Virus record (IMG/VR): IMGVR_UViG_2721755643_000001
DNA: 42,956 nt
Direction: 5' to 3' (one strand)
Source of the DNA: a virus
Taxonomy: Duplodnaviria; Heunggongvirae; Uroviricota; Caudoviricetes
Numbering within the stretch: the first letter of the stretch is position 1; every line of letters begins with the position of its first letter. Below, one piece after another: positions 1-42,956 of the stretch. Both the position numbers and the translations under genes were made by a program. The notes beneath the pieces were generated by a model. The model saw nothing but the letters and a program-made list of their open reading frames with translations, was not told where the DNA came from and ran no database searches.

Positions 1-148
1 TTTTACTTCTTCATGCCAAAAGGGAGCTATCTCCCTTGTTTGAATTGAAAAGTCCAGGCTGCAAAGTCTGGGCTTTTGTCGTATTAGGGCACGGTAAAGT
101 TTGGCTGTGCCCGTAAAAAATGGCTGGCTATACACAAGGAATGTGGCA

Positions 149-2394
<2,246 letters not shown>

Positions 2395-2451
2395 AATTGC
2401 ATTAATTATCAATCTGTTAAGATGAGCAGGTCATTATTAGTCAAAATAAAA
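2395..2451. other. Probable attL / integration junction (AT-rich, immediately 3' of int)
   Basis: 57-bp AT-rich spacer between the host ORF stop and the int stop, the position attP occupies in lambda. Core sequence not determinable without the empty site or attR. Confidence 0.35.
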
Positions 2452-3525
2452 TCATTTGTCGATTTCAATTTTGTCCCATTCCCGTCCACGGCTGTCCCTA
2501 TACCGCGCCGCCATTGAATCTGATTTATGTCCGAGAAGACGTTGAGCAAATTTATCGCCAATCTGGTTCCGGTATAGCCTCGCTGACAGGCTACGCAGTT
2601 CATGGAATGTTGGCGGGTCTCCATCAAATGAGAGTCCGGAGGCATTTCTCGCCTTTGTAAAATACTTCGATACTGTTTTCGGGGAAAGCGGTTCGTGATG
2701 CGTTGAGGCGATTACAGTTTCACTGCCGCTGGCCTCCCTGCATTTCTGTAGTGTATCAACCAGTGAGATGTTGAGCGCGTCAATCGTTAGCGTCAGCGGA
2801 ATGGCAATCTTGGCTCCTGTTTTACCCTGCTCAATGTGAAGATGGTTGTCGTTTATGTCTGACCACTTCATTCTGCATAAATCGCCCACTCTCTGCCCTG
2901 TAATGACGGCCAAATCCATTGCCAGCCTCAGCCAGATAGGGAGAGGTTCGGCTGCATGGTAAATCTCGATATACTCATTAGCTGTAAGCCTTGAGCGCCT
3001 TACTTCTGACTTTGCTGTGCGGGTTGCTGTTACCGGATTCGTAGCCACATGCCCCTCGGCTATTGCTTCACGAAAAACGTCAACAAGGGTTGACCTGATT
3101 AATTTTGCGGAAGCCGCTTTACCTTCTGCTACGTAGGTGTTTAGCATTGCTGCCACCTCTTTCGTTGATATGTCATTGAGCGGTTTGTCCGGCAATTTTC
3201 TTCGAATCGCCCTGATTTTGCTGGCGTAGTCGAGTAGAGTTTTCGGTCTGATACCCCTCTCGCTGAGGATTGTTTCATATCGGTCAAGCCACGCATGAAG
3301 AGTGATTGCGTCAGCGCCTTTAATCCTGTCTATCAGTGACTCACGCCTGTTCTCAGATAGCAACTCAATATTGGCCTGAATAGCCTCTGAAACTGCTATC
3401 CTTCTGTCTCTGCCTAATCCGAACTCTTTACCCGTCCTTGGGTCCCTGTAGCAGTAATATCCATTGTTTCTTATATAAAGGTTAGGGGGTAAATCCCGGC
3501 GCTCATGACTTCGCCTTCTTCCCAT
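2452..3525 (-). CDS. int: Tyrosine integrase, lambda Int family
   Basis: 357 aa; N-terminus MGRRRSHERRDLPPNLYIRNNGYYCYRDPRTGKEFGLGRD and C-terminal HELRSLSARLY...LLGH...YRD motifs match lambda Int closely. Confidence 0.95.
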   Translation of the reverse strand: MGRRRSHERRDLPPNLYIRNNGYYCYRDPRTGKEFGLGRDRRIAVSEAIQANIELLSENRRESLIDRIKGADAITLHAWLDRYETILSERGIRPKTLLDYASKIRAIRRKLPDKPLNDISTKEVAAMLNTYVAEGKAASAKLIRSTLVDVFREAIAEGHVATNPVTATRTAKSEVRRSRLTANEYIEIYHAAEPLPIWLRLAMDLAVITGQRVGDLCRMKWSDINDNHLHIEQGKTGAKIAIPLTLTIDALNISLVDTLQKCREASGSETVIASTHHEPLSPKTVSKYFTKARNASGLSFDGDPPTFHELRSLSARLYRNQIGDKFAQRLLGHKSDSMAARYRDSRGREWDKIEIDK

Positions 3526-3721
3526 TTCTGATCCTCTTCAAAAGGCTACCTGTTACTGGTCGATTTAAGTCAACCTTTACCGCTGATTCGTGGAACAGAT
3601 ACTCTCTTCCATCCTTAACCGGAGGAGGGAATATCCTGCACTCGCGTACCCAGCGGCGAACCGTTTCCGGGTTCCGTGGACGTAACTGACGGGCGTTCCA
3701 TTCTTTGAGCGTCAAATACAT
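3503..3721 (-). CDS. xis: Excisionase, lambda Xis-like
   Basis: MYLTLKEWNARQ...RRWVRECRIFPPPVKDGREYLFHESAVKVDLNRP is near-identical to my recollection of lambda Xis; overlaps int start as in lambda. Start taken at the internal Met of track ORF 3503..3736. Confidence 0.9.
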   Translation of the reverse strand: MYLTLKEWNARQLRPRNPETVRRWVRECRIFPPPVKDGREYLFHESAVKVDLNRPVTGSLLKRIRNGKKAKS

Positions 3722-3825
3722 GTCATATCTCTGCAATATGACCGCCAGTAAATATACAGAATACTGGCGGGTGTGGTTGATTTTTAATAATCAGCTATGA
3801 AGTTCTAATCTGGATATAATGAAAT

Positions 3826-4014
3826 TCACGAGGACTGAAGTTTCTCGCAATTAAAATTTATCAGTTTTACTTTCTGCTCTCTGGAAACGCCTGCTTCTTT
3901 TTCCCCTGAGAGCATTTTTTCGCATTCTGATTTCGTTAGTTTTGTCTTTGAGTATCTTGTCCAGCTGGCAGGAGATCCACCTTCCTTTTCAATAGTGGCT
4001 GTAATTTTATACAT
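3826..4014 (-). CDS. Hypothetical small phage protein
   Basis: Track ORF 3826..4038; internal start at MYKITAT has a strong GGAGGTG Shine-Dalgarno 5 nt upstream. Confidence 0.5.
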   Translation of the reverse strand: MYKITATIEKEGGSPASWTRYSKTKLTKSECEKMLSGEKEAGVSREQKVKLINFNCEKLQSS

Positions 4015-4064
4015 GAACACCTCCATTAATATTTTCAAAAACCGTGTCCAAAATGCACTTGGTT

Positions 4065-5162
4065 TTACACCGGAATATTCTCATCGTATCCTGCTTGTTG
4101 CGTTTCGTTTTGTGTTTGTGGATCCGGGAATGCATATTCAACGCCTTCCAGTTCAATCCATAGTGCATTACGACCAGCTTTGATTGTCGGCCAGTCCATA
4201 CCTTTGATTCTTTCCCATGAGCGGGAGGTGAATGTTTTTTCCAGCAAATCAGCTTTTGCGCGTTTGGCGTCGTTACTGGTGCCCCCATGGTGCTTGTTGA
4301 GCAACTCGATAATTTCATCAAGTGCGATTTCTTTTGCACGCTTTTCTTTTAGCCATGTCGGTGTACCGTCGTTGGCAAATAATTCACTGTTATCCCGTGA
4401 GGTATCGATGCCGAGGTGTTCACCTCCCAGGTTAAGAAACTCGATATGAGGAAGAAAGTTTTTAAATGTTGGGTTTGAAAATACCTGTCCATCAATACGG
4501 GTGGAGCGATCTTTTAGTATTCTGGCGGTGCGCCACACCTGACCGGTTTCTATGTTCATTTGCTTCTCCATCTGGATCAGGATGGAGGGTTCATAACCGG
4601 TTTCTGTTTCTGCTTTCATTTTTATACCGGTTTTTGCCAACTGGCGTTTGCCATCATCACCTTCGAAAAAGTCATACTCATATCCTGCACGCCCGCACAT
4701 AATAATGTGCGCCTGACTGTTAACAAATCGATCGGTAAAGCGTCGCCACTCCTGTTTGAGCCACGCCCAGTCTGAAAATTCCAGTCCTCGTTTACGGTTT
4801 CGGCGTCTGGCATACTCGTCGCATAATCCGGTCCAGAAGTGACTGATGGAGTCGATGATCATTACGGAACCGCTGCTTTCCGCTTCATTAATGGCTTCAA
4901 GCAGATCAACAAACGAGCGGGTTTTTGCCGTAAATAATTCGATATTTTCCGCATCAAAGCGGGGTTTAACCCAGTCAGAGCCTGTTTCTGTGTCCAGAAA
5001 CATTACCGGGCGGTTACCAGCTTCAATTCCCCGTTGCCGCATAAGCATTACCAGACCAATAGCCAGTTCGCTTGCTGTGTAGGTTTTGCCGTCGCCAGCA
5101 AACCCCATAATTCCTGCTTTTAGATAGGCCTGTGTGTTTATTGCTCGTTGAAAAAGCGCCAT
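4065..5162 (-). CDS. RecA-superfamily ATPase (Sak4-like recombination protein, tentative)
   Basis: Walker A GFAGDGKT and RecA-type Walker B VMIIDSISHF; 365 aa; sits in the early-left recombination-gene position. Confidence 0.7.
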   Translation of the reverse strand: MALFQRAINTQAYLKAGIMGFAGDGKTYTASELAIGLVMLMRQRGIEAGNRPVMFLDTETGSDWVKPRFDAENIELFTAKTRSFVDLLEAINEAESSGSVMIIDSISHFWTGLCDEYARRRNRKRGLEFSDWAWLKQEWRRFTDRFVNSQAHIIMCGRAGYEYDFFEGDDGKRQLAKTGIKMKAETETGYEPSILIQMEKQMNIETGQVWRTARILKDRSTRIDGQVFSNPTFKNFLPHIEFLNLGGEHLGIDTSRDNSELFANDGTPTWLKEKRAKEIALDEIIELLNKHHGGTSNDAKRAKADLLEKTFTSRSWERIKGMDWPTIKAGRNALWIELEGVEYAFPDPQTQNETQQAGYDENIPV

Positions 5163-5167
5163 AGATT

Positions 5168-5467
5168 TTAGTCCTCCAAATCAATATCAACCTGGTGGTG
5201 GGCAATGGTTTCAGCCATGTACCGGATGTGTTCTGCCATGCGCTCCTGAAACTCAACATCATCATCAAATGCGTGGCTGATTGCCTGTTTATTGGCACCG
5301 TGGCGTTGCAAATGGTCGATGCAGAGCGATTCAAACAGGTGCTGAGGCAGACCTTTTTCCAGGTCGTCCGCCAGTTCCGTTTCTTTTTCTTCACGAACGA
5401 TCTGCTGGTAGTGGCGAGCCCATGCCATTTCTTCAATACGATCAAAAATCGGGTAAGCGCTCATCAC
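5168..5467 (-). CDS. Hypothetical acidic phage protein
   Basis: 99-aa ORF tightly packed in the leftward operon; overlaps the upstream gene stop by 26 nt. Confidence 0.55.
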
Positions 5468-7382
5468 TGGTCACTCCAAAATTTTCAAGCTTGTTGGCAA
5501 TCATCATTGCGATGTCAGGGATTGCAGGCGCATAGGCTATGCACGCAGGATTCGCACATAAACCGTAAACCGCCGCAATCAACACCTGTTTTTTCCAGTT
5601 GAGTTCATCTTCGCCAGTTTCATTATTGCTATCATTATGCTGATCGCTGCCAGCGTTCTCCGGTAACAAATCATCAGCTTTTTCCGTTTTCTTCGGCTCT
5701 TCTTCCTGTGCTTCATCTGGTTTTTTTTCGTCAAAAGTTTCCTGATAAGTTGCGTCTCCCATCACCGCGCCACAGTCAGGGCAGTTATCCTCGCCAGTCT
5801 GATTGCAGGGTGTTCCCTCCTCCGGTTCGCTGTTCTGGTGCTGTTTATCTTCAGTCTGTCGCACTTCATTTTCCGTTTTTTTGACTTCATTTGAGGAGAT
5901 ATGATGACCGGGAATCCATTTCGGATCATTCGGGTCGCTAATCCCTTCAACAAATTCTCCGCGAGAGGCAGCCAGTAATTTGTCTGCATCGACAGGATTT
6001 TTGGGCGGAATGTTTTTCCGGGCTTCATGGAGTTCTGCCCGCAGTTCCTGATATTTCGCATCAACAGCATTTACCTGTGACTGAGCATCCAGCGGCTGCG
6101 TGTCCTGATGATGTTCAGTTGCATCCGGTTCCACTGTTTCAGCCGTTGCCTGTTCATCTGCCATTGCGCAAGATGGTTGCGGTTTTTCTTCATCATCCTG
6201 TTTTCCTTCTTCTGTTACACGCTGCGGCATCGGGGCAGAGGAGCGACCGCAGGCAATATCCACGATTTCCGGATCAGGGTTGGCATGATCGGTTTCAGTC
6301 AGTACCTTGTTCAGATATTCAGTGACGTGCGCGGGGATGACCTCGATCCCAATTGGTGCTTCTTTTACGGACGCAACCACGATGGCGCGGGAATAATCCA
6401 GCCCGCCAGGCATGGTGATGAATTTGTCGCGGAAAACAGAAAAGGGCGGTTTATTTTCAGCGATAATTTCCTCAATGCGTTTAGCGTGTGCCGGATGAAG
6501 GTTATAGATGTCCAGATCCATTGAACGGGCCAGTACGCCAGTGGCTACGTCGCGCGCCAGTGACGTCAGATCGTGTACGAAACCTTCGCCGCGATCGGTG
6601 AGGTTTCCGCCGCCAGCATTAGCACCGGAAGCCGTGCGAGTGATGTGTGAAACACGATTACCCTTCATCCACTCTTTTGTCAGCAGTCCTCGATCGGTGT
6701 AGTCAGCGTTCAGGTATGCTTCGAAAAAAGCAGTTATCAGTCCCAGGCTTGAATTACCAGGATTAGGGAAAACTTTGTCAGTGTCACGAACCAGTTTGTG
6801 GAGATCGCGAATTTCCAGCGGGTCGAGCAGGCTGGTTTTGTGGGAAACAGCCAGGGCAGTAACAGCCGGTAGTTCTTCAGCCCGAGCAATGTGTAATGCC
6901 TGGAGTCCGTCGCGTGAAACGTGCGTTACCGGTTTTTCGCTGCCGTGTTGAGCAAGCCAGCGAATGGGCAGTTCCTGACCGGAAACTGGCAGGAGCATGT
7001 TCTCCTCAATTTCTGTCATGTCTTCGCCGTTGACGTTGGTATTGTCAGTGCTGGCTGGTTTGTCCTGAACAGAGGGAGAAGATGCGATAAATACCATTGT
7101 GATGCCATCTTCCCCGCCTTTTTCGTAACGGTTGCAGAATTCCGTATCAAACACGCCTTCTGGCGGGAGGTCATCAACAACGGGCAAATTGACGTGAACA
7201 GGTTTTTTAAAGTCATCTTCATCGTAGCCTGCATCGTCAATCGCAACAGCACCACGGGAGATGGCAATGGATAATTTTTTCGCTTCAGCCCAGTAAAAAC
7301 CGCCTTTAATACCGAGGCGTTTTCTTACTTTGTCATTTTTTGCTTCGTAATACAGTGGGTAAACTTGTTTATCGGTGCTCAT
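5442..7382 (-). CDS. Large hypothetical early protein with acidic low-complexity C-terminal third
   Basis: 646-aa ORF; C-terminal region rich in D/E/Q/K/T/P (e.g. [33 protein letters not shown]); no motif I can assign. Confidence 0.8.
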
Positions 7383-7405
7383 TGTTTTTTAACCTCAACT
7401 CATAT

Positions 7406-7702
7406 TCAGATTGCATAAAAGAAACGAACTGATGATGCGATATGAGAGAGTTCTTTCAGTCGTTGATAACTGATACCGTATTTCTTGTCAGCCTCTTCAA
7501 TGCGAGCTGTGAGTAATGCAATTTCTTTAATGGCACATACACAACAATCAAATGTTCTCAGGACGTAACAGCCATCAATAATTACCGTGACGTTTTCTTT
7601 TTGGGAAATCTGAATGAAACTATGTAATGTATTCCCACATTTAAATTCGGCGAGAGAATCGTTAATAACATCAAGTTCAATTTCACATTCAATAATACTC
7701 AT
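7406..7702 (-). CDS. Hypothetical small phage protein
   Basis: Track ORF 7406..7750; start placed at Met17 (MSIIECEIELD) by arithmetic on the track frame; start choice uncertain. Confidence 0.5.
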   Translation of the reverse strand: MSIIECEIELDVINDSLAEFKCGNTLHSFIQISQKENVTVIIDGCYVLRTFDCCVCAIKEIALLTARIEEADKKYGISYQRLKELSHIASSVRFFYAI

Positions 7703-7776
7703 TGCTGTTTCCTTTTTTAAGGTTGAGTGAATCCCTGCCATTGCTGGCATAAATTCAGTTTCGAATATTCAGTTAA

Positions 7777-8058
7777 TTAAAGTTCGTGTGCCATCTGGTC
7801 TTTTTCGGCACAGATTTCACTACAATATTTGCGTTTCTTTTTCCTCATCATGGTTCCGTGCATGTAAATAAGTTCAGCAGTGTAAGCCTTATCAGGGCTT
7901 ACTTGTCTGTCACACAGGCCATAAGCACAGGGAATTAAATCGGGATCACCTTTCTGCTGGAGGGTTTTTTTGATTATCCATAACAATTTTTTGATTCCGG
8001 TGTGTGTTATGGTCTGCTGAGGTGCAGAGGTAAAACAATAATCAAGCATAGGGTTCAT
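7777..8058 (-). CDS. Hypothetical small Cys-containing phage protein
   Basis: 93 aa with spaced cysteines (CAYGLCD...YCSEIC), possible zinc ribbon; 16-nt gap to the next gene. Confidence 0.55.
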   Translation of the reverse strand: MNPMLDYCFTSAPQQTITHTGIKKLLWIIKKTLQQKGDPDLIPCAYGLCDRQVSPDKAYTAELIYMHGTMMRKKKRKYCSEICAEKDQMAHEL

Positions 8059-8074
8059 ATCCGTAGCTCCATTT

Positions 8075-8623
8075 TTATTTTAAAGAAAGTAATTGTTCCA
8101 CAGTCATATTTTTAATTGCGCCCCGGTTAACAAGAGTCCATCCCTGTTTTTCCAGATAAAACCGGAAAGTCTCCAGGGTACAGACCAGTGCGCCATCAGG
8201 AACGGTTTCGGTGAATTCGACATTGCCGAATTTGTCGAAGTGAACAACCAGAGTGCGACCATCACCCGGAATCATCTTGTCAGCAGGTGGGGTGTTATTC
8301 TGGCGCAGTTCGGCCTCCATGCGGTCGAACTCAGCAATGTAGGCTTCCTTGAATGCGGCGGCTTTTTTGCCAGTGAAGCCCATCACCAGGAAAACGAAGC
8401 CGTTTTTGGTGATTTGGTACATTGGGAGTTTGCGCCCGGTTGAGTCGGTGTATTCGCTCGCCTCAAAATTGAGGGCAGTAAATTTATCTGAGCATTCAAT
8501 ATTTGCGATGGCACGTAACACATTGTCGTGTCGTTTGTGGAAGAACTCTGCAACCGCAACAGACGTAGTGACAGCGCGACCGTTTTCTACGGTTACACAA
8601 GGGTGAGAAAGGGTAGTAGCCAT
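8075..8623 (-). CDS. Phage regulatory protein, Rha family
   Basis: Motifs FHKRHDNVLRAI and MYQITKNGFVFLVMGFTGKKAAAFKEAYIAEFDRME typical of Rha; start set at Met99 of track ORF 8075..8917 because the upstream part of that ORF contains a terminator hairpin. Confidence 0.75.
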   Translation of the reverse strand: MATTLSHPCVTVENGRAVTTSVAVAEFFHKRHDNVLRAIANIECSDKFTALNFEASEYTDSTGRKLPMYQITKNGFVFLVMGFTGKKAAAFKEAYIAEFDRMEAELRQNNTPPADKMIPGDGRTLVVHFDKFGNVEFTETVPDGALVCTLETFRFYLEKQGWTLVNRGAIKNMTVEQLLSLK

Positions 8624-8789
8624 GATGGCAGCCTCCGCGATGAATTTGATTAACTCACCACCGGAGGTAGCAATCTCATGGGTGGTGAGACGTACAGGGT
8701 TGCTACAACCGGTCATCACGGAACCCGGCCAGTCTTGCGACTGCCCCGCACGCCCCACCATAATTTGAATGTGGCTGTGCATTACGCAT

Positions 8790-8817
8790 AAAAAAACCGC
8801 CTGAGCGCGGTTATGCG
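8790..8817 (-). terminator. Rho-independent terminator-like hairpin upstream of the Rha gene
   Basis: Minus strand reads AACCGC-GCTCAG-GCGGTT followed by a T7 run; flanked by a CGCATA/TATGCG outer repeat. Confidence 0.55.
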
Positions 8818-8939
8818 CCGTGAATGACTTCGGGGTAGCAATCCCGGCACCCGTTTTATGAGGTGCAGGTGCACTATAATTCCACCCGTTCTGGTTTTCA
8901 ATAGCTACATTCAACATTTTCTCTTTCCTTTCATCACCG

Positions 8940-9094
8940 AAGTGAATTTTGTGATGCGGTGCCTGGTGCCTCCAGGTGACGTTAACCAGTTAACAATTAC
9001 AGTCGGCTTTCCCACCCAAACCAATAAGGACTAACATGACTTTTAACTGTGCCGCGTGCGCTTAGCCGCATTCACCGCATCACAAAATTCACTT
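8940..9094. repeat. Perfect 22-bp inverted repeat pair flanking about 111 bp
   Basis: AAGTGAATTTTGTGATGCGGTG at 8940-8961 and its exact reverse complement at 9073-9094; the interior has a CCTGG/CCAGG hairpin and GTTAAC palindromes. Confidence 0.8.
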
Positions 9095-9204
9095 TAAAAA
9101 GGGCGGACATCAGCCAGCAATGAAACTGATGCCGCCAAAATCCACTCATAAAGTTCATCATCGGTATAGTCTGGCGCGATGATGACGGGTTCTCGTTTCT
9201 GCAT
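9094..9204 (-). CDS. Hypothetical small early-left protein (36 aa)
   Basis: ATG preceded by GAGGA at 5-nt spacing; it is the C-terminal portion of track ORF 9094..9366; peptide MQKREPVIIAPDYTDDELYEWILAASVSLLADVRPF. Confidence 0.45.
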   Translation of the reverse strand: MQKREPVIIAPDYTDDELYEWILAASVSLLADVRPF

Positions 9205-9232
9205 ACTGATTCCTCGCGTGCTGTTTCGCTTA

Positions 9233-9361
9233 TCAGCCGTTAGATTTTGCCGAACTGGAAAGCGCCTGTTTAAATTCGCTGAAGCTGAGAGCTTCTTCGC
9301 CTTCGGCAAGGCCTTCGAAGTATTCTTCGTAAGCCTTTTCCATGATTGTGTCGAAATCCAT
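9233..9361 (-). CDS. Hypothetical small acidic early-left protein (42 aa)
   Basis: Not in the track (under 60 aa); ATG preceded by AGGTGAGTGA; peptide MDFDTIMEKAYEEYFEGLAEGEEALSFSEFKQALSSSAKSNG. Confidence 0.45.
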   Translation of the reverse strand: MDFDTIMEKAYEEYFEGLAEGEEALSFSEFKQALSSSAKSNG

Positions 9362-9362
9362 A

Positions 9363-9518
9363 TCACTCACCTGAGTTTCTTTCCAGCCAGCGACGCGCGC
9401 CAGCTTCGGTTTTAAACGTTTTGCTTTTGGTATAAGTCATGGCGGTGAACGTTCCATCCTGGTTGGGGAACACGCCACATACCAGAGATTCGTTGTTGCC
9501 AAGATCGATAGTATTCAT
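9363..9518 (-). CDS. Hypothetical small early-left protein (51 aa), first gene after the leftward promoter
   Basis: Not in the track; ATG preceded by GAGG; its stop sits inside the Shine-Dalgarno of the next ORF; peptide MNTIDLGNNESLVCGVFPNQDGTFTAMTYTKSKTFKTEAGARRWLERNSGE. Confidence 0.5.
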   Translation of the reverse strand: MNTIDLGNNESLVCGVFPNQDGTFTAMTYTKSKTFKTEAGARRWLERNSGE

Positions 9519-9689
9519 GTTGACCTCATTTCCCCTTAACGCCGGGTGGCGGAACTAAAACCTGCTGCACTGCAAAATTTGAACCCTGCCGTCATGTTCT
9601 TACGCCTCGGGCTGGCTACTTAACCCCTGACCACTGCCTGGTAACTCGAAGTATTGCCCTGCGTTCTGTGGGGCGGGGTGGGTTGATGG

Positions 9690-9750
9690 ATACAATCTAC
9701 AAATTAAAATTTAATTGGTCAATATATTTATTATTAAATTTGTAATTGCG
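9690..9750. promoter_or_regulatory. OL-like operator / leftward early promoter region
   Basis: AT-rich; the 15-mer ATTAAATTTGTAATT (9733-9747) recurs exactly at 10975-10989 in the repressor-cro intergenic region; inverted TACAAAT / ATTTGTA half-sites. Confidence 0.5.
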
Positions 9751-9790
9751 AACGATTGCATTAGTCCCAAAATGGGACTATCATGCAGTT

Positions 9791-10093
9791 ATGAAGATCA
9801 TCTCAGTTAAAACACTCAGGGATTTTTGGGCGGAGAATCCCGATGCAGAACAACCGCTAAGGGCATGGGTGGATGAGGCAGCAAAAGCTGACTGGAAAAG
9901 CCCGGCAGACATTAAGGCACAATACCGAACGGCTAGTATATTGAAAAGCCGGCGTGTGGTATTCAACATAAAAGGTAATCATTACCGTTTAATTGTTGCA
10001 ATTGCGTATCAGCGAGGATGGGTATTTGTTAAATTCATCGGAAGCCACAAGGAATACGATGCCATTGATGCTGATACCATCGAACTGGAGTAA
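9791..10093 (+). CDS. higB: Type II toxin, HigB/RelE-like mRNA interferase
   Basis: About 100 aa, MKIISVKTLRDFW...YRLIVAIAYQRGWVFVKFIGSHKEYD resembles HigB; toxin-first order, 2-nt gap to an HTH antitoxin. Confidence 0.75.
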   Translation: MKIISVKTLRDFWAENPDAEQPLRAWVDEAAKADWKSPADIKAQYRTASILKSRRVVFNIKGNHYRLIVAIAYQRGWVFVKFIGSHKEYDAIDADTIELE

Positions 10094-10095
10094 GC

Positions 10096-10455
10096 ATGAA
10101 CATCAAACCTATTCGTACAGAGCAAGATTATGAAGCCGCGTTGCGTGCTGTTGAGCCTATGTTCGACAATGAACCGGAAATTAACACGCCTGAGGGGGAT
10201 TTCTTTGAGGTGATGTGTTTGCTAATAGAGGAATATGAAAAAAAACATTATCCCATTGAGCCACCATCCCCAATTGAAGCTATAAGATTTCGCATGGAAC
10301 AGCAGGGGCTGACCGTGAAAGATTTGGAACCCGCAATTGGGAAAAAAAATCGGGTTTACGAGGTGTTGAATGGCACCAGAAGCCTTACGTTACCAATGAT
10401 TCGCCGTCTTCATAATCAATTTGGTATCCCCTTGGAAAGCTTGGTGGGATTATAA
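10096..10455 (+). CDS. higA: Type II antitoxin, HigA-like (XRE-type HTH)
   Basis: 119 aa immediately downstream of the toxin; C-terminal HTH-like segment GLTVKDLEPAIGKKNRVYEVLNG. Confidence 0.75.
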   Translation: MNIKPIRTEQDYEAALRAVEPMFDNEPEINTPEGDFFEVMCLLIEEYEKKHYPIEPPSPIEAIRFRMEQQGLTVKDLEPAIGKKNRVYEVLNGTRSLTLPMIRRLHNQFGIPLESLVGL

Positions 10456-10501
10456 AATCTGCTAGTCATTTGCCTGATACTCGTTCCAGAAAAGGAACGC
10501 A

Positions 10502-10894
10502 TCAGGCAGTTTTGTTTTTCTGCCGCAGTAACTCTTCAAGTTTTCGTTTATAGAAATCGCGTTTTTGCTCCATATCTCGAATGATCTGCTCTGCGTCGCT
10601 TTGAGGTAACTCATCTAAAAGCGATATGATTTTTCGTTGCTGTTCTGTAAGTTGCGGTTGGTTGTCATTAGTGGATACAGCCATCTTATCGCCGAGAGCT
10701 TCTTCTTCCATAAAGAACCAATGGACGGGATGTTGTGAGAGCTCTGCTAATTTTTCCAGTTTATCCATTCTTGGCATCACGCCTTTCAACCAACCTTGCA
10801 CGGATTGGGGTTTTACACCAAGACGTCTTCCCAGCTCTGACTGGTTTATATTCAATTCCTGCAACACCTGCTGAAGGCGTTTTACAAAGATCAT
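10502..10894 (-). CDS. Prophage repressor (CI-like, HTH_XRE)
   Basis: HTH QSELGRRLGVKPQSVQGWLKG; divergent from the Cro-like gene; ATG start with AGGGGTGG Shine-Dalgarno chosen over upstream GTG codons in the track ORF. Confidence 0.8.
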   Translation of the reverse strand: MIFVKRLQQVLQELNINQSELGRRLGVKPQSVQGWLKGVMPRMDKLEKLAELSQHPVHWFFMEEEALGDKMAVSTNDNQPQLTEQQRKIISLLDELPQSDAEQIIRDMEQKRDFYKRKLEELLRQKNKTA

Positions 10895-10939
10895 CACCAC
10901 CCCTCGAAAACTAATCTCGCAATTCTACAGAAAAAATTG

Positions 10940-11020
10940 ATAAGTGGCATTACAAATAGAAGTTGAAATTTAAAATTAAATTTGTAATTATCGATACCAT
11001 CGTAAAGTTTGGAGGGAAAC
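10940..11020. promoter_or_regulatory. OR-like operator region with divergent promoters
   Basis: Intergenic between divergent repressor and Cro-like genes; ATTACAAAT (10949-10957) and ATTTGTAAT (10980-10988) are inverted half-sites; 15-mer shared with 9733-9747. Confidence 0.55.
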
Positions 11021-11293
11021 ATGCAAAAAAGTACTCAAATAAAAATCCTGTCGATAATGAGCCAATCAGAATTAGGGCGTCGTCTTGGTAAAACTCCACA
11101 AACCATAAGTGGGTGGTTTAAAAAACGAGTTCCTGCGGAGGAGGTTATTCCTGCATGTGAGGCGCTTGACTGGGGAGTGACTCCGCATGAATTGCGCCCT
11201 GATAAATACCCTAACCCGACCGACGGTTTACCTGTTGGATGTAAGGTTAACAGATCAAATGAACCGGAGTTGATTCATGAAAATCAGGCATGA
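11021..11293 (+). CDS. Cro-like HTH regulator (YdaS-like position)
   Basis: HTH QSELGRRLGKTPQTISGW; GGAGGG Shine-Dalgarno before the ATG at 11021; first rightward gene. Confidence 0.75.
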   Translation: MQKSTQIKILSIMSQSELGRRLGKTPQTISGWFKKRVPAEEVIPACEALDWGVTPHELRPDKYPNPTDGLPVGCKVNRSNEPELIHENQA

Positions 11294-11702
11294 ACACATC
11301 CGCATGGCGATGAATACCTGGGCGCATCCGGACGGTGAGAAAGTACCGGCTGCAGAGATTACCAAAGCGTATTTTGAACTGGGAATGACGTTTCCGGAGC
11401 TGTACGACGATTCACATCCGGAAGCCCTGGCTCGCAATACTCAGAAAATTTTCCGCTGGGTGGAGAAAGACACCCCTGATGCAGTTGAAAAAATTCAGGC
11501 GTTGTTACCAGCGATCGAAAAGGCAATGCCACCTTTGCTGGTGGCCAGAATGCGCAGCCACAGTTCAGCTTATTTTCGGGAGCTGGTGGAGACGCGGGAA
11601 CGACTGGTGAGAGATGCTGATGATTTTGTCGCAGTGGCGATCGCCGGTTTCAACCAGATGAATCGTGGTGGCCCGGCGGGAAATGCCGTGGCTGTACATT
11701 GA
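11277..11702 (+). CDS. cII-like / YdaT-family regulatory protein (tentative)
   Basis: 141-aa ORF overlapping the Cro-like stop; position equals cII in lambda or ydaT in Rac; family is inference. Confidence 0.55.
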   Translation: MKIRHEHIRMAMNTWAHPDGEKVPAAEITKAYFELGMTFPELYDDSHPEALARNTQKIFRWVEKDTPDAVEKIQALLPAIEKAMPPLLVARMRSHSSAYFRELVETRERLVRDADDFVAVAIAGFNQMNRGGPAGNAVAVH

Positions 11703-11718
11703 GGAAGCATTAATGAAA

Positions 11719-12144
11719 TCATCGACGCTTGAGAAAAACCAGAAGGTTTTCAGCCCCTTTAATAAAAATCTCGGGGGAGTGAAATTCGTAAAGACCATCA
11801 ACAGAATAACTACCGCAATTTTCGCATGCCTTCTCATATGCCATGAAGGCATGGCTGAGTCTTCGCGCTTTCCTGGCGCTAAGCATTCTTTCGAGTTCAG
11901 CGATATCACGCGGGCTAATTTGCACTATGTTGAGAAGCCCTTTTCTGGCAAGGTTAATTTTTTGCATCAATTCGGCCGCGATAGGATCTGCGATTGCGTT
12001 GAATTCCTTGCGTCTGTCCCTGTTTACTGCCAGCCAATGACCGAAACAGATACCCAACCCAAAGGTAATCACGGTCCATATGAACGAAATGAGAGCTGGA
12101 TTCGTATTGAACAAGGTAACAAATTCACTCCAGATAGTATCCAT
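11719..12144 (-). CDS. Hypothetical membrane-anchored protein on the opposite strand
   Basis: 141 aa with one hydrophobic helix (LISFIWTVITFGLGICFGHWLAV) then a charged soluble domain; antisense to a long compositionally odd plus-frame ORF; weak Shine-Dalgarno. Confidence 0.55.
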   Translation of the reverse strand: MDTIWSEFVTLFNTNPALISFIWTVITFGLGICFGHWLAVNRDRRKEFNAIADPIAAELMQKINLARKGLLNIVQISPRDIAELERMLSARKARRLSHAFMAYEKACENCGSYSVDGLYEFHSPEIFIKGAENLLVFLKRR

Positions 12145-12446
12145 GGTTCTCGCCGATTACTCCTGGTTCTGCTGGCTGGCGCTGTGATTGTATTTCCGTC
12201 AGGGGTTTACTTTGGTCTAAAGGCAGTATGCAGACGTGATTATGCCCGAAGACGTTATACAGGGAAAGCACCGGTTCTTGGTGTTCTTTCAGTCCTGGTA
12301 ATCCCGAAGAAAGTGAAATGTCGCAGATGGCAGATCTGGGAGCAGCGTCAATGGTTCCGTGATATGAACCTTAGTCACGGTATTGATATTGCGTACCAGG
12401 ATACCCGGAACTGGAAAAAACTGGTAGCGGAGCGCTGGTATTAATT

Positions 12447-13487
12447 ATGGCTACTTCATGGCTCAGATTATGGCATGACATGCCAAATGATCCCAAGTGG
12501 CGAACAATTTCCAGGGTGTCAGGGCAGCCAATCGCAACGGTGATGGCGGTTTATGTTCACCTTCTGGTGAGTGCGTCACGAAATGTCACGACATGTCACG
12601 ACGTGTCACGACGTGGTCACATTGATGTCACGACAGAAGATTTGGCAAGTGCGCTCGACGTGACAGAAGAGTCAATTGATTCAATTTTGCGGGCAATGCA
12701 GGGGCGGGTACTTGATGGAGATTTAATCACCGGATGGGAAAAACGCCAGGTAGCGAAAGAGGATAACGGTAATGTTTCGCAAACCGCGAAATCCCCGGCA
12801 GAGCGGAAGAGAGCGCAGCGTGAGAGGGAAAAATCACGAAAAAAGGATGAGGGATGTCACGATGAGTCACGCATATGTCACGACATGTCACGACGAGTCA
12901 CGACAGATAAAGATACAGATAAAGAATTAAACCCCACACATAACGCGCGCGTGCGCGAGAGTGCTCCGACCAGCGAGTCGAACGGTACGCCGTTGCAGGT
13001 GGCGGAACCTGAATTTCCGGACGGCCTGAGTGAACCCATCGGGAAATTTCCGATGACCGATGGCTGGCATCCGTCGCCGGATTTTCGACGGCGGGCTGCA
13101 TTGTGGGGAGTGGCTCTGCCGGAGCCGGAATTTACACCTGCTGAACTTGCCGCATTCCGGGATTACTGGATGGCGGAGGGCAAAGTGTTCACGCAGGTTC
13201 AGTGGGAGCAGAAATTCGCCCGTCACGTAAATCACGTCAGGGCACAGGTCAAACCAGTCAGCAAGGGGGGCAGCCATGCAGCAGCACCAGGTGGCACCGC
13301 ATCACGGGCAGTTCAGGAAATTCGGGCAGCACGTGAGCAGTGGGAACGTGAAAACGGATTTATCAGCGACGGAAACGGCCTGGAAGCTGTGGGAACTCAT
13401 GGGGGAGGTTTATTCGAACCGCTGGACCCGGAAGAACGGAGCCGCACCTTCGAAGCTCTGGATTGCACAGATTGGCGCGATGACTGA
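12447..13487 (+). CDS. Replication initiator (O-like) with in-gene iteron origin
   Basis: 346 aa; contains two clusters of TGTCACGAC iterons translated as CHD/SRR repeats; sits before a P-like gene. Confidence 0.8.
12574..12634. repeat. Iteron cluster 1 of the replication origin
   Basis: TGTCACGAC at 12584, 12594, 12604 and 12626 with degenerate copies at 12574 and 12614; roughly 10-bp phasing. Confidence 0.8.
12855..12904. repeat. Iteron cluster 2 of the replication origin
   Basis: TGTCACGAT/AGTCACGCA/TGTCACGAC/TGTCACGAC/AGTCACGAC at about 10-bp spacing, followed by AT-rich AGATAAAGATACAGATAAAGAATTAAA. Confidence 0.8.
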
Positions 13488-13941
13488 GCAGCAAATCCGG
13501 CAGGTCTGCCGCCAGTGCATGGAGCGTTGTCGGGCGGGTGAAACATGGCCTCCGGACCTGGCTGAGTTTGTGGCGCTGATTTCGGAAAGCGGAGCCAATC
13601 CATTCGGTCTGACGGTGGATGCCGTGATGGAAGAGTACCGTCGCTGGCGCAATGAGTCCTGGCGATACGACGGGAGCGATAAATACCCGTGGCCCCAGCC
13701 CGTGCTGTATCACATCTGCCTCGAGATGCGTTCAAAAGGGATTGAGCGGCAGATGACCGAAGGGGAGTTAAAACGACTTGCAGAACGGCAACTGACGAAA
13801 TGGGCAAAGCATGTTGGTAATGGCTTCAGTGTTCCGCCCATCCGGCGACAACTGGCAGGACCAAAACGTCCTGCGGGACCAACGCCAATTGAGTTGCTGA
13901 AACAGGAGTATGAACGCCGGAAAGCGGCTGGTTTTGTTTGA
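13276..13941 (+). CDS. Replication protein P-like (helicase loader)
   Basis: C-terminal two thirds align by eye with lambda P ([10 protein letters not shown]..., [11 protein letters not shown]..., [13 protein letters not shown]); ATG at 13276 has an AAGGGGGG Shine-Dalgarno but overlaps the O-like gene by about 210 nt; later starts (13399, 13480) possible. Confidence 0.65.
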
Positions 13942-13975
13942 GTTGAGAAGTGATTTTTACCGGGAGAAAAATTTT

Positions 13976-14488
13976 ATGGAGACCGTTTTTGACGCACTGA
14001 AAGCAATGGGAAAAGCCTCTTCACAGGAAGTTGCAGCACGCCTGGGCATGACCCGGGATGAAGCAATCAACGAGCTGTGGAAACTGAAGCGTCGGGGTGA
14101 GGCAGACAACAAAGGCCCGATGTGGTGGCTGACATCCGGCGATGAGGAAAAACAGGCCGGGTATCGTGAAACCCCCGTTGTGGATTTAATCCCACAGAGA
14201 GGGACTGAGAGTGAAAAAACAGCCAGACAGGAAGCGTCCGGAACAGAAAACACGGGTCAGCATGCAGATGTGACAGAAGTTGTTCAGCCAATCCCTGCGT
14301 TTACTGAAAAACAGCAGGATTATGTGATTCTGCCATCACTGCATGCGGCAAACCGTGAGCTGCGCCGGGCAAAAGGTCAGGTCCAGAAGTGGGAGCGTAT
14401 CTGCGCCGCGCTACGGGAGCTGAATAAACACCGGGACGTTGTCCGGCAGATTGTCGACTCTTCCCGCCGTGTTGCATCGGAAAAGTGA
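13976..14488 (+). CDS. Hypothetical protein
   Basis: Start at internal ATG of track ORF 13910..14488 with a GGGAGA Shine-Dalgarno; 170 aa. Confidence 0.55.
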   Translation: METVFDALKAMGKASSQEVAARLGMTRDEAINELWKLKRRGEADNKGPMWWLTSGDEEKQAGYRETPVVDLIPQRGTESEKTARQEASGTENTGQHADVTEVVQPIPAFTEKQQDYVILPSLHAANRELRRAKGQVQKWERICAALRELNKHRDVVRQIVDSSRRVASEK

Positions 14489-14503
14489 TTGCCGGAGGCG
14501 CTT

Positions 14504-14929
14504 ATGGCAAAAGTATTTACACAGGAAGAGCGGGAAAAATTAAAGGGGCGGGTTGTTGAACTTGTACGTCTTAGCGGTCGCGAGACGTTACGGCAACTGG
14601 AAGCGAAAACAGGTGCGACAAGATATCTGTTGAGCGTTCTCGCCAGAGAGCTGGTTGCCAGTGGTGATGTATACAACTCTGACTACGGGTTATTTCCCTC
14701 TGAACAGGCTCGTAAGGACTGGCAAAACGCCCGCAAAAAACTATCAAGGGCAAAACTGAAGAAAAAAACATCTGTGGTTGATCCGGACCTTATCTGGTCG
14801 TTACCAGACGGCGAAATACGTCGCTACGACAGTCGCCTAAACATAATCTGTCGCGAGTGCCGGAAGAGCGAAGTTATGCAGCGCATATTGTCGTTTTATC
14901 AGGGTAATTTTCAGGAGGTGATGGCGTGA
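14504..14929 (+). CDS. Hypothetical protein
   Basis: ATG preceded by GGAGG; 141 aa; basic C-terminal half. Confidence 0.55.
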   Translation: MAKVFTQEEREKLKGRVVELVRLSGRETLRQLEAKTGATRYLLSVLARELVASGDVYNSDYGLFPSEQARKDWQNARKKLSRAKLKKKTSVVDPDLIWSLPDGEIRRYDSRLNIICRECRKSEVMQRILSFYQGNFQEVMA

Positions 14930-15231
14930 GGGTGAGAGTCTATATCGCCGGTCCAATGACCGGGTATAAAAATTTCAACCGTGAGGCGTTTCACAATGCG
15001 GAAGAGGAACTGAAACGGGAAGGGCATACCGTCTTAAACCCGGCAGTACTTCCGGACGGGCTGACACAGCCGCAGTACATGGATATCTGCATGGCGATGA
15101 TTCGTTGTGTGGATGCGATTTACATGCTGAAAGGCTGGCAGCGGTCAGCAGGCGCTAAGGCAGAACTGGCGCTGGCGGAGAAACTGGGGCATGCGGTGAT
15201 TTTTCAGGAGACAGCCAGTGTGCAAGACTAA
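14926..15231 (+). CDS. Nucleoside 2-deoxyribosyltransferase-like protein (DUF4406-like, tentative)
   Basis: GTG start after AGGAGG; N-terminal VYIAGPMTG motif characteristic of that fold; 101 aa. Confidence 0.55.
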   Translation: MRVRVYIAGPMTGYKNFNREAFHNAEEELKREGHTVLNPAVLPDGLTQPQYMDICMAMIRCVDAIYMLKGWQRSAGAKAELALAEKLGHAVIFQETASVQD

Positions 15232-15673
15232 TTACCAGGCATTACGTGAACGTTATTCACCAATTCAGGTGCCGGAATGTCCTGTTTGTGGCGATGAAAT
15301 GTCGATACAGCGCATATTTTCCAGAACGCATATTGTGTATGCCTGCACAGGTGAGGGGGATGATGGATATTTTAAAACTGGTCGAACTTTTGCGGATGAG
15401 CATTACCTGAAATCGCGCGTAACCGTCGTTGATGTTAGCGATCCTGACGTACTGGCTTTACTGAAAGAGCTGGAAGTTAAAGACAAACGCATTGCAGAAT
15501 TGACAGATGCGCTTACACAAATGATTAATGCGCACAAAACCACAATTCGTTTTGGTCATGAACGCATAACTGAATGTGGTGGTGATTGCGACTCGCCGGA
15601 AAAGATGATTTCAGAAAATCCGGATATCAGAATGGCAGAGGCTGTTTTGAGAGCAGGGATAAAAACTGAATAA
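15218..15673 (+). CDS. Hypothetical Cys-rich protein
   Basis: 151-aa ORF with CPVCGDE...CTGEGDD and CGGDCD motifs; GTG start in the track; start uncertain. Confidence 0.5.
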   Translation: MCKTNYQALRERYSPIQVPECPVCGDEMSIQRIFSRTHIVYACTGEGDDGYFKTGRTFADEHYLKSRVTVVDVSDPDVLALLKELEVKDKRIAELTDALTQMINAHKTTIRFGHERITECGGDCDSPEKMISENPDIRMAEAVLRAGIKTE

Positions 15674-15768
15674 TTAAATTTAGCACAGCAAATAAAATTT
15701 AATCCTTAACCGGAGGGATTTCTGCACCCTCAGAACATCAGGAGGCCGCCTGAAAGGGCGGTAGTGAA

Positions 15769-15951
15769 ATGCGAAAGTTCAAAATAATTATTGAAACGGG
15801 AATAGCTGGTGGAGATTTTGAGGATGTATTCGAAGTGGACGATGACGCAACACCTGATGAAATTCATGATGAAGCAAAAGAAATTTTCTTTAACTACTGC
15901 AATTATTCATATCACGAAATAAAAGACGAAGAGGAAGAACAAAATGGCTGA
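15769..15951 (+). CDS. Hypothetical small acidic protein
   Basis: 60-aa ORF with a very acidic C-terminus (KDEEEEQNG). Confidence 0.45.
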   Translation: MRKFKIIIETGIAGGDFEDVFEVDDDATPDEIHDEAKEIFFNYCNYSYHEIKDEEEEQNG

Positions 15952-16120
15952 TTTTGGTTCAACTAAATACAACGTCAGTTTTAAAGAATGGCATGAACTG
16001 TTAATGGCCTATGCAGAGTTACGCGGTGGAAGTGCTGCTGATGCCGATGCATGGCGTGATGCTTATGAAGCAGGAAAAACACCGGTCGAAGCATATTGTG
16101 ATGAGTGGGGCGATGAATGA
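15944..16120 (+). CDS. Hypothetical small protein (58 aa)
   Basis: Not in the track; ATG preceded by GAGGAAG; overlaps both neighbours by ATGA/stop coupling. Confidence 0.45.
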   Translation: MADFGSTKYNVSFKEWHELLMAYAELRGGSAADADAWRDAYEAGKTPVEAYCDEWGDE

Positions 16121-16632
16121 GCGAGATTAATTATCAGGAAGGGCATGAAACGGTAGGGCAGGCAAAACCAGTTGCATGGCGATATCGCTATGTGAAAAAA
16201 AGCGTTACGGACTTTCAGGAGAAGATGTGGGTTGGTGACTGGAAATATGTACCGACAAAAGAGGATTGCAACGACAGGCCGAGCTATGAGATTCAGGCCT
16301 TATTCACTGCCCCGCCAGTCCCGGTGACATCAGAAGGACTGGTTAAAGCCGTGCGCTTTTATGAACAGGTAAAGCGTGAAAATCCGCCAGCTGAAACAGG
16401 AGCATGGAAAGATGCTGTTGATTGGGTACTCAAAGAGGCCTGCTGTGCTGCCATTCTGGGTAAAGCTGACAATCCACTAGCATCCAGTAATCAGGTTAGC
16501 GAATTAACAATGTGGGTTAAACGACTGGTCAGTCAACTGAAAAAAGCTCAGCCGGACTGCAAATTACCGGAGAAGGCGATGGATTACCTGAAACGAAATG
16601 GACTGATAAGCGTGGAGGATGTTTTACGATGA
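16117..16632 (+). CDS. Hypothetical protein
   Basis: 171-aa ORF; ATG overlaps the preceding stop. Confidence 0.6.
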   Translation: MSEINYQEGHETVGQAKPVAWRYRYVKKSVTDFQEKMWVGDWKYVPTKEDCNDRPSYEIQALFTAPPVPVTSEGLVKAVRFYEQVKRENPPAETGAWKDAVDWVLKEACCAAILGKADNPLASSNQVSELTMWVKRLVSQLKKAQPDCKLPEKAMDYLKRNGLISVEDVLR

Positions 16633-16917
16633 CCTGGTCTGAAGCATTCACAACGGTAGGAATCGCACTGGCGGTGGTGGTGTATTCGATTTGCCGCTGG
16701 GGATAAAAACGGTTTGCGGGAAAAGGAGAGTTAAGTAGAATTGCAGCGGGTGCTTGAGGCTATCTGTCTCAGGCATGAACACCAAAAGGCAGATAGAGAA
16801 AAGCCCCAGTTAACATTACGCGTCCGGCAAGACGCTTAACATTAATCTGAGGCTCAATCTATGAACGGCAAATCTAGGTTAGCCTCTTACGTGCCGAAAG
16901 GCAAGGAGAAGCAGGCT

Positions 16918-17073
16918 ATGAAGCAGCAAAAGGCGATGTTAGTCGCCCTGATCGTCATCTGTATTACCGTCATTGTGACGGCACTGGTAACGAGGAAAGA
17001 CCTCTGCGAGGTACGAATCCGAACCGGCCAGACGGAGGTCGCTGTCTTCACAGCTTACGAACCTGAGGAGTAA
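16918..17073 (+). CDS. Hok/Gef-family type I toxin
   Basis: 51 aa; MKQQKAMLVALIVICITVIVTALVTRKDLCEVRIRTGQTEVAVFTAYE parallels Hok (TM helix, conserved RK.LCE.R and EVA.F.AYE); AAGGAGA Shine-Dalgarno. Confidence 0.75.
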   Translation: MKQQKAMLVALIVICITVIVTALVTRKDLCEVRIRTGQTEVAVFTAYEPEE

Positions 17074-17080
17074 GAGACCA

Positions 17081-17102
17081 GGCGAGGGAGAAATCCCTCG
17101 CC
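17081..17102 (+). other. Perfect 9-bp stem with GAAA tetraloop in the hok 3' UTR
   Basis: GGCGAGGGA-GAAA-TCCCTCGCC, 8 nt after the hok stop; resembles the fold-back elements of hok mRNAs. Confidence 0.6.
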
Positions 17103-17141
17103 ACCTCTGATGAGTCAGGCATCCTCAACGCACCCGCACTT

Positions 17142-17168
17142 AACCCGCTTCGGCGGGTTTTGTTTTTT
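17142..17168 (+). terminator. Rho-independent terminator
   Basis: AACCCGC-TTCG-GCGGGTT followed by TTTGTTTTTT. Confidence 0.75.
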
Positions 17169-17247
17169 CATGGCATTCTGGTTTACAATTCGCACGCCAG
17201 CCTGAACAACTGGCACCTGCTGCACTGCGCCATCGAGAGATTGAGAA

Positions 17248-17847
17248 ATGGCGCATATACAACTGGTCAAACAAACCTCTTCCGGATTACTTCTCCCGGC
17301 GACGCCGGAGAGTTGCGATTTTCTGCATCAAATCAAAACAGGTGAGTGGATACACGCAGACTTTAAGCGTGTGCGTAACTACGCATTCCACAAGCGTTTT
17401 TTCAGACTCCTGCAACTGGGATTCGATTACTGGACTCCGATCGGTGGGGCGATCACGCCCCGAGAACGAGAACTGGTATCAGGCTTCGTTGAGTACCTGT
17501 GCGAATCAGTAGGTCGGGAACATACGCCAGCTCTGAGCGAAGCCGCAGAGCAATATCTGAATACAGTTGCAACACGCAGAACCCGGGATACGGCATTGCT
17601 AAAGTCGTTTGAGGCTTTCCGCGAGTGGGTAACCATTCAGGCCGGATTTTACACCGAGCATATTTATCCAGACGGTAGCCGCGGGCGTCGGGCGAAGTCC
17701 ATTGCTTTTGCGAATATGGACGAAACCGAGTTTCAGCAGGTTTATAAATCTGTACTGAATGTGCTGTGGAACTGGATCCTATTCCGTAAATTCTCTTCTC
17801 CGGAGGAAGTCGAAAATGTGGCTGCGCAGCTGCTGGAGTTTGCGTGA
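17248..17847 (+). CDS. Nin-region protein, YbcN-like (DUF1367, tentative)
   Basis: 199-aa ORF placed before a YbcO-like gene and Q, as in DLP12; family from memory. Confidence 0.55.
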   Translation: MAHIQLVKQTSSGLLLPATPESCDFLHQIKTGEWIHADFKRVRNYAFHKRFFRLLQLGFDYWTPIGGAITPRERELVSGFVEYLCESVGREHTPALSEAAEQYLNTVATRRTRDTALLKSFEAFREWVTIQAGFYTEHIYPDGSRGRRAKSIAFANMDETEFQQVYKSVLNVLWNWILFRKFSSPEEVENVAAQLLEFA

Positions 17848-18137
17848 TGGCGGATTTACGTAAAGCGGCGCGAGGCCAGATGTGTACAGTCAGAATCCCT
17901 GGCTACTGCAATCACAATCCTGAAACGTCTGTACTGGCGCATTATCGGCTGGCGGGAACGTGCGGAACAGCGATAAAACCACACGATATGCAGGCGGCTA
18001 TTGCCTGTAGCTCGTGCCACGATTTAATCGACGGGCGGGTAAAAACCAGCGATTACACCAAAGAAGAATTACGCCTGATGCATGCAGAAGGTGTTTTTCG
18101 CACACAAGAAATCTGGAGAAAGGAAGGTTATTTATGA
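17844..18137 (+). CDS. YbcO-like putative zinc-binding nuclease (DUF1364, tentative)
   Basis: 97 aa with Cys/His cluster (CTVRIPGYCNH...CSSCHDLIDG); ATGA overlap with the upstream gene. Confidence 0.55.
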   Translation: MMADLRKAARGQMCTVRIPGYCNHNPETSVLAHYRLAGTCGTAIKPHDMQAAIACSSCHDLIDGRVKTSDYTKEELRLMHAEGVFRTQEIWRKEGYL

Positions 18138-18676
18138 TTTACCCAACAAATACAGGCAAAAGCGGGGAACACCTTCGTCTCACCACGCTGGAAAGTGTCT
18201 GGATTCAGGGAAAACTGCGCATGTGGGGGCGCTGGTCGTATATTGGTGGCGGTAAGACGGGAAATATATTCAATCAGTTGCTGGCATCCCAAAAAATGAC
18301 AAAAACAGCCGTCAATGAAGCCCTGCGCAGGATGAAAAAAGCGGGAATAGAGAAACCTGAGCTGGAAGCGTTTTTGCGAGAGATGATCAATGGCAAGCAA
18401 AAGACCTGGCTGGCGCATTGTACTGATGCAGAGGCGTTATGTATTGATAGAGTCATAAGTGAGGTGCTGGCAGAGCATCCTGGATTGATTAGTGTCCTCC
18501 GGCAACGGTATAAAGGGCGGGGGATGAGTAAGCTGAAAATGGCACAACAGTTAAATAAGTATCGCCCTGGCTGGAGCTTGAAAACTTGCAGAAATCGCAT
18601 TGACGCATGGTTGGGTGTTGCTGAACACATTCTGTATATACCAATGAAATTAGCGTTATGCGGAGAAAGCCAATAA
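18134..18676 (+). CDS. Late-gene antiterminator Q-like protein
   Basis: 180 aa; LRMWGRW motif resembles the ERWGAWA motif of Q proteins; immediately upstream of a terminator, tRNAs and lysis genes. Confidence 0.65.
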   Translation: MIYPTNTGKSGEHLRLTTLESVWIQGKLRMWGRWSYIGGGKTGNIFNQLLASQKMTKTAVNEALRRMKKAGIEKPELEAFLREMINGKQKTWLAHCTDAEALCIDRVISEVLAEHPGLISVLRQRYKGRGMSKLKMAQQLNKYRPGWSLKTCRNRIDAWLGVAEHILYIPMKLALCGESQ

Positions 18677-18771
18677 AAAAGTTATTGCATTTTTGCCAAT
18701 AAACTGCTTCAATTCAGGTACGCTTCGCAAAGCTGTATCGCGAGGCGAACCAAGCGCATGAACTTTACCAG

Positions 18772-18795
18772 AACCCGCCATTGAGCGGGTTTTTT
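18772..18795 (+). terminator. tR'-like terminator downstream of the late promoter
   Basis: AACCCGC-CATTGA-GCGGGTT followed by TTTTTT, about 100 bp after the Q stop. Confidence 0.6.
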
Positions 18796-18883
18796 ATACC
18801 TGAAAAACGGCACAGGACGTTAAACGTGCTGGTGGTCAGATGAGTTTGCAGATGTGATGACATATGGTTATTATTCTGCCTCC

Positions 18884-18960
18884 GGCCCTTTAGCTCAGTT
18901 GGTCAGAGCGAGCGACTCATAATCGCCAGGTCGCTGGTTCAAGTCCAGCAAGGGCCACCA
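18884..18960 (+). tRNA. tRNA with CAT anticodon (Ile2-like, ileX/ileZ type)
   Basis: Cloverleaf with 7-bp acceptor GGCCCTT/AAGGGCC, anticodon loop CTCATAA, T-arm GCTGG-TTCAAGT-CCAGC, encoded CCA; close to my recollection of E. coli ileX. Confidence 0.8.
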
Positions 18961-18961
18961 A

Positions 18962-19038
18962 CCACCACTAGCTCATCCGGATAGAGCATCAACCTTCTAA
19001 GTTGACGGTGCGAGGTTCGAGTCCTCGGTGGTGGGCCA
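18962..19038 (+). tRNA. tRNA-Arg (anticodon TCT)
   Basis: Acceptor CCACCAC/GTGGTGG, D-arm GCTC...GAGC, anticodon stem TCAAC/GTTGA with loop CTTCTAA, T-arm CGAGG-TTCGAGT-CCTCG, encoded CCA. Confidence 0.85.
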
Positions 19039-19040
19039 GC

Positions 19041-19116
<76 letters not shown>

Positions 19117-19119
19117 TAT

Positions 19120-19191
<72 letters not shown>

Positions 19192-19399
19192 AAGTTAAAG
19201 TCTTTCAGTCTGCGATGATGGGAAAGCCCGGAGTGACTGAAAGACGTTTGCGTTTTGAATGCTCGTCTTTTTTGCAAAATTGCTGTGCAGAAATACCAAC
19301 CTTCGGGCAGGCGATCATTCATAAGCACTCTGCTTTTATTCCGATTAACTGTGGGTGGTTTGTTGGATAGAGTGCTTTCCTTACTGTAGATTCCGTTGC

Positions 19400-19422
19400 G
19401 CCCGCTTTTGCGGGCTTTTTTT
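19400..19422 (+). terminator. Rho-independent terminator just upstream of the holin gene
   Basis: GCCCGC-TTTT-GCGGGC followed by a T7 run. Confidence 0.75.
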
Positions 19423-19482
19423 CAAATCCTTTTCGTCTCTCAGTGTAAAGCTACGCCATCCGTTATTTGCGGAGGTGAGGTT

Positions 19483-19698
19483 ATGAAATCTATGGACAAA
19501 ATGTCAACGGGCATTGCCTACGGCACCTCCGCCGGCAGTGCCGGCTACTGGCTTTTACAGTGGCTTGATCAGGTCAGTCCGTCACAGTGGGCTGCGATTG
19601 GTGTGCTGGGAAGTCTGCTTCTGGGGCTTCTGACTTATCTGACGAATCTGTATTTCAAAATAAGAGAAGACAAGCGTAAGGCTGCGAGAGGTGAATAA
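19483..19698 (+). CDS. S: Class II holin (phage 21 S-type pinholin) with dual-start motif
   Basis: 71 aa, [71 protein letters not shown] matches S21; GGAGGTGAGG Shine-Dalgarno. Confidence 0.9.
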
Positions 19699-20195
19699 TG
19701 TCGCCATCATTACGCAAGGCTGTTGCAGTTGCTATTGGTGGCGGGGCTGTTGCTATAGCATCTGTGTTAATCACTGGCCCAGGTGGTAACGATGGTCTGG
19801 AAGGTGTCAGCTACATACCATACAAAGATATCATTGGTGTATGGACTGTATGTCACGGACACACCGGAAAAGACATCATGCCTGGTAAAACGTATACCGA
19901 AGCAGAATGCAAAGCTCTCCTGAATAAAGACCTTGCCACTGTCGCCAGACAAATTAACCCGTACATCAAAGTCGATATACCGGAAACAACGCGCGGCGCT
20001 CTTTACTCGTTCGTTTACAACGTGGGCGCTGGCAATTTCAGAACATCGACGCTTCTTCGCAAAATAAACCAGGGCGATATCAAAGGCGCATGTGACCAGC
20101 TACGTCGCTGGACATATGCTGGCGGTAAGCAATGGAAAGGGCTGATGACCCGTCGTGAGATTGAGCGTGAAGTCTGTTTGTGGGGGCAGCAATGA
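19698..20195 (+). CDS. R: SAR endolysin (lysozyme with N-terminal signal-anchor-release domain)
   Basis: Gly/Ala-rich weakly hydrophobic N-terminus ([23 protein letters not shown]) followed by a lysozyme-like domain; directly follows a pinholin. Confidence 0.85.
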
Positions 20196-20659
20196 GCAGA
20201 GTCACCGCGATTATCTCCGCTCTGGTTATCTGCATCATCGTCTGCCTGTCATGGGCTGTTAATCATTACCGTGATAACGCCATTACCTACAAAGAGCAGC
20301 GCGACAAAAACGCAAGAGAACTGAAGCTGGCGAACGCAACCATTACTGACATGCAGCAGCGCCAGCGTGATGCTGATGCACTCGATGCTAAATACACGAA
20401 GGAGTTAGCTGATGCGAAAGCTGAAAATGATGCTCTTCGGCGCAAGCTTGATAATGGTGGTCGGGTGCTCGTCAAAGGAAAATGCCCTGTGCCATCCTCA
20501 GCCGAAACCTCCAGCGCCTCCGGCATGGGCAATGATGCCACCGTCGAACTCTCTCCAGTTGCTGGACGAAACGTTCTCGGTATCCGGGACGGAATCATCA
20601 GCGACCAGACAGCATTGAGAATGCTTCAGGAGTACATCAGGACTCAGTGCCTGAAATAA
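20192..20659 (+). CDS. Rz: Inner-membrane spanin Rz
   Basis: N-terminal TM helix then charged coiled-coil-like region; ATGA overlap with the endolysin stop; contains Rz1 in another frame. Confidence 0.85.
20412..20618 (+). CDS. Rz1: Outer-membrane lipoprotein spanin Rz1, embedded in Rz
   Basis: [21 protein letters not shown] lipobox signal, proline-rich mature part ([13 protein letters not shown]); wholly inside Rz in the +1 frame. Confidence 0.85.
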
Positions 20660-20864
20660 ATTTTTTTGCAAATCACAAAGTCCATTTAATGAGCCTCGCA
20701 CTTGCGGGGCTTTTATATGTCCGCAGTAAACCGCGCATCGCAGCGCATATAAACCCCGAGTCTTTCAGAAAGCTGAGCCTGAGAACTGCCGTATATGGTG
20801 GCGACCATCTCGGGGACGGCTTTTCTGTGCGAACAGGCTCATCTTTCTAAAAGGTAAAGACGCC

Positions 20865-21461
20865 ATGAACAAATCATTAACCGTTCTTCCTTCTGGCAAA
20901 TACCCGACCATGAGCAGTCTTGAGATGGTGGATTACATTAATGCTGATTGGGAATCAAAAGCAGAGGCGGAGGGGCTTGTGTTCCCCTGTAAGAAATATC
21001 GCAAACTCGAACACCGCAGTTTCATGAAGAAAGTACCCAGGGTCCTCGGGGATGCAGCTGCAAAATTTTTTGCAACTGATACCTATATCAACGGAACAGG
21101 TGGTGTTGTGGAGAGGGATATTTGCAATTTTCCCAAGCGTGAAGCTTGCCTCATGGCAATGAGCTACAGCTATGAGCTTCAGGCGCAGGTGTATGACCAC
21201 ATGACGGAGCTTGAGGGCGGGAAGGACATTAACCTCCTCGATTTCTCTGGCCTGACCGATATGGCAATCAGCGAAATGCAAAACCGTGTCGCGGCTGCTG
21301 AGAAGTTCTCATTTGAAATGCACGGTCAAGCAGGTAGCGCTCTCATGACTCGTCGGAAGAAAGAGAAGAAGGCCATTAAAAAGGCTGAGCAGCTTGTGAA
21401 GGATCTGATTCAGTTCAAGCTATGTGACATGGGGGATTTCCCTGATGGTAAACCAGCATGA
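20865..21461 (+). CDS. Hypothetical phage protein, possibly Rha/antirepressor-related (tentative)
   Basis: 198 aa; the segment ACLMAMSYSYELQAQVYDHMTELE loosely parallels the Rha C-terminal motif seen in the 8075..8623 protein. Confidence 0.5.
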   Translation: MNKSLTVLPSGKYPTMSSLEMVDYINADWESKAEAEGLVFPCKKYRKLEHRSFMKKVPRVLGDAAAKFFATDTYINGTGGVVERDICNFPKREACLMAMSYSYELQAQVYDHMTELEGGKDINLLDFSGLTDMAISEMQNRVAAAEKFSFEMHGQAGSALMTRRKKEKKAIKKAEQLVKDLIQFKLCDMGDFPDGKPA

Positions 21462-21670
21462 CTCCGATTGATTTCATACATAAAAATGTAACAACCGAGT
21501 TAATAAAGCTTGGGTACGACCAGAACGCGGCTATGACTGGCGCTGACATGGCGGTGGAGCATTACCGCCGTTGTTCACAAGCCAGCAGAAAAGGCCGAGT
21601 TTTCGATGACTGCCTGTACATTGCAAAACAGTGGGCAGGTAGGCAGAAAAGGGAAAAAATGACAACCTGA
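21458..21670 (+). CDS. Hypothetical small protein
   Basis: 70-aa ORF overlapping the upstream stop. Confidence 0.5.
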   Translation: MTPIDFIHKNVTTELIKLGYDQNAAMTGADMAVEHYRRCSQASRKGRVFDDCLYIAKQWAGRQKREKMTT

Positions 21671-21793
21671 GAGCTACTTTCACAACGGCTCTTCATTACA
21701 AAGCCCATCTACTGGTGGGCTTGATAATGGCTTATACCCTACACGGGATAACTTAACTGATATCCCTTTTAACGGATAAACGGAGCACAAATA

Positions 21794-22348
21794 ATGGCAA
21801 AGCTCACCGACAAACAAGAGCTGTTTGCCCGTGAGTACCTGAAAGATCTGAACGGCACACAGGCAGCTATCAGGGCGGGCTACAGCGAGAAGACCGCCAA
21901 TGAGCAGGCATCTCGATTATTAGCAAATGTTAATGTTCAAAAATTCGTTGCTGAACTTAAATCCGCCCGCGTTGAGCAGATGGGTATAGATGCCGCCTAT
22001 GTTCTTCGTAGATTGGTTGAAATCGACCAGATGGATGTGCTCGACATTCTCCTGCAAAACGGTGAGCTAAAGCCCATTAAAGACTGGCCTAAGGTATGGC
22101 GCACAACGCTATCAGGAATGGATGTCGTGGAGATGGTATCCGCAGATAGCGCCGCACTTCTGAAGAAAATTAAATGGCCTGATAAGGTTAAAAACCTTGA
22201 GTTGCTTGGGCGCCATGTTTCTGTTCAGGCGTTTAAAGACAACGTCAAAAATGAAGTGACTGGCGCTGACGGAGGACCAGTCAGAACAGAAATTACCAAA
22301 TTAACGCCTGAGCAGGCCGCAGAGGTGTATAGAAAAATGATGGGCTAA
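21794..22348 (+). CDS. Terminase small subunit
   Basis: N-terminus [35 protein letters not shown] typical of small terminase subunits; precedes the large subunit. Confidence 0.8.
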
Positions 22349-22350
22349 GT

Positions 22351-23970
22351 ATGCCGTTACCATTCCCCTTCGATTTTAAACATCCTGATTACCAGATGGT
22401 TTTTGAATGGCGGATGGAACGCCTACAGCGCATTCGCCAGAATCCTGAAATATTGCCTGCACTAAAACAGTTTTACCGTACCAACCCGGCTCAGTTCATT
22501 ATCGACTGGGGCATGACAACGGACCCGCGTAATATTGATTATGGCCTGCCGGTGACCATTCCGTTTTTACTCTTCCCTAAGCAGGAGGAGTGGATCCACT
22601 GGATTATGGAACGCTGGAGCAATCGGGAGAATGGTATTACCGAAAAATCCCGTGAAATGGGGCTCAGTTGGACCGCGATCGGACTGGCCTGCTCGCTTTG
22701 TCTCTTCAACAAAGAAATGGTTATCGGTTTCGGCTCCCGTAAAGAGGAATACGTCGACAGCACCGGTGACCCGAAAGCATTGTTCTGGAAGGCGCGCAAG
22801 TTCGTGGAAACGCTACCTGTAGAGTTTCGCGGTTCGTGGAGCGAGAAGAAGCACGCGCCATATATGCGTGTTGAGTTTCCTGAAACTGGCGCGGTTATCA
22901 AAGGTGAGGCTGGCGATAATATCGGTCGTGGTGACCGTACGACCCTTTATTTTGTGGATGAGGCTGCTTTTCTCCAGCGACCATTACTTATTGATGCCGC
23001 GCTTTCCCAGACAACCCGATGTCGTATCGATCTCTCATCGGTTAACGGCATGAACAACCCCTTCGCACAGAAGCGGCACAGTGGAAAAATCCCGGTGTTT
23101 ACGTTTCACTGGCGTAGCGATCCGCGTAAAGACGATGAGTGGTATCACAAGGAGTGCGAGAAAATTGATAACCCAGTCATCGTTGCCCAGGAACTGGATC
23201 TTAATTACCAGGCATCAGCAGAAGGCATCCTGATCCCCTCAGAATGGGTACAGGCTGCGGTTGATGCACATATCAGACTGGGCATTCAGCCCGGCGGCCA
23301 ACGGCTTGGTGCAATGGATGTCGCCGACGAAGGGCGGGATAAAAACGCCTGTTCGCTCCGTTATGGCATCCTGCTGAATGACGTACAGGAGTGGTCAGGT
23401 AAGGGGAGTGACATCTATGACTCTGTGGTTAAGGTTTTTGGTCTGTGCGATGACTTTGGTGCCGATGAGTTTCGCTTTGATGAGGACGGATTGGGTGCTG
23501 GCGTTCGTGGTGATGCGCGCGCTATCAACGAACTGCGTGAAGCGGAGGGCATCTGTCAAATCACCGCCACTCCATTCCGGGGCAGCGGGAGCGTGTTTCA
23601 TCCTGAAAATGAAGCTGTTCCCGGTGATAATGGTAAACCGGCTCGTCTGAATAAGGACTTTTTTGTCAATGCCAAAGCCCAGGGGTGGTGGCATCTTCGC
23701 AAATTATTCCGCAATACATTTCGTGCACTACAGGGTATGGAGTATGACCCGGATGAGATTATTTCCATCAGCAGCACAATGGAAAATAAAGACCGGTTGT
23801 TGATGGAGCTGTCACAACCTACCTGGTCAAAAAATGCCACCGGAAAAATTCTTGTGGATAAGCAACCTGACGGAACGAAATCTCCAAACCTGGCTGATTC
23901 TGTGATGATTGCTTATGCCCCGATGGAAATGCCCATCGTAATTTCTGATGACTTTATGGAGTGGATCTGA
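22351..23970 (+). CDS. Terminase large subunit
   Basis: 539 aa; Walker B-like [10 protein letters not shown]; size and position between small terminase and portal. Confidence 0.8.
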
Positions 23971-25511
23971 TGTGGCCGTTTAAACGAAAAGAACCGTCAG
24001 CGCCGGCGGTACCGGACAAACAACCTGAACCACAGCCACCGGAAATTAACGATGAGGTGATCGCTTCCGTCCGGCAGAAACCACGGAGGGAGTTTGTTCG
24101 CTATGAGCCACCACCGGGCGTTATCCCGGCACCGGTTCGCGACGCTGTGCTGGCAATGGATGCAACACCGTATGACACCCTGAACAGTCATTATCCTGAT
24201 TTTGTTTATGGTGGTTTCCCGGGCTATCCGTATCTGGCACTTCAGGCGCAGTTACCGGAGTACCGGCGTATGGTCAGTGTGCTTGCCGAGGAGATGACCC
24301 GTAAGTGGATAAAGGTTAAGGCGGTCGGAGAAGGGGACGACAGCCACGCGTCACGCATAGCGCAGCTTACTGACGCACTGGAGCACTATAACGTACAGGA
24401 CGTTTTCAGACTGGCGATTGAGTACGACGGCTTTTTCGGGCGAGGGCAGATTTATATTGATGTGCGTTCGCCATCGGGTATATCTGCCTGGACTGACCCG
24501 GCGGAGCTGGGATCCGGACTGTTTATTTCCGACAAAAAAATCCCGAAAGGTTCCCTGCTGGGGCTTCGTGTTATTGAACCCGTCTGGACGTATCCGGGTA
24601 TATATAACGCGGATAATCCGCTGAGTGATGATTTTTACCGTCCGTCCGAATGGTACGTAATGGGAAAAACGGTTCACGCCAGCCGCATGATTGATCTGAT
24701 CTCCCGTCCGGTTCCGGACATGCTGAAGCCGGCCTACAACTTTGGCGGCCTGTCACTGGTTCAGATTGCTGAGCCTTATGTTGATAACTGGCTGCGAACA
24801 CGCGACAGCGTGGGCGATATGCTGCATTCGTTTTCGCTGAGCGGGATTAAGACGGATATGACACAGGTATTAAGTGGTAAAAGGGACCCGAATTACGCAA
24901 AACGCGCGGAGTTGTTTAACCGTACCCGTGATAACCGCGGGCTGCTGATGCTGGACAAGACGAACGAAGAGTTTTTCCAGTTCAACACTCCCCTGAGCGG
25001 CCTCGACACCCTTCAGGCGCAGGCACAGGAACACATGTTCTTTGTCAGTGCCATACCGTCCGTAAAATTCGCCGGGCTGAGCCCAACGGGACTGAATGCG
25101 TCGAGTGAGGGTGAAATCCGGGTGTTTTACGACACCATTGCTGCACTTGCCACCCGTCTTCTGAAGAAACCGCTGAAAAAGGTGCTGGATATTATCCAGT
25201 TGTCTGAGTTCGGCGATATCGATCCTGATATCACGTTTGAATTTGAACCTCTGCATGAACTGACGCGCGAGCAACTGGCGAATATCCGTAAAACTGAGGC
25301 GGAAACGGATCAGATTTATGAGAGCACCGGAGCAGTGACCAATAACGAAGTACGCGAACGGCTGGCGACTGCGCAGGACAGCCCGTACAGCGGTATTGAC
25401 CTGAGCGGGGACATCGAAATTGACGACACTGAAATTGACAACACCGAAGAAAATCCGCCGCAAGGCCCGAATGCAGACCCTGAGGCGGATTTCACCCAAC
25501 GCGGGGATTGA
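23970..25511 (+). CDS. Portal protein (tentative)
   Basis: About 513 aa directly after the large terminase; acidic C-terminus; start taken at the ATG overlapping the terminase stop. Confidence 0.65.
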
Positions 25512-26241
25512 GGCCTGGTACCGCAGACAACTGGATAATGCCGTCAGTGGGATGCACAACAGTGTACTTTACTGGCTGCGGGCTGAGTACCGTAAAACAG
25601 ACCTCGCGCAGGATGCGTCCCCCGTTAACCTGATGCGTGGTGCCATGCAGCAACTTGCCCGGCGCTGGCAGAAAAATTTTGACGAAATGGCCCTGCGGCT
25701 GGCGAGGCGGTTTGCCGGTGATGTCCTGAAAAACAGCGATGCGTCACTGTACACTGCGCTCCGTGATGCCGGGTTTACGGTTCCTTTCCGTATGACAACG
25801 GAGATGAATACCGCACTTCAGGCCAGCATCACGGAGAATGTGAACCTCATTCGCTCCATCCCGCAGCAACATCTCACCCAGGTGGAAACACTGGTCATGC
25901 AGTCTGTTGGCCGGGGACGTGACCTGAAAACGCTGACCGATGAACTGGAAAAACGTTACGGCATCACACGACGGCGCGCGGCGCTGATTGCCCGCGACCA
26001 GAACAATAAGGCAACGTCGGTAATGCAGGCCGCCAGACAGCGTTCGGTGGGTATCACTGAAGGTGTCTGGAGGCATTCCCGCGCGGGTAAAACATGGCGT
26101 CCGTCGCATGTGAAGGCGAACGGTAAACGGTTTGACCTGCGAAAGGGGATGTTTCTGGATGGTAAGTGGGTACTGCCGGGCGAAGAAATCAACTGCCGGT
26201 GTGGCTGGGAGGCCGTTATTCCCGGACTGGAGAAAAAATGA
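25471..26241 (+). CDS. Head morphogenesis protein (Mu F / SPP1 gp7 family)
   Basis: C-terminal NCRC motif ([12 protein letters not shown]) characteristic of this family; start ambiguous (25420 or 25471), overlapping the portal 3' end. Confidence 0.7.
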
Positions 26242-27587
26242 TTATTACCGAAATGCTGGCGTTTGACCGGGCATCGGTAAGGCAGTTCGATAAAGTCGGT
26301 CGCCTCCAGATTGAGCGCAGTAATCTCAGCAAGGCGAACGTCTGCGGTTATTTCGGGTATGAAATACCGGGGGCGGAAGCGCTGGGACTCGACCCCAAAA
26401 AACTTTATCAGCTTTACCGTGACCCCGATGAACTGCGCAAGGCAGTTTCAACCTTCAACAATATTCCCGTCCTGTGCCGACACAAACCCGATTATCCGGG
26501 CGCGCCCGCGCGCGAGTACCGGGTGGGGACGACTCATGCCAACAGCGAGTTTGACGGTACCTATCTGGTTAATGGCATGTCCATCTGGGACAACTCCGCC
26601 ATCGCGGGGATAGAAACGGATGAACAACGGGAAATCTCATCGTCATATGCCTATGTGGCAGATATGACGCCGGGAACCACCCCCGACGGTGAGCCGTATG
26701 ACGGCGTTATGCGGAATATCGTGGGAAATCATGTGGCCCTGGTCGGCGATGGCCGGGTAGGGTCGGACTGTCTTGTTATGGACTCTCTCCCTCAGGAGCT
26801 AAAACGCATGAAACTGAGTAAAAAAGAAGTGGCGGTGCTTACCGCGCTGGGAACCTATCTTGCGCCGCGTCTGGCGCAGGATGCGGCTCCCGGGGATTTG
26901 TTACGCCTGATGGCGCAGTATAAGCGTCCGGCAGCTATCGCCAGCGCGGTAAAAACTGCTTACAGCGAACGGCTGGCACAGGATATGGATATTGAACCGG
27001 CGGAGCTGGCGCAACTGATGGAATCAGCAGAAGCCGTACCGGAGCTGGTCGGGGATGATGATACCGGGTTAACTGACGAGTCGAAGGCATTTGATACCGA
27101 CAGCCCGATGGAAAGTGTACTGGCGTTGCTGTCCGGCAAAGTTCCTGATGATGTGCTGGAAAAAATTAAATCCGCACTGTCTCCGACAACCGACGAAGCC
27201 CCCGAAACAAAAGAGGCTGATGTGAAACCCGACGATGTGAAAGTCGATAAACCTGCGATGGATGCAGCAATCAGGCTGGCAACTGACCAGGCAACGAAAC
27301 GGGCTGCTGAAAATTTCCGCGCCGTCCGTGTGGCTGAAGCTGAAGTGCGACCGCTGATTGGCGATGTGGTGGCGATGGACTGCGCCGAAGATGTTTACCG
27401 TACCGCGCTGGAACAGACGGGGATCGATATCCAGGGTATTCACCCCGGTGCGTACCGCAGCATGGTGAAGTTTGCCGTTGAGCAGAAGCAGACGGCCAAA
27501 TCCTCTCCCCGTGTGGCGATGGATCAGGCCAGCGCATCGACGTTTGCGGCAGATTTCCCCGGTGCAAAACTGAAACGAGGTTACTGA
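26238..27587 (+). CDS. Putative scaffold / prohead-processing protein
   Basis: 449 aa between the MuF-like and capsid genes; acidic, Ala-rich helical C-terminal half; ATGA overlap. Confidence 0.55.
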
Positions 27588-27588
27588 T

Positions 27589-28071
27589 ATGAATACTTTT
27601 CAGACACACATGAACCAGTACCCGGCACCGGGTATTCCGGGGGCGTTTGCCAGTGCTAACCCTCATGCCTCGTATGTGGCGGGAGATGGCGGGCTGATTA
27701 CCGGCCCTGACGGGCTGGTAATTGCCCGGTTTGCCTGGGTAACCAAAGGTGTTGCCGCTAATAAGGGGGCCGGCGCACCGGCGGGTTTTGTTCCTCGTGA
27801 CGGGCAGGCTTCCATTGTGGAATGGCTGGCCGGGGACTCGAACACCATTTATCCGGGGCGTGAATGCACCCTGATGGTGTCGGGGGATTTCTGGGCGCTG
27901 ACCACCACTACTGCGACGATCGGGCAGAAAGTATTTGCCTCACTGGCCACCGGGGAGATAGCCACGGGGGCGGCTGGCACCTCGATGGCGGGGTTTGTCG
28001 AAACCTGGTTTTCCGTTGCCAGCGCTGCGGCGGCAAAAGAAGTCATTAAGATCAGTACCTGGAGCAAATAA
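27589..28071 (+). CDS. Putative head decoration / structural protein
   Basis: 160 aa, Gly/Ala/Thr-rich, immediately before the major capsid gene. Confidence 0.45.
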
Positions 28072-29099
28072 TGAATAAATTTAAACAGCATTATGCGACG
28101 GCAAGTCGCGACTACGGGATTATTCTTCCCGGAGCACAGGCTTATTTGCCGAAGGAGTACGCCGCCGATTACGGACTGGCGATGGACGCGCAGCCTGCGC
28201 TGGTCACAGCGGCTAACAGTGGTATCCCTGCGTATTTCACCAATTACGTTGAGCCAGAACTGATCCGCGTGCTGGTGACGCCGATGAAAGCCGCTCAGAT
28301 TCTGGGCGAAACCAAAAAAGGTGACTGGACGACACTGTCGGCACAATTCCCGATTGCAGAATCTGACGGGGAGGTGAGTTCCTACGGGGATTACAGCAAC
28401 AACGGGGTGGTAAGCGCAAACGTCAACTGGGTACCGCGCCAGAGCTATCACTTCCAGACCTTCACCGTATGGGGCGAACGTGAGCTGGAGATGTACGGCG
28501 CAGCCCGTATTGGCTGGGCGGCAGAGCTGAACGTGGCGTCAGCACTGACGCTGAATAAGTTCCAGAATAAGTCCTATTTCTACGGTATTGCCGGACTGAC
28601 GAACTACGGTTTGCTGAATGATCCGTCGTTATCTGCACCAATCACCCCGGATACCGTTGATGGTAAACTGAAGTGGGACGACAAGGACGGACAGGGCGTG
28701 TATGACGATATCGTGAAACTCTTTAAGCAACTGGTGAAACAGACTAACGGTCATATTGAGCGTACCGACAAAATGAAACTGTGCATGTCGCCGCTGGCAG
28801 AGGTGAACCTCACCAAAACAAACCAGTACAGGGTTAACGTGTCCGATCTGCTGGCGAAAAATTTCCCGGCGATGACCATTGAAACGGCGGTGGAATACAC
28901 CTCTGACGCTGGCGAGCTGGTACAGCTTATCGCGGAGCGTCTGGGTGAACAGGATACAGGCTATTGCGCTTTCACTGAAAAAATGCGCGCCCATGCGGTA
29001 GTGGCAGATACGTCTTCCTGGAAACAGAAAAAATCCGCTGGTACCTGGGGGGCGATTATTCGCCAGCCGCTGGCGTATGCACAAATGCTGGGGGTGTGA
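28071..29099 (+). CDS. Major capsid protein (tentative)
   Basis: 342 aa, position after scaffold and decoration genes; no conserved motif verified. Confidence 0.65.
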
Positions 29100-29102
29100 G
29101 TT

Positions 29103-29450
29103 ATGGCTGAAATGGTAACAGTGGGCTGCAAACTGCCGAACGGTCTGGTGCTGGAAGTGGGTCAGAAACGGGTTCAGGTGGCAGGCTGGCGGAATAACGC
29201 GGTTAAAATTGTGGGGGGCTATGGTCTGACGCAGGTCGATAAGGTGTTTTTTGACGCCTGGCTGGCGGAGCACGGACAGCAACCTTATGTGAAAAATGGC
29301 GTTATTTTTGCGCAGGATAAGGCGAACAGTGCAGTCTCGCAGGCTACGGAGCAGAAAGCCGTTAAATCCGGCCTTGAACCGCTGCCGCAGAAAAATCCGG
29401 CTCCGGGCGTTAACCGCAATGATGAAGTGATGGGTAAACCTCAGGAGTAA
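29103..29450 (+). CDS. Hypothetical head-associated protein
   Basis: 115-aa ORF in the structural operon. Confidence 0.5.
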
Positions 29451-29455
29451 ACGCT

Positions 29456-29914
29456 ATGGGTACGGTGACGTTTGACTGTCGGATGTTTGTCAGTCTGTAC
29501 CCGGAGTTTTCCACGGTGACACCGGAGCTACTGACGGCGGTGTTTAACCAGGCGACCGCGTTGTACCTGGATAACACGGACGACAGTCCGGTTACCGACC
29601 TGAAGGAGCGGGAACAGCTTCTGTTCCTGCTGGTTGCGCATCTGTGCGCATTGCGGGGGCTGGGAAACGGGAGAGACGGGCAGGCTGGTCTGGTGGGGCG
29701 TATCACCAGTGCGTCGGAAGGTTCTGTATCGGTATCGGTGGATAATAGCGGCAGTAATGATGCGTCGTGGTGGTATCTCCAGACCCCCTGGGGTGCTGAC
29801 TACTGGCAGGCGACAGCGCCATACCGCTCAATGCAGTATCATTCCGGGGGGTCACCTTCGCGATATCCGGGGCATTATTACCGGGGATACGGGAGGGGCG
29901 TCGATGGTAAATAA
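29456..29914 (+). CDS. Putative head-tail connector / adaptor
   Basis: 152 aa; position after the capsid gene; family guess only. Confidence 0.45.
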
Positions 29915-30236
29915 AGTCACAGGTGGCAAACAGTTCCGGCAGAAGCTGAAACAGGTTGCCGCGAACCTTTCATTGGGTAAAAAACTCAAAGTGGGTTTTC
30001 TTGAGGGAGCAACTTACCCTGACGGTACGTCAGTGGCTTATATTGCCGCAGTTCAGGAGTTTGGTGGAAGAGCGGTCATACCCGCCCGTGAGCAGACGCT
30101 CCACTTTCGCTATAACGAAAAAACGGGAGAAACCGGGCACCGCTTTGTCAAAGCCGGTAAAGGGAATTTTGTTCAGGATGTGGTTATTCCTGAGCACACG
30201 GTCACCATTCCCCCCGTCCGTTCTTCCGTAAGATGA
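29904..30236 (+). CDS. Putative head-tail joining protein (HK97 gp10-like N-terminal part, tentative)
   Basis: Internal ATG of track ORF 29634..30236; [22 protein letters not shown] resembles the start of HK97 gp10-family proteins. Confidence 0.45.
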
Positions 30237-30487
30237 TCGAACATAAAAGTCCCGAATGGGGCGAAAAAATGGCGACCTTATTACGGGCGAATGATTTTGA
30301 TACTGCGACCGCTCTGGTGTGTATGGGAGAACATATCAAAGGGCAGTTGCAGATGTCTGTTCGCGACTGGGAAAGTCCGCCCAACGCTGCATCCACTGCC
30401 CGGCAAAAGGGTTTTAACAACCCGCTTATTGAAACCGGACATATGATGGACAGCGTTGATTATTCTGTAGACGGGGGCAAAAAATGA
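30233..30487 (+). CDS. Hypothetical small structural protein
   Basis: 84-aa ORF, ATGA overlap with the previous gene. Confidence 0.45.
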   Translation: MIEHKSPEWGEKMATLLRANDFDTATALVCMGEHIKGQLQMSVRDWESPPNAASTARQKGFNNPLIETGHMMDSVDYSVDGGKK

Positions 30488-30849
30488 ACTTTCACGGTAT
30501 TGTTTCCGGCGCAGTACGTCGGGTAAATCCCTTTACAGACGCGCTGGTTTATCGTTCCCGCGGGAGTACACAGCAGGCAGATTATTCCCGCGTACCTGAG
30601 TATGAAGATCCGGTTTCCGTCAGGGTGCAAAAGCAGGCTGTCACCCAGGCTGATTTACGTCATCTTGATAATCTTAACCAGCAGGGAGTTTTCGCCACAT
30701 TGTATACCGATGGTAACTGGTGCGGGCTTAACCGTGCCCGGCAACAGGGAGGCGATAAATTTGTTATTGGCGATGAAACGTGGCTGGTGATTGAGGTACC
30801 GGAAATCTGGCCTGACTGGACGAGGGTTATTGTATGCCTTCAGGTGTGA
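30484..30849 (+). CDS. Hypothetical tail-associated protein
   Basis: 121-aa ORF overlapping its neighbours. Confidence 0.5.
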   Translation: MNFHGIVSGAVRRVNPFTDALVYRSRGSTQQADYSRVPEYEDPVSVRVQKQAVTQADLRHLDNLNQQGVFATLYTDGNWCGLNRARQQGGDKFVIGDETWLVIEVPEIWPDWTRVIVCLQV

Positions 30850-31379
30850 CCCTCTCCGTTACGGAAAGCGCTCTTTATCAGGCCCTCGGTGATTATCTCC
30901 GGGGGCTTTTTTCTGATGCCGGGATTGAACGAACGCAGCAGAACCAGGTCCCGATGCCTCAGGGGAATTTCATCACCATGACGGGCATTGATGTTACCGG
31001 ATTATCCACTGCGGTAGTGGCATATTCTGCGCCAGCGCAGGCTGGTGAGGGCTCTCAGCATATCACCCGTACCACAAAATGGCGTTGCCAGCTTGATTTC
31101 TACGGCCCTCACGCGGCAGATAACGCGCAGGTGCTGGCAACGCTTTTCCGGTCTGAATTTTCCGTACGGCTTTTCCGGCAGGGCGGTGGGCTGATTTCCC
31201 CGCTGTATTGCTCAGAGCCCTTTAACACCACATTCCCCAACGGTCAGCAACAGTATGAACCGCGCTGGACGCTTGATATTCAGATGCAGATTAACCCTGT
31301 GGTCACAACTTCCCTGATGTTTTTTGACAACGTGATCACCCGGACAACGGAGGCTGATAATGCCAATTCCACTCAGTAA
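30834..31379 (+). CDS. Hypothetical tail-associated protein
   Basis: 181-aa ORF immediately before the sheath-like gene. Confidence 0.5.
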
Positions 31380-32844
31380 AGATGTACAGATAAATCCCGG
31401 TGTGCTGGCTGTGGCGGGTAATGCCGTCGATCTTAACGGCCTGCTGTTGACCAGTAATCCGTTACTTCCGGTCGGCACTGTGGTTCCGTTTTCCTCTCCG
31501 GATGATGTGGCCGCGTATTTTGGTGCATTATCCGATGAGTACGCACGCGCTCAGCTTTATTTCCAGGGCTTCAAAAATGCCACCAGGACGCCGGGGCAAT
31601 TGTTGTTTTCCCGTTTCAGTCCTGCCCCATCGGCGGCCTGGTTACGTAGCGGTTCGTTTAAGGGCGCGACTGTTGAACAGCTACAAAAACTTTCCGGCAC
31701 GCTGATGCTGAGTATTAACGGGAAAAGCGTCAGCATTGAAGTGAATTTTAACGGTGTCGCCAGCTTCGCCGCTGCTGCAACGGCACTACAGACAGCGCTG
31801 ACCGCAGCAGTGGCTACAGTGGTATTCGATACCACACAGAATGCTTTTGTCATTACTGTCGCCGGGGCGAAACCCGGGAGTACCACGATAACGTTCGGCA
31901 GTGGATCGGCAGCAGAACTCCTGAAGATGACCAGTAACACCGGTGCGGTGATATCCCGGGGCGCGCCTGTATCTGATGTCCCTGACACAATGGCAGCCAT
32001 TAAGGCCGCTTCCCAGCAATGGGCGGGTTTTTCCACGGTATCTGAGGTCACTGACGAGCAACACCTGGCGTTTTCTGCATGGGCAAACGGGCAGGGCAAG
32101 CGTTACTTTTATGTGGCATGGACAACCAGCGGCAACGCCAGAGTAAAAGGCAGTACTGAACACATCGCTTACCAGATAATTGCTGTCAATAACTACAGCT
32201 CTGTTGTACCTGTTTTCGCGACTGATGGTAACCGGGCTGCAGCGGTACTGGGGTATGCAGCGTGCCTTGATTTTGTCCGACCAGAGGGGCGTGTATCATT
32301 CAAGTTCCGCGAGTATGAGGGGCTGGCCGCTGATGTTACCAGTGGCAGCGATTATGATGCGCTGATCGCCGCAGGTTACAATTTCTACGGAAAATATGCG
32401 GAAAACAGTGTGGTGGAAGATTACTGGGCGGATGGCACTATTACCGGTGATTTTAAATGGCTGGACAGTTTCTGCGGGCAAATCTGGCTGAATGCCAGTT
32501 TGCAGGGGGCGGTGATCGCGTTATTCAAGTCAAACCAGACGATCCCCTACAACAATGAAGGGCGGGCGCTGGTTGCAGCGTCAATGAGTGACGTTATCCA
32601 GCAGTACAAACGCTGGGGAGGGATCCGTGAAGGGGTGACACTGACGGAGGCGCAGAAGAAACAGATTAACAATGTTGTGGGGGCAGATGTTTCTTCAACG
32701 TTGTTTGCCACCGGCTATTACCTGTATATCGGCGATATGCTTCCCTCTTTGCGGGCAACCCGTAGCAGTCCGTCCTGTACGCTCTGGTACTGTGACGGCG
32801 GTAGTATCCAGAAACTTGTTATTGCATCCACGGAGGTCCAGTAA
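31360..32844 (+). CDS. Tail sheath protein (tentative)
   Basis: 494 aa, followed by a 148-aa tube-like gene, a frameshifted chaperone pair and the tape measure: the canonical contractile-tail order. Confidence 0.65.
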
Positions 32845-33291
32845 ATGTCGGGTAACAACAACACCATCACTGCGGCGGATGCCATTATCACGCTGACAGT
32901 GAATAATCTGTATCCCTCCGGCGTACGACTTCAGGGATTTGCAACAGATAACGTTTATGGCACCGATCCACTGGTACTGGCGGAAACTGCCCGCGGTATT
33001 GACGGTAAACTGTCCGCGGGATTTGTGTACAGCAACATTATCCAGACGTTTCATATCATGCCGGATTCCCCCAGCCGGGATATTTTTGATACCTGGTCAA
33101 CCACATCCCGGGCCAGTCGGGCTGTATTCCGTTGTAACGCTGTCGTCCTGCTTCCGGCGATTGGCCGTAAATATACCTGCGTGAATGGCGTACTCAAACA
33201 ATGGAAAGCGCTGCCTGATGCAGCTCGTACGTTGCAGCCAGGGCAGGCGGTTATTGAGTGGGAAACCATTACTCCGGAGGTTTTTAACTGA
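32845..33291 (+). CDS. Tail tube protein (tentative)
   Basis: 148 aa directly after the sheath gene. Confidence 0.6.
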   Translation: MSGNNNTITAADAIITLTVNNLYPSGVRLQGFATDNVYGTDPLVLAETARGIDGKLSAGFVYSNIIQTFHIMPDSPSRDIFDTWSTTSRASRAVFRCNAVVLLPAIGRKYTCVNGVLKQWKALPDAARTLQPGQAVIEWETITPEVFN

Positions 33292-33695
33292 TGGCCCGTA
33301 AAGAGAAATTTATCACTATTGAAGGTCAGGGACGGGATAAGGGCAAGGTATTTCATCTTACCGAAATGTCTGCCTCACAGGCGGAATGGTGGGCGATGCG
33401 TGCCATTATGGCAATGGGGCGTGGTGGCGTGGAGTTACCGGATGATGTTCGTAGTCTGGGGATGGCTGCGCTTGCCCTTGAAGGGCTGAAAGCATTATCG
33501 AAAATTCCGCCTGATGAGGCGCGTCCGTTGATGGATGAAATGATGGACTGTGTGCAGTTTGTTCCCGATCCGAAAAAACGCAGCATCCGGAGACCGCTTG
33601 TTGAAGAGGATATTGAAGAAATCATTACCCGTCTTAATCTGCGTGCGGAGGTCTTTAAGCTGCATGTGGATTTTTTCGCTACCGTCGTCAGCTAG
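33291..33695 (+). CDS. Tail assembly chaperone (short form)
   Basis: 134 aa upstream of the tape measure; contains slippery heptamer TTTTTTC near its 3' end. Confidence 0.7.
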   Translation: MARKEKFITIEGQGRDKGKVFHLTEMSASQAEWWAMRAIMAMGRGGVELPDDVRSLGMAALALEGLKALSKIPPDEARPLMDEMMDCVQFVPDPKKRSIRRPLVEEDIEEIITRLNLRAEVFKLHVDFFATVVS

Positions 33696-33919
33696 ATATC
33701 CCCCCGCGTTATCTCGACCCCGACAGACCGTTCGGGGTGGTGGATTACGTTAATGTTCCCCGTACCATTGCGACCGTTATCTCCTCCGGTAAGGCTTCAA
33801 AAGCTGAACTGGATTCTGTCCTTGGTGTGCAGGACTTATGGGATCTGCTGGAAATAATTCATGTGGATGCCCATAACGAACAGGTGATACAGGAGAACAG
33901 AAATGGCGCAGGTACTTGA
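33291..33919 (+). CDS. Tail assembly chaperone, -1 frameshift-extended form (frame 0 to 33677, then -1 frame to 33919)
   Basis: Heptamer T-TTT-TTC at 33671-33677; the -1 frame is open from there to 33919 (includes track ORF 33737..33919) and ends overlapping the tape measure start. Confidence 0.6.
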
Positions 33920-35924
33920 TGAGCTTGTTCTGTCCCTCGGGATTGATGACAGGGACTTTACTGCCGGGGAACAGGCAGTACATGCTGCCCTTAACCGGCT
34001 CACGACGGTGATGGAAGGTGTCGCTGACACATTCAGTCAGGGACAGAAGAAAACCAGTGAATCACTGGAAAAAACCGGAAAAGATGCTGATAAAACGGCC
34101 CGTCGAATGGAAGATGCCGGGAAACGGGCGTCCCGTTTTTTTTCAGGGATCCGTAGCGAGATTCTGGCTCTTGCGGGTGTCAGTCTGACGCTGGGGGGGC
34201 TGAAGAACCTGGTAACAGGTTTTGCCCGTGATCTGAACCGTCTGTCCGTGGAATCTGATGCTTTTGGCATGAAGGCCAGAAATCTGGACGGATGGTTACG
34301 GGCTGCGCGGGCAAATAATGTTGATGAAGGGGAAATGTCTGGGGCATTTTCCCGGCTTGCAAATGCAAAAGCGGCCTTCAGAGCCGGAAGGTCCTTTGAT
34401 CCTGTGTTACAGGATTTGTTTCAGGTTGCAGCCAGGGCGGGCATTAGTGTTGATTTAAATACTGACAGCACTGAAGCCATCATGCGCAAGCTGGCGGTTA
34501 TTTTTCCGCGACTGACAAAGTCCGAACAAACTGCCTACGGCAACGCGCTGGGCTTCAGTTATGCCGGACAGCAGTTTCTTGGCTCCGGTCATGCGCTGAA
34601 AGATGTGGACGAATTTACTTCCCGTTCGCAGGTTACGCCGGGGCGTACAGCGCTGGCCCGTAAGCTACGAAAAGAGCTTGTTGAGCTCGATCAGACCTGG
34701 TCCGGCATCGGGATGACGATTAGCACCACGTTGATGCCGTACGCGCTGAAGCTCAGCCACTGGCTGGAGACACTCGGTGACTGGATGCAGCAACATCCGG
34801 AGGAAGTGAACAGGTTTATCACCACATTTCTGAATGACGTTGAGTCAGTGGCCTCCCTGGCGAATAAGGCTGCCGGAGAACTGGGGGGCTGGCAGAATGT
34901 CATTATTACGCTGATCGGGCTGAAAGTGGCGTCATGGGTGCGGGGGCTGACAAAAGCCCTCAGTGGCCCCGGAGGCCTTCTTTTTGCGATAACGGCGCTT
35001 TACCCGGTTGTTGACGGATTACTGACATCCATTGTTGGCAGGGAAAATAAGGACTGGCTGGATTCACATGGTTTTTTCTGGGCTTCAGACGGGACTTTCT
35101 TTTTCAATAAGAAAGAGATGGAGACGTATCAGACAAAACTGGATGCCGGAGAAAAGCCTGGCAACATCACCCGGGCACAATCACCCACAGTATGGCAGCA
35201 GGGCATGCTGGATACTCAGGCTTCTCAGGCAACCGGGAGGGAAGCAGCCTTCGGTGAATCCTGGCTACAGGGTATGCGTGCGACGCAGGAAAAACTCGGT
35301 AATGCCATGCAAAACCGCCAGCGACCGACGAAGACCGGGGAAGCCCTGTTAGGCTGGCTGCAACCGAAACTGTCTCAACTGGAGGAAAAATATAACCTGC
35401 CGCCCGGACTGCTGCGCAGCGTTGCGATCACCGAATCCCGTGGTAATCAGTTTGCCGTCTCACCTGCTGGTGCGATGGGACTGTTTCAGTTCATGCCGAA
35501 GACGGCCAGTGAATTTGGTCTGAGGGGGAACGATGCCTTTGATCCCGAAAAAGCCGCTGATGCCGCCGCGAGAAAACTTGGTGGCCTGATACGTTTTTTT
35601 CATGGCGATCTGGCTAAGGCTCTGGCGGCATATAACTGGGGAGAGGGAAATGTTCAGCGTAAGGGACTGGCTGCTGCTCCGGAGGAGACCCGCAACTATA
35701 TTCCGCGGGTGCTGGCGAACCTGCCTTATCCGGGTGCGGCAATGGCCATACGGTCGCGCCATCCTGCGCCTGTATCGCAGTCCACCGTAACGGAAACCAC
35801 GCATATCGGGACACTGAATGTCACCACAACGTCGGACAATGTGAAGGGTATTACCGATGACGCACGTCGGCGTATCACGAATTCGGCGCTTGTGTCGGTT
35901 TATTCCAGCGGGGTAACAGGATGA
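33903..35924 (+). CDS. Tail tape measure protein with C-terminal lytic transglycosylase (SLT) domain
   Basis: 673 aa, helical Ala-rich body; C-terminal ITESRGNQFAVSPAGAMGLFQFMP...AYNWGEGN matches the SLT catalytic motif. Confidence 0.8.
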   Translation: MAQVLDELVLSLGIDDRDFTAGEQAVHAALNRLTTVMEGVADTFSQGQKKTSESLEKTGKDADKTARRMEDAGKRASRFFSGIRSEILALAGVSLTLGGLKNLVTGFARDLNRLSVESDAFGMKARNLDGWLRAARANNVDEGEMSGAFSRLANAKAAFRAGRSFDPVLQDLFQVAARAGISVDLNTDSTEAIMRKLAVIFPRLTKSEQTAYGNALGFSYAGQQFLGSGHALKDVDEFTSRSQVTPGRTALARKLRKELVELDQTWSGIGMTISTTLMPYALKLSHWLETLGDWMQQHPEEVNRFITTFLNDVESVASLANKAAGELGGWQNVIITLIGLKVASWVRGLTKALSGPGGLLFAITALYPVVDGLLTSIVGRENKDWLDSHGFFWASDGTFFFNKKEMETYQTKLDAGEKPGNITRAQSPTVWQQGMLDTQASQATGREAAFGESWLQGMRATQEKLGNAMQNRQRPTKTGEALLGWLQPKLSQLEEKYNLPPGLLRSVAITESRGNQFAVSPAGAMGLFQFMPKTASEFGLRGNDAFDPEKAADAAARKLGGLIRFFHGDLAKALAAYNWGEGNVQRKGLAAAPEETRNYIPRVLANLPYPGAAMAIRSRHPAPVSQSTVTETTHIGTLNVTTTSDNVKGITDDARRRITNSALVSVYSSGVTG

Positions 35925-36631
35925 GTTTTTCTTTCGATAATATTTCCCTGAATAACTTTTCGCTCAGTGAAAGTAACGTACTGAGTGCAGTTCGTGGCGG
36001 CGGTGTCCTGGGACTCATTAACAGTGTACTGGCACCGTCATTCGGTATTTATTACGCACGGAATGATCCGGCAGGTGCCCATCAGAAGGGTGGCAAACCT
36101 TTCTCCCCGGATTCTTTTGTTGTCGTTGAGGTGGGCGCGGAGGCTTCTGTTTCCACCGTCCCCGTGGAGCAGGGGGCTTATACCACCTTTAATAAAATCC
36201 AGAGATCGCCGGAACTGCATGTGACTTTCACTGTAGAGGGGTGGACGGCCTTTTCCGGATCCGTCCCGAACCTGACAAATTTTTCCACCACCTCGCGGAC
36301 GAATGTGCTGGAAACGCTTGAAAGGATGCGTACCACGGCAGGACTCTACGATATTGAGACGCCGGACAAGACATGGACATCCTGCGACCTTGTGAAATAT
36401 GACTACCGAATGCGAAGTAATAATGGTCCGACCTTACTGACGGTTACTGCGGTATTTCAGACCGTAATGAATACAGGAGAGGTGTCAGTGGGAAGTACGG
36501 ATAAGTCGTCTCCCACGGACAACGATAAAGCAAAAGGGGCCGCATCGGTTAAAACGCAGTCAGTTACGGCGTCGGTGACACAACCGTCAGACGCTGACAG
36601 ACGAAGCGCCACGAACAGGGGGATCACCTGA
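35921..36631 (+). CDS. Putative baseplate / tail protein
   Basis: 236-aa ORF after the tape measure. Confidence 0.5.
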
Positions 36632-36933
36632 TGCTGGAAATTGTTTTATCTCCCGTTAAAGCCCAGCAGTTTACGGTGACACTGGGCGCTCAGGTCTGCA
36701 CCATTCGCCTGAATCAGCGTACTACGGGGATGTATATCGATATCATTGTTAATGGTGAACCGTGCCTGTATGGCGTGCTGTGTCTGAATAATAACCGGAT
36801 TGTCCGGTACGGATACCTGCCGTTTCAGGGGGACCTGTTTTTTACCGACACGGAGGGGAATAGTGACCCTGACTGGCGGGGGCTCGGATCCCGGTACCGG
36901 CTCTACTGGCTGTTACCTGAGGAACTGATATGA
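36631..36933 (+). CDS. Hypothetical tail protein
   Basis: 100-aa ORF, overlapping starts. Confidence 0.5.
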
Positions 36934-37799
36934 GCTACAGACAACGTAAAATAACGGTGGAGTTCACTCTTTCAGACGGACGAACGTTTGGTAATGGCCA
37001 GGGCAATATGCTGACCATTACCGACGCAAGCTGTTTTGCCAGTATTGGCGTATATGGAGGGGTGGCTGGTACACAAATCACGCTGTATATCTGGGGAATG
37101 TCACCGGCGCATATGACGAATTTAAGCTGGCGCGGTGTGTGGCGACAGGAGCAGAGTACCGCAAATAAAATGCGGCTGTGGGCCGACGGGCGGCTTATTT
37201 TTGAAGGTGATATTACTGATGCATACGCCGACTACAACCAGGCGCCGGATATTCCGCTCATTCTGACAGGACAGATTCATTTTAATCTGCGTAATCAGCC
37301 GGCGGCAGATTTCAGCGCAAAGGGCGATGTTGCGGTTGCAGATATTATCCGTGCGCTGGCGTCAACTGTCGGGCTTGGATTTGAAAACCAGGGGGTCAGC
37401 CGCAGTCTGTCTGACCCGCATTTTTCCGGTAATGTTGTACAACAAATGCTGGATGTCGCTTCAGCCGCCGATATTAACATTGATCTGGGGAATGTGGAGA
37501 AAGTCACCATCTGGCCGAAAGGGCAGAACCGGAATATTCCGCCGGTACTGATTTCGCCGGATCACGGACTGACTGGCTATCCGGTTTACACCATGACCGG
37601 ACTCAGCGCCACCACGATATTCTGCCCCGATCTCTTTACTGGCAGGCCAGCGCATCTGGAATCGTCACTGCCTGATATGACGGGCGATTATACGATCACA
37701 GGGGTGATACACACCATTACTTCGCGAACCGTGGGCGGTCCGTGGAGTTCCAACTGTACCATGATGAGGGCTGAAGAAAATGGCACAACCACTCAGTAA
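36930..37799 (+). CDS. Putative baseplate hub protein
   Basis: 289-aa ORF between tape measure and spike genes. Confidence 0.5.
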
Positions 37800-38457
37800 C
37801 CCGACAGACGTGAACAGCGAAATCAATGCACAGGACTTTATGCTGCGGCAGTTTCTCGGACGTCATGCGTTTATCACTCTGGGACGGGTGGTAGCCGTGG
37901 AAGAGGGATTTATTGAGGCCCGACCGATGGTAATGGGCGTTGCAGCAGACGGTTCCCCGGTTGAACATGAGGTGATTTATAACATTCCCGTATGGCGACT
38001 ACAGGGGGGCGGTAATGCGGTGATTATGCCGCCACATGTGGGGGATATCGGTTTTCTTGCCATCTGCGATCGGGATATCAGTGCGGTAAAAGCCACGCGT
38101 CAGGCTGCGATGCCGGGATCAAAGCGTACCCATAATTATGCTGATGCCATCTGGCTGGGTGGCGTGCTCAACGGTGATCCCGTCCAGTTTGTGGTATTTG
38201 ATGACAACCAGATACGGATTGTATCTCCCTGGAAAGTGGAGATATCCGCGCCTGAGGGTGTGATTAATGCGCCGAAAAGCTTCACCGTTAACTCACCACA
38301 AATTGCGCTGAACGGCGATACCGCCGTCAGTAAGGGGCTTGACGTTACCGGGCAGTCCAGGCTTTCCGGCGGTTCGAACATCGGGGGTATTGATTTTGGA
38401 AACCACGTTCACGGCGGCGTTGAGTCCGGCGGCTCAACCACGCAGGGACCCCGGTAA
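37780..38457 (+). CDS. Baseplate spike, gpV-like (tentative)
   Basis: 225 aa with Gly-rich C-terminus GGSNIGGIDFGNHVHGGVESGG. Confidence 0.6.
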   Translation: MAQPLSNPTDVNSEINAQDFMLRQFLGRHAFITLGRVVAVEEGFIEARPMVMGVAADGSPVEHEVIYNIPVWRLQGGGNAVIMPPHVGDIGFLAICDRDISAVKATRQAAMPGSKRTHNYADAIWLGGVLNGDPVQFVVFDDNQIRIVSPWKVEISAPEGVINAPKSFTVNSPQIALNGDTAVSKGLDVTGQSRLSGGSNIGGIDFGNHVHGGVESGGSTTQGPR

Positions 38458-38469
38458 ACAGGAGAAAAC

Positions 38470-38826
38470 ATGCAGTCACGATCACTTCTTCTTGACACCG
38501 GGACATGGGATATCCTGCTTGATGATACCGGAAATCTTGCCATTACTGATAATCCCCATGCGGTAGCTCAGGATGTGGCGTGTGCGTGCAGTACTTTTCT
38601 GGGGGAGTGCTGGTACGACTCAACGGCTGGCATACCTTACTGGCCACGCATCCTCGGACACTGGCCCGGCACACAACTGGTGAATGCCACTCTGCAACAG
38701 GAAGCACTTAAACTGCCGACCGTGAGCGCCGCTGTCTGCCAGGTCACAGCTGATCAAACCCGGACAGTAACAGGTGTGCTGCGTATTACAGATACCAATA
38801 ATGACATTTTTACGGTACTGCTATGA
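38470..38826 (+). CDS. Baseplate wedge protein, gpW/gp25-like (tentative)
   Basis: 118 aa immediately before the gpJ-like gene. Confidence 0.55.
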   Translation: MQSRSLLLDTGTWDILLDDTGNLAITDNPHAVAQDVACACSTFLGECWYDSTAGIPYWPRILGHWPGTQLVNATLQQEALKLPTVSAAVCQVTADQTRTVTGVLRITDTNNDIFTVLL

Positions 38827-40064
38827 GTGAAAATAAATCTTTTTCTACCGCAGTGCCCGCTGTACAGATTTCGGATAGCGGGCTGAATGTGCCGGATGAA
38901 GCGGATATTCTGAGCGGCAGGCTTGCTGATTTTTCGGCGGCGCTGGGCGGGGCCATGAGTACCAGTCTGAGCAGTCCGCAGGGACAACTTGCATCCAGCG
39001 AAAGCGCCATTATTGCGGATAAAAACGATCAGTTGCTGTATATCGTTAACCAGATCAACCCTGACTTTTCCAGTGGTCGCTTTCAGGATGCAATAGGCAG
39101 GATTTATTTCCTGGAGCGCCGCGGGGCCACAGGTACGACAGTAACAGCGACCTGTACCGGGCTGGTTGGCACGCTGATCCCGGCGGGCAGTATGGCGCAG
39201 GATGAGGCCGGTTATAAGTATGTCAGTCAGTCAGACGTCACTATCGGCGCATCAGGGCAGGTTGATGCGGTATTTCTGAATTTGTCCACCGGCCCCGTCG
39301 GCTGTCCTGTGGGGACGCTGAATAAAATTTATAAGGCAATACCTGGCTGGTCAGGTGTCACTAACGCCCGTGCCGGTGTGCCGGGCAGCGATGAGGAAAC
39401 CCGTGCGGACTTTGAAAACCGCCGACGTAATTCAGTTGCCCGTAATGCCCGGAATATTCTGGAAGCCATCCGGGGTGAAATACTCTCCACGGTGGAAAAC
39501 GTGGTGGATGTTTACGTCACCCATAATCCGAAAAAAACAGAACAAAAAGCCGGAGTCAGTCAGTATCCATTAACACCCGGTTCGCTTTATGTTGGCGTGT
39601 ACGGCGGCAGCCCGGCAGATATCGCGGCGGCCATCTGGCGTAAGGCTCCGCCGGGTATTGATATGAATGGCAACACAACGTTCACTGTTGCAGATAAGGA
39701 GTACGATCCGCCGTATCCTGAATACGTGATCAGCTGGCAGACACTCAAACCCGTCAGTCTGCATGTCAGTGTGACGCTGAAAAAAAGTGACTACCTGCCT
39801 TCAGATATTACCCGACAGGTACAGCAATCCGTGCTGGACGCATTTAATGGTACAGATGGTGGTCTGCGGGCAAGGGTTGCCTCTGTTGTCTCTGCCGGGC
39901 GCTACTATGCCGGCATTTACAAAACCGATCCGGAACATATTGATATTCTGGGCCTTACTGTGAGCCGTGACGGTTCGTCATGGACAACGGCTGTCACTTT
40001 CGGGATAGATGAGATTCCGGTTCTGGATGTGTCGGATATCAGTGTGAAACTCCAGGAGGCATAA
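38823..40064 (+). CDS. Baseplate protein J-like
   Basis: 413 aa; position and size fit gpJ-family baseplate wedge proteins. Confidence 0.65.
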   Translation: MSENKSFSTAVPAVQISDSGLNVPDEADILSGRLADFSAALGGAMSTSLSSPQGQLASSESAIIADKNDQLLYIVNQINPDFSSGRFQDAIGRIYFLERRGATGTTVTATCTGLVGTLIPAGSMAQDEAGYKYVSQSDVTIGASGQVDAVFLNLSTGPVGCPVGTLNKIYKAIPGWSGVTNARAGVPGSDEETRADFENRRRNSVARNARNILEAIRGEILSTVENVVDVYVTHNPKKTEQKAGVSQYPLTPGSLYVGVYGGSPADIAAAIWRKAPPGIDMNGNTTFTVADKEYDPPYPEYVISWQTLKPVSLHVSVTLKKSDYLPSDITRQVQQSVLDAFNGTDGGLRARVASVVSAGRYYAGIYKTDPEHIDILGLTVSRDGSSWTTAVTFGIDEIPVLDVSDISVKLQEA

Positions 40065-40065
40065 C

Positions 40066-40671
40066 GTGCAGAATGTGGCTGCCACTGTGCTTGCGCAGTA
40101 TGCTGCCAGCCCCCGACTCAATGCCCTCATTAACAGCTTTAACGCAGCGCTTTCCCCCGACAGTTTTATCAGTGATTTTTATGGTCTTATCTGGAACATC
40201 GATACCGCAGAAAAGTATGGTCTTGATGTCTGGGGAAAGATTGTGGGTGTCAGTCGCCGGCTGACGGTAAAGGACGATTTTAATTACCTGGGCTTCAGCG
40301 AGTCCAGGATGGACACCCCGGTAATGGATGATCCCTGTCCGTTTAATCAGGCACCGTTTTACAACGGAAAATCGGTTACCCGGACTGTTGACCTGACTGA
40401 TGCTGTATACCGGCGGCTGATACTGATGAAAGCCATGTCGAACATTACTGACTGTTCCGTTCCGGATATTAACCGGATGCTGAGATTTATGTTCGGAAAA
40501 AAACGGCGGGCTTATGTTCTGAATAATGGTGGGCTGAGGATGAGTTACATCTTTGAGTCCGCGCTCTCGTTGGCAGAACTGGCGATTATCCAGTCGTCGG
40601 GTGCACTGCCGTCCCCGCCGGGTGTTTATGTTTCAGTAGTTTTAAAGGAGTCCCGTAATGAAGGCCAGTGA
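40066..40671 (+). CDS. Tail protein I-like / YmfQ-like baseplate protein (tentative)
   Basis: 201 aa between the J-like and fiber genes. Confidence 0.55.
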
Positions 40672-42058
40672 TAAACCCCGCCAGCTGGCGGTCCCCTTTG
40701 CGAGTACCGGAGATAAAAACCGTATCCCGGACAAGGCGACACAGCAGACCAGAGAGAGCGGTAATGCTGCGTATGATTCAGGTTTTCCTCCGGTGACCAT
40801 GACAGCGGTCTCAGCGGGGGGGGTACCGCCACACGGCAAGGATTTTAACGGTCTGATGTACGATATTACCGCAGCAATACGGTTCGCCCAGGCTGGCGGT
40901 TTGTACACGTATAATGCCGGTTTTGCGGGGGCCATTGGTGGATATGCAAAAGGAGCCATTCTCGCCGGAGTCGCAACAACAGCGGTCTGGCTGAATACCA
41001 CAGACGATAACCTGACCGATCCTGAAGGCTCCGACAGTGCGGGCTGGGTAAATCTTCTTGAGGATCCGAAAAGGATATTCCTGCGGCAGAAGAACAATCT
41101 GTCAGACCTTCAGAATAAAGGGACGGCACGGGATAATCTTCAGGTTTACAGTAAAGAGCAGTCAGATCAACGCTATGTTCATCGGGAAGGCGATACCTTG
41201 TCCGGTGGACTTACTTTTGAAAACGACTCAACCCTTGCCTGGATTCGAAATACTGACTGGGCAAAGATTGGTTTTAAAAATAATGCCGACAGCGATACTG
41301 ATTCATACATGTGGTTTGAAACAGGTGACAACGGTAATGAATATTTCAAATGGAGACACCGCCTCGCTGGCGGCCGGGTTAAAGACCTGATGAATCTCAA
41401 ATGGGATACACTAAATATTCTGGTTAATGCCGTCATTAATGGTTGTCTTGGAATTGGTACGACGAATGCGTTAGGTGGAAGTTCAATCGTTTTAGGAGAT
41501 AACGATACCGGGTTTAAACAAAATGGCGATGGTCTGCTTGATGTTTATGCGAATGGACAGCATGTATTTCGTTTTCAGAATGGCGTGGCTATTGCTTTTA
41601 AGAATATTCAGGCCGGAACTGCCAGAAAATTCACGTTATCCAGCGCCAACAACTCCACGAAAAATGCAGCGTTTTATTTGTGGGGTAATCCATCCAGGCC
41701 TGTTGTTGCAGAGCTTGGCGATGATTCAGGCTGGCATTTTTTCAGCCAGAGGAATACAGATAACAGCATCACGTTCGCCGTAAACGGACAGGTAATTCCG
41801 TTAAATTACGGAAACTTCGATGCCCGCTATAAATATCGAACAGAGGGGGTACAGGATGTGCGATATGGCCATGAAATGTATTACGGCCCCGGCAGTAACA
41901 CCGTTTCGTGGACATTTCGCGCACCTTCGGGACACGGGCTGTCAGGGGTAAAGATATCGGATACCGGCCGTAACTCAGCGGATAACGTTGACGGTGTGTA
42001 TTACCGACCACTGCAAAAACTGATTAATGGCACCTGGTATAACGTAGCGAGTATTTAA
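40658..42058 (+). CDS. Tail fiber protein
   Basis: 466 aa; conserved-looking N-terminus then Gly/Asn/Thr-rich C-terminal region; followed by a fiber-assembly gene. Confidence 0.75.
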
Positions 42059-42060
42059 CA

Positions 42061-42606
42061 ATGTTGCATTTAAAAAATATTACTGCGGGTAATCCGAAAA
42101 CAGCAGAACAATATCAGATGACAAAACAGTATGATGTCACCTGGCTTTTTTCGGAAGACGGCAAAAACTGGTATGAAGAACAGAAGAACTTTGCCAGTGA
42201 CACCATAAAAATGGTTTACACCGGAGACGGGCGCGTGGTGTGGGTCGGTAAGGATGTGACAGGCATTGAACCCCGTAACGCCAGTGTTATTGAAGTTCCT
42301 GATATTACCGCCAACCGCCGCATTACCGCGCCGGGTTACTGGTTTTACCGCAATGATGAATTTGTCTTTGACTACAGACTCAAAGCGGAAGATGAGCGTG
42401 ATGCCCTTCTGGCTCAGGTCAGTGCCCGGACAGGGGAATGGGAAGAAGACCTGCTGCTGGGGCTAATCAGTGACGAAGACCGGGAAAAACTGAAAGCGTA
42501 CCGCATTTACGCGAAATCGCTGCAGGCGATGGATTTCAGTGTCATCACTGATAAAACCTCATACAACGCCATTGAATGGCCCGTCTCTCCGGAAGGTTCT
42601 TCCTGA
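42061..42606 (+). CDS. Tail fiber assembly protein (Tfa-like)
   Basis: 181 aa directly after the fiber gene; C-terminal EDLLLGLISDEDREKLKAYRIYAKSLQAMD resembles Tfa chaperones. Confidence 0.7.
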   Translation: MLHLKNITAGNPKTAEQYQMTKQYDVTWLFSEDGKNWYEEQKNFASDTIKMVYTGDGRVVWVGKDVTGIEPRNASVIEVPDITANRRITAPGYWFYRNDEFVFDYRLKAEDERDALLAQVSARTGEWEEDLLLGLISDEDREKLKAYRIYAKSLQAMDFSVITDKTSYNAIEWPVSPEGSS

Positions 42607-42893
42607 TTTAATTTATCGCGAGAAAAACTATGTCTGTAGTGATATCAGGTGCGCTGACTGATGGCGCAGACTCAGGTCGATCGCAATGACGAGATTTATC
42701 AACGTCAGCGTGAAATGAAAGAGGAGCTGAGCGGTCTGGATGATTTGGCTTCAATTCGGGCGTTTGACGTTGAGTAATGAATAAGCCGCAACTGGCGGAA
42801 TCACAGAAGACCGCTTTGCTTACCGAAGCGGAGTCTGTCATCCGGCCGCCGGGGCGTGCTGTCAGGCTGAACAGGGAAACGGATGAATCCGGG

Positions 42894-42920
42894 GAGGCCC
42901 GGGGGCGGGCCTCTGTTTTT
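42894..42920 (+). terminator. Rho-independent terminator-like hairpin near the window end
   Basis: GAGGCCC-GGGGGC-GGGCCTC followed by TGTTTTT. Confidence 0.6.
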
Positions 42921-42956
42921 CCGGAGTCAGTCCGGTCTGTGGTTTATGCGATGTGA

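Follow-up and report, generated by a model that had tools for sequence, protein, structure and literature searches.

The block at positions 14926-16706 of the analysed window (the whole 42,956-nucleotide stretch of the viral record IMGVR_UViG_2721755643_000001) is a mosaic accessory-gene set of a Rac/lambda-like E. coli prophage, carried in a rightward operon with the replication genes. Its six ORFs are independently exchangeable cassettes and not one machine. The first of them, ORF1, is almost certainly, judging from its modelled structure, a stripped-down member of the superfamily of nucleoside 2-deoxyribosyltransferases (NDTs) and DNPH1 (DrHyd). As the best overall explanation we put forward, at a little better than even odds, mosaic accessory cassettes in which ORF1 would be a minimal NDT-superfamily nucleotide glycosidase.

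Setting and composition of the block

The region is an ordinary and already known one. E. coli RMDEC364 matches the window with 100% identity, the block is 100% identical to RefSeq strains, and its five larger genes carry RefSeq annotation. Upstream of the block lie the annotated replication genes (O-like/DnaT-like, P and DUF977), and downstream the hokD, DUF1367, YbcO and Q-like genes. Six ORFs, all on the plus strand, were present within the block as the preliminary description had listed them, and HMM searches placed five of them in significant families, with E-values from 2e-14 (DUF7167) to 2e-74 (phrog_660):

14489..14929, + strand: DUF977 / Ren-like gene (Pfam DUF977, E 1.6e-29; phrog_142, 'Ren-like exclusion protein')
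14926-15231, + strand: ORF1, 101 aa, GTG start, DUF4406
15218-15673, + strand: ORF2, 151 aa, GTG start, Ead/Ea22-like
15674..15768, no strand: intergenic gap of 95 nt between ORF2 and ORF3, the sole uncoupled junction of the block
15769-15951, + strand: ORF3, 60 aa, Pfam DUF7167 (E 2.4e-14), phrog_1997 (E 2e-30)
15944-16120, + strand: ORF4, 58 aa, phrog_519 (E 1.2e-23)
16117-16632, + strand: ORF5, 171 aa, phrog_660 (E 2e-74)
16629-16706, + strand: ORF6, 25-aa hydrophobic peptide, MTWSEAFTTVGIALAVVVYSICRWG
17248-17847, outside the block: DUF1367 gene (PHROG label 'NinB/Orf')
17844-18137, outside the block: YbcO gene

Lying between P and the DUF1367/YbcO/Q-like genes, the block is the positional equivalent of the lambda nin region, and the earlier term "nin-like" is right by position. 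None of the six ORFs matched a Nin family in Pfam, PHROG or NCBIfam (0/6 are homologues of the NinB-H type), and the NCBIfam search gave no match of any kind for the six. By analogy with the delayed-early pR operon of lambda, the genes of the block would be expected to be expressed during lytic growth; in a scan of the block, promoter- and terminator-like sites were no more frequent than in shuffled sequence. The DUF977 gene overlaps ORF1 by 4 nt (GTGA) and is translationally coupled to it. This gene is a near-constant upstream neighbour of ORF1 in E. coli prophages, and the DUF977-DUF4406 adjacency recurs in most of 80 IMG/VR loci. Within the block, four of the five internal junctions are overlaps (14, 8, 4 and 4 nt), so that the ORFs are indeed tightly coupled, as first described, except at the 95-nt gap between ORF2 and ORF3.

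The common strand, the overlapping start and stop codons at most junctions and the usual co-occurrence of ORF3, ORF4 and ORF5 could be read as signs of one co-operating system, such as a DNA-modification or anti-defence operon. We consider this very improbable, since the complete gene order of the block was found in only one of the 80 IMG/VR loci and DUF4406 occurs in these loci with many differing downstream sets. ORF2 is missing from most related loci, and in many loci the DUF7167 cassette comes after DUF4406 without any ORF2 match. Furthermore, in phage ArgO145 other genes surround the ORF3-ORF4 cassette, Ea22-like genes and ORF6, and the part of ArgO145 that was inspected contains no DUF4406 gene. 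Mosaic junctions fall at gene borders, and ORF5 is itself a patchwork. Cassette exchange is thus evident at the levels of gene architecture, junctions and the ORF5 module alignment, and the functional block that had been proposed gives way to independently shuffling cassettes. The anti-defence or DNA-modification role suggested for it also failed to find support: no PADLOC defence or anti-defence model matched any of the six ORFs below an E-value of 0.03, no defence-related neighbour was found conserved beside DUF4406, and the literature on DUF4406 function yielded no biochemical or experimental report of any DUF4406 protein.

The Ead/Ea22-like proteins and the small ORFs

The genes had been described as unknown. 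ORF2 and ORF5, both annotated in RefSeq, are Ead/Ea22-like proteins, members of a family of lambdoid developmental modulators and not of an enzyme family. ORF2 matches Pfam Ead_Ea22 (PF13935) over residues 4-105 (74.1 bits against a cut-off of 27; E 2e-20), and phrog_250 is common to ORF2 and ORF5. In the alignment of ORF2 homologues, C21, C24, C43 and H62 are conserved, and from this pattern the conserved N-terminal domain contains a putative CxxC...C...H metal site. Behind this domain the protein continues with a coiled-coil segment, and its C-terminal module is variable. The length of 151 aa given at first was correct, while the label "Cys-rich" was overstated for a protein with six cysteines. 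Judged from the sequence, GTG 15218 is the true start and the PGAP version (134 aa, starting at GTG 15269) is truncated; residues 1-20 are conserved in the homologue alignment.

Three modules that have been shuffled make up the mosaic ORF5 (residues ~1-70, 72-115 and 116-171 in the module alignment); they also occur in Ead/Ea22-like and DUF551-containing proteins of other prophages. Among the listed matches of its 1,598 homologues, nearly all are from E. coli/Shigella. The AF2 model of ORF5 has a pLDDT of 44 and no assignable fold. PDB matches of ORF5 to AI-designed TIM barrels were rejected as summed repeats of a weak match.

Two reports describe lambda Ea22 as pro-lysogenic (PMC7093339, PMC10834534). 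Over its first 100 residues ORF2 matches the lambda Ea22/Ead_Ea22 family, and ORF5 has modules in common with members of it; like Ea22 as described, the family members are built of modules and strongly mosaic, and ORF2 and ORF5 are alike in this respect. Two features set them apart from lambda Ea22 itself. First, the PDB sequence search gave no similarity to any solved chain at E ≤ 1, and hence the structure of the Ea22 C-terminal domain was unmatched. Second, the Ea22 gene lies in the exo-xis region, whereas the ORF2 and ORF5 genes lie between P and Q. With neither the homologous C-terminal domain nor the exo-xis location, they are not counted as lambda Ea22, and a pro-lysogenic function has been shown only for the lambda and Stx-phage Ea22. 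We offer only weakly the analogy that ORF2 and ORF5 probably modulate a lysis-lysogeny or host-physiology decision through protein-protein contacts.

ORF3 and ORF4 encode small proteins, the first very acidic (pI 4.1, 19 D+E) and the second acidic (pI 4.3), and overlap by 8 nt. ORF4 accompanies DUF7167 in every IMG/VR architecture that has either gene, and it appears as a hypothetical protein in hundreds of annotated genomes. The possible 25-aa hydrophobic peptide noticed earlier proved to be a real, conserved ORF whose usual form has 27 aa, ORF6 being a variant with a 6-nt in-frame deletion. The ATGA at its start is shared with the stop of ORF5, and GGAGGA precedes it by 10 nt. An ORF of this type is present in about 40 of 80 related loci, with mosaic junctions at its start and directly past its stop. 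Its variable sites are distributed 7/5/12 over the three codon positions (crude dN/dS 0.43), and both other frames contain stop codons in all 15 haplotypes. Annotated in some GenBank genomes and not in RefSeq, ORF6 is predicted to be a small single-pass membrane-type hydrophobic peptide. The clustering of the 27-aa peptide at 90% with 121-aa DUF551 proteins was spurious, as the DUF551 proteins do not contain the peptide.

Fold and active site of ORF1

The GTG start of ORF1 is preceded by AGGAGG 7 nt upstream. The protein scores 129 bits with Pfam DUF4406 (PF14359; cut-off 22 bits, E-value 9e-38), its residues 4-93 aligning with model positions 2-91 of 91, and the identical RefSeq protein is named 'DUF4406 domain-containing protein'. 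It is a typical member of this family of the N-(deoxy)ribosyltransferase-like clan, with all family-invariant residues present. The AF2 model (pLDDT 91) is a three-layer alpha/beta Rossmannoid with the layout b1-a1-b2-a2-b3-a3-b4, which stops after strand 4 and has neither a fifth strand nor a C-terminal helix. Its nearest structural neighbours are NDT-type enzymes: the best Foldseek matches were NDTs, BcmB/MilB and DNPH1, with TM scores of about 0.72 on the query and about 0.5 when normalised on the targets. A profile of 66 sequences matched the T. brucei NDT (TbNDT) over its full length with an E-value of 6e-5. The single-sequence PDB search with ORF1 returned chance matches, a deeper profile being required, and hhalign of the ORF1 alignment against approximate sequences of human DNPH1 and the L. 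leichmannii NDT produced no usable alignment. The preliminary description had pointed to the YIAGP motif (residues 6-10, nt 14941-14955) as NDT-like, and both the DUF4406 match and the fold matches to NDT, DNPH1 and MilB bear this out.

The active site was examined in an alignment of 148 diverse DUF4406 family members. Conservation is complete at G9, F22 and S74 (100%) and reaches 99% at E80, G76, A77 and Y51, the value for E80 being given over 141 family representatives. Position 6 is Tyr in 85% and Phe in 14%; Y6 of the ORF1 YIAGP aligns with the YIAGP of TbNDT and corresponds to the Tyr that closes strand 1 in the superfamily and there forms a hydrogen bond with the Glu. E80 aligns with the nucleophile Glu of TbNDT (G-T-A-F-E), and S74 lies six residues before it. 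In DNPH1, Ser98 is likewise six residues before Glu104 and binds phosphate (PMC10483697); the same position holds the 5'-OH-binding Asp in nucleoside-specific NDTs. P39 aligns with the conserved transferase Pro and is 99% conserved. All conserved ORF1 residues are located at the ligand-binding edge of the sheet.

The third residue of the triad, an Asp (or Asn) of the helix preceding strand 3 in the superfamily, is probably different. In the HMM alignments to TbNDT and LmPDT, C55 is opposite the Asn of the enzymes, which lies 8 residues before strand 3 and, as read from sequence spacing, would be the triad residue, consistent with the Asn in the TbPDT triad. The triad Asp/Asn is thus probably replaced by Cys55 in ORF1, where the choice of C55 over D53 rests on the E 6e-5 sequence alignment and on helix periodicity. 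Position 55 is C in 66%, D in 14% and T in 7% of the family, and D53 is 47% conserved on a variable helix face. Since DNPH1 Asp80, the counterpart of this position, is the proposed general acid/base (PMC10483697), turnover by ORF1 could be slow, absent or chemically different. As the nucleophile Glu is kept, an enzymatic fold acting on nucleotides, which had been suggested at the outset, nevertheless remains plausible from the model.

ORF1 resembles three kinds of characterised enzyme. First, it has the Rossmann-like fold of the 2'-deoxynucleoside 5'-phosphate N-hydrolase DNPH1/Rcl (PDB 4P5E, 8QHR, 2KHZ); as in DNPH1, strand 1 is followed by a Tyr, the helix past strand 3 bears the nucleophile Glu, and a Ser, which in DNPH1 binds the 5'-phosphate, stands at Glu-6. 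However, sequence similarity in structural alignments is only ~18-20%, the Asp80 equivalent is probably Cys55 by sequence, and about 40 C-terminal residues are missing, including the second phosphate-binding Ser, which belongs to the partner subunit. Second, the NDTs and PDTs (T. brucei 2A0K, L. mexicana 6QAI, C. thermalis 8PQR, L. leichmannii 1F8X) are the best profile and Foldseek matches. The T. brucei enzyme has a near-identical YIAGP strand-1 motif, and its Glu nucleophile and post-strand-2 Pro align with those of ORF1, but ORF1 differs from the NDTs in its Pfam score, in having Ser for the 5'-OH-binding Asp and probably Cys for the triad Asp/Asn, and in having four strands instead of five. 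In NDT and DNPH1, the fifth strand and the C-terminal helix give base- and phosphate-binding residues to the neighbouring subunit.

Third, the NDT superfamily includes phage DmtZ, which hydrolyses dAMP, transfers deoxyribose-5-P and is partnered with dNTP pyrophosphatases (PMC12884076). For want of a Pfam model, the authors built their own HMM for DmtZ. DmtZ (Gordonia phage Ghobes / Arthrobacter phage Wayne) is phage-encoded like ORF1 and combines, as ORF1 does, a 'hydrolase' trait (no Asp/Asn for the 5'-OH) with the 'transferase' Pro. It works beside dNTP pyrophosphatases, and some DUF4406 genes are similarly placed. Unlike ORF1, DmtZ is ~145 aa long and five-stranded with a Tyr/Asn/Glu triad, and it belongs to phages with 2-aminoadenine (Z) genomes, whereas the ORF1 prophage has no PurZ pathway. 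ORF1 also matches the fold of the DUF1937 protein of Pseudomonas aeruginosa (PDB 1T1J, a hypothetical protein; 17% identity), which is functionally uninformative because DUF1937 is likewise uncharacterised.

Predicted chemistry of ORF1 and the DUF4406 family

From its model and sequence, our best guess is that ORF1 is a minimal (deoxy)nucleoside-5'-monophosphate N-glycosidase or phosphodeoxyribosyl-transferase. We predict, with modest confidence, that it cleaves the N-glycosidic bond catalytically; that its substrate is a nucleotide monophosphate, and not a nucleoside or an NAD-type compound, is a more tentative prediction, to which we give slightly less than an even chance. The substrate, a (deoxy)nucleoside 5'-monophosphate, would bind along the C-terminal edge of the ORF1 sheet. 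Glu80, placed by Tyr6, would attack its C1', so that the base leaves and a (deoxy)ribosyl-5-phosphate-enzyme intermediate, covalently linked, is left. Either water (in a hydrolase) or a different base (in phosphodeoxyribosyl transfer) would then resolve this intermediate, and the nucleotide pool would be reshaped, cleaned or trimmed during lytic phage replication.

Many phage annotations instead present such proteins as true nucleoside 2-deoxyribosyltransferases, swapping bases between deoxynucleosides for salvage. NDT/PDT enzymes are the nearest structural and sequence neighbours of ORF1, the Pro after strand 2 is present, and among phage NDTs some have transferase activity (bioRxiv 10.1101/2025.10.22.683976). 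Nevertheless, ORF1 does not qualify as an NDT proper (PF05014, EC 2.4.2.6): it reaches 14.5 bits with the Pfam Nuc_deoxyrib_tr model, whose cut-off is 28.8, the 5'-OH-binding Asp at Glu-6 is an invariant Ser, the triad Asp/Asn is probably Cys, and ORF1 lacks the C-terminal segment with which NDTs complete their active site, as reflected in the TM score on the targets. Base swapping for salvage is therefore unlikely.

The apparent Cys at the general acid/base position also invites the reading that ORF1 is a non-catalytic or very slow nucleotide binder, acting as a 'sponge' or sensor that would capture a nucleotide-derived signal or alarm molecule and so serve anti-defence. Inactive ligand-binding versions occur in the TIR/DrHyd/SLOG class (PMC9503650), the protein has only ~95 aa and is encoded within the replication-gene operon, and its conserved residues cluster at the ligand-binding edge. 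We find such a binder doubtful, in view of the 99% retention of the Glu nucleophile with its Tyr/Phe partner, which is more typical of catalysis, and of the negative PADLOC, neighbourhood and literature results described above.

A further reading gives ORF1 a TIR-like or ADP-ribosyl-cyclase-like activity on NAD+ or ADP-ribose derivatives, by which it would deplete or remodel NAD-derived messengers. This is improbable: TIR domains scored below NDT, MilB and DUF1937, similarity at the sequence level was found to NDT/PDT only, and a 2022 survey of viral NAD-ADPr systems records viral DrHyd proteins only as ADP-ribosyl cyclases and does not list DUF4406. Moreover, the neighbours of DUF4406 are replication and nucleotide enzymes and not NAD enzymes.

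The DUF4406 family comprises 18,666 clusters at 50% identity. It occurs in 308 phage records of GenBank, which range from Vibrio to Mycobacterium phages, and its gene is present in 1,199 of 5,426 complete E. coli genomes. The gene context elsewhere speaks for the nucleotide glycosidase that we prefer: in diverse bacteria DUF4406 comes after genes for replication (rep O, P, DnaB, IstB-like), for DNA methylases or for exonucleases. Across 80 genomes no conserved functional neighbour emerged, and only the position after replication genes recurs. In phages Ariel, ReqiDocB7 and Vibrio 1.087.A, no more than two genes away from DUF4406, there is an all-alpha NTP pyrophosphatase gene, and an in-frame fusion of the two, the only real fusion found, occurs in one MAG. 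It counts against the preferred reading that such a partner is absent from this prophage and from 79 of the 80 genome loci examined. Ten long DUF4406 representatives contained no partner domain recognisable by Pfam or PHROGs. The PHROG labels 'MazG-like' and 'hydrolase' on DUF4406-containing families were rejected as misannotations of plain DUF4406 genes.

A long shot, about as improbable as action on NAD, is that DUF4406 is a widespread phage counter-measure, with a minimal Tyr/Cys/Glu N-glycosidase or a non-turnover binder that would destroy or sequester nucleotide-derived danger signals. These could be modified dNMPs from degradation of the host chromosome, m6-dAMP having reportedly been described recently as a defence trigger, or ADPR-type messengers. 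On this reading more factors directed at the host could be the ORF3/ORF4 pair and the membrane-type peptide of 27 aa. If this were true, DUF4406 would blind nucleotide-sensing immune systems.

The wider value of the region lies solely in DUF4406, a very large phage-associated enzyme-like family. Phage NDT-superfamily enzymes, namely DmtZ, have just been shown to remodel dNMP pools. Because of this precedent and of the apparent NDT/DNPH1-variant site of ORF1, with a phosphate-compatible Ser and probably Cys for Asp, a simple assay of the 101-aa protein could make thousands of phage genes annotatable, and it would also correct the mislabels 'MazG-like', 'dCMP deaminase' and 'nucleoside deoxyribosyltransferase'.

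Position and composition of the block

The 1,781-bp block is 100% identical to several human E. coli isolate chromosomes, such as RMDEC364 (NZ_CM177020.1). In the RefSeq annotation, the lambdoid/Rac-like prophage adjoins gyrA-yfaA and carries, ahead of the block, an integrase, an excisionase, a RecE pseudogene, Gam, HigBA, a repressor and a Cro-like gene, YdaT, replication genes and P. From P the order is a DUF1627 remnant, DUF977, the block, hokD, DUF1367, DUF1364/YbcO and a Q-like DUF1133 gene, followed by four tRNAs and then lysis and head genes. Since P and DUF977 lie upstream and the Q-like gene downstream, the block occupies the P-to-Q interval; the preliminary description, which called it nin-like, was therefore right about its position, equivalent to that of the lambda nin region. 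The ORF listing likewise agrees with that description, giving six plus-strand ORFs:

14926-15231, plus, ORF1, 101 aa, DUF4406
15218-15673, plus, ORF2, 151 aa, Ead/Ea22-like
15769-15951, plus, ORF3, 60 aa, DUF7167
15944-16120, plus, ORF4, 58 aa, phrog_519
16117-16632, plus, ORF5, 171 aa, phrog_660
16629-16706, plus, ORF6, hydrophobic peptide

Other window features are:

9791-10455 (10866-11530 in L001, the RefSeq prophage stretch), HigB/HigA-type toxin-antitoxin pair in the immunity region, adjoining the repressor gene
13910-14488, uninterrupted 192-aa ORF, in RefSeq two DUF1627 pseudogene fragments (one missing its C-terminus, one its N-terminus); probably an in-frame internal deletion form of a longer gene
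16748-17160, complete hok/sok-type type I toxin-antitoxin locus (RefSeq hokD), beginning 42 nt past ORF6: Rfam match 16748-16923 ('sok', 112 bits), mok-frame ORF 16861-17073, hok 16918-17073 (Pfam HOK_GEF, 1.5e-23), and a G+C-rich terminator-like hairpin with a T-run 3' of the toxin gene, 17142-17159
18884-19190, four tandem tRNA genes (Ile, Arg, Thr and Val in RefSeq; all four above the Rfam tRNA threshold) between the Q-like and lysis genes

Shine-Dalgarno-like sequences precede ORF1 (AGGAGG, 7 nt), ORF2 (AGGAGA) and ORF6 (GGAGGA). Starts and stops overlap at DUF977/ORF1 (4 nt), ORF1/ORF2 (14), ORF3/ORF4 (8), ORF4/ORF5 (4) and ORF5/ORF6 (4), and the sole gap is 95 nt, 5' of ORF3. Five ORFs have strong family matches (DUF4406, Ead_Ea22, DUF7167, phrog_519 and phrog_660), and none of the six is a NinB-H member. 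Every component falls into a family described before, and RefSeq already lists the exact proteins. The anti-defence or DNA-modification role suggested for the block found no support. No PADLOC or NCBIfam model matched any of the six ORFs.

Accessory cassettes downstream of ORF1

The six-gene block is not a unit, as its full order occurs in only one of 80 E. coli viral contigs and its cassettes are placed elsewhere in the Stx phage ArgO145:

L002 (Escherichia phage ArgO145) 3032-5109 = NC_049918.1 5018-7095, minus, DUF7167 + 58-aa (ORF3-ORF4) cassette, Ea22-like genes, ORF5 C-terminal module and an unannotated 27-aa ORF (ORF6)

The neighbours there are a PAPS reductase, an HNH gene, a toxin-antitoxin pair, an anti-repressor and a DNA methyltransferase, and the stretch examined contains no DUF4406 gene. 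Among the 80 contigs, DUF977 followed by DUF4406 is almost constant and the genes downstream vary widely. G+C is 0.44 in window 15001-16000, against 0.52-0.57 in the upstream replication genes, and falls to 0.35 in ORF3 (GC3 0.28), consistent with recent acquisition of ORF2-ORF4 as accessory cassettes.

In ORF2, the Ead_Ea22 match covers residues 4-105, and the first 20 residues (MSxxDYQALRERYSPKPVPEC) are kept in homologues from E. coli, Salmonella, Cronobacter and Enterobacter. PGAP starts ORF2 at an internal GTG (134 aa; L001 16344-16748, window 15269-15673). Because the 17 residues 5' of this start are conserved in homologues, the GTG at 15218 and the 151-aa length are right and the PGAP model is truncated; both lengths are present in databases. 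The conserved C21, C24, C43 and H62 suggest a small metal-binding knuckle; next comes a coiled-coil segment, then C-terminal modules that are interchangeable. No similarity to solved chains was found for ORF2. Lambda Ea22 is described in two reports as favouring lysogeny (PMC7093339, PMC10834534).

ORF3 and ORF4 are both very acidic (pI 4.1 and 4.3), always occur together in the 80 contigs, and carry the label DUF7167 or hypothetical across hundreds of genomes. ORF5 has 1,598 homologues, of which those listed come almost entirely from E. coli or Shigella, and shares a phrog_250 match with ORF2. By alignment it consists of three modules, which in other prophages are deleted, swapped, or fused to Ead/Ea22 or DUF551 termini (N and C); its AF2 model has a pLDDT of 44.

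About half of the 80 viral contigs with an ORF5 homologue continue into ORF6 with the same ATGA overlap, and the others diverge precisely there; on the 3' side, divergence begins directly past the ORF6 stop, with at least five different continuations. The frame is open in 15 haplotypes, all of which have stops in both other frames. Variable sites by codon position number 7/5/12, with 12 synonymous and 16 non-synonymous changes (crude dN/dS 0.43), and the peptide has a GRAVY of 1.06. ORF6 is very likely a real small hydrophobic, membrane-type peptide; the annotations of some GenBank genomes include it, and those by PGAP do not. The hydrophobic peptide proposed earlier is borne out as a conserved open frame, but its 25-aa length is not typical: the usual product has 27 aa (MTWPEAFTTVGIAMAVALVVYSICRWG), and an in-frame run of six bases is missing from the window copy. 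Separately, P0149, a 198-aa E. coli database protein ending ...TWPEAFTTAGIAMAVALVVYSICRWG, is a frameshifted ORF5 homologue reading into ORF6. The frameshift probably stems from a mutation or an error in sequencing; it would place the hydrophobic helix at the end of the larger protein.

Fold and active site of the DUF4406 protein

ORF1 matches Pfam DUF4406 at 9e-38 and the true nucleoside 2-deoxyribosyltransferase (NDT) family PF05014 below threshold (14.5 bits; cut-off 28.8). Its AF2 model, built from 28 homologues, is confident (pLDDT 91), with a b1-a1-b2-a2-b3-a3-b4 layout. Every Foldseek match in the PDB to E ~0.01 is an NDT-superfamily enzyme, including the T. brucei, L. mexicana, C. thermalis and Bacillus NDTs, the CMP N-glycosidases BcmB and MilB, and human DNPH1. 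Since TM is ~0.72 on the query and ~0.5 on the targets, ORF1 spans just the first two-thirds of these enzymes. A 66-member diverse DUF4406 profile matches T. brucei NDT over the whole domain (E 6e-5), pairing Y-I-A-G-P with Y-I-A-G-P. The earlier assignment of an NDT-like protein holds.

An exhaustive representative search gave 18,666 DUF4406 clusters at 50% identity (E <= 1e-3). Across 148 of the top representatives G9, F22, P39, P43, Y51, M58, S74, G76, A77 and E80 are near-invariant, and position 6 is Tyr (85%) or Phe (14%). The profile alignment sets P39 opposite Pro, S74 opposite Asp and E80 opposite the Glu of G-T-A-F-E in T. brucei NDT. Published work gives the superfamily triad as Tyr/Asp(Asn)/Glu, with Glu as covalent nucleophile. 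A water-excluding Pro is kept in the transferases (PMC12884076). In DNPH1 the 5'-phosphate is bound by a Ser six residues N-terminal to Glu (PMC10483697), a spacing that S74 shares, whereas nucleoside-specific NDTs hold the 5'-OH by Asp or Asn residues (PMC12884076) and T. brucei NDT has Asp where ORF1 has S74. Taken together, conservation, alignment and these published roles give ORF1 the nucleophile, its Tyr partner, a phosphate-compatible Ser and a transferase-type Pro. A true nucleoside transferase is one main rival reading; the Pro speaks for it, and S74 in place of Asp speaks against it. The middle triad residue appears to be the odd one, with C55 in place of Asp/Asn: C55 lies opposite the enzymes' Asn in both kinetoplastid alignments (position 55 is Cys in 66%, Asp in 14%), and D53, with conservation of only 47%, sits on the variable side of helix 2. 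The second main rival, a nucleotide binder or sponge that does not catalyse, has the near-invariant E80 against it, and an NAD/ADPR-directed enzyme is the third.

Gene neighbourhoods and proposed function

We sampled 80 loci from one-genome-per-species data (Enterobacterales, Vibrio, Shewanella, Aeromonas, Thalassospira, Janthinobacterium, Comamonas, Planctomycetota, Chloroflexota, Alicyclobacillus and Flavobacteriia). DUF4406 lies in prophage early regions, 3' of rep-O, P, DnaB or IstB-like genes, occasionally near a C5 methylase, RdgC or an RNase-T-like exonuclease, and no single neighbour is conserved among these loci. DUF4406 homologues occur in 308 GenBank phage records, and in Mycobacterium phage Ariel, Rhodococcus phage ReqiDocB7 and Vibrio phage 1.087.A an all-alpha (MazG/PRA-PH-like) NTP pyrophosphatase is encoded within two genes. 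One in-frame fusion was found:

L226 (MAG, Proteobacteria bacterium OH_SFB_70) 3500-4297, DUF4406-pyrophosphatase fusion, 265 aa, DUF4406 N-terminal

Its second domain is homologous to the pyrophosphatases of Vibrio phage 1.087.A and Ariel (gp164), and it is the only fusion among the 80 loci and 146 family representatives. The pairing mirrors that of DutZ/DUF5664 with DmtZ, where cleavage of dNTPs yields dNMPs whose base an NDT-superfamily enzyme goes on to remove or swap (PMC12884076). It is not universal, the partner being absent from the window, the other 79 loci and the 146 representatives.

Some plain DUF4406 proteins are misnamed, as 'MazG-like pyrophosphatase' (Ariel gp162, L245 2477-2857) or 'deoxycytidylate deaminase' (Arthrobacter phage Abidatro gp53, L244 2480-2866); the PHROG labels 'MazG-like' (phrog_12019) and 'hydrolase' (phrog_15484) seem inherited from such deposits.

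The fold and the conserved residues of ORF1 are shown; as to substrate class and turnover, we infer that it would be a minimal (deoxy)nucleoside-5'-monophosphate N-glycosidase or phosphodeoxyribosyl-transferase, acting via a covalent Glu80 intermediate. Co-expressed with the replication genes, it would serve to adjust nucleotide pools. The remaining interest lies in DUF4406 itself, a very large, uncharacterised family with a variant active site.

Follow-up and report, generated by a model that had tools for sequence, protein, structure and literature searches.

Positions 16700-17170 of a 42,956-nt viral DNA (Caudoviricetes; this whole stretch is referred to as the window) raised the question of whether a short Hok-like open reading frame (ORF) belongs to a complete type I toxin–antitoxin locus and, if it does, what such a locus does for the element that carries it. 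The original prediction named a hok/sok-family locus with fold-back control, and this was borne out by the Pfam HOK_GEF match, the Rfam RF01794 match, the homology with phage 933W, the predicted folds, and covariation. The features that it listed were all recovered, at or within a few bases of their predicted positions. From the sequence identity, the RNA elements, the predicted alternative folds, and the conservation with covariation, we consider it very probable that 16713-17167 is a complete hok/mok/sok type I toxin–antitoxin cassette of the prophage hokD/hokW kind, operating by the classical mechanism. As an ordinary representative of the well-known hok/sok system, apparently intact, the cassette is already known rather than new.

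Toxin gene, leader frame, and known relatives

The 51-aa Hok-like ORF, for which no start had been given, begins at ATG 16918. The coding part of the locus comprised the following features.

16918-17073, plus strand: hok toxin gene, 51 aa, coordinates including the stop codon (Pfam HOK_GEF; Shine-Dalgarno sequence AGGAG at 16904-16908)
16861-17073, plus strand: mok-type leader frame of 70 aa, read in phase with hok down to a common stop codon (ORF list; mokW of 933W is annotated alike)
16849-16852, plus strand: mok Shine-Dalgarno sequence GAGG, read from the sequence, 8 nt before ATG 16861

The 51-aa ORF matched the whole Pfam profile HOK_GEF (PF01848) with an E value of 5.8e-24 and a score of 83.9 bits (cut-off of 22). 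Among the NCBIfam models, the Hok subfamily (48.6 vs. 73) and HokA (39.5 vs. 89) scored below their cut-offs, and no match to a HokD-specific model was reported from that library. WP_000813267.1, named HokD by PGAP, is a protein identical to the 51-aa Hok. The suggested covariance-model search for hok/sok RNA yielded the Rfam model RF01794 ('sok') at 16748-16923, with 112.4 bits against a gathering score of 59 (E value of 6.3e-25). This match lies on the plus strand and extends as far as the hok AUG; the model marks the hok leader, or Sok target region, and not the Sok transcript. Rfam was ruled out as a means of placing the antisense RNA, as its model hits the sense strand. Given the Pfam E value, the Rfam score, and the fold of the predicted transcript (z = -7.0, see below), the locus is not a chance resemblance, and nothing tested contradicts its membership in the hok/sok family.

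Of 65 loci collected from one-genome-per-species contigs, 43 full-length relatives were aligned together with the window (alignment A2, 44 sequences), representing about seven genera (Escherichia, Shigella, Kluyvera, Citrobacter, Pseudocitrobacter, Photorhabdus, and Erwinia, with two more isolates). The role of the in-frame ATG at 16861 had been left unclear in the original prediction. The 70-aa ORF that it opens, down to the hok stop, corresponds in position to mokW and is the mok leader frame. Its Shine-Dalgarno sequence GAGG was nearly invariant in the alignment. The upstream ATG was found at -57 relative to the hok start in 29 of the 44 sequences (in frame, 68-70 aa), at -58 in nine (in another frame, 55-69 aa), and at -56 in five (a 19-aa ORF stopping at the hok start). 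The position of the mok start thus appears conserved in most relatives, while its reading frame relative to hok does not, which fits the statement for plasmid R1 that the translation of mok matters and not its product (PMC9841398). By analogy, the translation of hok would be controlled via the mok leader frame through translational coupling.

As the mok and hok frames coincide in the window, in 933W, and in hokC-type loci, the main product could be conceived as a 70-aa, N-terminally extended Hok starting at ATG 16861 instead of a separately initiated 51-aa peptide. However, the frame of the upstream ATG differs among relatives (the sequences with -58 and -56), and so the extension is not conserved as a protein; a good AGGAG lies 9 nt before ATG 16918; and the R1 statement on the mok product also argues against it. 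We regard an extended main product as very improbable and take the 51-aa peptide as the toxin.

The host element is a lambda-like (lambdoid) prophage of E. coli, and the cassette lies in its early-right (nin-like) region, between replication-side genes and a group consisting of DUF1367, DUF1364, and DUF1133 genes, four tRNA genes, and lysis genes. The hok gene is co-oriented with the cro-to-lysis gene string and with the replication-side, DUF, and tRNA genes. A 481-nt region recurred with 100% identity in the E. coli RMDEC332 chromosome; the hokD CDS is all that PGAP annotates there. The region was matched in 4946 of 5426 complete E. coli genomes, at a median of 2 places per genome and at 12,237 places in this collection as a whole, and in 101 records of a phage collection, 933W among them; 'inactive' RelF toxin is the label of the homologue in some phage records.

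Among described systems, hokW-mokW-sokW of the Stx2 phage 933W (E. coli O157:H7) is the closest: the DNA identity is 92.6% across about 440 nt, which begin upstream of the promoter and take in the whole fbi element. The 933W record annotates mokW (an in-frame extension with the same stop), hokW, and a 71-nt sokW antisense RNA. The two loci share the in-frame mok and a small ORF immediately upstream, and their Sok promoters and Sok stems are identical. They differ in the Sok 5' tail and mok codons 2-5 (ATGAACGGCAAATC in the window and ATGCTGAACACATG in 933W), in C-terminal Hok residues, and at the 3' end, where a canonical terminator follows fbi in the window; 933W lacks it, and the similarity stops near 17145. 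Overall, Hok was 88% identical to HokW, differing at 6 of 51 positions, three of them conservatively (BLASTP positives). The locations also differ: the window locus lies between replication genes and Q-like genes, whereas the 933W locus adjoins attR at the opposite end of the map, lying just past attP and reading in the direction of the leftward int operon. For Sp5, an Stx2 prophage of E. coli O157:H7 whose locus is identical to that of 933W, HokW was toxic, sokW counteracted it, and both RNAs were detected on northern blots (PMC8621323). The 51-aa Hok, 88% identical to this protein, would by analogy be toxic and neutralized by its antisense RNA.

The small ORF shared with 933W is an unannotated, hydrophobic 25-aa ORF (16629-16706) that precedes the cassette and recurs in 83 phage records, with or without hok. 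It was considered as a part of the cassette because it travels with hok in 933W, and was ruled out, as it was found without hok in other phages and is absent from most hok relatives.

The closest named gene is hokD (relF) of the K-12 Qin prophage, whose identity to the window copy was 96.6% across 16904-17167, a segment that contains the 3' hairpin, fbi, and the terminator. The K-12 locus is cut off 14 nt before the ATG, directly after relBE, and is devoid of tac, ucb, mok, and most of sok with its promoter. The window copy has all the elements that K-12 hokD lost, and it is therefore the intact form of the truncated K-12 locus.

Plasmid-borne hok/sok (parB) of R1, the paradigm of the family, has the same elements and the same predicted folding switch: the tac/fbi, ucb/Shine-Dalgarno, tac/ucb, and Shine-Dalgarno/dcb pairings, the metastable hairpin, and the protective 3' stem-loop. 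This likeness is one of element set and predicted folding switch and not of sequence alignment; the sequence is distant, HokW being 44% identical to R1 Hok (PMC8621323). Chromosomal loci of the hokC (gef)/mokC/sokC type show the same architecture with an in-frame 69-aa mok (loci L021-L024 of our collection) at a DNA identity of about 75%. Their Sok-overlapped stem is 18-20 nt shorter, and the window has an extra GC-rich apical stem at approximately 16820-16835.

Control elements of the hok mRNA

The following elements were assigned to the hok transcript.

16713-16741, plus strand: putative hok mRNA promoter, with a weak -35-like TTTGCG/TTGCGG (16713-16719) and -10 TAGAAT (16736-16741), read from the sequence
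16748-17167, plus strand: predicted full-length hok transcript of 420 nt, beginning with the conserved GGGUGC and reaching the U-tract of the terminator (both ends predicted)
16748-16759, plus strand: tac element at the mRNA 5' end, pairing with fbi (full-length) or ucb (truncated) in predicted folds
16750-16776, plus strand: metastable 5' hairpin (16750-16760 with 16766-16776), present in the centroid of the truncated fold
16760-16796, plus strand: leader hairpin (CTATCTGTC / GCAGATAGAG), from an inverted repeat and the fold, 92% paired in 44 sequences
16801-16809, plus strand: ucb, an anti-Shine-Dalgarno box predicted to pair with the mok Shine-Dalgarno region 16847-16854 (full-length) or with tac (truncated)
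16881-16886, plus strand: dcb, the downstream complementary box, predicted to pair with the mok Shine-Dalgarno sequence in the truncated, Sok-accessible form
17081-17102, plus strand: 3' stem-loop, 9 bp with a GAAA loop (inverted repeat, conserved, GC-rich)
17123-17135, plus strand: fbi, the fold-back inhibition element, complementary to tac (inverted repeats and fold)
17142-17167, plus strand: intrinsic terminator of the hok transcript (terminator scan; 7-bp GC-rich stem)

The ends of the mRNA were predicted from conservation. In BLAST comparisons with distant relatives, 16748 (GGGTGC) was the exact left-hand boundary of the homology, and the right-hand boundary was in most cases 17135 (GCACCC), close to nt 388, where fbi ends. 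Distant relatives from several genera carry, 6 nt ahead of this conserved GGGTGC, a -10 of the TAnnAT type. The -35 of hok is weak, as the consensus scan did not call the promoter.

The complementary leader segments CTATCTGTC and GCAGATAGAG noted in the original prediction form a 10-bp hairpin (16760-16769 with 16787-16796). At the other end, the 9-bp GAAA hairpin was confirmed with fully complementary arms (17081-17089 and 17094-17102, 100%), and so was the strong terminator, in which a 7-bp stem (17142-17159) with a TTCG loop is followed by TTTTGTTTTTT. The 3' region is therefore structured as proposed, but it holds more than the hairpin and the terminator, since the pairing of fbi with the mRNA 5' end also falls inside it. 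This long-range pairing (16748-16759 with 17123-17135) was missed in the original prediction, as were the position of the antisense RNA and the non-conservation of the GAAA loop.

The 420-nt transcript had a predicted folding energy of -170.8 kcal/mol (z = -7.0 against shuffled sequences). In the full-length fold, tac and fbi formed 12 pairs, ucb (16802-16809) paired with 16847-16854, and the hok Shine-Dalgarno sequence was paired as well. With the 3' end removed, tac paired instead with ucb (16801-16807), and the mok Shine-Dalgarno sequence with dcb (16881-16886). A switch of this kind from a closed to an open form, and a metastable structure of the nascent mRNA, have been described for R1 hok (PMC9841398).

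Conservation was evaluated in the 44-sequence alignment by comparison with controls in which the pairing partners were slid. The full-length structure was 86.5% paired (40-46% in the slid controls), and 41 pairs changed on both sides (13-19 in the controls). The two-sided changes are the stronger evidence, because the structure was derived from one of the aligned sequences, which favors the percentage of paired positions. The tac/fbi helix was 91.4% paired, with compensatory changes at three pairs, including U4-A to C-G in eight sequences and G12-C to A-U in five. Position 4 of tac covaried with fbi and, in nine sequences, also with its partner in the metastable hairpin; it is the one tac position that is unpaired in tac/ucb. 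The metastable hairpin was 96.9% paired (31-49% in the slid controls), with three pairs changing on both sides. The tac/ucb helix was 98.7% paired; the columns of the tac/ucb and Shine-Dalgarno/dcb helices are invariant, and they thus give no covariation for or against these pairings. The target-loop helix was only 55-68% paired, in a part where the alignment is poor.

The stem of the 3' hairpin was 97.5% paired in the 44 sequences, with four pairs changed on both sides. The GAAA tetraloop was ruled out as a conserved motif, as the loop varies (GNRA in 28 of 44) and only the stem is conserved. The stem-loop at 17081-17102 is likely the protective end-hairpin of the processed mRNA, and the end point of 3' processing is placed there as a guess from structure. 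Mutations weakening the equivalent terminal stem in R1 destabilize or remove the truncated mRNA, probably via 3' exonucleases (PMC9841398).

The predicted Sok antisense RNA and its variable tail

An antisense RNA had been expected by the original prediction, but it could not be placed by eye. It was placed here by homology with sokW, together with its promoter.

16799-16869, minus strand: Sok-type antisense RNA, 71 nt, running from 16869 to 16799 (933W sokW annotation mapped via alignment A1)
16876-16904, minus strand: Sok promoter, with -35 TTGCCT (16904-16899), a 17-nt spacer, and -10 TAACCT (16881-16876)

The predicted Sok transcript covers the mok Shine-Dalgarno sequence and start codon, and its transcription would start with the G at 16869. 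The predicted fold (-29.9 kcal/mol, z -4.9) left 14 nt at the 5' end single-stranded as a tail, followed by one long hairpin and a U-tract, and such an arrangement, as modeled, is the Sok architecture.

Promoter prediction on the minus strand, as had been proposed, was unsuccessful: a generic sigma-70 scan of 16500-17400 on both strands returned no site, with the hok and Sok promoters both below the threshold. Both promoters were therefore placed by homology and conserved spacing. The Sok promoter stretch was identical to that of 933W, and among the 44 relatives, the spacer was always 17 nt and the -35 was TTGCCT or TTGACC. The 'promoter-less' mutant of Sp5 was made with primers YO-421/422, which replace exactly the equivalent of the -10 TAACCT, and sokW RNA of Sp5 was detected on northern blots, was antitoxic, and counteracted HokW from its own promoter (PMC8621323). 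Internal mismatches in the Sok stem kept the generic terminator scan from flagging the Sok terminator.

In the stem common to Sok and the hok leader, G-U pairs accounted for one of 532 paired cells of the alignment, compared with 13.8% in the other mRNA helices, a contrast whose nominal p-value is inflated by the non-independence of the cells. Where one strand has a G-U pair, the other has a C-A mismatch. For this reason, the avoidance of G-U pairs is an independent sign that both strands are folded RNAs.

A separate observation concerns a patch of about 20 nt (16855-16875), which constitutes the 5' recognition tail of Sok and its target. Among 68 unique close relatives (≥88% identical), the mean pairwise difference was 0.33 in the Sok 5' tail, 0.15 in the other leader loop, 0.036 elsewhere, and 0.028 at the four-fold degenerate sites of hok, so that the tail is approximately 12 times more variable than these sites. 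About eight main alleles of the patch were distinguished, and that of the window was present in 8 of 83 copies. Pairs of hok/sok copies within the same genome never had an identical patch (0 of 22). Close paralogues differed by 16-39% in the patch and by 2-10% in the rest, in Escherichia/Shigella as well as in Photorhabdus. A test for excess sharing or avoidance of tail alleles within genomes was underpowered with 22 pairs.

The differences in the patch between copies suggest selection for distinct Sok specificities, and relaxed constraint combined with recombination is an alternative explanation of the variability. We consider it a doubtful, though conceivable, proposition that the patch is under diversifying selection in discrete alleles, which could make each prophage copy answer only to its own Sok; a second and linked possibility is a cassette triggered by read-through from the early operon that collides with the Sok promoter (see below). 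We found no earlier description of this hypervariability in the literature, where older key papers were outside the scope, and this absence is weak.

Proposed mechanism and biological role

By analogy with R1 hok/sok and Sp5 hokW-sokW, we would expect the cassette to be transcribed, its mRNA to be processed from the 3' end, RNase III cleavage to take place, and Hok to be toxic; its biological role is likewise drawn from these homologues. The weak promoter would give rise to a stable hok mRNA of 420 nt. During transcription, tac would be held in the local 5' hairpin. In the finished RNA, tac would pair with fbi, ucb would mask the mok ribosome-binding site, and the hok ribosome-binding site would be paired, and for these reasons the finished mRNA would be neither translated nor bound by Sok. 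Slow trimming from the 3' end would remove the terminator and fbi and halt at the GC-rich hairpin 17081-17102. The tac element would then switch to ucb, and the mok ribosome-binding site would enter a hairpin with dcb, becoming both translatable and a target of Sok. The short-lived Sok, as long as it is made from the minus strand (16869 to 16799), would pair over the mok start, and the duplex would be destroyed. When Sok synthesis stops, mok would be translated, which would permit the translation of hok, and the 51-aa peptide would damage the inner membrane.

Chromosomal hok loci in laboratory strains are often inactive. The cassette of the window might likewise be a hok/sok cassette by descent but a functionally silent relic, similar to the chromosomal hok copies of laboratory E. 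coli. K-12 hokD keeps only the part from 16904 onward, tac is mutated in one relative (L009), and the label 'inactive' is attached to the homologue in phage records. Both promoters are weak by consensus, and the prophage bears recE and DUF1627 pseudogenes and an IS66-type insertion, owing to which it may no longer be inducible. Against a relic, none of the known control elements is damaged, nor is either reading frame; the Sok promoter and stem match those of the functional Sp5/933W copy exactly, and Hok differs from HokW at only six positions, half of them conservative. On balance, a silent relic is unlikely.

Regarding its main role, the cassette could aid the lytic cycle of the prophage itself: during induction, early antiterminated read-through would collide with the Sok promoter and bring about the collapse of Sok, and the membrane would be weakened by Hok ahead of the action of the holin and endolysin. 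In Sp5, sokW RNA vanished and HokW appeared after RecA-dependent induction, about 1 h before the endolysin, and deletion of the locus halved phage release, with the trigger left open by the authors (PMC8621323). The co-orientation of hok with the cro-to-lysis genes, with no predicted terminator upstream within 16500-16747, suggests that early antiterminated transcription reading head-on into the Sok promoter could be the trigger sought for Sp5. In 933W, the locus likewise has the sense of the leftward int operon and is downstream of it, just beyond attP. However, the step of read-through and interference is deduced from gene order only, the prophage is possibly defective, and the effect in Sp5 was modest, about two-fold. 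A main role in lysis can thus be proposed tentatively.

The main role could otherwise be addiction, by killing cells that lose the prophage, or defence, in which a lytic phage that shuts down transcription in the host would provoke abortive infection. 'Prophage maintenance' is the annotation in the 933W record, and R1 hok/sok is cited in PMC8621323 and PMC10305079 as stabilizing plasmids and excluding phage T4 in part. The locus is also near-ubiquitous and often multi-copy in E. coli, as given by the genome counts above. On the other hand, the deletion of the locus from Sp5 left the growth of the uninduced lysogen unchanged (PMC8621323). Addiction or defence as the main role is possible but rather doubtful.

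The cassette has little value as a discovery, having been annotated in 933W decades ago and validated in Sp5 in 2021, and being near-ubiquitous in E. coli. It is of use for annotation, since mok, Sok, and the RNA control elements, which PGAP omits in the identical genome by marking only the hokD CDS, can now be given base-exact coordinates. The window copy further shows what the truncated hokD of K-12 looked like when intact. If true, the read-through trigger would answer the question left open for hokW-sokW, and the hypervariable Sok tail could be relevant to the coexistence of many hok/sok copies in one cell without cross-protection.

Toxin–antitoxin and RNA genes elsewhere in the prophage

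The features found outside the hok/sok cassette were as follows.

3830-4008, + strand: RalA, the antitoxin sRNA of RalR (full-length match, 204 bits)
8678-8866, - strand: C4 antisense RNA (79 bits) adjoining isrK (64.8 bits), both RNA-family matches
9791-10455, + strand: HigB-family toxin and helix-turn-helix partner (annotation in the identical genome, the E. coli RMDEC332 chromosome)
16629-16706, + strand: unannotated hydrophobic 25-aa ORF (MTWSEAFTTVGIALAVVVYSICRWG)
18884-19190, + strand: four tandem tRNA genes (Ile, Arg, Thr, and Val by PGAP), lying between the Q-like and holin genes
33715-36330: IS66-family element among the tail genes
5610-7382 and 13976-14488: recE and a DUF1627 gene, annotated as pseudogenes

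The RalA match, for which the identical RefSeq genome has no annotation, adds a second type I toxin–antitoxin system to this hok/sok-bearing prophage, and the HigB-family pair is its third toxin–antitoxin pair. C4 and isrK both lie within the 5' portion of a coding sequence annotated by PGAP as a 'Rha family phage regulatory protein' (34040-34882 of L068, a record in the identical genome), and the start of this coding sequence may be over-extended. In Stx phages, the position of the tRNA cluster holds tRNAs and toxin genes. The 25-aa ORF begins at an ATG that shares bases with the stop codon of the gene before it. This ORF is retained in the Stx2 phage 933W with a 6-nt in-frame indel, despite unrelated genes upstream, and was found by tblastn in 83 phage records, part of them having no nearby hok. 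The IS66-family element and the annotated pseudogenes were noted in a prophage that may be defective.

Sok length and the control region in related loci

The Rfam search matched RF01794 ('sok antitoxin') at 16748-16923 on the + strand, which is the sense strand of the hok leader. As this match ends at the hok AUG, it points to the region targeted by Sok rather than to the antisense RNA itself. The stem shared with Sok has 18–20 nt extra at its tip (window ~16820-16835) in hokD/hokW-type loci, whereas hokC-type and Photorhabdus loci are without this extension. The extra apical stem is GC-rich (GCGUC...GACGC), and it accounts for a Sok of 71 nt instead of ~53 nt. K-12 hokD (1501-1765 of the E. 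coli DH1 record L153) has only window 16904-17167 in common with this locus. Its similarity begins 14 nt 5' of the ATG, immediately past relE, and thus the K-12 copy is without tac, ucb, mok, and sok.

Variability of the Sok recognition tail

Pairwise comparison identified one hypervariable patch in the cassette.

16855-16875, both strands: Sok 5' tail, its target, and mok codons 2-5

Between any two of 68 close relatives, the patch differed by 0.29-0.33 on average, compared with 0.028 at the four-fold sites of hok. The patch occurs as approximately eight main alleles, and in none of the 22 pairs of hok/sok copies that occur together in a genome was the allele shared. The variable patch may mark Sok specificity groups.

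Follow-up and report, generated by a model that had tools for sequence, protein, structure and literature searches.

The inverted repeat that separates the tRNA array from the holin gene in a lambdoid prophage is a selected RNA structure, and it belongs to something considerably larger. In the window, the whole 42,956-nucleotide stretch of DNA analyzed here, this hairpin (H1) together with the long-range helix P2, the hairpins H3 and H4 and an intrinsic terminator constitutes one covarying RNA of about 230 nt that is read from the + strand. We hold with moderate confidence that H1 is the first stem of a processed, stable trailer RNA of the tRNA operon (19192–19422, +), which would act in trans after release by RNase P and RNase E, with H1 protecting the 5′ end and offering a kink-turn for a contact.

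About one tenth of complete E. coli genomes carry the unit with this RNA; Shigella and phage HK639 have it too, and Salmonella Fels-1 has a decayed copy. None of the records inspected annotates the RNA part, and Rfam offers no match for it. The region between Q and the lysis genes, already rich in sRNAs, gains with it a well-supported structured RNA which, if it is cut out as proposed, would provide a second type of natural example for regulatory or stable RNAs obtained from tRNA operons.

Structure and conservation of the H1 hairpin

The arms of H1 (GTCTTTCAGTC, 19200–19210, and GACTGAAAGAC, 19235–19245) form a lower stem of 11 bp around a 24-nt loop (19211–19234), precisely the perfect inverted repeat that the original prediction had read from the letters. 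In a repeat search the arms grow to 14 nt, with 93% complementarity (19197–19210/19235–19248). Above the lower stem U19211 is bulged, followed by a G.U and a C-G pair (19212–19213/19233–19234), an internal loop, and the apical stem GGG/CCC (19220–19222/19227–19229) with its variable loop (19223–19226); the whole hairpin has an energy of −22.3 kcal/mol. Within the 43-kb window no other perfect inverted repeat (loop 3–30) reaches 11 bp. Taken alone the repeat is not significant, since shuffled windows also yield such repeats: dinucleotide shuffles lead one to expect 0.26 per window, and 34 of 200 contained at least one. What establishes H1 is its conservation and covariation, not the repeat itself.

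Of 5426 complete E. coli genomes, 525 contain the interval from the tRNAs to the holin gene (292 nt), with an identity of about 92%; four E. coli phages have it too, as does HK639 at 75% identity. The record of E. coli O121 (NZ_CP119441) is 100% identical over 19192–19483. H1 alone occurs at 577 places in 535 E. coli genomes, with a median of one per genome, and all sampled matches are chromosomal and lie beside or under a tRNA-Gly annotation. Such a pattern, at one type of locus, led us to reject a dispersed palindromic repeat of the REP/BIME, ERIC or MITE kind. In the GTDB set of species representatives, the loop motif of H1 is restricted to E. coli and Shigella flexneri, apart from one match in a Chloroflexi MAG that is probably a chance hit. 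Two-motif scans of IMG/VR located the element at more than 140 loci on more than 120 contigs.

Exact-motif scans delivered 41 distinct H1 variants, which fall into two clades that are about 25% diverged. RNA folding and covariation analysis, the check proposed along with the original prediction, bore the hairpin out: in the 41-variant alignment its 17 pairs are standard in 97.3% of cells, compared to 40–48% when the partners are slid, so that pairing is clearly kept in the relatives. Four pairs (12/55, 13/54, 16/51 and 18/49) change on both sides; pair 12/55, for example, is CG in 22 and UA in 15 variants, and pair 13/54 is UA in 23 and CG in 17. Most of this covariation separates the two major clades, and the number of independent events is therefore small. 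The strand can be told from the wobble pairs. When read from the + strand, H1 shows 108 G.U versus 6 A.C combinations (31 versus 6 without the two constitutive wobbles), and the remaining helices show 121 versus 8. This large excess of G.U over A.C places the RNA on the + strand; the opposite bias would be expected of a minus-strand RNA or a DNA palindrome.

The position of H1 is conserved as well. It starts 4–8 nt past a tRNA 3′ end in more than 110 loci: in 109 it begins 6 nt after the CCA of a tRNA-Gly, in one after a tRNA-Met/Ile2, while the tRNA-Gly that precedes it in HK639-type loci is a truncated remnant. The CCAGT spacer is nearly invariant across the 41 variants. At one IMG/VR locus (2861008536_000002, ~1929; L124) a deletion has removed the 5′ arm of H1 and fused the D and anticodon arms of the tRNA-Gly (…AATGGCTATTGTCTCAGCC) straight onto the H1 loop (TGCGATGATGGG…).

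H1 also behaves as a separable module. In seven distinct variants the CCA of tRNA-Gly is joined directly to P2 without H1, and presence and absence differ by an indel of about 56 nt flanked by a CCAGT(T) direct repeat. Judged by these H1-less variants, H1 is dispensable for the trailer-RNA family. Conversely, H1 is accompanied by different downstream sequence in two loci (L126, L139) and in Fels-1, for which reason it may serve the tRNA instead of the trailer RNA. The Fels-1 element has a degenerate H1 and a truncated P2, which an inserted small CDS, STM0906.1n, sets apart. As to the origin of the module, a duplication of the 3′ half of tRNA-Gly was considered but found no support (Smith-Waterman against shuffles, p 0.06–0.14). 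An RNase P-type minihelix with a 3′ CCA was discarded, since no CCA follows H1.

The internal loop of the hairpin is essentially invariant and reads like the core of a kink-turn. The bulge GAU (19214–19216) is followed by G19217 and A19218 opposite A19232 and G19231, and these tandem G.A/A.G pairs are followed by U19219.G19230. The canonical helix next to the bulge has the Watson-Crick end C19213-G19233, which is CG in 40 of the 41 variants; the pair below it, above the 11-bp stem, is G.U in equally many. G28, A29 and A43 are invariant among all variants and G42 nearly so, whereas the apical loop varies freely (AAAG, AAAU, GUC, UUC, UUA, UUG and others). One variant (L101) reads CGAAGAA and two (L080 and L103) read CUGA, an exact D box; such rare variants appear to change only positions that a kink-turn tolerates. 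The G.A pairs are disrupted only in the decayed H1 copy of the Fels-1 type. Weak Rfam matches on H1 include two box C/D snoRNA models.

With its canonical helix, 3-nt bulge and tandem G.A/A.G pairs, the internal loop seems to fit the kink-turn consensus of the box C/D-like type. It resembles the kink-turns of box C/D RNAs and U4 snRNA, the sites of L7Ae, 15.5K and Snu13, in placing AUGAUGg opposite CgGA/CUGA, in its C=G-closed stem and 3-nt bulge that ends in U before the G.A/A.G pairs, in the U.G (U.U in two variants) and G-C pairs that come next, and in the non-canonical stem, which is short and capped by a small variable loop. Unlike the box C/D type it resides in an enterobacterial prophage and has neither guide sequences nor C′/D′ boxes. 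The kinked geometry and a protein partner of H1 would follow from this likeness of sequence. E. coli is not known to have an L7Ae-family protein, and a phmmer search of the six-frame ORFs of the window with approximate queries returned no L7Ae-like match. Should the kink-turn be real, one would have to ask which factor recognizes it in E. coli.

The body of the RNA and its operon

Downstream of H1 the RNA continues as a conserved, covarying fold (Table 1). RNAalifold on 21 representatives yields a consensus of 60 pairs, of which 10 are compensatory. P2, H3 and H4 together are 97.1% paired, versus 38–50% with slid partners, and contain 8 compensatory pairs. P2 itself (96.1% paired, 4 compensatory pairs) is a long-range helix that encloses H3 and a mini-hairpin, the latter being the weakest element of the RNA. 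In the window P2 carries two mismatches, C19262.U19315 and U19255.U19322, where nearly all relatives have Watson-Crick or G.U pairs.

Table 1. Features between the Q-like gene and the holin gene of the window, with the evidence for each
Feature	Position	Strand	Evidence
Q-like gene	ends 18676	+	
Intrinsic terminator, tR′-like	18770–18793	+	folding (−13.1 kcal/mol, z = −4.9); T6 behind the hairpin
Sigma-70 promoter of the tRNA operon	18846–18874	+	consensus scan
Four-tRNA array	18884–19191	+	ARAGORN; Rfam tRNA matches; PGAP annotation of the identical stretch
tRNA-H1 spacer	19192–19199	+	(C)CA-GUU motif kept
H1	19200–19245	+	structure, covariation, conservation
P2, 5′ strand UUUUGAAUGCUCGUC	19253–19267	+	RNAalifold consensus
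H3	19269–19293	+	RNAalifold; local fold is the minimum free energy structure
Mini-hairpin CC-UUCG-GG, within the P2 junction	19300–19307	+	92.9% paired
P2, 3′ strand AGGCGAUCAUUCAUAA	19309–19324	+	RNAalifold consensus
H4, long hairpin	19325–19375	+	folding, compensatory pairs, inverted repeat I2
Intrinsic terminator GCCCGCTTTTGCGGGC + T7	19400–19422	+	terminator scan, folding
Class II holin gene, first lysis gene	19484–19698	+	

H3 is formed by UUUUUGCA (19269–19276), that is the T run plus GCA, and UGCAGAAA (19286–19293) around the nearly invariant 9-nt loop AAAUUGCUG (19277–19285). Its cells are paired to 99.4%, with UA/UG/CG and GU/GC variation. The arms of H4 (19325–19332/19368–19375 and 19340–19350/19357–19367) make a hairpin of −20.7 kcal/mol (z = −4.35), in which three compensatory pairs turn CACUCU/AGAGUG into CAUCUC/GAGGUG and CACUCC/GGAGUG; its 3′ strand GGGUGGUUUGUUGG is G/U-rich and conserved. 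The strong terminator that had been noted behind the hairpins is indeed recovered, and other clades have non-homologous intrinsic terminators at the same position after H4, as annotated in HK639. Two open reading frames that overlap the RNA, one of 44 aa on the + strand (19255–19389) and one of 37 aa on the − strand (19205–19318), were discarded, as 1-nt indels among relatives break both frames.

Upstream, the tRNA array has a promoter of its own, with a −35 TTGCAG, a 17-nt spacer, a −10 TATTAT and a GC-rich discriminator. Relatives keep TTGCAx, the 17-nt spacer and TATTAT or TATCAT at fixed spacing directly 5′ of the first tRNA, in about 60 loci and although the spacer and the upstream DNA are otherwise unrelated. 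The conservation of this sigma-70 promoter suggests that the array is expressed without dependence on pR′ and Q. A tR′-like terminator 3′ of the Q-like gene, with an equivalent arrangement in relatives, divides pR′ transcription from the tRNA unit. Promoter, tRNAs, structured RNA and terminator would hence make up one unit, a ‘moron’ that, by its sequence, can be expressed in the lysogen. This speaks against the original description of the site as a late-operon leader: the element lies in an autonomous unit, and in HK639 about 500 nt and two further terminators separate it from the lysis genes. For annotation, the tRNA array is to be viewed as a promoter-to-terminator ‘moron’ that is insulated from the holin gene, which is followed by those for lysozyme and Rz.

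The tRNAs of the array are Ile2/Met-CAU, Arg-UCU, Thr-UGU and a degenerate glyT-like one read as Val-UAC, whose position is taken by tRNA-Gly-UCC in relatives. This fourth tRNA (19120–19193) has the anticodon loop CUUACAG compared to CUUCCAA in the glyT-like tRNA-Gly(UCC) of relatives, has lost one C from the 3′ acceptor strand and ends in CAA for CCA; it is probably a pseudogene. The degenerate form is confined to one IMG/VR locus (L097) and about 6–7 E. coli genomes. Given the broken tRNA and the two P2 mismatches, the copy of the unit in the window looks slightly decayed. The second tRNA (18962–19038) shows another kind of variation: its body is conserved among relatives (loci L003, L008, L018, L021, L087, L129 and others), yet its anticodon loop is hypervariable and often non-canonical. 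Its forms comprise Arg-UCU, Lys-UUU with C33, ‘Phe-AAA’, Leu-UAA, Leu-CAG and a UUA stop-reader, and in some loci loops of 5–6 nt that ARAGORN cannot name. Decay could explain this variability, and so could an arms race with anticodon nucleases.

Some observations concern the prophage as a whole. The O121 record NZ_CP119441 diverges from the window beyond ~20700: past the matching stretch it continues with DedA, IS911 and IS600 insertions and tail-gene remnants, and the window with apparently intact small-terminase-region genes, going by unsearched ORFs. The window, with its different downstream DNA, therefore stems from another prophage of this type, one that is more intact. Other RNAs matched by Rfam in the window are the RalA antitoxin RNA (3830–4008, +; 204 bits), the sok antisense RNA of hok/sok (16748–16923, +; 112 bits) and the C4 antisense RNA (8678–8765, −; 79 bits) with the adjoining IsrK (8790–8866, −; 65 bits).

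The T run, rival readings and a proposed role

The original prediction also saw a second stem, which overlaps H1 and ends in a T6 run. The letters are there, namely GACG at 19242–19245, CGTC at 19264–19267 and T6 at 19268–19273, but the stem as a terminator-like alternative does not hold. A 4-bp pairing is trivially expected by chance. Extended to AAAGACG (19240–19246) with CGUCUUU (19264–19270), the stem reaches 7 bp (4 GC), encloses a loop of 18 nt and runs into the U tract; it has −5.6 kcal/mol, far from the energy of H1, and a pair probability of at most 0.4% in the full RNA. It is not the GC-rich hairpin with a short loop and a U tract directly after it that makes an intrinsic terminator, and the terminator scan returned nothing at this place. 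CGTC pairs with 19310–19313 inside P2, and the T run is the 5′ arm of H3 and not a transcript end, as which it should not be annotated. In the alignment stem 2 is paired to 76.7% in register and to 90.2% at slide +3. The two arms of H1 and the downstream GUCUUU/GCUUUU show a weak three-way covariation, and a minor alternative conformer with stem 2 may exist.

This bears on the suggestion of an attenuator, in which H1 would act as an anti-terminator and stem 2 with the U run as a conditional terminator or pause before the lysis genes. The GACG/CGTC pairing exists, the sequence that follows H1 varies along with its arms (GUCUUU in the clade of the window, GCUUUU in that of HK639), and in a local context of 91 nt a forced stem 2 is only 3.2 kcal/mol above the minimum. 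Nevertheless we regard an attenuator as highly improbable: stem 2 consumes half of the U run, H1 is stronger and forms first, and P2 and H3 claim the same nucleotides with better covariation (96–99% paired). In the commonest E. coli variant stem 2 is even interrupted midway by an A.C mismatch, the U run is kept in relatives that lack H1, and leader peptide and ligand-sensing domain are absent. A similarly poor case can be made for H1 as a site for RNase III, or another double-strand-specific nuclease, that parts the tRNAs from the lysis mRNA in a Q-dependent late transcript. H1 is in the path of that transcript, and its lower stem, asymmetric internal loop and upper stem superficially resemble T7 sites. 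RNase III favours roughly two helical turns, more than H1 offers with its interrupted 11+2+4 bp and an upper stem of 4 bp; moreover, a strong terminator, and in HK639 also sRNA genes, stand between H1 and the lysis genes.

That H1 is a functionless relic, be it the scar of an indel or duplication at a tRNA 3′ end or a DNA palindrome such as a recombination site or a MITE/REP-like repeat, is hardly credible to us. Its presence/absence polymorphism with direct repeats of 4–6 nt at the boundaries, the deletion that joins a tRNA arm to the H1 loop and a faint likeness of H1 to the variable loop and T arm of tRNA-Gly do point this way. Compensatory changes and the G.U excess, however, speak for selection on a + strand RNA, the loop is invariant across the ~25% diverged sequences, the element is not dispersed and the similarity to tRNA-Gly stays below significance. 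A role in tRNA maturation, with H1 as a 3′ flank that sets the cut of RNase E or an exonuclease and insulates the fold of the last tRNA, is unlikely but deserves consideration. It would account for the close distance to the tRNA, Gly or Met/Ile2 alike, for the conserved CCAGU spacer and for the position being held in at least two loci with different downstream sequence. Against it, H1 pairs are maintained in HK639-type loci where the tRNA-Gly is truncated or gone, the tRNA-Gly of H1-less relatives is apparently normal, and a plain hairpin would be enough, which leaves the invariant 5x2 internal loop unexplained. A bolder idea, to which we give a slim chance, is that H1 might be a true C/D-type kink-turn in an enterobacterium without L7Ae. 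It would bring some protein of the host or the phage to structured RNAs that form a new family and ride on prophage tRNA operons. Since the anticodon loop of a neighbouring tRNA is hypervariable, the whole unit could then belong to a phage counter-measure against host defences that target tRNAs, and not be an ordinary base-pairing sRNA.

The trailer RNA remains our preferred reading, and of the roles first suggested for the site, small RNA and processing site were the right family of ideas; its processing, its stability and any function in trans are what we infer. In this scenario RNase P and RNase E would cut the primary transcript, freeing the tRNAs and leaving a stable RNA. RNase E prefers RN|WUU. 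As the spacer CCA-G|UU fits this preference, its cut is placed tentatively between G19194 and U19195. H1 would close the new 5′ end at once and shield the RNA from 5′-end-dependent decay, and its C/D-like kink-turn would bend the helix sharply, as a docking place for a protein or for a tertiary contact. In trans, the RNA body might then work as a prophage ‘moron’ sRNA. The terminator at 19400–19422 would hold constitutive transcription out of the holin gene, while during lytic growth a Q-modified polymerase would transcribe straight through the whole unit.

Comparison with known RNAs

A search of 19192–19483 against Rfam 15, with IsrK and the tRNA-like and leader families included, gave no family at the gathering threshold (best 18.9 bits versus a threshold of 70), and neither did the HK639 and Fels-1 copies of the element at gathering or permissive thresholds. 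The Rfam models of STnc100, AgvB, AsxR and Esr41 have no match to the element of the window. A resemblance to GcvB in the GU-rich strand, UUUGCAA and GUCUGCGAU was dropped when the GcvB model of Rfam did not match either. Full-text searches of the literature with three conserved sequence strings, and on phage tRNA trailers and kink-turns, found nothing relevant.

The interval between Q/pR′ and the lysis genes is known to harbour prophage ‘moron’ sRNAs such as STnc100/PasD, PasA/PasC, AgvB and AsxR (PMC4104026, PMC8550237, bioRxiv 10.64898/2026.05.13.724894). The trailer RNA shares their genomic niche and like each of them has its own terminator, but it is fused to a tRNA operon and not free-standing or convergent. 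An identity with PasA–D, AgvB or AsxR was rejected, as published positions differ and sequences are unmatched. In a blastn comparison of 18650–19700 with the PasA/PasD2 and PasB loci of E2348/69 the holin CDS alone aligned; PasC and PasD1 were compared through published fragments only. The PasA intergenic region of E2348/69, upstream of a homologous class II holin, has no similarity to the element. STnc100 (RF02076) itself is a neighbour of the element in the Q-to-lysis interval, with one copy in HK639 (L002, 2764–2969) and two full and one partial copies in Fels-1 (L155, 1901–2114, 2315–2437 and 3438–3656), which confirms that sRNA genes gather in this zone.

Individual parts of the RNA recall other systems. 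As in trp-type attenuators (1:2/2:3/3:4), a region 2, here the 3′ arm of H1, has both region 1 and region 3 as possible partners, and region 3 may instead bind a region 4, the 3′ arm of H3; unlike in those, there is no GC-rich stem followed by a U tract and no leader peptide, and the alternative conformer is energetically negligible. A stable hairpin a few nucleotides from a 5′ end blocks 5′-end-dependent attack by RNase E. H1 would sit at such a distance from a processed 5′ end, as does the hairpin of the ompA 5′ UTR, and may play the same role, although stabilizers of the ompA type need no conserved internal loop.

The 3′ETS-leuZ of the E. coli operon glyW-cysT-leuZ, one of several sRNAs that derive from spacers or trailers of tRNA operons, comes closer. 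Both RNAs lie between the last tRNA and the intrinsic terminator of the operon, and the trailer RNA does so on the same strand and under the operon’s promoter; both have a 3′ end at a Rho-independent terminator, and release by tRNA-processing nucleases would apply to both. The trailer RNA differs in its size, ~230 nt with five helices compared to roughly 50 nt, and in being prophage-borne and without sequence similarity, and its processing, Hfq binding and sponge role are putative only. Phage T4 offers a further parallel with its stable RNAs C and D (species 1 and 2), structured RNAs from the tRNA gene cluster that are co-transcribed with the tRNAs and processed out, and whose function is unknown. 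The trailer RNA, too, would be a structured phage RNA in the transcript of a tRNA cluster, with a presumed stability, but it belongs to a temperate lambdoid phage instead of the virulent T4, and no relationship in sequence or Rfam was detected. Trailers of the 3′ETS-leuZ type and the T4 stable RNAs C and D would appear to be its closest functional analogues.

Follow-up and report, generated by a model that had tools for sequence, protein, structure and literature searches.

A predicted −1 frameshift site for short and long tail assembly chaperones in an E. coli prophage with an E217-like tail module

The tail module and the chaperone locus

The locus lies in the tail module of a viral DNA of 42,956 nucleotides (IMG/VR record IMGVR_UViG_2721755643_000001; the whole stretch analysed, hereafter the window), in which the genes for the sheath, the tube, the chaperone and the tape measure protein follow each other, tightly packed, on the + strand. 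The tail sheath gene (31360..32844, + strand, 494 aa) was recognized through Pfam DUF3383 (E 2e-140) and phrog_205 'tail sheath'. Next comes the gene that occupies the tail tube position (32845..33291, + strand, 148 aa; Pfam E217_Gp32, E 1.8e-17; phrog_1964), the stop codon of which overlaps the start of the chaperone ORF in the sequence TGATG. This G-like ORF for the short form of the tail assembly chaperone (33291..33695, + strand, 134 aa) ends with the TAG at 33693-95. Downstream, the gene for the tape measure/lytic tail protein (33903..35924, + strand, 673 aa) starts with the ATG at 33903, and its product matches phrog_2013 (E 8e-246) and phrog_2276 'tape measure' (E 1e-29), with a C-terminal SLT domain (Pfam SLT, E 8.7e-26). 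The pair formed by the chaperone ORF and the ORF that overlaps its 3' end is thereby placed between the tube and tape measure genes, which is the position of G/GT-class pairs.

The 148-aa protein (32845-33291, + strand; L001:5555-6001) is named 'phage tail fiber protein' by RefSeq, after Pfam E217_Gp32. Judged by its position and size it looks like a tail tube protein and, since it adjoins the 3' end of the sheath gene and has a tube-like size, the 'tail fiber' name may mislead.

The profile phrog_1932, 'tail assembly chaperone', covers the whole of the 134-aa protein (E 3.2e-59), and the conceptual fusion of the 134-aa protein with the product of the −1 frame matches phrog_18181, a family of 170-aa proteins, over both parts. 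The match to curated tail assembly chaperone (TAC) families was obtained through the PHROG profiles alone and none came through Pfam, in which the short form, the −1 part and the fusion found no family even at E values up to 10. Searches with the chaperone returned no sequence match in the PDB, and a profile search of the PDB sequences gave a chance hit only; comparison with the solved TAC folds (HK97 gp10, 2OB9; YqbN, 3KLU) gave a weak fold match. The naming of the upstream ORF as a tail assembly chaperone in the initial annotation is sustained by the phrog_1932 profile together with the position between tube and tape measure, the weak fold match being consistent with it.

The 3' end of the 134-aa ORF reads ...CAT GTG GAT TTT TTC GCT ACC GTC GTC AGC TAG, so that the 0-frame codons GAT TTT TTC (Asp-Phe-Phe) set the slippery heptamer T_TTT_TTC (33671..33677, + strand) in the X_XXY_YYZ phase. 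Neither the 0 nor the −1 frame contains a stop over 34 nt (33659..33692, + strand), between the TAA of the −1 frame at 33656-58 and the 0-frame stop at 33693. Because this is the sole stretch open in both frames, the two ORFs are joinable by a shift only within 33659-33692, and the heptamer lies inside it. Past the heptamer the −1 frame continues as a T-like domain (33677..33919, + strand; RYRRQLDIPP...NGAGT), and the predicted long form of 209 aa would comprise residues 1-129 of the 0 frame and 80 codons of the −1 frame. The initial annotation had described a T-TTT-TTC heptamer 18 nt before the chaperone stop, and a −1 frame open for 80 codons from there and ending where the tape measure gene starts. 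The description holds in each of its parts: 15 nt separate the heptamer and the stop, or 18 nt when the TAG is counted; the 80 sense codons occupy 33677-33916 and are followed by the TGA at 33917-19; and the −1 ORF overlaps the first 17 nt of the tape measure gene.

In one sequence alone, a heptamer with an open −1 frame is only suggestive. The frequency of in-phase X_XXY_YYZ heptamers in the long ORFs of the window is 0.52% per codon, which corresponds to a chance of approximately 6% for an overlap of 11 codons. The longest −1 extension found after any other heptamer in the + strand ORFs is 52 codons, versus 82 at this site in the same counting, where 82 codons in the counting used for all heptamers correspond to the 80 codons after the heptamer. 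It is the retention of the heptamer in 74 of 78 distinct relatives, for which a single sequence is no substitute, that brings it well beyond chance.

Conservation of the slippery site among relatives

Among 5,426 complete E. coli genomes, seven contain the entire region at 99.7-100% identity, and one more, the eighth, has its first 370 nt. The locus had no megablast matches in the phage collection; the relatives were reached by tblastn, the fusion used as the query yielding 134 phage records. The loci compared were 14 from phages or prophages and 97 from genomes or viral contigs, and the script-based analysis covered 110 loci, corresponding to 78 distinct sequences, from Enterobacterales, Pseudomonas, Burkholderia, Aeromonas, Vibrio, Edwardsiella, Acinetobacter, Acetobacter and Helicobacter. 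An in-phase canonical heptamer is present at the homologous site in the 74 distinct sequences mentioned above, a count that, as the sequences share ancestry, does not represent independent events. The heptamer is TTTTTTC in approximately 60 of them and TTTTTTG (four relatives), TTTTTTA, TTTTTTT or GGGTTTT in the rest.

Two of the four exceptions (L030, L091) are copies that have been truncated or interrupted, and the remaining two come from the Klebsiella phages RCIP0114 (L006:1940-1977) and ST15-VIM1phi2.1 (L007:1940-1977), in which the site reads GCT TTT GTA, leaving the tetramer U_UU.U alone; the −1 ORF of these phages is nevertheless unbroken, conserved domain included, and the chaperone carries an insertion of approximately 25 aa. 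In every relative the T-like homology is found in the −1 frame, with scores of 68-415 for the intact loci versus at most 25 for the +1 frame. The view of the initial annotation that this is the conserved short/long arrangement of tail chaperones agrees with the comparison of homologs, since arrangement and slippery site are both conserved among diverged relatives, with the heptamer in 74 of 78 distinct sequences and the phrog_3976 domain encoded in the −1 frame throughout.

In three otherwise near-identical IMG/VR contigs (L031, L057, L102) the −1 ORF is shorter and reaches 19, 63 and 48 codons, respectively, beyond the stop of the 0 frame, probably as the result of indels, assembly errors or prophage decay.

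These data also bear on the reading of the locus as one chaperone gene split by a 1-nt indel in a homopolymer run, that is, as a broken gene or a sequencing artefact. Homopolymers are prone to both indels and sequencing errors, and relatives in which the two parts share a single frame do exist, as described below. However, the two-frame layout recurs across many genera in independently assembled sequences (74 of 78 distinct ones), the 0-frame stop is kept 15-18 nt after the site in most lineages, and the same sequence is found in the E. coli genomes just described (seven complete genomes at 99.7-100% identity, and the eighth with the first 370 nt), so that a broken or misread gene is hardly credible.

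Synonymous codon choice around the site was counted in 40 distinct contexts, the count being limited to those having a T-type heptamer. At the site itself, Asp is always encoded by GAT (35 of 35) and the first Phe always by TTT (40 of 40), the latter figure being partly circular, since the contexts were chosen for their T-type heptamer. The Z position varies (C in 30, A in 6, G in 3 and T in 1). Away from the site, the Phe five codons on the 5' side is encoded by TTC in 24 contexts and by TTT in seven, and nearby His, Val and Leu codons take from two to six synonymous forms. Synonymous positions frozen in this way are the pattern expected of a site selected at the RNA level, although the contexts come from related sequences and are not independent of each other.

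The agent of the slip could in principle be RNA polymerase, which by adding one U on the T6 run would produce a minority of mRNAs with both parts in one frame and the same long protein. Such transcriptional slippage would have the same protein outcome as a ribosomal shift and would leave comparative signals of identical appearance; the site is indeed a homopolymeric T6 run (T7 in L027), and the under-representation of U7/A7 in all three frames in E. coli may reflect RNA polymerase slippage (PMC4066793). What the relatives conserve, however, is the in-phase X_XXY_YYZ pattern and not the length of the run, which falls to four Ts in the Burkholderia relatives (G_GGT_TTT) and in the Klebsiella phages and to five in Aeromonas, with the Z position varying freely among C, A, G and T, as expected of the wobble base of a ribosomal site. 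Appreciable slippage by bacterial RNA polymerase is not known on runs shorter than approximately 8-9. Since the phase of the motif is retained in relatives whose run is down to four or five Ts, transcriptional slippage is considered improbable.

The 0-frame stop is located 15-18 nt past the heptamer in most lineages, and exactly 15 nt past it in many. The 15-nt spacing is not essential, since it becomes 54-84 nt in the Burkholderia, Helicobacter, Vibrio and Acetobacter relatives. Within 33693-33698 of the window, and at the homologous positions of L002, L004, L005, L013, L014 and others, the stop overlaps conserved Leu/Val-Asp codons of the −1 frame, written as CTA GAT, TTA GAC or GTA GAC. Queuing of ribosomes at the 0-frame stop was considered as an aid to shifting and discarded: 15 nt is less than the ribosome footprint, and the distance reaches 84 nt elsewhere.

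The 60-aa open reading frame in the −1 frame

RefSeq carries a separate hypothetical protein of 60 aa (WP_000228829.1) in the −1 frame, from a GTG start at 33737 (33737..33919, + strand), and the PGAP annotation of the E. coli genomes lists two separate hypothetical proteins. The two ORFs are joined in none of the annotated records that were fetched, and in a homolog search with the fused sequence the best 120 matches are all short forms, with no fusions among the matches listed.

According to this annotation, the locus would contain two independent genes, one for the 134-aa chaperone and one for a 60-aa protein translated from GTG 33737. A separate small ORF is annotated not only by PGAP but also in several phage records, and the −1 part matches phrog_3976 (E 5.7e-32), which exists as a family of approximately 67-aa proteins of unassigned function. 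Against an independent gene, the GTG at 33737 lacks a Shine-Dalgarno sequence, the calculated duplex being worth +0.4 kcal/mol versus −10.2 for the chaperone start, and no promoter-like site is found between the two ORFs. Nor are the positions of start codons in the −1 frame conserved among relatives: Acetobacter phage phiAO1 has no start codon at all in its 109-codon −1 ORF, and prophages of Serratia, Xenorhabdus and Photorhabdus would yield only 25-42 aa from the first start past the 0-frame stop, which would cut the conserved domain. The second ORF thus overlaps the first in the −1 frame and is devoid of start signals of its own, as in the G/GT class.

The alignment of the fusion from 21 lineages leads to the same conclusion from the protein side. 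The junction is gapless (...LHVDFF|RYRRQLDIPP..., with the consensus xxRRxLDIP), and amino-acid conservation, with the motif RRxLDIPP, starts right at the heptamer, well 5' of any candidate start and hence upstream of the GTG. With the addition of the single-frame fusions of Bcep781 and Ralstonia phages, two independent genes become very unlikely. The proposal made in the initial annotation, namely that the 60-aa ORF at 33737 is the tail of the long form, is instead the one that accommodates the missing Shine-Dalgarno sequence, the unconserved start, the conservation reaching upstream to the heptamer and the single-frame fusions.

Relatives with the two parts in one frame

In the tblastn search both parts of the query were matched in one piece in the Bcep781-group Burkholderia phages and in the Ralstonia Bakolyvirus phages. 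Bcep781 gp47 (170 aa, E 3e-9) and Ralstonia phage Adzire gp36 (186 aa, E 7e-16) both align with the window fusion continuously over the junction, where LHVAFLTDREPLDIP and LHAGFVVGRKPTELP of these single-frame relatives are set against LHVDFFRYRRQLDIP of the fusion. The DNA at the junction, GTG GCG TTC CTG in Bcep781 and GCC GGG TTT GTC in Adzire, contains no in-phase heptamer. The gene next to gp47 in Bcep781, gp46, is annotated as tail assembly chaperone, and its 136-aa product is paralogous to the short form (E 2e-7); next to gp36, Adzire gp37 is also annotated as tail assembly chaperone, and is known as such by annotation and position. In both phages (L111:2522-3441 for Bcep781 gp47 and gp46; L112:2495-3462 for Adzire gp36 and gp37) one more gene follows, and then the tape measure gene.

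From the gene layout, the Bcep781 and Ralstonia phages appear to make the long and the short forms from two genes. The existence of single-frame long forms in these phages supports the notion that the two parts encoded in the window belong in one polypeptide, and the lack of a heptamer in them fits with its being kept only where a change of frame is needed. A reasonable, if tentative, possibility is that this chaperone family is a natural case of evolution switching between two routes to its short and long products, namely, in most lineages, a stimulator-free −1 frameshift at a bare U-rich heptamer, which in some Klebsiella phages would operate on U_UU.U, and, in the Bcep781-like and Ralstonia phages, a pair of genes from which the slippery site would have been erased. 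Provided that both layouts work, it could be tested directly within this family how far the short:long ratio needs to be fixed by frameshifting.

Stimulatory elements and expected efficiency of the shift

Neither the single-sequence nor the comparative approaches revealed an RNA structure at the site. Folding of the 93 nt 3' of the heptamer is no better than that of shuffled sequences (z −0.32), and the only downstream hairpin in this fold begins 28 nt after the heptamer; the 161-nt fold gave z +0.03, RNAalifold on 15 homologs gave 0 pairs, and Rfam gave no match at the site. The conserved hairpin or pseudoknot 5-9 nt 3' of the heptamer that characterizes sites of the IS3/dnaX type was not seen in these analyses. 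The stimulatory structure downstream of 33677 that the initial annotation had considered worth looking for was therefore not found by folding, RNAalifold or Rfam.

On the 5' side, a Shine-Dalgarno-like GGAGG (33647..33651, + strand) is present 19 nt before the heptamer and is a doubtful stimulator. As an element of the dnaX type it was discarded: it is found in only 12 of 42 distinct upstream contexts, Ala-Glu-Val codons explain its presence, and its 19-nt spacing falls outside the 6-17 nt range searched in PMC4066793.

The heptamer itself belongs to a class of known properties. The E. coli measurements of Sharma et al. (2014; PMC4066793), made on all heptamers, placed H_HH.U_UU.Y, which includes U_UU.U_UU.C, among the most efficient classes; U_UU.U_UU.C, which is used by IS elements, shifts at more than 0.1% without a stimulator. 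In the same study R_RR.U_UU.Y was also shift-competent, and U_UU.C and U_UU.U were the second and third best tetramers. A ribosomal slip would account for every variant seen among the relatives, since R_RR.U_UU.Y covers GGGTTTT and the U_UU.U tetramer covers the Klebsiella site. As no stimulator was found, a low, perhaps very low, shift rate is expected, with the short form in large excess by analogy with lambda, for which a short:long ratio of approximately 30:1 is reported (PMC5009743).

Proposed mechanism and comparison with known systems

On these grounds it is highly probable that a −1 frameshift at TTTTTTC yields short and long tail assembly chaperones in this E. coli prophage. Most ribosomes would read 33291..33692 and stop at the TAG, releasing the 134-aa short chaperone. 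A small fraction would slip back by one base while two Phe-tRNAs occupy TTT and TTC of T_TTT_TTC (33671-33677); the tRNAs would re-pair on TTT TTT, and reading would resume at CGC 33677 for 80 codons. The product of the slip would be the 209-aa long form, ...LHVDFF|RYRRQLDIPP..., provided with an extra C-terminal domain. If the proteins act as in lambda G/GT and P2 E/E+E', the N-terminal part shared by the two would coat the tape measure protein, the extra C-terminal domain of the long form would recruit the tube protein, and the ratio of short to long form would be set by the shift rate. What the sequences show directly is the anatomy of the site, its conservation and a −1 ORF that has no start of its own; we infer that the ribosome is the slipping agent, that it slips rarely, and what each of the two proteins does in assembly. 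In the literature on Bcep781, E217, DUF3383 and Acinetobacter phages no frameshift was found described for this chaperone family.

The reference system is that of lambda G/GT, with a −1 frameshift at G_GGA_AAG, described by Levin (1993) and by Xu, Hendrix & Duda (2004, 2013, 2014) and summarized in PMC5009743. The window shares with it an overlapping ORF pair between the major tail/tube and tape measure genes, a second ORF in the −1 frame devoid of its own start, and an in-phase heptamer near the end of the first ORF. Low-level shifting, a minor long form and the absence of both products from virions would be expected here by likeness. Unlike lambda, a siphovirus, the window encodes a contractile tail, and its heptamer is T_TTT_TTC; its chaperone has no detectable sequence similarity (no Pfam TAC match), although a weak TAC fold match is found.

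A closer likeness in tail type and heptamer is offered by phage P2, in which the myovirus tail chaperones E/E+E' are said, after Christie et al. in 2002, to arise by a −1 frameshift at T_TTT_TTG. The tail is contractile in both cases, the heptamer is T-rich and of the U_UU.U_UU.N class, and the site is found just 5' of the tape measure gene. However, the window chaperone has no match to the Pfam families covering P2 E, and the tail module of the window is E217-like (DUF3383 sheath, E217_Gp32, E217_GP41). The assignment of the locus to the lambda G/GT or P2 E/E+E' type of frameshift, as a prediction from the sequence, is supported by the position of the ORF pair, the frame of the second ORF, the slippery site and its conservation.

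An argument of the same kind was made in 2025 for the chaperone locus of Pakpunavirus and Andersonviridae, where a frameshift at a conserved GTTTTT motif was predicted by comparison (PMC12846349). There too, a 'hypothetical' ORF is taken as the C-terminus of the long form, with a poly-T motif and a −1 frame uninterrupted in all relatives. That locus belongs to another phage family, and the likeness drawn is in the type of argument. The alternative to frameshifting is represented by the two-gene layout for chaperones of T4-like phages, described by Vladimirov, Gautam & Davidson (2022) as cited in PMC10885494. Bcep781 (gp47 and gp46) and Ralstonia Bakolyvirus (gp36 and gp37) resemble it in having an in-frame long form and a separate short gene, with no frameshift site, whereas the window has overlapping frames in place of two genes.

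Implications for annotation

Frameshifting is a known phage device, and what is new is the family, in which it had not been annotated. The long form is missing from the annotation of the RefSeq E. coli genomes and of all 14 of the 14 annotated phage and prophage records inspected, its C-terminal domain being listed as an orphan 'hypothetical protein' or left unannotated. Joining both ORFs would correct the gene model of a widespread E217-like tail module with a DUF3383 sheath, which ranges over Enterobacterales, Acinetobacter, Burkholderia, Pseudomonas and Aeromonas, and one further contractile-tail lineage would join those with the near-universal chaperone frameshift. The main value is thus the correction of the annotation. 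The presence of frameshift and two-gene versions within one protein family would be a modest addition, and the understanding of frameshifting itself is unchanged.

A minor observation concerns the tape measure gene, approximately 210 nt into which a terminator-like hairpin, CGGGAAACGGGCGTCCCG, precedes a T8 run that encodes Phe-Phe (window 34113-34143, + strand). The run is T6-T7 in close relatives and is lacking in distant ones; hairpin and run could constitute an internal attenuator or a slippage-prone run, or be due to chance.
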